A stretch of 64,000 bases of DNA from Flaccisagitta enflata (lineage: Eukaryota): assembly GCA_965153355.1 (NCBI GenBank), contig OZ231126.1, positions 14,012,001-14,076,000 of the forward strand. The letters are read 5' to 3'. Within the stretch, counting starts at the first letter, position 1, and each line of letters begins with the position of its first letter. The position numbers were made by a program, and so were the translations under genes. Below are positions 1 through 64,000 of the stretch, one piece after another. The notes below the pieces were generated by a model. The model did not search any database, was not told the DNA's origin, and saw only the letters and a list, made by a program, of their open reading frames with translations.

Positions 1-489
1 GTATGATTTGGTTTACAGACAATTTATATGGATTCGTGATCTCATTTGAGTAATATTCCGCTCTGACGAATCTTATCGGACTGAGCTATGAACCGATCGA
101 GCAATGAAGTGTCCCAACTGTGTCACTGCGCGCCGAATGTGTGAGATATAAAGACGCGCAGCGAAATCTATTTGTTTGATAGTGTGGCAATTTCTTAACT
201 ACCAATCATTGGCCGAAAAGAGAGAAATTGCCATTTATTGGGAAAACATAAGGACGATATGCCTCTCATAACAAGAAAGTGGTCAAAATTGCTCCTGAAA
301 TGAATTGATAGGTCACATTGAGATAAGTGATTAAGCTCTCAAAATTACATAGAAAAGATTATATGAGCAACATGTAATACCCAAAGACGCTAAAAGAAAC
401 AATCATCACCAAAAATTAGAGTTTTCTATTGATCTGTTATCAAAGAAGAACTTGACATTATCGCGCGGACGAAATAGTACAAATTACTC

Positions 490-709
490 TTTTTAGTCGC
501 GTGCTACGCGACTCTACACCCCGCTTTGTCGGTCCGTCCGTCGGTTCGTCCGTCAGTCCGTCGGTCCGTCCATCGGTCCGTCACACTTTACTTTTTTGGG
601 GTTTTCGCGGTCTTTGGCCTCACTGCTCCTGCCCAAATGATCAAGTGACCTCAAATACAGCTCCTGCCCACCCGCACGCGGCTGGGGTAGCCGTGTATCC
701 GGCCTTGTT
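490..709 (+). mobile_element. Short HINE/DINE-1-like element (representative of >30 copies)
   Basis: TTTTTAGTCGCGTG..CGCGACT head, (GTCY)n, 3' CCGTGTATCCGGCCTTGTT. Other copies at about 4769-4925, 8533-8720, 11141-11345, 20311-20490, 20787-20970, 21227-21446, 29057-29210, 51140-51312, 52600-52810 and 63467-63630. Confidence 0.8.
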
Positions 710-1036
710 ATTGAGTAAGGACAAAGTTTATAAGGACATAAGGCTTAAAGTTTGCCAAAATTCAGCCTCTAATTTAGAAAAAAATTTGTTTCGTATTCCA
801 AATTCAATCATTGCTGTGATAATTGCTAAAAGATATATTTTCAAAATTGAAAATAGTAATTATTTGTTTTTGTACATCCTTACGTCCTTAAAAACTGAAA
901 AGAGTGTAACAAATATTGATAGAATTGGTGCTTAGCGCTTTTCATAACACACCGAAAATCTTCATGTTGCATGACAAAGAAGGAAAAAGAAAATTGAGAA
1001 AAAGAAAAGGAGAAAAGAAGAAAAACGAGAGTGTGA

Positions 1037-1126
1037 ATGACGACGAGTATGGGGATGAAGTTCATCACCACGTTCATCCTTTTTGTTTTCGCGTTCTTTT
1101 GGTTGTACTTTTTTATATTTCATCAA
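1037..1126 (+). CDS. PGAP4: PGAP4-like exon 1 (signal anchor MTTSMGMKFITTFILFVFAFFWLYFFIFHQ)
   Basis: ATG, hydrophobic stretch, then GTAATG donor; phase 0 fits exon 2. Confidence 0.65.
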
Positions 1127-4100
1127 GTAATGAAGTTAATGCTTTAAAAAAATCTATTCAGAAAGTTGATTTTTGAATAATCAAATTTTTGCTCACCCCC
1201 TCTTAAAAGTTTGCCCAGTGTATATACAGCGCTTGGATTTTTTTGATTTTAAACAAGGCCGGATACACGGCAATACAGTCGCGGAAGGTCGGGCAGGAGC
1301 AGTAGTGCGAAAACCGCTCGGAATTTAACAAGCCCGACCGGGCAACGATGCGTCCGGGCTGTGTCTTAGCGTGTATTGATCATGTGACATACTGGAGAGA
1401 CAGATGGACGAACAGACGGGTGAAAAGACTCTCAAAACATGTTGGTTGATCATTTGATTCAGTGTCGGATCTCACCGTGGCCAAAAACAGCCGAGAAACG
1501 CGGTTTTTTGCACAGGCGTTACGGACGGACGGATGGACGGACGGACTGACGGACCAACAGACGGACAGACCCTCTTATAGAGATGCGTTCCTGATGGACG
1601 CATCTAAAAACGTTACGGGACGGACGGACCGACCGACGCGGCAAGGTGTAGAGTCGCGTGTCCGCGACTAAAAATGAGTACTGTAGATAATAACGCAAAA
1701 TGATGTTTTAAAAAAAAGTGCCACTCGCGACGTTTGGCGGCGTAATTCCCGGAATTTCTTTTACACGGAGATGAAGTCAAGAGAGGAAAAAATCGGCGAC
1801 ATAACAGCAGAGAATTATAGAAGGTTTGTAGGACCTGGAGCGGTTACTAAGTGATTATTTCTGATTTAATACGTAACTGTTGATCAGGGCAGGACTATGA
1901 CACTAAAATGACACCTGAATAAAATCTTTCTGAAACCTCTCCAATAGTTGGAGCTGCAAATACAGTGGAAACCCGATATAACGGTTTTGAAGGGACTATG
2001 AAATTTTGGTTGTTAAATCCGAATGTTGTTAAATCGAATTACCATTTTCAATGATTTTTTTATGAAAAAAAAAAGCAGAAGCAAAATCAAATAAGTGTAT
2101 ATATATATATGCTGAATGAATTTCAGTGGTTTAACTGTTCATGCAATTAGCAAACAGAGCGAGAGATTTACAGATACAGCCTTCGATATGCCTATTTTAA
2201 TTTATTTATGATGAATTACCGTTACTTTTCTAAAAAGCGCCCCCCTCCAAAAAGCGCCCCTCCTCTTTTTTTTCCTCAGCGTTATACTGTTCAAAAAAGA
2301 TGTAGACAGAAATATTGAGTTAAATGATATAATGATACAACACAATAAACCATTTTCATAGACTTTTTACAGATATATGGAACGAACATCTCTATTTTGA
2401 GTCAAATTTAGAATATTGGTAGCCTTTTATGAAAAAGATAGACTGAATGACAGTTCATTTACAATATAAAAGGGGCGCTCATTGGAGAGTGAAAATAGAA
2501 AGTCATATTTCGATTTCAAAAGCGCCCCTGGCTCTTTTTAGAAAAAATACAGTATTGCAAATAATATAAGTTTTTAGCTAGTAAAATATTGTGATACTTA
2601 TGTAAAAATCAATTTTGATTTAAATCTTTTTCAACAGAAATAAAAAAGATATTCATTTTTATTCCATTATTTTTGTATTTCTTATATTCTTTTTCCATGC
2701 AATTTTTTATTTGTATTGAATATTAGCTAAAACGATGAAAAATCATGAATAGATTCACTGTCAAATTAATCAAAATATACTTCAATACCATTAAATTAGG
2801 TGAAAATTTTCTATGGGACCAAAAAATAAAGCCTGTAAAACAGGTTTAGCTGTTAAATCAGGTGTTGTTATATCAGAAAAAATTAACATTGTAAAAACCT
2901 ATAAGATTTTGGGACCTAAGCATCATGGTTGCTAAATCAGAAGTGCTGTTAAATCAGGTGCCGATAAGGCAGTAGTCCACTGTATTTTTTTTTGTCGAAA
3001 ATGAATTTTTCTAATTTTCACGATCTTAGACTTAGGGAGCGAAAATTAAAAATCAAACGAATGATTGTTTTGTTTGTCCCAATCTGTATTTATGTGTTTG
3101 TTAGGACAGTTTACCATGACAAGAGCTGACGGGCGCAAACATCCCCAAATTCAGCCCAAGTTGGCATGAATTTTTTTGTCAGGTAATCTCTTCCATTCAA
3201 ACGATCATACACCGTCTTTAGATCGGACTGTGAAATGCAAAACCTTTATAGCTTCTAAACCACTAGGAAAAAAGTCATGAAATTTTCAGTGAATATTGGT
3301 GACATGTGACGGTTTTTTAATGTAAAAGCTCAGATCATAATATAGAAAAGGGGAGGTGGAAAAAAAATAATGAAAGAAAACCCATTTTTAATCAAGATAA
3401 ATTTTTCTTTATTTTCCTATGATGGAGTTGTCTTGATCTGCTTGAAATTGCTTTGCTTTTCCCTAAAAACTCTAGGATTTATTTTTGATGAGAGATGTTA
3501 ACCAATATATTATCAATTTGCTACATATTTTTAGAGAAGAAAATAGCACTTTTCAAAAAAACAGGTAAAAAAAAGCAATTTTGCCTAAAAATGGATGTTC
3601 TTTCAATATTTTGTTTTCCCCTCACCTTTTCTATTCTATGATCTGAGCTTTGACATGCAAAAACCGTCACATGTTACCAATATTCACTGAAAATTTCATG
3701 ATTTTTTTCCTAGTAGTTTAGGAGCTATAAAGGTTTTGCATTTCACAGTCCGATCCGAAGACGGTGTAAGTCAGTTGTTTTTTTATGGATTCAAGAAAAA
3801 TTGGTGACCGGAGTGTTCGGGTGTTTCAAAAAAAAAAAAAGAAGCAGGGGTGTATATTCTTGCATATCCCCCCCCTGTGAGGGGGGGGGAAATTAATCAA
3901 AGGGTTTGGAGATGGGGAAAGGAAGGAAGGGGGGAAAAAGAGAAAAAACAAAAATTTAAGGAAAATATTGATTTTGGCAGTACCAAATGATGAATCCTAA
4001 TTAGTACAACACAATTTAACACTATTTAAACCTAAAATATACAGTATTATTGCTTTAAGAAAATCATAGATTTAGCAACGCGATGCGACATGTCGCGGGG

Positions 4101-7100
4101 AAGGAAATCAAAGGCAGGGGGGGGGAAAATCAAAATCCGTGCAACCGTATACACCTGAAAAAAAGTATTTTTGATTAGATGATTGACATCAGGGTGTGTA
4201 AACAAAAGAATTTTAAGACCTTTAGCGTTTTTATTTTTTCAAATTTCATTTATCATCCGTTTTTTCCAAAACCCCTTTTCAGCCTCTAATTTGTATATTG
4301 CTGTGTGATTGATTTTATAACAGAATTATTGTTCTTAAGTATAATAAAGTAGTCATTCAAATATCTTGGTTCGATTTCTAGTTGGGATCATTAGGTAAAA
4401 ATTGTTTTTTTACCACCAAAATCATAAAAAGAAATAAAACTTGATATTCTTTGTTGAAGTTGTGGGTCTTATTTTCAACAAAACTAGGTGGAGACTTTGA
4501 AAGTATATATATTTTGAACAATCTTTAACTGAACTAAAAAAATGGAGAATGAAGGAAATTTGAGAAGAAAAAATATGCTAAAAGTCTTTAGATGTCTTTT
4601 TTGTCTATGCACCCTGATGTTGATGATCTGAACAAGGATACTTTGTTTTTCTTTTTTGACACACCCGACCGGAGTGTGGAGATTTTCATGGAGCATCTTT
4701 CCCTTCATACGCAACAAAATTGGCCTAGTCGTTTAAAAGTTTAGCCACTTAAAGATAGAAATAAGTTAAACAAGGCCGGATAAACGGCCAATACCAGTCG
4801 CGGACGGGTGGGCAGGGGCGGAAATGCGTATTTTAACACTTTCCAACACGATCACCACGGACCGACCGACGGACGGACGGACGGACGGACAAAGCCTCTT
4901 ATAGAGTCGCAAGTCCGCGACTAAAAAAAAAAACCAAATTTGATTTTTTTTTCTCAAATAATCCATCGTTTACCTATAAATGATGTGGCAAGATCCAACA
5001 TAATTAGGTAGAATAAAAGATGCTTCTGGAAGCTTTTAATCTTGAACGATCCATTTTAATAACCAAGGGTAACTGTTTCAGAACATTGACTTTCCTTTTT
5101 AGTCGTGTGCTACGCGACTCTACACCCCGCTTTGTCAGTCTGTTGGTCTGTCGATCCATCCATTGATCTGTCACACTTAACTTTTTTTCATACTTTTAAG
5201 TCATTTTAAGTTATTCAAAGTCATTCTAAGTTATTCTAAGTTATTCTAAGTTATTCTAAGTCATTCTCAGTCTTTCTAAGTCATTTCAAGTCATTTTAAG
5301 TCATATTAAGCTACATTAAGTCACTTTAGTCAATTTGGTCAATTTAGTTGTTTAAGTTTAAGTCTTTTTAAGTCAGTCCAAGTCATATTAAGTCATTTTA
5401 AGTCATCTTGAGTCATTTAAAGTCATCTTAAGTTATCTATGTCCCATACGCAACCTATAGATGTTGGCCTTGTTTTCTTATCTCACAGGCATGAGTAAAA
5501 TTTGTTTGTCCACATCATCAATTTAAAGTAGACTGAATATCTAAATGTGATGTTTGGTTTATTCATAGTTGCGTGCACGCGACTGTACAACCCACTCCGT
5601 CGGTCAGTCTGTTGGTCCGTTCGTCCGTCGATCCGTCGGTCGGTAACACATAGCTTTTTATGCATTGTTTTTGGTCATTTTGGGTCGTCTGAAGTTATTT
5701 TGAGTTATTTTTTTGTTGTTTTTGGTCATTTTTGGTTGCTTTTAGTCATTTTTGATGGTTCTAGATCATTTACATCACTCGGTCGGTCCATCAGTCGGTC
5801 TATTGGTCGGTAACACTTTTCTTTTTTGTGTCGTTTTTTTGTCATGTTGGGTTGTCTGGGGTTATTTTGAGTCATGTATTTGTTGTTTTTGGTCATTTTT
5901 GGTTGCTTTTAGTCATTTTTGGTCATTTTTGATCATTTACGTCACTTTGTTCATTGAGGTCATTTGTGTTGTTTTTAGGCATTTAAAGTAGTTTTAAGTC
6001 ATATTAGGTCATTTTGGGACATATCAGGTCATTTTTGGTCATTTAACATGGTTTTTTGGTATGTTTTGGTCATTTATGTTTTTTAGTGTTTTGGTTTTTG
6101 GTTTTTGGTTTTTGGTTTTTGGTTTTTGGTTTTTTGGTTTTTGTTCATTTAACATAGTTTTTTGGTATGTTTTGGTCATTTGTGTTTTTGGTCATTTGTG
6201 TTTTTGGTTTTTGGTTTTTGTTTTCTTTTTTTTTTGGTTTTTTGGTTTTTTGTTTTTTTGGTTTTTGGTTTTTGTTTTTTTTTTGTTTTTTGGTCATTTA
6301 TGTTTTTTGGTATGTTTTGGTCATTTATGTTTTTTGGTATGTTTTGGTCATTCATGTAATTTCAAGTCTGCTAGTTTAGGTCTGCTGGTTTAAGTCTGCT
6401 GGTTTTAGTCTGCTGGTTTTAGTCTGCTGGTTTAAGTCCGCTGGTTTAAGTTGGCTGGTTTAAATCGGCTAGTTTAGGTCGGCTGGTCTAAGTCGGCTGG
6501 TTTAAGTTGGCTGGTTTAAGTTGGCTGGTTTAAGTTGGCTGGTTTATGTTGGCTGGTTTAAGTTGGCTGGTTTAAGTTGGCTGGTTTAAGTCTGCTGGTT
6601 TAAGTCTGCTGGTTTAAGTCTGCTGGTTTAAGTCTGCTAGTTTAAGTCTGCTGGTTTAGGTCTGCTGGTTTAAGTCTGCTGGTTTAAGTCTGCTGGTTTA
6701 AGTCTGCTGGTTTAAGTCTGCTGGTTTTAGTCTGCTGGTTTAAGTCTGCTGGTTAAAGTCTGCTGGTTAAAGTCTGCTGGTTAAAGTCTGCTGGTTAAAG
6801 TCTGCTGGTTAAAGTCTGCCGGTTTAAGTCTGCTGGTTTCAGTCTGCCGGTTTAAGTCTGCTGGTTTAAGTCTGCTGGTCATTTTATTCAGTTCTTATAT
6901 TTCTCCCTATTCAGTCATGTTGATTAAAAAGATACAATAAGGAGTCAGGTCAATTCAGTTGTTCATGTCTCTCACGCGACTTATAGGTGTTGGCCTTGTT
7001 TTTTGTAAAGGCACTTTTTGTGTTTTTGCACTCCTTTTTGAACAGCTTGAATCATAGATACCGTATTTCCTGTAATTAGCGCCCCGGGCGCTTTTGAAAT

Positions 7101-10100
7101 TCAAATGAAATATCGTCATTTTCAACCTGCAATTAGCGCCCTCGCGTACACTCATGTATATATGATTTTAAATGAAACGTAATGTTTTGGACAAAAATTT
7201 CATATTTCAAATCAATGAAGCACTAAAACAAAGAATATTTTCATATTGCATACCATTTTTTTACTTTTTGTTTCATTAAACAACATGATTTACAATAAAT
7301 TTGAAAAGATTTTTCCCTTAAATAAAAGTCTGTCATGAGCTTTCTCTTTCTTCAAAAGGGGGGGGCGCTAATTAGAGGGGGGGCGATAAATGCAGGAAAT
7401 ACGGTATTCAAAATATGTTTCATTCGCAACAAATCTGGATATTGTACCACAACATGTGTAAAAATGAGTGCCACTGAGAGAGCCTAAAAGAGGGGTATTA
7501 GACTGTATCTCTCATCAATTTTGATTTTTTTTTTCTTAAGCTCAAGCGGTAAGCCAATAACGCTTTCTTATGAAAGGGACAATAAGTTAACATTTTACCT
7601 TTTTGATTTTCATTTGTCTTCAATGTCTAAGCAAATAGTTTCCTTATACAGGGTGTTTCAAGTGAGTTGTAACATAAAGAATCAACATATCTTTGCTTCT
7701 AGGTACTCAAATTAATTTCTGAAAAAAGATCTAAAAAGATCTTGGTCTGCAGTTTTAGCATGCAAAATTTCATGATAATCGGACTACTCATCTAGATGCC
7801 ACATATCTTTGAAGAACATATGTGATTTCTGACCTCATCAATTTTTATTTTTGACTCGTTATTGTACTTTGGAGTAGCTGTCTTTAATTGTGTGCCATTT
7901 TTCATCAAATTGAGCTAGAACTGTGAGATTGGTCTCAAAGGACAGATTTTTTGTCATAGATTCTAGATCTCCTAAAAAATTTGGAAGTTTATCATTATTT
8001 GCGACTGTTTTTATTGAGCGTTTTGAAAATTGCAATCAAAACCTTGATGAGGTTTGACTAAAATCATTGAAAAAGTTTTCAAATGTTCATAGTTTCCCTG
8101 ATTTCAAAGCAGTTGAGCAATCTATGTTCAAATATCCTTCATTTGAGACCAATCCCAGGATTCTAGATTAATTAGTTTAAAAATGGCAAGCAGTTAAAGT
8201 AAGCAACTGCTAGGTGCATCTATAAAAAAGATGAATTCATACCAAAAATGGTTTTTCTTTTGATTTTTTACTGACACGCATCTATCAATTACTAAAACTT
8301 GAGGTTTTGTATGAAAAAACTGCAGACCAAGATTTTTTTAGATCTTTTTTCAGAAATTAATTTGAATTCCTAGAAGCAAAGATATGTCGATTCTTTATGT
8401 TACAACTCACTTGAAACACCCTGTAATTAAGCATATGAAGTTGTTATGAAGACAAAATTGACAGTAAGAATTGCGGCGATATTTGAATTCTAGTATGACT
8501 GCTCAGAAATGAGAGCAAATGAAAAAAAAAACTTTTTAGTCGCGTGCTACGCGACTCTACACCCCGCTTTGTCGGTCGGTCCGTCCGTCCGTCACACTTT
8601 ACCTTTTCGGTGTTTATGGGGTTTTTGGCTATACCGCTCCTGCCCAAATGCTCCACTGACCTCAAATATGGCCCCTGCCCACCCGCACGCGACTGGGGTA
8701 GCCGTGTATCCGGCCTTGTTTGATAAAAAAAGAAGATAAGAGCTTGAGCTATAAGTACTCATTCTACCTTAAATTGATGCTGTCTACAAATTATTTTGAC
8801 TGTAGAAGGCCTATAAGATTTAGATGCAACAAGACCAATACCTCGCTTGCAGGACTTGAATAACTAAAGAAGACTAAAATTGACTTTATATGACTCAAGA
8901 TGACCAAAAATGACTTAAAAAGACTTAAGATGATTTAAATGATTATATTGACCTGATTGACATAAGTGACTTAATATGACTTAAAATGGCTTAGAATAAC
9001 CTATATTCGCATTTGGGAAAAAATGTGAGCCCAAAAAGCTTAAAAATGCGAAATAATTAATCATCTCATTCTCAAGGCTTAGATCCCAACCTCGAAGCTC
9101 AAATCTCAACCTCAAGCCTCAAATTACTATCTCTAGCACTAATTCTAAGTATCCTTGGATGGACAGCATGATTTTTTAAAGAGAAAAAATCCTATGTTCA
9201 ACCTCAAAAAAATTTGATTTCTAGGAGGTACCTTTGCCAGTTTTCAGATTACTTAATTAACCTTGGAGTAGTTCATCTAGCTGCTTAAATTTAACTTTTT
9301 TGGATCTTACCAAAGGCTTCAGTGGGCTGATCAATGGAAGAAGAAAACTCAACCTGAACTAAATCAACGTAAGTATTTGCACATATTGAACTGTACAGTT
9401 GGGTGTTTCAAAAAAAAATATTTTTGATCAGATCGTCGACATCAGGGTGAGTAAACAAAAGAATTTTAGGACCTTTAGCGTTTTTATTTTTTCAAATTTC
9501 ATTTATCTTCCGTTTTTCCCAAAACCCCTTTTCAGCCGCTAATTTGAATATTGCTGTGTAATTGGTTTTATATCAGAATTATTGTTCATAAATATAATAA
9601 AGTAGCCATTCAAATATCTTGGTTCGATTTCTAGTTGGGATAAGGTAAAAATTGTTTTTTTACCACCGAAATCATGAAAAGAAATAAAACTTGATATTCT
9701 TTGTTGAAGTTTTACGTCTTATTTTCAACAAAGCTAGGTGGAGACTCTGAAAGTATATATATTTTGGACAATCTTGAACTGCGCTAAAAAAATGGAAGAT
9801 GAAGGAAATTTCAAAAAATAAAAATGCTAAAAGTCTTAAAATTCTTTTGTCTATGCACCCTGATGTTGATGATCTGATCAAAGATACTTTGTTTTTTTTT
9901 ACACACCCTTCTGTACAGTAACCACCCCAATCAAGAGATTATTGATATATTCTACGTTTGTCAGCCAAAAAGTGATGACAATAACATGACTACTTATCAA
10001 TCACTTTCATTGAATATGCATCCGCGTCGCACAGTTTGTAATTGTGGGGAGATTCTAATAGCAACGGGGCCACTATTCCCTTTTGCGCCCAACAGGTTTA

Positions 10101-11691
10101 AATGCGCCTGTGAAGGACATGTTGGATATTATCATTATTACAACTCCACGCCCGGGAAATTTCAAAACTTTGACTCAAACTGCGACACGTTTCAAGGAAT
10201 TGATTCAGATTCAACGTTTCTTTCGGTCACGTGTAGTTCTCTGCGACATTTCGGAGTCAAACTCGTGGTCAAAAACAACGCTGTCAATGTCATCATCCCC
10301 TGCATCATCAGCATCCTCTGCATCGTCATCAACCACGTCAAAAACAACTTTTATGTCCGCGACTTCTGTACCCTCAGCATCAACCTCATCGAGTTTGGAG
10401 CCATTTGAATCATTTGAAGATGAAGTAACTCAACTTGAGAAAAGATTCGGGATTATGACAGTCAGAAAAAATACCGAGAAAAACAACAAAAACAAAAACA
10501 ATAATAACCATGCTGATAACGACAACAACAATTACAGAGTCAACATCTTTGAGAAGGAGAAAATTGACTATATCTTCTGTCTTAATGCAACATTAGACAA
10601 AAATTACGACAACCTCAATAACAACAAGAGCGAAACTTCCTCATCATCTGTCAGTGACTTTGTTCTTTTGGTGGAAGACGATGCGTATCCACACCAAGGC
10701 ATTTTTACAGTTCTCCATAGTGTAATAATATCTGTATCTTGATTATTCAAAAAATCTACTATTAATAAGTTGCACTTTACTCTCTTCAGACTACATATGT
10801 GACATTCGGATGTGTTAATATGCAAAAGTATTTTTGTTCAGATCATAAACATCAAGGAATTCAAAGAATTCAATGACTTTTAGCGTTCTTATTTTTTCAA
10901 ATTTCATTCATCCTCCATTTTATTAGCGCAAAAAAAGATAGTCAAAAATATATTCATTTCCAGCATCTGCACCTAGTTTTGGTGAAAGTAAGACCCATAA
11001 TTTAAACAGAAAAAATTTGTTATTGTCTTTTTTTATAACTTTAGTGATAAATGAACAACTTTTACCTTGTTGCAACTAGAATTAGCACAAAAACATTTAT
11101 GGGTTTAAATTTGATTAAATTCAAAAGCAATGTTACTGATAACAAGGCCAGATACATGGCTACCAAAGTCGCGTGCGGTGGGCAGGGGCCATATTTGAGG
11201 TCACCAGACCGTTTGGGCAGGAGCAGGGAGGTCAAAGTAATAAAATCATAAAAAAAAGTGAAGTGTGACCGACCGACCAACTGACCAACCAACGAACCAA
11301 CCGACGGACAAAGCGGGTTGTAGAGTCGTGTGCACGCGACTAAAAACAAATTAGCAGGTAAAAAAAGGTTTTTGAAAAAAAATGGATGATGAATAAAATT
11401 TGAAATCATAAAAGTCTTAGGATTTAATACCTCATGCCTTATGCTGCCTAAAATTGATGGTCTCACCAAAAAACCTTTTGCGTATTGACACACCAGAATG
11501 TGACATGGACAATCAAACTGTTTGAAAACTACCAATAAAGGCGCATATCGCCGACTGGAAAAAGTCATAAACTCGGGAATTTTTTCATTTGTCAAGTCAT
11601 TTTTTGTCATGAACATGTTTGTCCATCCATCTGTGAGTTGGTCCATTCGTTTATCACATCGAAATGTGCATTTTTGGTGCTGCGTTTATGA

Positions 11692-11761
<70 letters not shown>

Positions 11762-14700
11762 GTTTGGGTTTGACTTTTCTCTTTTCAGATCCATCCTTGC
11801 GTCTCTATAATTGGCTGTGTCTCCGTTGGTTGGTTGGTCTTTTGATTGGGTAATGCATTCATGAAAAACATCAGAATCTTGCATATTTCTTCTGAAAAGT
11901 GGTACCAACTCAGTAAAAGTAGCATATCATTCTTAGTAGCATAGTAGCATATCATTCATCCATTCATAAACAACATTCATTCATTGGGAAAAAATCAAAA
12001 AACGTTTTTCAATTTTTTGAGTTTCACTTAGGAATCAATTTTTTCCATTTTCACTTAAAGCGTTTTTAGTAAGTTGGGTTCTGACTAGGCTGGGGTTGAA
12101 ATTGCAACAGGGTGAAAGAGGGCACTTTTTACACCCTCTGGAAAAAAATCAGGGCACTGTCGGACCAATACTTTAGGCGCTATGAATTTTTTAATCTTTT
12201 TTTATTTTTTCACATTTTCTGCATTTTTCTCAAAGATTTTTATTTTTCATCGATCTCAATTTTGGGCCCTAAATAACAACAAATATGAGTTCAGCAGAGG
12301 GCAGAGGGAGGGAGGTGGAGTGAGGAAGGGAGGGGAGGGAAGGAGGGAGAGTGGTAGAAAGAGGGAGGGGGAGGGAGGGAGGGGAGGGATGGAGAAGGAG
12401 GGAGAGGGAGGGAGGGAGGAAGAGGGAGAGAGGGAGGGAGAGAGAGGGAGGAAGAGAGGGAGGGAGGAAGAGGGGGAGGGACATGGAGAGAGCGGGTGGA
12501 AGGGGGAGGGGGGGGGAGGGAGGGAGGGAAAGATTAAGAGAGGGAGAAGGAGGGAGGGAGGGAAAGAGGGATGGAGAGAAGGAAGGAGAGAAAGGGAGGG
12601 AGAGAGAGGGAGTGAGGGAGGAAGATAGGGTGGGAGCGAGAGAGGGAGGGAGTGAAGGAGGGAGATGAGGTGTGAAAGAGAGGGAGAGGGAAGGAGAGGG
12701 GGGAGGGAGGGGAAGGGAGAGGCAGGAAGAGTGAAAGGGAGAGGGGAAGGAAAGGGAGGGAGAGAGGGAGGGAGAGAGGGAGGGAAAGAGGGAGGGAGGG
12801 AGAGAGGGAAGGAGGGGGGGAGGGAGGGAATAGGGGAGAGACAGGGAGAAATAGGGAGAGAGAAGGAGAGAGAGGGAGAGAGAAGGGGGGAGAGAGGGAA
12901 AAAGAGGGAGAGGGAGAGAGAGAGTGAAAGACAGACAGACAGACAGATAAACAAACAACCAACCCAAAAAACAAAAACCATTTTACGATTTTTTTCCGGT
13001 CGGCGAGAGCCGCCTTTACTGGTAAAAAACAATTTTTCATAAGAAGACACTCATCAAAATCATTCATTCAAATAAAACATTAATTAAACAAGGCCAACAC
13101 CTATAAGTCGCGTGCAGGACAAAAATAACTGAACTGACCTGACTCCTTATTGTATCTTTTTATCAAAAATCAGACTTAAACCAGACCCAAACCAGACCCA
13201 AACTAGACTCAAACCAGACTCAAACCAGACTCAAACCAGACTCAAACCAGACTCAAACCAGACTCAAACCAGAATTAAACCAGACCTAAACCAGACCAAA
13301 ACCAGACCTAAACCAGACCTGAACCAGACATAAACCAGACATAAACCAGACGTAAACCAGCCCTTAACCAGACCTAAACCAGACCTGAACCAGACCTGAA
13401 CCAGACCTGAACCAGACCTGAACCAGACATAAATCAGACATGAACCAGACTTAAACCAGACTTAAACCAGACTCAAGCCAGACTCAAACCAGACTTAAAC
13501 CAGACTCAAACCAGACTCAAACCAGACTCAAACCAGACTCAAACCAGACTTAAACCAGACTTAAACCAGACTTAAACCAGACTTAGACCAGATTAAAACC
13601 ATACTTAAACCATACTTAAACCAGGCATAAACCAGACTAAAACCAGACTTAAACCAGACTTAAACCAGACTTAAACCAGACCCAACCAGCAGACTTAAAC
13701 AAGCAGACTTAAACCAGCAGACTTAAACCAGCAGACTTAAACCAGCAGACTTAAACCAGCAGACTTAAACCAGCAGACTTAAACAAGTAGACTTGAACCA
13801 GCAGACTTAAACCAGCAGACTTCAACCAGCAGACTTCAACCAGCAGACTTCAACCAGCAGACTTCAACCAGCAGACTTAAGCCAGAAGACTTAAACTAGA
13901 AGACTTAAACCAGCAGACCTAAACCAGCACACTTAACAGGGTGTGCATAAAGTTTGGCAAAAACATTAAAGCACAAAAACCACACTTTTTGATGGCCCAG
14001 TAACACAAAATTTGAGCTGTAGCCTCCTAATTAGTTTTACTAGATGATAGAATGTGCAGTTTTTCATAAAAACAATCTTGGTTGGCAAAAGAATGAATTA
14101 TGCTCTAGTCAAATTTTCTTATTTCACAGAATTTTTACCAGTAAAACAAAGCTGAGGATATCCATCATTAAGCTTAATATTACATCCTAATAAGTATCCC
14201 AAAGTGGTCAATTCATTGAGGGGTAATCATCAAAGAAGCAGTACGGTCATTCTGACTCAAAATTGGCTCAAAACAATTGTAAAAAATCAACTAAAACAAT
14301 ATAAAAGTCACTATCAGTTTTGTTTTGTTCATCAGACCCCAGACCACCCTAAATTGACCTTTCCTCCCCTTTACTGATTTCAATTTATGAAGTCTTGCTG
14401 CCTGTAGGCAAATAGATTTATGAAAACAACATATCAAAGCTATATTTTTATAAAAAAATCATTTGAAAGCAGTTTGAAATTGTTCTTTATAAAATTTTGC
14501 CAAATTTTTTGCACAGCCTGTTAAACCAGCAGATTTAAACCAGCAGACTTAAACTAGCAGACTTGAACCAGCACACTTAAACCAGCACACTTAAACCAGC
14601 CAACTTAAACCAGCCAACTTTAGCCAGCTGACTTAAACCAGCCAACTTAAACCAGCTGACTTAAACCAGCTGACTTAAACCAGCCAACATAAACTAACCG

Positions 14701-17700
14701 ATTTAAACCAGCTAACTTAAACCAGCCAACTTAAACCAGCCAACTTAAACCAGCCGACTTAAACCAGCAGACTTAAACAGCAGACTTAAACAGCAGACCT
14801 AAATCAGCCAACTTAAACCAGCTGACCAAAACCAGCAGCACAAAACCAGCAGACTTAAACCAGCAGACTTAAACCAGCGGACTTAAACCAGCAGACTTAA
14901 ACCAGCAGACTTAAACCAGCAGACCTAAACCAGCTGACTTAAACCAGCAGACTTAAACCAGCAGACTGAAACCAGCAGACTGAAACCAGCAGACCGAAAC
15001 TAGCAGACTGAAACCAGCAGACTTGAAATGACATGTATGACCAAAACATACCAAAAAACATAAATGACCAAAACATACCAAAAAACATAAATGACCAAAA
15101 AAAAAAAAAAAAAGAAAAAAAAAACAAGAAAAAAAGAAAAACCAAAAAACCAAAAAACCAAAAAACCAAAAAACCAACCAAAAAAACCAAAAAACCAAAA
15201 AACCAAAAAAACCAAAAACTAAAAGACCAAAAAAACATAAAAGACCAAAACATACCAAAACATGCCAAAAAACCATGTTAAATGACCAAAAATGACCGGA
15301 AATGTTCCAAAATGACTTAAAATGACTTAAAACTATCTTAAATGCCCACAAACGACTTAAATGAACAAAGTGACGAAAATGATCAATAATGACCAAAAAT
15401 GACCAAAAGCAACAAAAAATGACCAAAAACAACAAAAAAATGACTCAAAATGACTCCAAACAACCCAAATTGACCAAAAACGACGCAAAAAAGCAAAGTG
15501 TTACTAAAAACTACAAAAGCCGAAAAATAACTTAGACTGACTTAGAATGACTTAGAATGACTTAGAATGACTTGTAATGACTTAGAATGACTTAAAATAA
15601 CTTAGAATGACTAAGAATGACTTTAAATGACTTATAATAACATAAAATGACAAAAATGACAAAAAATGACAGAAAATGACAAAAAATGACAAAATGACTT
15701 AAGTGACTAATATTAACTGAAAATGACTGGAAATGACTTAAAATGACTTAAAATGACATAAAATACCCCAAAAATGACGTAAAAACACGAAAAAAAGCAA
15801 AGTGTTACAGACGGACCGACCAACCGACGGACCGACCAATGGACCGACAGAGTGGGTTATAGAGTCGCGTGCACGTGACTTAAAAAAATCATTCATGCAT
15901 AAAAAACCCTCATTCAAAGAGGACACATTATTGACCTACTTGGCCTTGTTCATTAAGGAATAAACAAATGAAAACAAAACTGATGAACTGATGAACCTAT
16001 GAGTTAGTGAATGAAGGATTAATCTAGGCAACCAATGTGGGAAGTTTAAAGCATACAATCTCTCTGAAGTCAAATTTTCTTTTTTGATATTTTATAGGGG
16101 GCCCTAATAGAGCAAAATATACAACTTTGTATATTTGTTGAAGAAAAATCTTTTGTTTTTTCATCAATTGATAATAATTATGATACAGGTGTTACACTCG
16201 AGAAAGCATCGTATTCCTGAGATCAGCTCCGCACTTTACTTCAAACTTTTCCATCCGGGTTTCTGAAATTATGGCGCTTTTTAGATTTGGTTATGTCCTA
16301 TAAAATTTACTTACGGTACTTACCCTACTAATTTCATTTGAGCCCCCCCCAATTAGCCAGATAAGTTCCTCAACTTCCTCGTAAGAAAATGAAAACCAAG
16401 TTTCTCTGGAATATGTCAAAAAGTTATAGACTCATTTTGACTTTTCCCCGATTTGATTTTTTGTGGATGCGCTATCATTTCACGAAACCCTACTATTGAG
16501 ACCGTCTCCTCGGTTACATTAATCCTGAACCCACCCGCATCTTGGAATGGATTCTTGTCTCAGCTTTTTTCGCAACAATTCTAAGATGGATGCTCATCAT
16601 CCCCATGATGAATTTCAGCAGCGTAAGCGTATGACCAGATGAGTAGTATGGTATTTGGGCAGCGGCACCAAAGGGCCAATGTCCTGAAACAGGGAAATAT
16701 TTCCAGACATCCATCCATTGGCCTGTAAATACTACCTAGGAAATAAATGTAGAACCAACTGAGGAATTGTTTGATTTCTTATCCTTACATCACATGAAAT
16801 ATTCTACTGATAGTATTAGTATTTCGCATAACCTTTTTCTTTACTAACTTATCCAGTTTTACCTGTGGGAGGCAATTTGTAAACTATTTTTTTCATAAAA
16901 TCATGCCGTTGTTCCACTGTTTTTGTTAGACTCTCATAGACTAATTATTTCAAAGACATGTTTGTTTTGTTTTTTTTTGCTTGTCATTTCTAATCGGCTA
17001 AAGCTATAGTAGCCAGATAGCGCTCATCTTGTAGATTTTTTGACATAGATTAATTTGCTTTTTTAAAAAAACTCTCTAGTCTATCCAGAAGCCGAGATAA
17101 TCTAAATTAAAGTTGTCTCTAATTTACATTCAATCTTACCTCATCAATTATTTCGCAAATTTTGAAATGAATGTTTTCACTCTCTTGCTTGTCATTTTTA
17201 AACAAAAAAAGCTTCAGGTACCAGATTGAGTTCATTTTGTAGATTTTTTGATGTAGATTAATTTGATCTTTTTATAAAGTTATCTCGCGTTTTGTAAAGC
17301 TGAGATATCTTATGTAGATGTTGGTTCTATATTTTTTTCCAAGGTAGTACATCCTCCCTGAGACCTCCTTGGCCCTAGTCTAGTATTTTCAGACCCTGAA
17401 TCAGCCCTCTCAAGCCCAAAATCAGCCCTCTTTGACTTGTATTCACCCCTCTCGGACCTCTAATTTTCTCTAAGAAGCCTCAAATTTGCTTATTCAAGCC
17501 TAAATTCTTACCTTTCAGACAGTTCAGCGGCGTAGGAGAAGGGACTTCCGGGACTCTATGGAATTGGAATTCCCTGTTGTCGGGACACTAAAGTTGTCGG
17601 GACACTAAATAAACCAAAAGAAACAAAGGGAAGAAGGAAAAAAAGAGGGGAAAGGAAGGAAAACAGGAAAAAAAAAAGAATAAAAGAAGGAAAGGAAAAG

Positions 17701-19352
17701 AAAGAAAAGAAAAATTCACTGTTTATTTGCTAAAAAATTGCAGAAATCGCAAATTTTTATGATTATAAGGTAAGTGTTACAAGTTGTTTTCAATTGTGCG
17801 ACTAAATTTGTCGGACACCTATTGGGAGTGGAAGTCCTAAAAATCTTTACTCTCCTACGCCGCCGAGAGTCTCAGTCCTAAATCTAGCCATTAAATTGCT
17901 TTCTTAGGCCTTGAATCTACCCTCATCCCTTACCTAATATTAGCTCTTTTATGAGCCCCAAACAACCATTTCAGCCCTCTGATGTGCCTTCTCAAGATAT
18001 CTCAAAATTCACTCCTGTTACTCACTGAACATTGGCGGCCCTGCTCTCTCTCCACAATTTTAGAGTATGGGCAGGAATCACAATGAAAATTTCTCAAAAA
18101 AAAAAAAAGAAAAAAAAAAGAAAAGACACCAACCCCAATTTTTTGCACAGAGGTCTTAAAAAAGGTGTAGAATAAAAATATGATATTTATTTTGGTCAAA
18201 TATTGGCCAAGAAAATTAGAAACTTTTTTTGTGCTCAAAAGTGCCATTTTTGCTCTTAAAACCATATTACTTTGGATATTTTCATGATTTTTTTTGCAGA
18301 TTTGTTTAGACCTAATTCAAATTAGTATTGTAGGGAACTTTGGAGATTCTGGGATATGCCTAAGAGACCTAGAAATGGCTTTGAAAAGCCAAACATGACA
18401 AAATAAGGCAAATTTGTAAAATTCTAACAAATCAAGCATTGAAAACTGTGTTTTAAGGTAATATAGTTCACAGGGAAAATTTGTTTTGATTTCTTTAAAG
18501 ATTTACAAGAGATAGAAGCCAAAAACGCAAAACCGCATTATGCAAATGAGTTTAAAGTTCAATTTTTCAAAAAAACAGACCAAGGCCTCTTTTACATGTT
18601 CCAAAATCTCCATGATACACTAAAATATCAATTTTTACCAGAACTATACAATTGTGCAAATACAATTTTAAAAAACATACAGAGAAACACTATTAAGCAA
18701 AAATAGCATTTTGGCTATTAGAATTAGAAACAGTTTTTTGTGCTTGAAACTAATATTTTTAGTCGCGTGCACGCTACTCTACACCCCGCTTTGTCCGTCC
18801 GTCCGTCAGTTGGTTGGTTGGTCGGTTGGTCATACTTTACTTTTTTTATCAATTTTATTTCTTTAGGTCATTTTAGGTCATATAAGAGTCATTCTAAGTC
18901 ATTCTAAGTCACTCTAAATGTAAGTCTCGCACGCGACTTATAGGTGTTGGCCTTGTTTCTCTTAAAACAATATGTACTTATATATTTTCATTATTTTTTT
19001 ATAGAATTTTGTAGCACTAGTTAATATTAATAATCTGGTGAACTCACAATATTCTAGGATGCGTGTAAGAGGCCAATTACTTTAAAATGCTAAAAACTAC
19101 AGGAATAAACCCATTTTTTACCATTCTGATAAAAAAAACACTAGAAACTGTGTCTTAGAGTAAAATATATGTCAGGTGTAAGTTTCATTGATCTACTAAA
19201 CAGGGGTTCATATTCTAGAGGCACGAGGCACGCCGTGCTTTGGAAGAGGAGGAGGCTTATCGGAAGGAAAGGAAGGAGAGGAAAAGGAAAGGGGAAAAGG
19301 AAAAGGAAGAAAGGAATGGGAAAAAGAAAAAGAAAAAAGAAAAAAAAAGGGG

Positions 19353-19449
<97 letters not shown>

Positions 19450-22380
19450 GAGACAGACGACAGACAAACAGACAGAGAAAGAGAGGTCAAACATTTTGAT
19501 TTTGTGAATATCACTTCAGCGGCAAGGGTCTGTTTATTCTTTTTTAGTACCTGTAAAGCAAACAAAGGTACAGTTGAGCTTCGCTAGAGCGCATTTCAAG
19601 GGACTGTGCCTTATAATGAAGCTGCCTTATTTCCAATATAGATTAAACTACACAATCCTTCATGGGACAGTAAGTTGTGTGTCTTATAGGCGGGCATACC
19701 TTATTGGCGGGTGCCCTCTAGTGAACCTCCACTGTATTTTGCTTTCCATTTTCTGTTTCTTTTCTTTCATTTTGATTGCTACGAGATAGGGAACAAAATC
19801 AATAAACCAATGTCGCGCTTATCCGCACTTTCAGATGAAAGTCAGGCAGACAGGCAGACAGACAGACAAACACAGACTTTTGGCAAAACCTCTGAATAGC
19901 CGTTTACCCCTCCAAGATTCTTTTCCAATGATCAAAATGCCTTAAATACAACTTTGTGGTGGATGGAGGGGTCAACATATGAACGGATGGACCAATCAAC
20001 CAAAAATTGGCTTATAGCATTGCTTTGAATGTGACTAAAAATTAAGTAGTTTGTCGGAAACTTTATGAGAAAAAACTGTGTGCCTCGGAAGATTTTCAAA
20101 ATATGAACACCTGCTATTAAATGAAATGCGCAATTTTTTATCAAAAATAGCTAAACTGCAATATGCAAATGAGATCAAAGTGCAAATTTTCAAAAACGAA
20201 TTGAATCAATATAGTACTAATGATAAAAATTTATGTATTTCAGTAAAAACTAACAAAAAAATATTGAAAAATTCATGTTTTCGTTAGCAAAAAATTCAAT
20301 TTTTTGTACAAACAAGGCCAGATACACGGCTACCAAAGTCGCGTGCGGGTGGGCAGGGGCCATATTTGAGGTCACCAGACCATTTGGGCAGGAGCAGGGA
20401 GGTCAAAGTAATAAAATCATAAAAAAAAAAAGTGTTATCGACCGACCAACCGACGGACAAAGCAGGTTGTAGAGTCGCGTGCACACGACTTAAACTGTTT
20501 CTAATTTTATTGGCCAATATTTGACCATAATAAAGATCATATTCTTTTTAGGTCCCCTGTGTGGGGTGGTGTCTATTTTCTTTTCTAAACCCTTAGAATT
20601 GAGATTTTTCAAGTCTGGATATCTGCCCGAATAGTTTAGTCTACCATTTCAAGCAGGGCATGGGGTATCCCTGACCTGTGACTATGAGCGATCCTTGGAT
20701 GACTTGTAGTCTTGTTAGATCTAACTGGTTCAAAATGGCAGCTTTATTTCCTAACAAAATTTTGTCCCAAAAAACAGAGTGTAAACTTTTTAGTCGCGTG
20801 CTACGTGACTCTACATCCCGCTTTGTCGGTCCATCGGTCCGTCACACTTTACTTTTTTTGTTTATTTGCGGTCTTTGGCCCCACTGCTCCTGCCCAAATG
20901 ATAGAGTGACCTCAAAAACAGCCCTTGCCCACCCGCACGCGACTGGGGTAGCCGTGTATCCGGCCTTGTTTAATTTAAGACCAGTTAAATTTTCCTGAGG
21001 CTGAGACGTCCTTGAATTTTATAGATTATAGGCAGAAATGTTCTTAGCTTGTTTTCAGTATTTTTTATTATTTCATTATGATAATGTTATGCAATAAGTA
21101 ATGACGGATATTTCATAAGGAATATTAATTAGATTAGATAAAAAATGATTGCGTTTGTTTGATTGAAGAACACAACTGATGAATAACAACAAATTGTAGC
21201 TAATTCATATTGATTGATTATTTTAACTAGGCCGGATACAGGGCTACCCTAGTCGTGTGCAGGTGGGCAGTAGCAGTGCTCAAGAAGGTCATTGGGGCAT
21301 TTTGGCAGGAGCAGTAAGCTTAAAAAACTCAAAAACGCCAAAAAAGTATAAAAGGGACCGACCGACCGACCAACCAACCAACTAACCAACCGACCAACCA
21401 ACAGATCGACATAGCGGCGTGTGGAGTCGCGTAGCACGCGACTAAAGATTAGAATCTTAAAAATCTTCAATCTTTTATCTTCGATCCTCAATCTTGTATT
21501 GAAAATATAATTTTTTCCCTATTTGGGGCTTGTCTCAGCCTCATGTCCTTATAAACTTTGTCCATATTCAGAAAAAAAAGTGCAAGACGATTCTCTTGCA
21601 ATGGTCACTATGCTTCCTATTTTCCATGGCTGCCTTAGAGCTACTCGATCGTAACGTCCTTCTTCAATGGCGCAGATTCAATCCGGGGCTTTATTCCATA
21701 GTCCCGGCACCAGGCATGTTTGCATATGTTACCAGGGTTGTACAGGGACAGACCGATCGACCTACACGGCAGAGTGTAGAGTCGCGTGTCCGCGACTAAA
21801 AACTGATCCACCGTGTTGTTGCCAACAAAAGCGAAATTCTATTTAAAGTTTTTGGTAATTTTGAAAGCAGTGAAGAGAAAAGGTCACACAAAGTCTTATT
21901 ATTTCACAAATAGCATCTTGGGTACTTTTGCCGACCTACATAAAGATACATTATGGTTGACAATATGACCAGCCCTACTGCTCCATTATAGGGTATATTG
22001 GGCATAATTTTGCCCAGTCCCAGGACATGCGCTCTAATGAATCTCAACTGTAATTGTGATCACGATGTACAAACGAACCTACCAACCAACAGACTGTCAA
22101 GGCCACTTGCACAGTTGCAAAACAAATAGCTAAAAAAAACCCTCAACCCTATCTGGCACCAGACTGTTGCACTCCGGCCAACGTGTTTCCACGGCGCCAA
22201 ATTCCTCACGTAGTCTCGGCATTGCAGGCGTTCAAATGCCGGCAAGGATTCGCCAAGGACCACGCTTTGGACGCCATCAAGTGGCGCCACGAAACTGGCG
22301 CTTTTCTCATCGAACCAAATCTTGTTGAACACATTGGATTCTACTCAACATTGAGATCACTGGGTGTCCTACGTGTCTAA
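1037..22380 (+). CDS. PGAP4: PGAP4/TMEM246-like GPI-anchor GalNAc transferase, 9 coding exons, ~519 aa
   Basis: join(1037-1126,1687-1823,9316-9368,9936-10037,10096-10721,16189-16258,16501-16622,21572-21713,22163-22380) = 1560 nt, phases consistent, no internal stop. It has an N-terminal TM anchor and PGAP4-type motifs FEKEKIDYIFCL, LLVEDDAYP, LYFKLFHPDRLLGYINPEPTRILEW, two internal TM helices, CCTPA, C..GFAKD and EPNLVEHIGFYSTLR. Confidence 0.9.
1687..1823 (+). CDS. PGAP4: PGAP4-like exon 2 (IITQNDVLKK...ITAENYR)
   Basis: TAG acceptor, GTTTGT donor, open frame, phases 0/2. Confidence 0.65.
1963..2982. mobile_element. Tc1/mariner-type MITE (TA TSD) with a nested MITE at 2219-2552
   Basis: TA|CAGTGGA...TCCACTG|TA; the nested element is related to 7061-7404. 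Confidence 0.75.
3210..3766. mobile_element. Fold-back MITE with long TIRs, TA TSD
   Basis: TA|CACCGTCTT...AAGACGGTG|TA; inverted arms longer than 100 bp. Confidence 0.85.
3817..4668. mobile_element. Mutator-like MITE with 9-bp TSD and a nested CAG...CTG element
   Basis: TCGGGTGT/ACACCCGA termini; TSD CCGGAGTGT on both sides; nested insert ~3845-4156. Confidence 0.85.
5566..7000 (+). mobile_element. Long HINE with internal (GGTCATTTT)n and 14-bp (GTTTAAGTCTGCTG)n satellites
   Basis: HINE head plus the CACGCGACTTATAGGTGTTGGCCTTGTT tail. Confidence 0.8.
7061..7404. mobile_element. MITE, TA TSD
   Basis: TA|CCGTATTTCCTG...CAGGAAATACGG|TA. Confidence 0.8.
7649..8423. mobile_element. Fold-back Tc1/mariner-type MITE
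   Basis: TA|CAGGGTGTTTCAAGTGAG...CTCACTTGAAACACCCTG|TA, long inverted arms. Confidence 0.88.
9316..9368 (+). CDS. PGAP4: PGAP4-like exon 3 (RLQWADQWKKKTQPELNQ)
   Basis: AAG acceptor, strong GTAAGT donor; phase 2 continues exon 2. Confidence 0.65.
9400..9910. mobile_element. Mutator-like MITE with 9-bp TSD, in PGAP4 intron 3
   Basis: TSD CTGTACAGT at 9391-9399 and 9911-9919; body closely resembles the 3817-4668 copy. Confidence 0.85.
9936..10037 (+). CDS. PGAP4: PGAP4-like exon 4 (QIIDIFYVCQ...HPRRTV)
   Basis: The only nearby AG that gives the required phase 1 is CAAG at 9932-9935; GTAATT donor. The 5' boundary is the least certain in the model. Confidence 0.55.
10096..10721 (+). CDS. PGAP4: PGAP4-like exon 5 (LDIIIITTPR...FEKEKIDYIFCL...VEDDAYP)
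   Basis: Lies within ORF 10083-10742; CAG acceptor, GTAATA donor; carries the EDD motif. Confidence 0.88.
10806..11497. mobile_element. Mutator-like MITE with 9-bp TSD and a nested HINE
   Basis: TSD ATGTGACAT on both sides; diverged copy of the same family. Confidence 0.8.
12295..12950 (+). repeat. Polypurine (GA/GGA-rich) low-complexity tract
   Basis: Almost pure A/G; a shorter homolog lies at 63640-63785. Confidence 0.9.
13088..15880 (-). mobile_element. Long satellite-bearing HINE (reverse orientation) with a nested MITE
   Basis: Reverse complement of the same head and tail; 11-bp and 14-bp arrays; TIR element CAGGGTG...CAGCCTG at 13937-14520 flanked by TTAA. Confidence 0.8.
16189..16258 (+). 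CDS. PGAP4: PGAP4-like exon 6 (VLHSRKHRIPEISSALYFKLFHP)
   Basis: Resembles the PGAP4 ALYLKLYHP motif; CAG acceptor, GTTTCT donor. Confidence 0.85.
16501..16622 (+). CDS. PGAP4: PGAP4-like exon 7 (DRLLGYINPEPTRILEW + TM)
   Basis: Resembles the PGAP4 YINPEPMRILEW motif; GAG acceptor, GTAAGC donor. Confidence 0.88.
17526..17864. mobile_element. MITE with GCGGCGTAGGAGA TIR
   Basis: GCGGCGTAGGAGA / TCTCCTACGCCGC. Confidence 0.6.
19570..19733. mobile_element. Small TA-flanked MITE
   Basis: TA|CAGTTGAGCTTCGCTAGAG...CTCTAGTGAACCTCCACTG|TA. Confidence 0.65.
21572..21713 (+). CDS. PGAP4: PGAP4-like exon 8 (TM + ELLDR..WRRFNPGLYSIVPAP)
   Basis: Lies within ORF 21530-21799; CAG acceptor, GC donor. 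Confidence 0.85.
22163..22380 (+). CDS. PGAP4: PGAP4-like exon 9 (DCCTPANVFP...EPNLVEHIGFYSTLRSLGVLRV*)
   Basis: Conserved C-terminal motifs; TAA stop at 22378-22380. Confidence 0.9.
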
Positions 22381-22815
22381 CAATACATCACTTTGGAGTC
22401 GGGTGTGTCAATATGCAAAAGTTCTTCTGATCAAACCATAGCACTAACCCAGCATGGGTATATGAATTTTTGGACCCTCACCTTTTTCTTTTTTTTTCTA
22501 ATTTCATTTATCTTCCGTTTTTGTTTTGCGAAAATCATTTCCAGCCATCATGCAAATTAGGGTAAGGGGCAACATTTCTGTTTGTTTATCTAGCGTTCTC
22601 TCCGTTTGTTTTTCTTTTAAGGATTATACAGTGGTCAACACTGGTAGTGGTACATTTCAGTTATGTTATGGGCCTCGCTATTCCTCTGTGATGCTACTGT
22701 TAACGACTACGAAGCAGGATCTTGACATTGTATTACCTCAACTTTCACGTGATCCGCATTCGCTCTGATTCACCATCCTTAAGGCAGAACAGATTGCAGC
22801 GAAAACATTTGAAGT

Positions 22816-22883
<68 letters not shown>

Positions 22884-22918
22884 GTATGGATGCACACACA
22901 CACACACACACACACTCA

Positions 22919-23031
<113 letters not shown>

Positions 23032-23716
23032 TCAATCAGTTCGTTTGTTCGTTCATTCGTTCGTTTGTTCGTTCGTTCTGTTATTCTAATCCCAAATAAG
23101 GCCTCTCAAACTCAAAATCAGACCTCTCAGACCCTCAGACCCTAAATGAGGCCTCTCAGACCGCAAATCAGGTCTCTTAGACCCCAAATTAGGCCTCTCA
23201 GACACCAAATTAGGTCTCTCAGAGCCCAAATCAGGTCTCTCCGGCCCAAAATCAGGTCTCTCCGGCCCAAAATCAGGCCTCTCAAGCCCAAAATCAGGCC
23301 TCTCAGGCCCTAAATCAGGCCTCTTAGACCCCAAATCAAGGCTCTAAGACCCTAGATCAGGCCTGTATTTTTCTAAGTCCTCGACGCTCCAATCATTCCT
23401 CTCTGGCCTTAGAGTTAAACCAGGCTGCTTGGACCTCAATTCAGGCCGTCATTACCCTACATGTCATCTCATAGACCCCACGAGCAAAAATCTTAACCTA
23501 AAACCCAAAATCTAGTTTACAACCCCACCTTGTTCTCTCAGGCCAAAATCTATGTATTTTAAACCCCTAATCACACTCAAAATTGCCCTGTGTGGAATCA
23601 TGGGTCATCGGCCCCTCCGGGGCCGCTGCCCCATCACCTCAACACTACAATAGTGACCATCTAACGCTTTTGCGACTATTATATTTTACTCAAGACATGC
23701 ACGCACGCACGCGCGT

Positions 23717-23777
<61 letters not shown>

Positions 23778-23779
23778 TG

Positions 23780-23814
<35 letters not shown>

Positions 23815-23818
23815 TGGC

Positions 23819-24283
23819 TACGCTGAGGAGAATACACTTTTTTTCATGCAGGGACCCAGAGGAGGGCTCAGATTTTTTTATTTTGATGTAACTAATGTAT
23901 TCAAAAAATTTTAGGATCATAGCCATTCTTAAACCTTCATCATATTGCACCTGAAAAATGGTTCATCCTTAATTTTGGCCCCCTTATGGCTTATCCTTAA
24001 AGGGGCCAAAATTTCCAAATCATTTTTCCTCAAATCTGATGCCAGATTCAGATTCCTTGTAAAAAATTTTGTCACATAATATATTTTCTTTTTTCAAAAT
24101 TGTGTTTTTAAGCTGAAAGAATGCAAAAAACCTCCAAAAATAAAGGTTTTTTGCATTTTTTCAGCTTAAAAACAAAATTAAAAAAATAGAAAATATAGTA
24201 TCGGACATATTTTTTTACAAGGAATCTGAATCTGGCCCTCCTCTGGGTCACTGCATGAAAAAAATTGTATTCTACTCAGCGTA
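23819..24283. mobile_element. MITE with 8-bp TSD (hAT-like)
   Basis: TSD CTGCTGGC; TIR TACGCTGAG/CTCAGCGTA. Confidence 0.85.
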
Positions 24284-24463
24284 CTGCTGGCGGGCAAGGG
24301 CTGTGTTTAAAGTTACTATCGCATTTGGGCAGGAGCAGGAGCAAAAGACCCAAAAATGCTGAAAAGTTATTTACGAACAGATGGGAGGACAGAGCGGGGT
24401 ATCGAGTCGCGAGCATGTGACAAAATCAAGCTCCTAAATAATTCTCTCTCTATGACACAAATT

Positions 24464-25430
24464 TTTTAGTCGCGGACACGCGACTCTACACCTTGTTGTG
24501 TCGGTCGGTCGGTAGGTCGGTCGGTAGATCCATCCGTCCGTCACATTTTTAGGTGCGACAAAGCACCTCTATAACTGGCTCTGTCCGTCGGTCGGTTGGT
24601 CGGTCGGTCTGTAACGCATTCGTTCGACGATCAACACGTCGCACCTTATTGGCCTATTTGGCCTTGTTGAATTCCGAGCGATTTCTGCATTATTGCTCCG
24701 GCTACGTTTCTCAACTTCGAAATTAACGCGTTACTACTCGACTCATAAAAAAAGCCGCACTTTTGAATGGCAAATTGTCATACTGAATTTTAAAATAACT
24801 AATTAATATCTTCACACCTTTCGACTTGTGCTCACCAACGGACCGACCGACCGACGGACGGACAGACAAAGGCTCTAATAGAGTTGCGTGTCCGCAACTA
24901 AAAACCGCCTGTATATGGCAACAAGGCCGGATACAAGGCAATCCAGTCGCGGACGGTTGGATAGGAGCAGTAATGCGGAAACAGCTCGGAATTCAACAAG
25001 GCCGGATACACGGCCAATACCAGTCGCGGACGGGTGGGCAGGGGCGGAAATGCGTGCTTTCCCACTTTTTGACTCGAGCGTGACGGACCAACCAACGGAC
25101 GGACGGACAAAGCCTCTTATACAGTCGCTAGTCAGCGACTAAAAATGTGACGGACGGATGGACCGACATACCGACCTACCGACCGACCGACACGGCAAGG
25201 TGTAATGTCGCGTGTTCGCGACTAAAAAGGCTCAGCGGGATGAACCAACCGATTAACTGACCAACTGATGGACATAGCCCGTTATAGAATCGCGTTCACC
25301 CAACTAGAAACAAGTTCGTATACCCCCCCCCCCCCGTCGCAGACGGGTGGGCAGGAGCGTAAATAAAAAATGTGACCGACAGACCAACCGACCAACATGG
25401 CAAGTTCTAGACTCGCGTATCCGCGACTGG
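24464..25430. mobile_element. Cluster of nested/stacked HINEs in both orientations
   Basis: Several AGTCGCG heads and AACAAGGCCGGATAC tails inserted within one another. Confidence 0.7.
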
Positions 25431-25579
25431 CAAGGCTAACAGGACTGACATGGCTAATAAGAAGTGGCTTTCAAATAAGCAGGTGGATTTCTTAGAGACT
25501 GTGATGTCAGAAATAGATAAACAATATGTCACTTGTTTTCTGATTAGAACAACTCGAAATAAGAACACATTTCGGCCAT

Positions 25580-26195
25580 CACTGCTGTCTCACACAAGGT
25601 TTGAGACAAGAATGATATAACTATGCGGTTTTTTGCATTTTTGCATAGTTCATGAGCATAGAAACTAAGAACCATCAAGTAGAAAATCTTTCCTGAGGCG
25701 CTTTTTGAAGTAAATGAAAAATACAATATTTTTAGCTTTTTTTTTAATGAAAAAATTTTCAGGTCAGTTTAACCTCTTTTTTGACAGCATAATGTTAATC
25801 CTGATAAATTTCTGATTCATTTGATAGGTCGCACTATATGGTTTTCATTAGAAAAAAAAATTTCATTTTCAAAGCCACCGTTACAAAATTTGAACGGTGG
25901 CCTAGAATATGAAAAATTTATTTCTTATGAAAACCATATAGTGCGACCTATCAAATGAATCAGAATTTTATCAGGATTAACAATATGCTGTCAAAAAATA
26001 AGTTAAACCAACCTGAAAAATTTTTCATGAAAAATAAAGCTAAAAATATTGAATTTTTCATTTATTTCAAAAAGTGCCTCTGTAAAGATTTTCTACTTGA
26101 TGGTTCTTGGTTTGTTTGCCCATGACCTATGCAAAAATGCAAAAAACCGCATAGTTATGTCATTCTTGTCTCAAACTTTGTGTGAGAAAGCAGTG
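25580..26195. mobile_element. Palindromic MITE, CACTA/CMC-like
   Basis: CAT|CACTGC...GCAGTG|CAT, 3-bp TSD; arms of about 300 bp. Confidence 0.85.
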
Positions 26196-27619
26196 CATCT
26201 AAATTGTAGGATAAAAAAAGTGCTTTTTAGTCGCAGACACGCAATTTTACACCTTGCCGTGTCCGTTGGCCAATCCGTCCGTAACATTGCAAGCTGTTTT
26301 CTCATTACTGCTCCTGCCCAGCCGTCCGCGACTGGATTGCCGTGTATTCGGCCTTGTTAGTTGCAAACACGTAACTTTAAAAGAGGCTTTGTTCATCCGT
26401 AGGTCTGTGTAATCGCGTCAAAAAGTAAAAAAAAAACCTTTTGTGTATGTCTGTGTGTAGGTGAGGCGGGATTGGGTTGACGGTGGGGTTGGAGGCCCCT
26501 GCCTAGCCGGCTGCAACAATATTGTGATCCCTTGTTGCAGATGAAGAAACCACTTTTTGCGTTTTCATTCTCAGTCACACATTCCAAAGCTAGCATGCTC
26601 TTTAGCTTACGACAGCGTGCCCACCAAGCCAACATTTAGGGTATCAAAATGGGTCAAAATAGAAAACATACATGAGTGAAAATAGAAAATCAAGTGAATA
26701 AAAATGATTAAGATGCGACATGCATGATATTTGAAAGCAAAATTTGCATCCATTCCGCAAGAGACTAAGATTTAGCCTACGTTATTGAGGAAGATTTACT
26801 GAAAATTTCTACAAATTTCTTTTTTGTCACTGACAAGGGGTTGGTCGAAATTATATGTTTGCATAGAAAATGAAAAAATGAAAAACAAAGAACATAGTTT
26901 TCTTCCCAAATCGTTTTTAGAGATAATCATGTTTTTGAAAATGCAAAATCTTTTTGTTTGTGGCGTTCTTATAATTTCGACCTCAGAAAATAGAAAAAAA
27001 TGTCAAAAATTTTTATTAAAAATCTTCATTTTCTTGCCATTTGCCATGAGAATTGCTTATCAAAAGGCAAATTAAAGCGTAGAATAAGAAACAGATATAC
27101 ATAACAAGTGTATCCAGTGACAACTTGAGCAATGAAAACATTTGTGGATGGATTATTAGTCCATTATTGATGCAAAAGTGGGGTCAAGCACTACATTTTT
27201 CCCTGGCAGATTTGATGTCTTACTCGCTAACTCAGTCTATCATACACATTGTCATTGCACCATACGCCGATACACGCCCGATACACGCACTTTAATGATG
27301 GCATTGGGATAGAGGAGTACGACAGACAATTTATGATGAATCGCTAAGCAGCGAGCAGGAAGCTTTAAAATTAGCTTTAAAAATTGGTCGAAGCGACCAA
27401 TATTGGGATTTTAATTCAAGTCCAAATGGCGCCTGGTAGAAAAGTAGCATAGGCTATTCTAATGTATTTTCTTACATAAAATGAAGGGTGGGACCAAGAG
27501 ACCAACTGACGGACGGACGGACAAAGCGGGGTGTATAGTCGCGTGCATGCGACTAAAAATTGAAAGACAAATCTAAAGAAATAGTGGAATATTTCAGGCT
27601 TTATATACATAAAAATAAA

Positions 27620-28085
27620 ATATTTTCTAATTGAAGCTAATTTATTTCAACAGGTTTATATATGACTTTTATTCACCCATGAAGTGTAACAGAGACAAAA
27701 GATTCAAACAAGAGCACAAGGCAAAAACAAAAGGAGATCACAAGTAATGGCAATCACAAACTGAAATCACTATTAATTGAGCTCAGCGATTTAGCGCGCG
27801 TACCAACGAGTCAGATGGTAGGTAACGAAATCTTTTGAACAAAATTGTCTTTGCGTGTAGCAACCAGCTCTTCCCACGTGGGGCGACCAAGAGCATCCTG
27901 CAGATAAGTAACACTCTCACGCCAAGAGTAATTAAAGACTTTTCGAAACATGGAGTAATAGGCAACTCGCATCTTATTTTTTTCACGTCGATCGGCAATA
28001 TGAACAACTTCAATTGCGTATGAAAGAATGGATAGGCAATGGGTTTCGAGGAGGCGAAGCATGACTAAGTCATCATGTTTAGCTA
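27620..28085 (-). mobile_element. 5'-truncated non-LTR retrotransposon remnant (C-terminus of the RT ORF plus 3' UTR)
   Basis: ORF 27811-28062 (LLETHCLSILSYAIEV...MRVAYYSMFRKVFNYSWRESV) resembles the post-RT region of LINE ORF2; downstream AATAAA on the minus strand. Confidence 0.7.
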
Positions 28086-28235
28086 AACATAAATTTTATC
28101 CTCCTTTGCAGTTTTACAATCAAAATTAAGAAAAAAAATCTCTAAATTCAATAAATTAAGTTATTAATGAATTTTTTATGGATTTTTTTTCTTCAAAAGT
28201 TGGATATTTCTTTTTTCATCATAAAAACATATTTA

Positions 28236-28478
28236 CAGCCCTGATAATAGTAATTTTTCTCTGCGGGCCCATCGGGCCCGCTCCTCTTAATTTTTGCAGG
28301 CCCGACAGGAAAACAGCGGGCCCGACTGAAATATAATTATTCTAAGCTTTATGTTGTCATAAGCCTGTGTAGACACACTGCTACAACCCTGCAGTGAATG
28401 TCTTTATCTATACAAACTATTTCCTAATAAATGGAAAGAATTATGCAAAGAAAAATGTCTCGTACTTGTCCCTCCATC

Positions 28479-28560
<82 letters not shown>

Positions 28561-28921
28561 ATAGCTGTGTCCATTGGGTAAAGCAAGACATTTTAAATCA
28601 TCAAATCCCGAATGAAACCACTTTATTTCTTTTTTATTCATTAATTCATTTTTGTAAACAATCATATGTGAAATCAAAATGGATGTGCTTCACTATTGCT
28701 GAATTTTTTCTGACATTAAGCAGCTGCGAAATGTCTCAAGGAGTCTTTTCATCTTCAGGAGAAAGAAAAATTTAGTATTGCTGGAGAATGTAAGGAGGAT
28801 AAAAAAATGATTCACGGATACCAAGCAAAATTGCTGCGGGCCTGTCGGGCCCGCAGCTAGTCTAATTTGCGGGCCCGACTGTCAATTTACGGCCCGCGGG
28901 CCCGCTCTATTTTCAGGGCTG
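28236..28921. mobile_element. hAT-like MITE
   Basis: TSD CATATTTA; CAGCCCTGA/TCAGGGCTG TIR; subterminal GCGGGCCC motifs; internal (GT)n. Confidence 0.88.
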
Positions 28922-29371
28922 CATATTTACCAAAGTCATAGCTATTAAAAACTTTATTCAAATAAGGTTATCCTCTCTTTGATATTGCTCTAAATCTAAT
29001 TTACATTTTTGAATGTAGCTACGTAACAAAAACAGATTTCGCATTGATTTTTTGTTTTTTAGTTGCGGACACGCAACTCTATAAGAGGCTTTGTCCGTCC
29101 GGCCGTCCGGCCGTCGGTTGGTCCGTCATGCTCGAGTTGAAAAGTGGGAAAACGCGTATTTCCGCCCCTGCCCACCCGTCCACAACTGATGGCCGTGTAT
29201 CCGGCATTGTTAACATCCCTTATGTTGTTTGATAGGATGGCAAAAAAAATTTTATAATTAAACAAAAAAAAAAAATATCACCCTTCGACTGGTCAATTTT
29301 CGTCTTTGTTTGCACTGTGACATCGGTGAAAATCAAAAACGGCTCAGAAAACACGCATCCCAGGAACAAAC

Positions 29372-30911
29372 CCTTGGTGAAAAAAAAGGCCCAGTGTTGT
29401 CAACCTTCTAGTCATGTTGTTCATTGTAGTAGGTACAATTAGAGCCAAGAATAAAAAAAATTGGCTTGGAAATATAGCATTTGTAGCTTAATAGCAGCAA
29501 AAATAAACTATTTTTAAGTATCTTTTAAGCTTAAAATTGTAGTTTTGCTTTCAAAAACTTTTAAAAAATAGTTGAACAGTGTGGCAATCTGATGTAATGA
29601 TATCTTTACCCCTTCCAACTATTTTAAAGGCATCTTTTACAAATTGAAGTCAAAAACCACTAAAAAACAAAAAATACAGGCCTTTTTAGTATTTTATTGT
29701 TATCTTTAAGCCCTGATTCACATTCTGTTTCTTTAATCTAGTTGTCAGAGATTCAAATATAAATATTTTTAGTCGCGTGCACGCGACTCTACACCTTGCT
29801 CTGTCAGTCGGTCCGTCCGTCCATCGGTCCGTCCGTCCGTCGGTCACATTTTTGAATTTTGAACATTTTAAACATTTTTTAATATTTTTTAAATTTTTTA
29901 ACATTGTTTAACATTTTTTAACATTTTTTAATATATTTTAACATTTCTTAACATTTCTTAACATTTCTTAACAGTTTTTAACATTTTTTAACATTTTTTT
30001 AACATTCTTTAACATTCTTTAACATTCTTTAACATGTTTTAACATTTTTTAACACTTTTTAACACTTTGACATGTCTTTGATATGTCTTTGACATGTCTT
30101 TGACATGTCATGTCTTTGTCATTTCCAGACGCACGCGACTGTTGCCTTCTTGGGCTTGTTACTGTTATTATATTTTTTTATGTTTTTCAAAGTTGTATAG
30201 AAATAATATTTGTAATTTCTTGCTAAAAAAACTTTTTCGCTGTTTTTTAGCCTTTTTGGGCAGCGGCCCCAAAGGGCCAATGTCCTGTAGGACACAGGGG
30301 TGAATTTCCAGACGTCAGTCCGTACGACCGTACGACCATCCGTCGGTCCCCCCCTAGCCAAAGCTTCTGAGCCTCATGTTCCCATTGAATAACATGGAAA
30401 ATTGAAGAAATGGAAAATTCCCATTGAATAACACAGAAAATTGATAAAGAAATGAAAAAAATTTGAAACTCCCATTGAATAACATGGGAAATTTACTATA
30501 AGGCATAAATATGGGAAATCCCTTTTGAATAACATGGAAAATTGACAAAATTTTGAAATAAATGCAAAATTCAACTTGAATAACATGGAAAATTGACAAT
30601 GAAATGGAAAAAAATCCAATCTTCTCATTGAATAACAAGGAAAATAGCCCCAAAAGCCTGAAATGTGTCTGGAAATTCACCCCTGTGTACTTTGGCTGCC
30701 CAGCTCTAACTCCAACTTGCAGCTAATCACTCCAAGCAGGGCGTCGGGTACCGCTGACCATGTGCGATCCTTGCAGCGATGTATGGCAAGGGACTTCAGC
30801 CTGAAGTTCAGGGACATCACGTGACGTCCCTGCTGTCGGGCTTGAAAGTTTGTCGGGCTTGAAAATGTGTTGTGAAAAATTTTGAAGATTGGGAGAAAAA
30901 AAAAGCGCAAG

Positions 30912-30986
<75 letters not shown>

Positions 30987-30990
30987 AAGC

Positions 30991-31062
<72 letters not shown>

Positions 31063-31825
31063 GAGAAAGAGAGAGAGACGCTGACGGACAAACAGACAGA
31101 AAGACATACAATAAGACAGACAGACAGACAGACAGACAGATAGACAGATAAACACAACAGAAAAAAAAATCATTGAATCAAATTCTATCGGGGAAATATT
31201 AAAGGAGTTTGCAAAACAAAATGAGGTGAGGGCTTGATTGATACGTGTGGATTATTAGTATGCTTTGCCTTTACCTGCTAAAGGCTGCTATACAGTCTTT
31301 TTAAATACTTTATTTGCACAATTGCACAATTGTATGAATCAAATAAAAACAGATAAATTTTGATAAAGAAATAACCATCTAGATGAGAATCAATCTTTCA
31401 TTTGTTACTTTTTTGTCTAGTATCAATTGCTATTGGCTTATATGGCATAGGAATCACAGAAAATCAGTTTAAAGGCTGTCGTGCTTAAATTTGCTGTTGT
31501 GCTTGGAATTTGCTGTGAAGTCCCTAGGCTCCAAGCTGCCATACATCGTTGGATCCTTGGATGACTAGTTTGGTGCTAATCGGGTTGATATCCCTCAAAA
31601 CTAGTCTTATAGGGTAAAATCATCTATACAGCAATGATAGCCACACTATACAGTAGTTTTTGAAAGTGTAACTACCCTATTTAGTATTTAGTATTTCAGC
31701 TATTATCAAGCTATAAATGCTACATGTTCAAGCCGATTTTTTTTATTTTTGGCTTTAATTGTACCTAATACATTGCATAACATGCCTAGGGGGTTCACAA
31801 TACCTGGCCTTTTTTTCCACCAAGG
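29372..31825. mobile_element. Long-TIR element with nested HINEs and microsatellites
   Basis: CCTTGGTGAAAAAAAAGGCC... arm (29372-29490) is the reverse complement of ~31705-31825. Confidence 0.65.
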
Positions 31826-32554
31826 TAGGGGACGAGCTACAACTTAAAATTTCTAAGGCTAGGAGCGCATCTCGTTTTGAAAAAAGCTCGCCCGCACACG
31901 GCATTTAGACCGCCATTAATGGAACAGGGATCTTCAATCGCGGAACAGGGTCAATTACATCACTTCATAAGGATCCGGTTATCATTGCCTTTAAATTCTG
32001 GTTGAGAACCAGATCCGGAACAGGACATAACAGTGATTTGGTCGTATTCTAGCAGGCTCTAATTTGTGAGTTTACCGTTATCCAACCCAAAGCGATTTAG
32101 CTTTTGATGAAACTTTTTTTTTTAGATTTAGTAATTCAGGCTTGTATAAAACTCTGGACTCATCTGTGGCTGCCTCGCAAGATGATTGCTCATTGTGAAA
32201 CATGAATCGTAATCAAAGGTTAGGCACTATGTCTCAAGAAAAGCGTGAGGATTGCTCGTCTGTCATCGTTTCTCTGAGTGAAGTGCTCAGAGACAGACAC
32301 ACTGACATACAAAATGACAGTGTCTTTTTGAAAGCATTTTATGGTATTCTTAATACTTTTGAACATTATTTAAACAACTATTAACACAAAAACCCTCATA
32401 TTTCGCAATGACTACATACAAAAATGATCGATAAAATCTGTAGACATCACATTTTACTATTGTATGTGAACTAAAGTCGCTTAAATTCATTAAAGAGAAA
32501 AAAAGAAAATGGGAAGTAAACCAAAAAATACGGTTCTTTCACTGGGATAAATAC

Positions 32555-35068
32555 TTTTTAGATGCGTCCTCGCATCTCTATAAGAGGGTCTGTCCGTCCG
32601 TATGTCCGTCCGTCCGTCCGTCCGTTACCCCTTTTCCAAAAATCCCACAAACCATCTCAAATCAATCACCAACCACCCCCAATCATTTTTAGATGCGTCC
32701 TCGCATCTCTATAAGAGGGTCTGTCCGTCCGTATGTCCGTCCGTCCGTCCGTCCGTTACCCCTTTTCCAAAAATCCCACAAACCATCTCAAATCAATCAC
32801 CAACCACCCCCAATCATTTTTAGATGCGTCCTCGCATCTCTATAAGAGGGTCTGTCCGTCCGTATGTCCGTCCGTCCGTCCGTCCGTTACCCCTTTTCCA
32901 AAAATCCCACAAACCATCTCAAATCAATCACCAACCACCCCCAATCATTTTTAGATGCGTCCTCGCATCTCTATAAGAGGGTCTGTCCGTCCGTATGTCC
33001 GTCCGTCCGTCCGTCCGTTACCCCTTTTCCAAAAATCCCACAAACCATCTCAAATCAATCACCAACCACCCCCAATCATTTTTAGATGCGTCCTCGCATC
33101 TCTATAAGAGGGTCTGTCCGTCCGTATGTCCGTCCGTCCGTCCGTCCGTTACCCCTTTTCCAAAAATCCCACAAACCATCTCAAATCAATCACCAACCAC
33201 CCCCAATCATTTTTAGATGCGTCCTCGCATCTCTATAAGAGGGTCTGTCCGTCCGTATGTCCGTCCGTCCGTCCGTCCGTTACCCCTTTTCCAAAAATCC
33301 CACAAACCATCTCAAATCAATCACCAACCACCCCCAATCATTTTTAGATGCGTCCTCGCATCTCTATAAGAGGGTCTGTCCGTCCGTATGTCCGTCCGTC
33401 CGTCCGTCCGTTACCCCTTTTCCAAAAATCCCACAAACCATCTCAAATCAATCACCAACCACCCCCAATCATTTTTAGATGCGTCCTCGCATCTCTATAA
33501 GAGGGTCTGTCCGTCCGTATGTCCGTCCGTCCGTCCGTCCGTCCGTTACCCCTTTTCCAAAAATCCCACAAACCATCTCAAATCAATCACCAACCACCCC
33601 CAATCATTTTTAGATGCGTCCTCGCATCTCTATAAGAGGGTCTGTCCGTCCGTATGTCCGTCCGTCCGTCCGTCCGTTACCCCTTTTCCAAAAATCCCAC
33701 AAACCATCTCAAATCAATCACCAACCACCCCCAATCATTTTTAGATGCGTCCTCGCATCTCTATAAGAGGGTCTGTCCGTCCGTATGTCCGTCCGTCCGT
33801 CCGTCCGTTACCCCTTTTCCAAAAATCCCACAAACCATCTCAAATCAATCACCAACCACCCCCAATCATTTTTAGATGCGTCCTCGCATCTCTATAAGAG
33901 GGTCTGTCCGTCCGTATGTCCGTCCGTCCGTCCGTCCGTTACCCCTTTTCCAAAAATCCCACAAACCATCTCAAATCAATCACCAACCACCCCCAATCAT
34001 TTTTAGATGCGTCCTCGCATCTCTATAAGAGGGTCTGTCCGTCCGTATGTCCGTCCGTCCGTCCGTCCGTTACCCCTTTTCCAAAAATCCCACAAACCAT
34101 CTCAAATCAATCACCAACCACCCCCAATCATTTTTAGATGCGTCCTCGCATCTCTATAAGAGGGTCTGTCCGTCCGTATGTCCGTCCGTCCGTCCGTCCG
34201 TTACCCCTTTTCCAAAAATCCCACAAACCATCTCAAATCAATCACCAACCACCCCCAATCATTTTTAGATGCGTCCTCGCATCTCTATAAGAGGGTCCGT
34301 CCGTCCGTATGTCCGTCCGTCCGTCCGTTACCCCTTTTCCAAAAATCCCACAAACCATCTCAAATCAATCACCAACCACCCCCAATCATTTTTAGATGCG
34401 TCCTCGCATCTCTATAAGAGGGTCTGTCCGTCCGTATGTCCGTCCGTCCGTCCGTCCGTTACCCCTTTTCCAAAAATCCCACAAACCATCTCAAATCAAT
34501 CACCAACCACCCCCAATCATTTTTAGATGCGTCCTCGCATCTCTATAAGAGGGTCTGTCCGTCCGTATGTCCGTCCGTCCGTCCGTCCGTTACCCCTTTT
34601 CCAAAAATCCCACAAACCATCTCAAATCAATCACCAACCACCCCCAATCATTTTTAGATGCGTCCTCGCATCTCTATAAGAGGGTCTGTCCGTCCGTATG
34701 TCCGTCCGTCCGTCCGTCCGTTACCCCTTTTCCAAAAATCCCACAAACCATCTCAAATCAATCACCAACCACCCCCAATCATTTTTAGATGCGTCCTCGC
34801 ATCTCTATAAGAGGGTCTGTCCGTCCGTATGTCCGTCCGTCCGTCCGTCCGTTACCCCTTTTCCAAAAATCCCACAAACCATCTCAAATCAATCACCAAC
34901 CACCCCCAATCATTTTTAGATGCGTCCTCGCATCTCTATAAGAGGGTCTGTCCGTCCGTATGTCCGTCCGTCCGTCCGTCCGTTACCCCTTTTCCAAAAA
35001 TCCCACAAACCATCTCAAATCAATCACCAACCACCCCCAATCATTTTTAGATGCGTCCTCGCATCTCT
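32555..35068 (+). repeat. Tandem array: 19 units of ~131 bp (HINE 5' end) plus a truncated unit
   Basis: Unit = TTTTTAGATGCGTCCTCGCATCTCTATAAGAGGG + (GTCC)n + unique C/A-rich segment. Units are nearly identical; one is 135 bp and one 127 bp through GTCC copy number. Confidence 0.97.
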
Positions 35069-35516
35069 TGAGTTGCGCCATTCTGGTCATTTTGTGGATC
35101 TTGCCCCCATCCCTCCCACCTCCAGAATTCATTTTTTTTCAAATCAATCCTTTTGCATTCCCCTTATAAACTTCATCAAAGTTTTTTTACTGCGCCTAAC
35201 ATATACTCACACATTCATTTCAAAGAAATATTTTTCATCCTTTGCTTCTTTACTTTTGCGTCTTAGTAATTTTGTAATCCTGTCAATAAAAAGTCTTTTA
35301 AAGCGCAATAAAAAAGCTCTAAGATCAGCAATGCAATATGCAAAACTCATCAAAGCAGTGATCTCATATCTTTATCAAGATTATCAGTTGATATAGCTTA
35401 CTGCCACAATATCTCATTGTATATTTCAAAGATATATCTATAAATCCAGTCACAACCCCAAAATTTCCTCTATCCAGAGCACAGCTAGGACGCATCGTTG
35501 CCCTATTGGGCTTGTT
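32555..35516 (+). mobile_element. Non-autonomous Helentron/DINE-1-like element carrying array 1
   Basis: T-run start, AGATGCGTCC subterminal repeat, 3' end GGACGCATC...GCCCTATTGGGC hairpin then TTGTT. Confidence 0.75.
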
Positions 35517-35970
35517 AGTTTAGTTTGGGATCTCGGATCCGATCCAGTACAGCAATTCTAAAGAATGAATGTAAGCAAAGTTTTTTTGTGAAAATTGTGA
35601 TTCACTATGTAGTGATGGTACAGGGTGTCGTAAATGTTAGCCGGGGTGCCGATTCAGGGTTGTGGCAGATGGTGGGGAAAACGTGTCAAAAAAGAGGAAG
35701 GGGAATAAAAGAAAGAGACAAAAACACAGTTTTGCCCAAAGTGGTATGCAAATAGAAACAAAAACCTGATTAATGAGGAGTAAAACCTGTTTTTATCACT
35801 GTAAATGAGTAAAATATATATCAAGTAATCTACACAGGGCTAAACATGTAAGAATACAGCGGAAAATCATAGACGAAGAAAGTGCGGCAGCTTTAGTTAA
35901 AATTTTCTTGCTACGCGGCAGCTTTGCAGAATCGGCACCCCGGATTGTTAGATATGTGTTTTCGCAGAGA

Positions 35971-36043
<73 letters not shown>

Positions 36044-36097
36044 GAAAGGAGAGAGATAGAAAGAAGAATAATGTGCTTAGACATGGCGCTTATCAGC

Positions 36098-36139
<42 letters not shown>

Positions 36140-36680
36140 CCTCTTACATAGTATCTTTGTCATACCCTGAGTATAATGCATTGAATCAGATTTTTATAAA
36201 GAAAATTGAGCTTACTTTGATGCACTAGGAGGAGCTCCGGATCCGGATCCAAGAAGATCCTTAAAGATTTAAGGGCTTCCAGTTGTCTCACTAGAGGGCG
36301 TAAAAGATGAGTTTTTTGGAAAAAAAACTCGTTTAAGAGATTAATGTTTGCGGTTGCAATACTTATGAATGTAGAAACTTGAAAAAATCGATTTCCCCTG
36401 CCGCTATGTGCTTCGCTCCAGTCCCTAATTAGGTGACTGTCATGATCATTATGACAATTTTTCATCCATACCCTCTTACCTTTAAACGGCTCTCAAATCT
36501 TTACTAAATGAGATAATGACATGCGGTTTTCACTACTGGATAGCTCTTGAGCCAAAGTTTTGTCTGCTTTTGGATCCAAAGTTGATTTTCGAGTTTTATG
36601 GGGCCTAATTTTTGGGACAAAATGACTTAAAGTCAACATTTTTACCAGAGATTGAATCCAATCAAAATATCTGCTTTCTG

Positions 36681-36746
<66 letters not shown>

Positions 36747-36827
36747 ACGCAAACATGCACAAAAAAGTTTTACACTAAGGGAGGTTGACCATAGAGGAAT
36801 AATTCCTTAGTCGCCTGCTATGCGATA

Positions 36828-37606
36828 CTGTACCCCCAACGGCTTACAAGGGACCATTAAATTTTGTTTGTTATAAGTGGAATTCTATTAAAGCCAATAT
36901 ACAGTGAGGCTCATAAAAAAGTTTCCAGGTTTGTCATTAACATTTTGCAGGTTTTATAGATGATAAAAACAATTTATTAGTGATATTATTAAAGGATTTT
37001 TTATTTTCTTCAATTTGCGTCCAATCTAAGATTTCTAGCTCTTTCCGTTTAGGCGTAACATTGATTTGAAGTAGTACACACCAAATTTGCTTTGGGAAAG
37101 AAAAGCAATAAATTGTGATATTTCGCTCAATAGAAAACATGACTAATTGATTTTAAACTTATGTCATTTTTGAACCAATCAAGCTACAAAGTTCTGCTTG
37201 GTCTAGATTTGAAGAATTTTTGAAGCTCTTTAAAATGGTCATGGATATGATGTATGAATCATAGGTCGTTTTCAAAATTTTTGAAAAATAACAAGATCAA
37301 CCTTGTGTTCTGTCAAAGGCTGTTCGTGAGCATAAGTAAATTGCTTATCATCTTTGTACCTTTATAGTTTTTAAACAATTTGAGTCACATAAAAAGGGTT
37401 AGACTAGATTTGCAGAGTTTTTTAAGAAATTTAAAAATCTTATAGATTTTAATTGTTTAAAGTAATTACAATTGAAATAACTAGCTTCTAAACTGCTGGA
37501 CACTTTTTTATGAGCCGCACTGTAGGAAATGAAGAAAGACAGTTTAAAGGGCCCAAGAATTAGTAACTGTTATAGGCGGAATTTTGTTAAAAGCGGGGTT
37601 TAACTG
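36828..37606. mobile_element. TA-flanked MITE inside a HINE, with a nested MITE at 36902-37522
   Basis: Inner element TA|CAGTGAGGCTCATAAAAAAG...CTTTTTTATGAGCCGCACTG|TA. Confidence 0.7.
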
Positions 37607-37783
37607 TAAGTCTGTTGGTTGGTCCATTGGTCAGTCTGTCTGACAGTCCATCGTGTTTCTACTGGCTATATTGGTGTGTCGGTCTGTTGGTTAGTAACAA
37701 AAACAAAATGCTAGCGTTTTCTCGCTATTCTGCTCCCGCTCACCCATCTGCGGGAAGTGTATTTAGCCTCTATAAGAGTCTTA

Positions 37784-38050
37784 GGGCGTGTTTCTAATGA
37801 AGATTAAACACGCGTTGGTTCCTATGAAACGCATTTACAGCGTGAACACATTCAAGAATTTCAACTGTTCCATGAGGAAGTGAGCAAAGCGAGTGAGCGA
37901 GCCCGTGAATGGAGCAAGCGAGCAAAGCAAGCATCGCAAAGTGGAGCGTTGCGTAGCGAGTGAGCGGAGTGAGCGGTGCGAGCAAACAAACATAGCAAGC
38001 GACCGAGTGGCCCACTAAAAACGCGATTGTCTCTGACTAGAAACGCCCCC
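37784..38050. mobile_element. PIF/Harbinger-like MITE
   Basis: TTA|GGGCGTGTTTCTA...TAGAAACGCCCCC|TTA. Confidence 0.7.
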
Positions 38051-38354
38051 TTAGTCAATGTGTTCATCAGTTGGTCCATAGGTCCATCCATCATGCTTTA
38101 GTTAAAAATGCTAAAAATGCACATTTGTGGGGAAATTCTTTCCGTCAACATAGATCGCACTGTTGTCAGGAACTGATAATTCAATACCTGCTTTCTACCA
38201 GCCGTCGTCATTTGACTTGGTAGAGACTGGAGCTTGTATTGTTAGTTGTGCGCAACGCGTTTCTACACCCTTCTATCCATCTGTCCATCCGTCCCTCTGT
38301 CCATCCATCCATCTGTCTGTCCATCCATCTGTCGGCCCACTACATTTTTCAGTT

Positions 38355-39737
38355 TTTTGGGCAGCGGCCCCGAAGAGGCCGATGACCTATGCTTTCACAC
38401 AGGGCAAATTTTTCCTCCTTCTCCGTACGTCCACCCCCTTCGAAGCATATATCCTAGTCTTGAGGCTCAAATCCCAGCCTTGAGGCCCAAATCCTAGCCT
38501 CAATGCTCAAATCCCAACCTCGAGGCTGAAATCCCAGGCTTTAGGCTGAAATCTCAGGCTCGAGGCTGATATTCCAGCCTTGAGGCTGACATCCCACACC
38601 CTTGAGGCTCACATGCCAGCTTTGAGCCTCATATCCCAGCCTGGAGGTCACAATCCAGCCTTGAGGCTCACATTTCAGCCTTGAGGCTCACCTCCCAGCC
38701 TTGAGGCTCAAATCCTAGCCTAAAGCCTCAAATCCCAGCCTAAAGCCTCAAATCTCAGCCTCAAGCCACAAATCCCAGCATCTTCAATCAAATCACAGAC
38801 TTGAGTCTCAAATCACAGCCTTGAGCCTAAATTATCCCCTCGAGGCTCAAATCACAGTCTCGAGGCTCAAATCACAGTCTCATGGCTCAAATCACAGCCT
38901 CATGGCTCAAATTCAAGCCTGAAGCGTCAGAACTTACAAACCATAGGTCATCGGCCCTTTCAGGGCCGCTGCCCCTCTCACCAACACACACTCACATATA
39001 CTCACATAGGGGCAACGGGTACCGCTGACCATCTAACGCTTTTGCGACTATTTTTGTTTTTTGGGCAGCAGCCCCGAAGGGGACGAAGTCCTGTAGAACA
39101 CAGGGGGACTTTCATTTGTTCGTTCATCCGTTTGTCCATTCGTCCCCCTCATCAGGCTCCTCAGGCCTCAAATCTGGCCTCTCAGACCTCAAATCTGGCC
39201 TCTCGGGCATCAAATCTGGCCTCTCAGGCCTCAAATCCAGCCTCTCAGGCCTCAAATCCGGCCTCTCAGGCCTCAAATCCAACCTCAGGCCTCAGGCCTC
39301 TCAGGCCCTAAATTAGGCCTCAAATCCAAATCCTCAGACCTCAAACCTGTCTCTCAGGCCTCAAACTAGGCCTCTCAGGCCTCAAATCAGCTATCTAATC
39401 CTCAATTTATTGCTCTCAGGCTTCAAATCAGTCCTCTGACCTTTCAAGCCTTAATCCAGCTCTAAGCCCCAAGTCAGCCCTCCCAAGCTTCCAATTGGCA
39501 TTCTCAGGCCTTACATCAGCCTTCTTTGACCTCAGTTTAGGCTATTGAAGGCCTTCAGTCAGCCCTCTATCGCATCTCATCCACTTCTTCAGGCAGGACG
39601 AACGAAAGTCCCCCTGTGTTCTACAGGTCTTCGTCCCCTTCAGGGCCGCTGCCCTGCTTCCCCTCACTCCAATTCACAATCATTAAAAGCAGGGCAACGG
39701 GTATGGCTGACCACATATTGCCCTTGGGCGACCTGTT
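38355..39737 (+). mobile_element. Two adjacent copies of a second non-autonomous family with ~20-21-bp internal repeats
   Basis: GGGCAGCGGCCCC head, inverted GGGCCGCTGCCC, 3' GGGCAACGGGTAC/T..CTGACCA tail. Relatives at 30257-30770, 60300-60905, 23090-23680 and 16656. Confidence 0.7.
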
Positions 39738-40239
39738 ATTCCTTGACCTCACCGCTCCAGCCTAAATGCTCAGGTGACCTCAAATATGGCCCCTTCCCAC
39801 CGCACGTGACTGGGGTAGCCGTGTATCCAGCCTTGTCGCTAAACAAATCACAATTGCTGCCAAGATCATATCTCTCAATCCAAACTTAGACCTGGCTTGC
39901 ATTGCTCCATCTCCTCTTCCTCACTAAACCCCCTTGGTTTTTTGTTTTGTCTTCCCATTTCAGGTCAATTTTGCGGTAATTATACTCATGTGAGACTGAA
40001 AATGTGTAGACTTCCCTTCTAAAATTCTAATTATTCATTTTTGCAGCAGGTGCACCATGTGAAAGTTGTTAAGAATTGAAATCATAGTTATTTCTCATGA
40101 TATTCATGAACAAAATTGATATTATGAGCAGTAGAAGTGGTTAGTTTTGCAATAAGTAAACTCATGAGAGAGCTACTGAAAATGCAAAATTCTCTACAAA
40201 TTGCCTTGGGTAAAATCATATCTCTGTTTGGTTGTCCCT

Positions 40240-40324
<85 letters not shown>

Positions 40325-40394
40325 GCCACACACACACACATACACCAAGCCACGCACACAGAGACACAGAGCCACACACACACGTAATCAGACA

Positions 40395-40456
<62 letters not shown>

Positions 40457-42086
40457 CGCATCAACACATCTTGCCATTTTTAGTCATGGACTAGTGACTT
40501 TTTAAGAGTATAAGAGGTTCTGTCTGTCCATTGGTCCGTTTGTTGGTATTTCTGCGGTCTATCCATATGTCTGTGCTGATTGAATAAAACAGTTGCAAAA
40601 TGATCGTTCTAGATGCCTATGTGTGTGGGCGTCGGGGTTGGGGTGTGGATGGGGGTTGGAAGCCCCTGCTCAATCATCCAGGACAATATTGTAACCCCGC
40701 GTTACTATCTGAAAACAACATTAACTTTGGAAGATTGTTTCTTCTTAACGAATTGAGTTAGCGACCTCAACTTGGTCTCATTTTAAAAACCTGTGTCTGC
40801 TCTTTAAAATGAGCCTAAATTGGGGTCACTTGGTCAATTCGTTTTGGAGATATACGAGTTAGAAGTCACCCCTCCTATGTAGAAATGATTTCTCCTTTGA
40901 AATCACTTCAGTCATTGTAAGGTGGAGTAGGAGCTGGAGCTAAGCAGGTAGCGCCGGGAAAATTAATTTTTGCAAGTTTCTCCCTTCATAAGTATTACAA
41001 CCGCAATCATTTATCACCTATATGAGGATTTTCTCAGAAAAACTCATCTTTTACTCCCTCTATTGTCTCACGTGAAAAAAATCAAAAATTAGGTTTATGG
41101 TGATTAATGACATGTACAGTTCACACATTTTTAGGGACTCAAGTCTGTTTGATCGACTCACTATTGATATAGCATGACATAATAGAGACTGCTATAGAAT
41201 TACAGTACACTAGGAAGTAAGCAGCACTGAAATTCAAAGTTGTGTGTTTTCCTAGCAACGAGTTACCAAGATACTGGCCTGAAACAACAAGTTTCAAAGG
41301 CCGAATCAATTAAAATGCATGTTACCCAACTCAAATCAGTACAAATCAATCTGGGGTAGTGAAAATTAGCAGTACATTTTTTTCCATGTTCCTGACCTCA
41401 AGAAGGCATGAAATTTTATGTGTGATATCGGACAGAGGGGGTGAAGGGCCACCCGATTTGATTCATGAGAATTGCCCATTCCTTGATACCTTCACATTAG
41501 AATTGTTTTGATTTGCCTACTCAAAATGGCTTCCAGTGAACATTTGAAATCGCACAGTTGTTTGTACGCATCCACTTAACACATGACTCTAATTTGTTCA
41601 GATTTTAATAGTCCAGAGTCATCAGAACAGTACCAATCTGAGGATTTGATTTTGCCTATTTGGGGTATGTTGTGAATGGGCGTTGGAGGCTCTTGGCAGG
41701 GTCAGTTACTCTATTTTTGGTGCTCATTGGATATCATTAGCACAGCCCAGGTCAGATAAAGCTGTCTCAGTAAGTTCAGATTGGTCACCGCTAGTCCCTT
41801 AAAAGGATAAGTGGACTGACTGGGATCAATTGAGAACTATCAAGAAGATCCTTGACCCTTTCCTTAAAGATTCCTGACCCATTACCAGTACAGAAGTAAT
41901 AGGGAGGATTGCATTGTGGCCCGCTGAAGTGTCTAGAGTCATTGAAGGCGCAAATCACCACTGATCTAGGCATTCTTGGTTTTGTCCGACAGAGATTCGA
42001 TTTCTCTCGCTGTCGGCTTTAACTATACATCATTATTTTCTTCTTAGGGGCCCCTAAGGGCCCCAAAAAAAAACCCTTTATGAGGA

Positions 42087-43640
42087 TTTTTAGTCGCGTG
42101 CACGCGACTCTACAACCCGCTCCGTCGGTCTGTCGGTCCGTCGGTCGGTCCGTCGGTCGGTCGGTCCGTAACACTTTGCTTTTTTACGTCGTTTTTTGTC
42201 ATTTTGGGTCGTCTGGAGTTATTTTGAATCATTTTTTTGGTGTTTTTGAGAATTATTGGTTGTTTTTGGTCATCTTTTATCATTTCTGGTCATTTTTGGT
42301 CATTTTTGGTCATTTTGGTCATTTTGGTCATTTTGGCCATTTTGGTCATTTTGGTCATTTTTGATCACTTTTGATCACTTTTGGTTATTTTTGGTCATTT
42401 TTGGTCATTTTTGGTCATTTTTGGTCATTTTTGGTCATTTTTGGTCATTTCGGTCATTTCGTTCATTTCATTCATTTCGGTCATTTTGGTCATTTTGGTC
42501 ATTTTTGGTCATTTTTGGTCATTTTTGGTCATTTTTGGTCATTTTGGTCATTTTGGTCATTTTGGTCATTTTTGGTCATTTTTGGTCATTTTTGGTCATT
42601 TTCGGTCATTTCGGTCATTTCGGTCATTTTGGTCATTTTTGGTCATTTTTGGTCATTTTGGTCATTTTTGGTCATTTTTGGTCATTTTTGGTCATTTTTG
42701 GTCATTTTTGGTCATTTTTGGTCATTTTTGGTCATTTTTGGTCATTTTGGTCACTTTGCATTTTTGCATTGTCTATAGGTGTTGGCTGGGTTAAATCGGC
42801 TGGGTTAAATTGGCTGGTTTAAGTCTGCTGGTTTAAGTCTGCTGGTTTAAGTCTGCTGGTTTAAATTGGCTGGTTTAAGTCAGCTGGTTTAAGTCTGCTG
42901 GTTTAAGTCTGCTGGTTTAAGTTGGCTGGTTTAAGTCTGCTGGTTTAAGTCTGCTGGTTTAAGTCGGCTGGTTCAAGTCTGCTGGTTTGAGTCTGCTGGT
43001 TTAAGTCTGCTGGTTTAGGTCTGCTGGTTTAAGTCTGTCAGTTTAAGTCTGCTGGTTTAAGTCTGCTGGTTTAAGTCTGCTGGTTTAAGTCTGCTGGTTT
43101 AAGTCTGGTTGTTGCTGGTTTAGGTCTGCTGGTTTAAGTCTGCTGGTTTAAGTCTGCTGGTTTAAGTCTGCTGATTTTAAGTCTGCTGGTTTAAGTCTGC
43201 TGGTTTAAGTCTGGTTTAAGTCTGGTTTAAGTCTTGTTTAAGTCTGCTATAAGTCTGGTTTAAATCTGTTATAAGTCTGGTTTAAGTCTGGTTTGAGTCT
43301 GGTTTGAGTCTGGTTTTAGTCTGGTTTAAGGCTGGTTTGAGTCTGGCTTGAGTCTGGTTTACGTCTGGTTTAAGTCTGGTTTAAGTCTGGTTTAGGTCTG
43401 GTTTAGGTCTGGTTTATGTCTGATTTAGGTCTGGTTTAGGTCTGGTTTAGGTCTGGTTTAGGTCTGCTTTATGTTCTGGTTTCGGTCTGGTTTAATTTTG
43501 GTTTGAGTCTGGTTTGAGTCTGGTTTGAGTCTGGTTTGGGTCTGGTTTAAGTTTGATTCTCGATAAAAAGATATGATTAGGAGTCAGGCCAGTTCAGTTA
43601 TTTTTGTCCTGCACGCGACTTATAGGTGTTGGCCTTGTTT
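42087..43640 (+). mobile_element. Long satellite-bearing HINE
   Basis: Same head and tail; (GGTCATTTTT)n, then 14-bp, then 11-bp arrays. Confidence 0.8.
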
Positions 43641-44021
43641 TTTTAAAGTGGGGTGCAATCGAGAGGAAATTGTTTGATTTGCCTAGATCAAAAATCTTGC
43701 ATTTTCATTTTTTTTCAAAAAACTTTTAAAAATTTTTGTGTCGCCCCTCAGGGACTTAAAAAAAAATCACAAAATATTTTTTTGAAAAATGGTTTTCAAA
43801 AGTGGGGTACCATCAATAAGGAATTGTTTGATTTGCCTAGATCCAAAATATTGTATTTTCACTTATCTTTAAAGAAATAAAAAAAATTTGTGTTGCGCAT
43901 TAGGGACTTGAAAAATCACAAAATATTTTTTTGAAAAATGGTTTTCGAAAGTGGGGTGCACATCGATAGGAAATTGTTAATTTTGCATGGATCCTGTAAC
44001 CTTACTTTTTAAAACAGATTT

Positions 44022-46867
44022 AACAAGTTTGATAGACAAACAATAGATGCGCCCTCGTCGTTACTGGTAGGTTTATTTGCACTGTCACTGAGTAGGTAGT
44101 TTACTGGTGACATGAATAGATGTGGAGAAAGTAGGATACTATTTGCATAAAGTAGTTGAGTGTTCATTTTTCATGAATTCCTTATTTGAAAAAAAATTTC
44201 TTTAAAAGTATTATTGGTAATAAAAATTTGGAGATTAAACGCAATCCACTTCTTTCTTATGACATTTTTTACTTCATTTTGTCTTTAAAGAACTTAATGA
44301 ATGATGTGCTGGATATGTTAAAGTAATGCATGGATTTTAATATAACAAAAATTGAATTGTGGAGGTGGGAGGGATGGGGGCATGATCAACATTGACAATC
44401 AAGCTAGCTGAACAATTGGGGACTGTTTGGGAGAGCAGCTCAAGAGATGCGAGGACGCATCTAATAATGGTTAGGGGTGGTTTTTGAGTGTGTGGGAGTG
44501 CGTAAACTGAATTTGAGAAAATGGGAGACGGACCGACGGACGGACGGACGGACACACCCTCTTATAGAGATGCGAGGACGCATCTAATAATGGTTAGGGG
44601 TGGTTTTTGAGTGTGTGGGAGTGCGTAAACTGAATTTGAGAAAATGGGAGACGGACCGGGAGACGGACGGACGGACGGACGGACACACCCTCTTATAGAG
44701 ATGCGAGGACGCATCTAATAATGGTTAGGGGTGGTTTTTGAGTGTGTGGGAGTGCGTAAACTGAATTTGAGAAAATGGGAGACGGACCGACGGACGGACG
44801 GACGGACACACCCTCTTATAGAGATGCGAGGACGCATCTAATAATGGTTAGGGGTGGTTTTTGAGTGTGTGGGAGTGCGTAAACTGAATTTGAGAAAATG
44901 GGAGACGGACCGACGGACGGACGGACGGACGGACACACCCTCTTATAGAGATGCGAGGACGCATCTAATAATGGTTAGGGGTGGTTTTTGAGTGTGTGGG
45001 AGTGCGTAAACTGAATTTGAGAAAATGACCGACGGACCGACGGACGGACGGACGGACACACCCTCTTATAGAGATGCGAGGACGCATCTAATAATGGTTA
45101 GGGGTGGTTTTTGAGTGTGTGGGAGTGCGTAAACTGAATTTGAGAAAATGGGAGACGGACCGACGGACGGACGGACGGACGGACACACCCTCTTATAGAG
45201 ATGCGAGGACGCATCTAATAATGGTTAGGGGTGGTTTTTGAGTGTGTGGGAGTGCGTAAACTGAATTTGAGAAAATGGGAGACGGACGACGGACGGACGG
45301 ACGGACGGACACACCCTCTTATAGAGATGCGAGGACGCATCTAATAATGGTTAGGGGTGGTTTTTGAGTGTGTGGGAGTGCGTAAACTGAATTTGAGAAA
45401 ATGGGAGACGGACCGACGGACGGACGGACGGACGGACACACCCTCTTATAGAGATGCGAGGACGCATCTAATAATGGTTAGGGGTGGTTTTTGAGTGTGT
45501 GGGAGTGCGTAAACTGAATTTGAGAAAATGGGAGACGGACGGACGGACGGACGGACGGACGGACACACCCTCTTATAGAGATGCGAGGACGCATCTAATA
45601 ATGGTTAGGGGTGGTTTTTGAGTGTGTGGGAGTGCGTAAACTGAATTTGAGAAAATGGGAGACGGACCGACGGACGGACGGACGGACACACCCTCTTATA
45701 GAGATGCGAGGACGCATCTAATAATGGTTAGGGGTGGTTTTTGAGTGTGTGGGAGTGCGTAAACTGAATTTGAGAAAATGGGAGACGGACCGACGGACGG
45801 ACGGACGGACGGACACACCCTCTTATAGAGATGCGAGGACGCATCTAATAATGGTTAGGGGTGGTTTTTGAGTGTGTGGGAGTGCGTAAACTGAATTTGA
45901 GAAAATGGGAGACGGACCGACGGACGGACGGACGGACGGACACACCCTCTTATAGAGATGCGAGGACGCATCTAATAATGGTTAGGGGTGGTTTTTGAGT
46001 GTGTGGGAGTGCGTAAACTGAATTTGAGAAAATGGGAGACGGACCGACGGACGGACGGACGGACGGACACACCCTCTTAGAGAGATGCGAGGACGCATCT
46101 AATAATGGTTAGGGGTGGTTTTTGAGTGTGTGGGAGTGCGTAAACTGAATTTGAGAAAATGGGAGACGGACCGACGGACGGACGGACGGACGGACACACC
46201 CTCTTATAGAGATGCGAGGACGCATCTAATAATGGTTAGGGGTGGTTTTTGAGTGTGTGGGAGTGCGTAAACTGAATTTGAGAAAATGGGAGACGGACCG
46301 ACGGACGGACGGACGGACACACCCTCTTATAGAGATGCGAGGACGCATCTAATAATGGTTAGGGGTGGTTTTTGAGTGTGTGGGAGTGCGTAAACTGAAT
46401 TTGAGAAAATGGGAGACGGACCGACGGACGGACGGACGGACGGACACACCCTCTTATAGAGATGCGAGGACGCATCTAATAATGGTTAGGGGTGGTTTTT
46501 GAGTGTGTGGGAGTGCGTAAACTGAATTTGAGAAAATGGGAGACGGACCGACGGACGGACGGACGGACGGACGGACACACCCTCTTATAGAGATGCGAGG
46601 ACGCATCTAATAATGGTTAGGGGTGGTTTTTGAGTGTGTGGGAGTGCGTAAACTGAATTTGAGAAAATGGGAGACGGACCGACGGACGGACGGACGGACG
46701 GACGGACACACCCTCTTATAGAGATGCGAGGACGCATCTAATAATGGTTAGGGGTGGTTTTTGAGTGTGTGGGAGTGCGTAAACTGAATTTGAGAAAATG
46801 GGAGACGGACCGACGGACGGACGGACGGACACACCCTCTTATAGAGATGCGAGGACGCATCTAAAAA
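44022..46867 (-). mobile_element. Non-autonomous Helentron/DINE-1-like element carrying array 2
   Basis: Shares the post-array body motif GCCCCCATCCCTCCCACCTCCA with the first element; ends GAGGGCGCATCT...CTTGTT on the minus strand. Confidence 0.7.
44443..46867 (-). repeat. Tandem array: 19 units of ~123-131 bp (HINE 5' end) plus a truncated unit
   Basis: Same ~30-bp hairpin head and (GTCC)n on the minus strand, followed by a different unique segment. Confidence 0.97.
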
Positions 46868-48021
46868 TATTTGATTGGGGGCGAGTTCAAAGAGAAAACG
46901 GAAAAAAAATGTTGGTTTTTTTTTTTACTTTCTATGTACGAAAAAGGCTGTAACTTCTTAGCTATTGATGCGATTGTCCTGAAATTTAAAAATACTAGCT
47001 GACGTCATGTTTCACAATGTACGAGCCAAAAATCTCGATTATCAACCGTCTTAAAGTTGAACACACCCCTTTGCCTAACCTAGGGTTTGTTCCTGGGATG
47101 CGTGAAAATGTAACTCTGAATGTTGTGTATTGCGTCATTCAAAGCAGCTTCAAAGTAAACCCACGACGTCACCCATGTTACTTTCGCGGAGGCTGGATGA
47201 AACAAGGCTGGCTACACGGCAAGACGGTCGCGGACGATTGGGTAGGGGCCGTGATGCAATAATCGAATGCAATTCAACAAAATTCGTAACGGACCGACCT
47301 ACCAACCGACCGACACGGCAAGGGCCAAGGTGTCCGCGACTAAAAACGTCTCAGGCAAAATTTCAGACCGCTGTTGCAACGGGAACCTTCGTTAGGAAAC
47401 GTTTAGTATTTTAGGAAGTTATGGGGAGGGTATCACTCATCTGTTGATCCCTAACTTACAAATTTCTATTTTTTGACCTAAGTCCATTATGCGCCAAGTA
47501 CGCACACAGGCGCATACTCCAGGAAGTACAATGATTATGTCTATTTATGAAATAAGGCTTTACTTAGATTTTTTCCTTCCATTGATCATCCCAGAGATGA
47601 AATTAAGCTCAAACGATGGTTCCTGTCCTCAAAATTGCCTGAAATTTTGAGGAGGTACGGTAAGCGGGAAAAAAAGAAAATCTAAACTTTAGCTTTGCGA
47701 AGATCCAAAACTCGCCACCCCACAGTATTCAAGTGCGAAAACGTGAATACTTGCCGCAGTCGTTTTGATTGTCCGTGACAGACAATCAAAACGGCAGCGG
47801 CAAATATTAGTGTTTTCGCACATTCGCACATTTGCACATCGCACTCGATCACCATGGACGGACCAACGGACCGAGGGACGGACAAAGCGTCATAAGAGTT
47901 GCGTGTCCGCAACTAAAAATTGCAACAGCGATTTAGTCAAGATTTAAGTACAACTTCAACTGAAATAGACGAGTCACTTGATTGCAAATTATTTTGAGAC
48001 GCTTACAGATTGAAATGTTGG

Positions 48022-49931
48022 CACGCCACGGGGGAGGCTTTCATGGGTCAAGAAAAATTCTCGGTTATAATGGAGAGTACTTTGGGCTTCAGGAAGGTTT
48101 ACTTTATCACTTCATAACAAAACAAAATTTTTTTTTGCTTCAAAATGTTTCAAAAATGCCGTACAAAGCTGTAAAATTGGCATTTGTGACAGTTTTTTGG
48201 GTTCAAAACCGCCGCTATGATCAAAAATTGGGCAAACAATGATTATCTGGCACTAAGACACATTCATGCATAACTAAAAAGCCATTAAAATGACACTAAA
48301 TGATGACAGGTTGGCCTGTATTTATGCATGAATGTGTCTTGATGCCACACTGTGCTTTTAAAAAAAGTCTCTGTGAAAAATCACATAACAGTGGGTTTCT
48401 CTGGATTTTTGTGTCATATTGGGGTGTAGTAACAAGTAACTGTGAAAAATAGAATCATTCCCCGAGCGCTTTTTAAGTATTCTTCAAACTAGAAAAAAAA
48501 TTGACGCATTTTCAATGCAGATTCTACTGAGTGGTGTTGACACAATTTATGATTCCATATTGTTATTCTATACAAAATTTCCTTTTATTTGATAGGTCGC
48601 ACTATATGGTTTGATATAAAAATAAAGTTTTCATTTTTAAAGCCACTATTACTTTTTTGTAACGGTGACTCAAAAAAAAAAAAAATCTATTTCTTTGGAA
48701 AAGTATAGAGTACGACCTATCAATACAGGGGAATCATGCATAGAATAATAATCAGGCCTTAATTTAGAGCGTACCCGCGTGCCTGAGGCACTCTGTTTTG
48801 CTGTCAGGCACGCTGTTTTTGCTGATGGCGTGCCCGACTGGCACTCTCATCACATCAGATTGACATTTTCTATTTGATTGCTGAATGAAAGATCATTGAT
48901 TCCTTTAACTCATTTATTTGTTCATCAATACATTCATTCACTCATTCATTCATTTAATCATTCATTCATTTTTTCATTCATGGATTTTTTTTTCATTCAC
49001 TCATTCATTTTCCATTCATTCTTTTTCCCATTGACTCATTTATTTTTTTTCTTCTTTTTCTGAAAATAGAATCGAATCTTTTGAATTTGATTTACAAATC
49101 TGAAATATTCCTGAATTAAAAATTTAATCAAATGGATGGATCATGGATCTTGGATTCTTTGACTCATTTATTTGTTTATTTACAAATTGATCAATTTGTT
49201 CATTTATTCTCAAAGGAGAGTTCAAAATTTCCTACATCTGATGATAAAACAAAAAGAAAATTATCAACATTTGACTAATTCTTTACTAATTCTTTACTGA
49301 ATGAATGCACTAATCCTGGAGATTTTGCTTTTATCATGTGTTTGTATCATTGTATGAAAGAGTTCAGTGTGAATGAAGAAGAGAGGTTGAAAACCGGGCA
49401 CCCTCATCCTCTGTCAGGCAGGCTGAACTTCTGAGGAGCGTGCCCAGCGTGCACGCCCAACAGAATCACTAAATTAGGCCTGATGATAATATGTAATCAT
49501 AAATTAAGTCAACACACCTCAGTAAAATCTGCATTGAAAATAGGTCTAATTTTTTTCTATTTTGAAGATTACTCAAAAAGCGCTTGGGGAATGATTTTAT
49601 CCTTGCAGGTTATATGTTTTTGCACCCCAATACTACACAAAACTGCGGTAAAACCTACTGTCATTTTATTTTTCACTCAGAATTGTTTTAAAAGCACAGT
49701 GGCCAGATAATCATTGTTTGCCCATTTTTTTACCATAGCGGCGGTTGTGGACCCAAAAAACTGTCAGAAATGCCAATTTTACGGCTCTTTACGGCATTTT
49801 AAAAAAATTTCGAAGCAAAAAAAATTTTCGTTTTGGTATGAAGTGATAAAAAAAACCTCCCTTAGGCCCACGCCATTCTCCCTTAAGACCGAGAATTTTT
49901 CTTGACCTATGAAAGCCTCCCCCGTGGCGTG
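48022..49931. mobile_element. Large fold-back element with CAC termini and a nested hAT-like MITE (48753-49482)
   Basis: CACGCCACGGGGGAGGCTTTCAT / ATGAAAGCCTCCCCCGTGGCGTG, arms of several hundred bp; inner CAGGCCT...AGGCCTG flanked by ATAATAAT/ATGATAAT. Confidence 0.85.
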
Positions 49932-50228
49932 TCGGGCTGCTCGCCTTTGGTGTAAGACCGATGACCTGACTAATGTGCGTGACACCGATGAACTGACTAC
50001 CTGTAATGCGCGTGATGAGTAATCCCGTCGTGGTGAGATATTTAAGATAAGATATTTAATGATAACTGAACCAGTCAATCATGGCGTGAAAAAGGGTGGT
50101 GGACGCTGGTGAACGCAACATAGTTTTGGGGGAATTGGGGCGGTTACCGCGGACATCCGCGTCGTGTCACTTAGTCTCTCACCAGGCTCGTTCGTGCCAC
50201 TCGCTTGCTCGCTCACTCAGTCCCTCGC

Positions 50229-62760
<12,532 letters not shown>

Positions 62761-64000
62761 CTATCAACAGAATCAAGAATTGAAGGAATTCCAAGTTAAA
62801 AAAATTGGGAAATTTCAGGAGAAACCAACCAATTCATAAAACCCTTAGAAATGGTGTAGAGGTGTGCCCAAGGGAGCTATTCACAAACCTGAATCTTTTT
62901 GTTTTCGACCAATTTCATGGGGGCTTGAAATTTTGGGAATTTTGGGAATTTTGCATTTTTTGGTCGTTGTGTGGATCTTGCCCCCATCCCTCCCACCCCC
63001 AGAATTCATAATTTTTTTTCAAATTCATCCTTTTGCATTTCACTTCAAAACTTATGAAAGTTATACAATTACTCTCAATATGTATTCACCTTTAATATCA
63101 TGAAAATGCTTTCATTGTTTGTCTTTTGCCTCTTAGTAGTTTTAGAATTTTTTTAATTGGGAAAAAAATTGTAAAACGTTTTTCGATTTTTTGAGTTTCG
63201 CTTAGGAATTAATTTTTCCTATTTTCGCTTGAGGTGTTTTGGGGAAGTTGAGTCACAACTAGGCTTGCCCAAGGCTGGGGTTGAAATTGATACCGGGTGA
63301 AAGAAGGCACTTTTTTACACCCCTCTGGAAAAAAACAGGGCGCTGTCAGACCAATACTTAAGGCGCTATAAATTTTTTCATCATTTTTATTTTGTCACTT
63401 TTTCAGCATTTTTCGCAAAGATTGAGATTTTTCATTGACCTTAATTTTGGGCCCTAAGTAACAACAACAAGGCCAGATACATGGCCAATACCAGTTGCGG
63501 ATGGGTAGGAAAAGGCGGATATGCGCTGTTTCCCACTTTTGACTTGTGCTGACGGACCAACGAACCGACGGATGGACCAATGGGCGGATGGACAAAGCCT
63601 GTTATAGAATTGCATGTTCGCAACTAAAAATGAGTTCAGCAGAGGGCAGAGGAAGGGAGAGGGAGGAAGGGAGAGGGAGGGAGGAAGGGGGAAGGAGGGA
63701 GAGGAAGGGAAAAGGATGAAGGGAGAGGGAGGGAGGGAGAGGGAGGGGGAGGGAGAGAGGGAGAGGGGAAGGATTAGGAGGGAGAGCACTGTGCTCTGAA
63801 AACATATCATAGCAGGACAAAAATATAAGCCCGCATAAACAGATGATTATTTCAGTCAAAAAGTATGCTTTGATATGTTGACATTGTATGTATATAGGGT
63901 TTTGCCCGCTTCCCGAATCATTTAAGAGTCCCTTTCAGCTATTGAAGTCAGATGGTGACATAAAAATAACCGCAAAATTTTCCTATTTTTTCAAAAACAG

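What the first reader, a model, noticed from the sequence alone, without database searches (positions are those of the whole stretch)
16257..16500. PGAP4 intron 6 is bracketed by an inverted repeat that contains the 5' splice site
Seen: GGGTTTCTGAAATTATGGCGC (16257-16277: last two exon bases plus the GT donor) is near-complementary to GCGCTATCATTTCACGAAACCC (16469-16490), which ends 10 nt before an atypical GAG acceptor. Both splice sites are poor (GTTTCT, TTGAG), yet the join gives the conserved FHP-D-RL. Inference: either a MITE became the intron with its TIR providing the GT, or an RNA stem brings two weak splice sites together. No clear TSD is visible.
Basis: partly seen in the sequence, partly recalled or inferred. 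Interest (0 to 1): 0.75.

Follow-up and report, generated by a model that had tools for sequence, protein, structure and literature searches.

The report
Intron built from a DNA transposon
A small jumping-gene remnant sits inside a sugar-transfer gene of a marine animal and is cut out cleanly as a new intron, a known route to new introns that can here be traced to a transposon family still present in the same genome.

Summary
The inverted repeat is real (0 of 3000 shuffles match it) and the intron 16259-16500 is spliced in two RNA contigs. It is a gained intron: a nearby paralog and 58 of 60 outgroup loci run through the site without it. The arms are the decayed tips of a non-autonomous DNA transposon family still in this genome (at least 57 other 'A' ends; GG termini; 8-9-bp target duplications, Merlin-like; no transposase linked). 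The geometry fits exactly. The element spans 16257-16490, the GT donor is its bases 3-4, a decayed 8-bp duplication follows its far end, and the odd GAG acceptor is two host bases after that; protein length is unchanged. A required RNA stem is not supported: a second gene copy has lost the outer pairs, and RNA of that type is spliced at the same place. The interior is a piece of an unrelated repeat. It looks like a single event, not a many-copy introner family, though two other introns absent from the paralog also show repeat footprints. The scan has unchecked notes on similar single cases in other genomes.

The parts
16189..16258 (+). Upstream PGAP4 exon; its last two bases (16257-16258) are the first two bases of the transposon end
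   Evidence: RNA contigs start at 16189 and join to 16500; translation
16249..16256 (+). Left (exonic) copy of the inferred 8-bp target-site duplication
   Evidence: 4 of 8 to the right copy here, 5 of 8 in the C5 copy; P 0.12 and 0.03; weak
16257..16279 (+). 5' arm: tip of the transposon 'A' end; GT donor at its bases 3-4 (16259-16260)
   Evidence: 21 of 24 to family variants L231/L233; C5 copy 21 of 23 to L231-L233; outer 7 bases 5 of 7 to the family end
16259..16500 (+). The 242-nt GT-AG intron, phase 1, inside the codon of the residue matching human PGAP4 E249 (Asp here)
   Evidence: absent in paralog L058 and in 58 of 60 outgroup loci; the E249 match is inferred from spacing to the EDD motif
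16280..16303 (.). Unassigned filler
   Evidence: found only in this intron and its C5 copy
16317..16453 (-). 5' end (about 135 nt) of an unrelated high-copy repeat of about 850 bp, antisense; resembles a Helentron-type non-autonomous element (features recalled; abstract of PMC4067079 seen)
   Evidence: 38 of 40 scored matches cover only this part, out of 1801 candidates; family consensus with 12-nt subterminal inverted repeats
16461..16490 (-). 3' arm plus 8 inner bases: tip of the transposon 'B' end
   Evidence: 21 of 22 (C5 copy 22 of 22) to family copy L262; the 8 bases outside the search core match 7 of 8 and 8 of 8
16491..16498 (+). Right (intronic) copy of the inferred target-site duplication
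   Evidence: a 9-bp reading (16490-16498) fits equally well
16499..16500 (+). AG acceptor, inferred to be the two host bases that followed the target site; first AG after a 69-nt AG-free stretch
16501..16622 (+). Downstream PGAP4 exon

Best explanation
The intron is a gained intron made by insertion of a non-autonomous cut-and-paste DNA transposon into a PGAP4 exon. Shown: the site is empty in the paralog and in outgroups, the arms match the two ends of a transposon family in this genome in the right orientation, and the intron is spliced. Inferred steps: (1) the element inserted A-end first and duplicated 8 (or 9) host bases; (2) its end starts GGGT, so bases 3-4 gave a GT donor and bases 1-2 stayed in the exon; (3) the two host bases after the duplicated site were AG and became the acceptor, so the two retained transposon bases replaced them one for one and only the third base of a proline codon changed; (4) the interior was later lost or replaced by a piece of another repeat, and the ends decayed. 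The inverted repeat is a fossil of the terminal repeats. The ordinary spliceosome most likely takes the GAG because it is the first AG after a pyrimidine-rich, AG-free stretch.
For: Empty site in paralog L058, whose reading frame is open across the position, with 44 residues between the same anchors in both genes. 58 of 60 outgroup loci read through the site and none shows a break there. The core shared by both arms has 80 genome hits against 17 for the control; 13 of the 28 other loci inspected are the end of one family. The family's other end has 57 further copies against 0 for the control. Of 10 complete copies, 6 have perfect 8-bp duplications, 1 a perfect 9-bp, 1 an 8-of-9, 1 a decayed 5-of-8 and 1 none. 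Bases outside the search core match the family: 5 of 7 (P 0.006) and 7 of 8 / 8 of 8 (P 7e-4 / 3e-5; unadjusted). Particular copies share the intron's own variants: 21 of 23 and 22 of 22. The 10-nt gap between arm and acceptor equals the family's duplication length plus 2, as a length-neutral gain requires. The joint is seen in RNA.
Against: Only about 23 and 30 bases of the roughly 150-bp terminal repeats remain, and the interior has no match to the family. The family was found with a pattern made from the arms, and the pattern was written after seeing one copy, so those counts are not independent. The duplication at this site is only 4-5 of 8. The outer 7-8 bases of the 3' arm fit the family B end poorly. 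No transposase was linked to the family. Both RNA contigs have C, not G, at the first transposon base. The outgroup loci are redundant and were ranked in a way that favours intronless genes.
Confidence: 0.85

Rival explanations
1. Whatever its origin, the stem now works at RNA level: pairing of the arms brings the weak donor and acceptor together and is needed for correct splicing. This is compatible with the transposon origin.
For: The arms pair at -26.1 kcal/mol and the fold has z -2.5 to -2.7. The 14-bp core is unchanged in both copies (0 of 28 positions). The donor is far from consensus, and a stronger-looking donor lies at 16381 in the window copy only.
Against: Core conservation is within chance (P 0.17 at the interior rate of 11 of 179). 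There is no compensatory change; 4 of 15 outer positions differ, all reducing pairing in C5 (duplex -16.9, z -1.2). C5-type RNA (X3) shows the same joint, and window-type RNA (X1) lacks the outermost pair. A stem over the donor would be expected to hide it from U1 snRNP (general knowledge).
Confidence: 0.12
2. The likeness to the transposon family is chance; the intron was gained some other way (for example filler DNA at a repaired break), with a hairpin-type end duplication.
For: The matched stretches are short and AT-rich, the target duplication is weak, and the interior comes from another repeat.
Against: Both arms match the two different ends of one family at the terminus and in the right order, with significant matches outside the search core. 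The duplication length predicted from the geometry equals the family's.
Confidence: 0.07
3. The intron is old and was lost from the paralog by reverse-transcript gene conversion.
For: L058 seems to keep a 5' intron while lacking the 3' ones, a pattern typical of such loss.
Against: 58 of 60 outgroup loci also lack it, and recognisable transposon ends would not survive in an ancient intron.
Confidence: 0.03
4. The intron is really cut one base to the left, as a non-canonical GG..GA intron.
For: The RNA joint is formally ambiguous by one base.
Against: The GT-AG reading gives the same mRNA. The other 7 introns placed in the window are GT-AG (6) or GC-AG (1).
Confidence: 0.03

Closest known systems
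Introners of the TIR/TSD type (Micromonas pusilla IE1; families surveyed by Gozashti et al., bioRxiv 10.1101/2022.06.06.494994 and PMC12130899; review PMC11282704; passages read)
   Same: A DNA transposon with terminal inverted repeats inserts in an exon, carries one splice site, co-opts the other from host sequence, and leaves the mRNA length unchanged.
   Different: Introners are families of many similar introns. Here only one intron (in two gene copies) is known, and none of 29 other family ends inspected had a coding-looking flank (by eye). The donor is 2 bases inside the element and the acceptor lies just beyond the duplication, not in it.
Merlin superfamily of DNA transposons (definition from PMC8101967, passages read: terminal repeats of 24-462 bp, terminal GG, 8- or 9-bp duplications)
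   Same: GG termini, 8- and 9-bp duplications, imperfect terminal repeats of about 150 bp; Merlin-type transposases exist in the genome (15 matches).
   Different: No transposase was found in five long copies, and none of the 15 Merlin loci has these ends within 1.5 kb. Other superfamilies with 8-bp duplications (hAT, P; recalled) are not excluded.
Single intron gains by transposon insertion in Drosophila, rice, maize and Oikopleura (review PMC3443670, passages read)
   Same: A one-off gain in which the element's end or nearby host sequence supplies splice sites.
   Different: The textbook model uses a duplicated AGGT. Here neither site comes from the duplication, and two transposon bases replace two host bases in the exon.

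Membership tests
Transposon-derived intron | Spliced out in RNA | tested here: met
   One contig each in X1 and X3 joins the exons; contigs show presence only, and no raw reads covered the exons
Transposon-derived intron | Gained: homologs lack an intron at the position | tested here: met
   Paralog L058; 58 of 60 outgroup loci, 2 unresolved
Transposon-derived intron | Ends homologous to the termini of a transposon family | tested here: met
Transposon-derived intron | Target-site duplication at the insertion | tested here: inconclusive
   4 of 8 and 5 of 8 at the predicted place
Introner family | Many sequence-similar introns in different genes | tested here: not met
   The intron ends occur in only 2 copies of this gene; 0 of 29 other A-end flanks looked coding (by eye; 29 of 57 inspected)
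Merlin | Terminal 5'-GG | tested here: met
   Both family ends start GG
Merlin | 8- or 9-bp target-site duplication | tested here: met
   8 of 10 complete copies perfect or with one mismatch
Merlin | Terminal repeats of 24-462 bp | tested here: met
   About 150 bp at about 90% identity
Merlin | IS1595-type DDE transposase in an autonomous partner with the same ends | tested here: inconclusive
   0 of 94 ORFs hit a transposase family; 0 of 15 Merlin loci carry these ends within 1.5 kb, a flank that may be too short
Functional RNA stem bridging splice sites | Compensatory changes or excess conservation of pairs | tested here: not met
   No compensatory change; core P 0.17; only two sequences compared
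Functional RNA stem bridging splice sites | Loss of splicing when pairs are broken | not testable with these tools
   Needs a minigene
Helentron-type non-autonomous repeat (interior piece) | Subterminal inverted repeats and a 3' hairpin, no target duplication (recalled) | tested here: inconclusive
   12-nt subterminal inverted repeat in the consensus; insertion sites and partner not examined

The most novel reading that the evidence does not exclude
This animal lineage (a marine planktonic invertebrate; 9 chromosomes would fit an arrow worm, untested) has gained many introns from several DNA transposon families, with Merlin-type ends acting as ready-made donors. PGAP4, intron-free over this region elsewhere, would be one sample of a genome-wide wave: three introns absent from the paralog, each with an inverted- or direct-repeat footprint. 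No chaetognath appears in the 12 of 14 supplementary files of the large introner survey that were searched, and no family there is finally classed as Merlin.
Probability: 0.2. Interest if true: 0.72.

Novelty: new member of a known kind. Interest (0 to 1): 0.46.

Why it matters
Most gained introns in animals have no traceable source (review PMC3443670, passages). Here the empty site, the source family with its duplication length, the length-neutral geometry and the spliced RNA are all in hand, so the birth of the intron can be followed base by base. It also shows that a transposon end starting GGGT, landing before an AG, can become an intron with only a silent change, and that very weak splice sites are tolerated. 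If more such introns exist in the genome, it would add an animal lineage, and possibly a transposon superfamily, to the known sources of introns.

Tried and rejected
MITE family of the whole intron: DNA searches with each end found only the two gene copies. Arm patterns with 2 mismatches gave 6 and 15 hits, and no non-self hit showed a partner arm by eye. The high-copy interior repeat as source of the arms: it matches only 16317-16453. Autonomous partner: none in five long copies (94 of 105 ORFs sent, the 11 left out lying mostly in the flanks) or among 15 Merlin loci. A family for the inverted repeat of intron 10722-16188: 4 hits, 3 of them in the two gene copies. Known RNA family in the intron: no Rfam match there; one chance-level hit in the next exon. 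Pfam gave no PGAP4 model hit, and a first homolog search found nothing; the gene name rests on homology to full-length proteins with the EDD motif and on the PGAP4 paper. Run X5 (raw reads) did not cover the exons and X2 covered only the downstream exon, so splicing efficiency is unknown. Four introns of the fukutin-like gene show no repeat footprint, which counts against a genome-wide wave. One probability was computed one base out of register and was redone. The coordinates of intron 21714-22162 were off and were corrected. Literature searches for chaetognath + intron gain, intron gain + Merlin and introner + Merlin listed no such case; the library lacks most subscription papers.

Full report
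Observation. They align at 19 matches in 22 columns with one gap, and none of 3000 shuffles of the intron ends scores as well. The region folds with z -2.5. The genome has 794 Mb in 9 contigs, and the exon is held by marine metatranscriptomes. Of four runs laid on 16050-16800, X1 and X3 each have one contig that joins the exons across the intron. Both have C at 16257, and the joint reads as GT..AG (16259-16500) or, one base left, GG..GA. Their loose ends also place the neighbouring junctions at 10721/16189 and 16622/21572. X1 resembles the window copy. X3 shares letters with a second copy of the gene on contig C5, which has the same intron at 89% identity. Contigs show presence, not efficiency. 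The number 'intron 6' could not be confirmed.

The intron is a gain. A third PGAP4 gene about 120 kb upstream of the intron (L058) has one open frame across this site and across the sites of introns 10722-16188 and 21714-22162. At the fourth site it has an in-frame insert of unclear nature. The spliced window gene and L058 have the same 44 residues between the EDD and EPTR anchors. Of 60 outgroup loci from metagenome contigs, 54 read through the site by tblastn and 4 more by motif. Two are unresolved, and none shows a break at the site. These loci are redundant and their ranking favours intronless genes, so they count as a few lineages, not 58.

What the arms are. The intron as a whole is not a repeated element: its ends occur only in the two gene copies. 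Its interior, 16317-16453, is the end of an unrelated repeat of about 850 bp with many copies. A search with the 14-base core common to both arms gave 80 hits against 17 for the control. Of the 28 other loci inspected, 13 are one end ('B') of a single family. One short copy revealed the other end ('A'), which begins GGGT and has 57 further copies (that pattern was written after seeing the copy). Complete copies run from 259 bp to 4.6 kb, with terminal repeats of about 150 bp. Six of 10 have perfect 8-bp target duplications, one a perfect 9-bp, one 8 of 9, one a decayed 5 of 8, and one none. The intron's 5' arm matches the A end from its first base, and its 3' arm matches the B end. Bases that were not in the search core match at 5 of 7 and at 7 of 8 or 8 of 8. 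Some family copies share the intron's own variants: 21 of 23 for the C5 5' arm and 22 of 22 for its 3' arm. Two of 29 other A ends also stop matching after 21-23 bases, so tip-only derivatives exist in the family.

How it works. Taking the element as 16257-16490, the donor GT is its third and fourth base. Eight bases follow its far end, then the AG. Those eight bases match the eight before the element at 4 of 8 here and 5 of 8 in C5 (P 0.12 and 0.03), which is weak alone. A 9-bp reading with the element ending at 16489 fits equally well. The stronger point is the spacing. A length-neutral gain with two transposon bases left in the exon needs the acceptor to end exactly duplication length plus two bases after the element, and the family's 8-9 bp satisfies this. 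The inferred result is that two transposon bases replaced two host bases and changed only the third base of a proline codon. The GAG is then simply host sequence. It is the first AG after 69 AG-free bases, which is within the 31-88 range of the other introns placed here. Retention would meet a stop within three codons. The insertion order and the later replacement of the interior are inferred, not shown.

The RNA-stem rival. Between the two copies the 14-bp core has 0 differences in 28 positions (P 0.17 at the interior rate of 11 of 179). The outer 15 positions have 4 differences (P 0.011, post hoc), none compensatory and all lowering pairing in C5. The C5 arms pair at -16.9 against -26.1 kcal/mol, and the C5 fold has z -1.2. 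C5-type RNA is spliced at the same place. One of the four differences has the family base in C5, so the direction of change is not uniform. A role for the core stem is not excluded with two sequences, and the window copy has a competing donor-like site at 16381.

Comparison with what is known. The mechanism is that of TIR/TSD introners. The survey bioRxiv 10.1101/2022.06.06.494994 (passages) already lists cases where a splice site comes from neighbouring exon sequence, and the review PMC11282704 (parts 1-2 of 5) describes the Micromonas model. It fails the many-copy test of an introner family: none of 29 other A-end flanks looked coding (by eye). GG termini, 8-9-bp duplications and repeat length meet the structural definition of Merlin in PMC8101967 (passages). 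However, no transposase was tied to these ends, so I call it Merlin-like only. In PMC12130899 (passages; 12 of 14 supplements) Merlin appears only as a terminus hit on a family classed as unknown, and no chaetognath is listed. Files 13-14, and the closed supplements of the preprint, could bear on this. The phylum is a guess from 9 chromosomes (PMC12460157, passages) and planktonic RNA. PMC5785973 (passages) supplies the PGAP4 motifs, PMC3443670 (passages) the standing list of gain mechanisms, and PMC4067079 was seen as abstract only.

Wider pattern. Intron 10722-16188, also absent from L058, has its own inverted repeat at the ends (30 of 3000 shuffles in the window, 0 of 3000 in C5) but no family. 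Intron 21714-22162 is GC-AG with an 8-base direct repeat (1 of 2000 shuffles) and is not RNA-checked. Against a genome-wide wave, four introns of the fukutin-like gene in the window show neither footprint.

Verdict. A real, spliced, gained intron, most likely (0.85) built from a decayed Merlin-like DNA transposon whose relatives are still in the genome. It is a well-documented new member of a known kind. Interest 0.46.

Noticed in passing
window 10722-16188: Upstream PGAP4 intron, absent from paralog L058, is also bracketed by an inverted repeat (20 of 22 in the C5 copy) that includes the AG acceptor and six exon bases; no family found.
   Followed up: partly
window 21714-22162: GC-AG intron, absent from L058, with an 8-base direct repeat at both ends that includes the AG; looks like a target duplication. 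Not RNA-checked.
   Followed up: partly
L058:1620-1830: The paralog has an in-frame insert of about 60 codons, partly a serine repeat, at the position of window intron 16623-21571. A related transcript-derived protein (P0001) lacks it, so it may be a stop-free intron or an intron in the making.
   Followed up: no
window 9900-22400 and G000:C5:63.787-63.798 Mb: The whole PGAP4 gene has a second copy on another contig at about 92% identity, with different repeat insertions; RNA of both types is seen.
   Followed up: partly
window 50316-62758 (minus strand): Fukutin/LicD-like gene with at least five exons; its four placed introns are GT-AG, two with purine-rich ends and little pyrimidine tract.
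   Followed up: partly
window about 50570-50630 (minus strand): A piece of the same 850-bp repeat family that fills the PGAP4 intron lies, again antisense, just before an acceptor of the fukutin-like gene; such pieces may supply pyrimidine tracts.
   Followed up: no
L144:380-2267: A Merlin-type transposase locus bracketed by a 29-bp GG-starting inverted repeat; a different family from the one described.
   Followed up: no
window 32450-35050: Tandem array with a unit of about 131 bp, seen as repeating reading frames.
   Followed up: no
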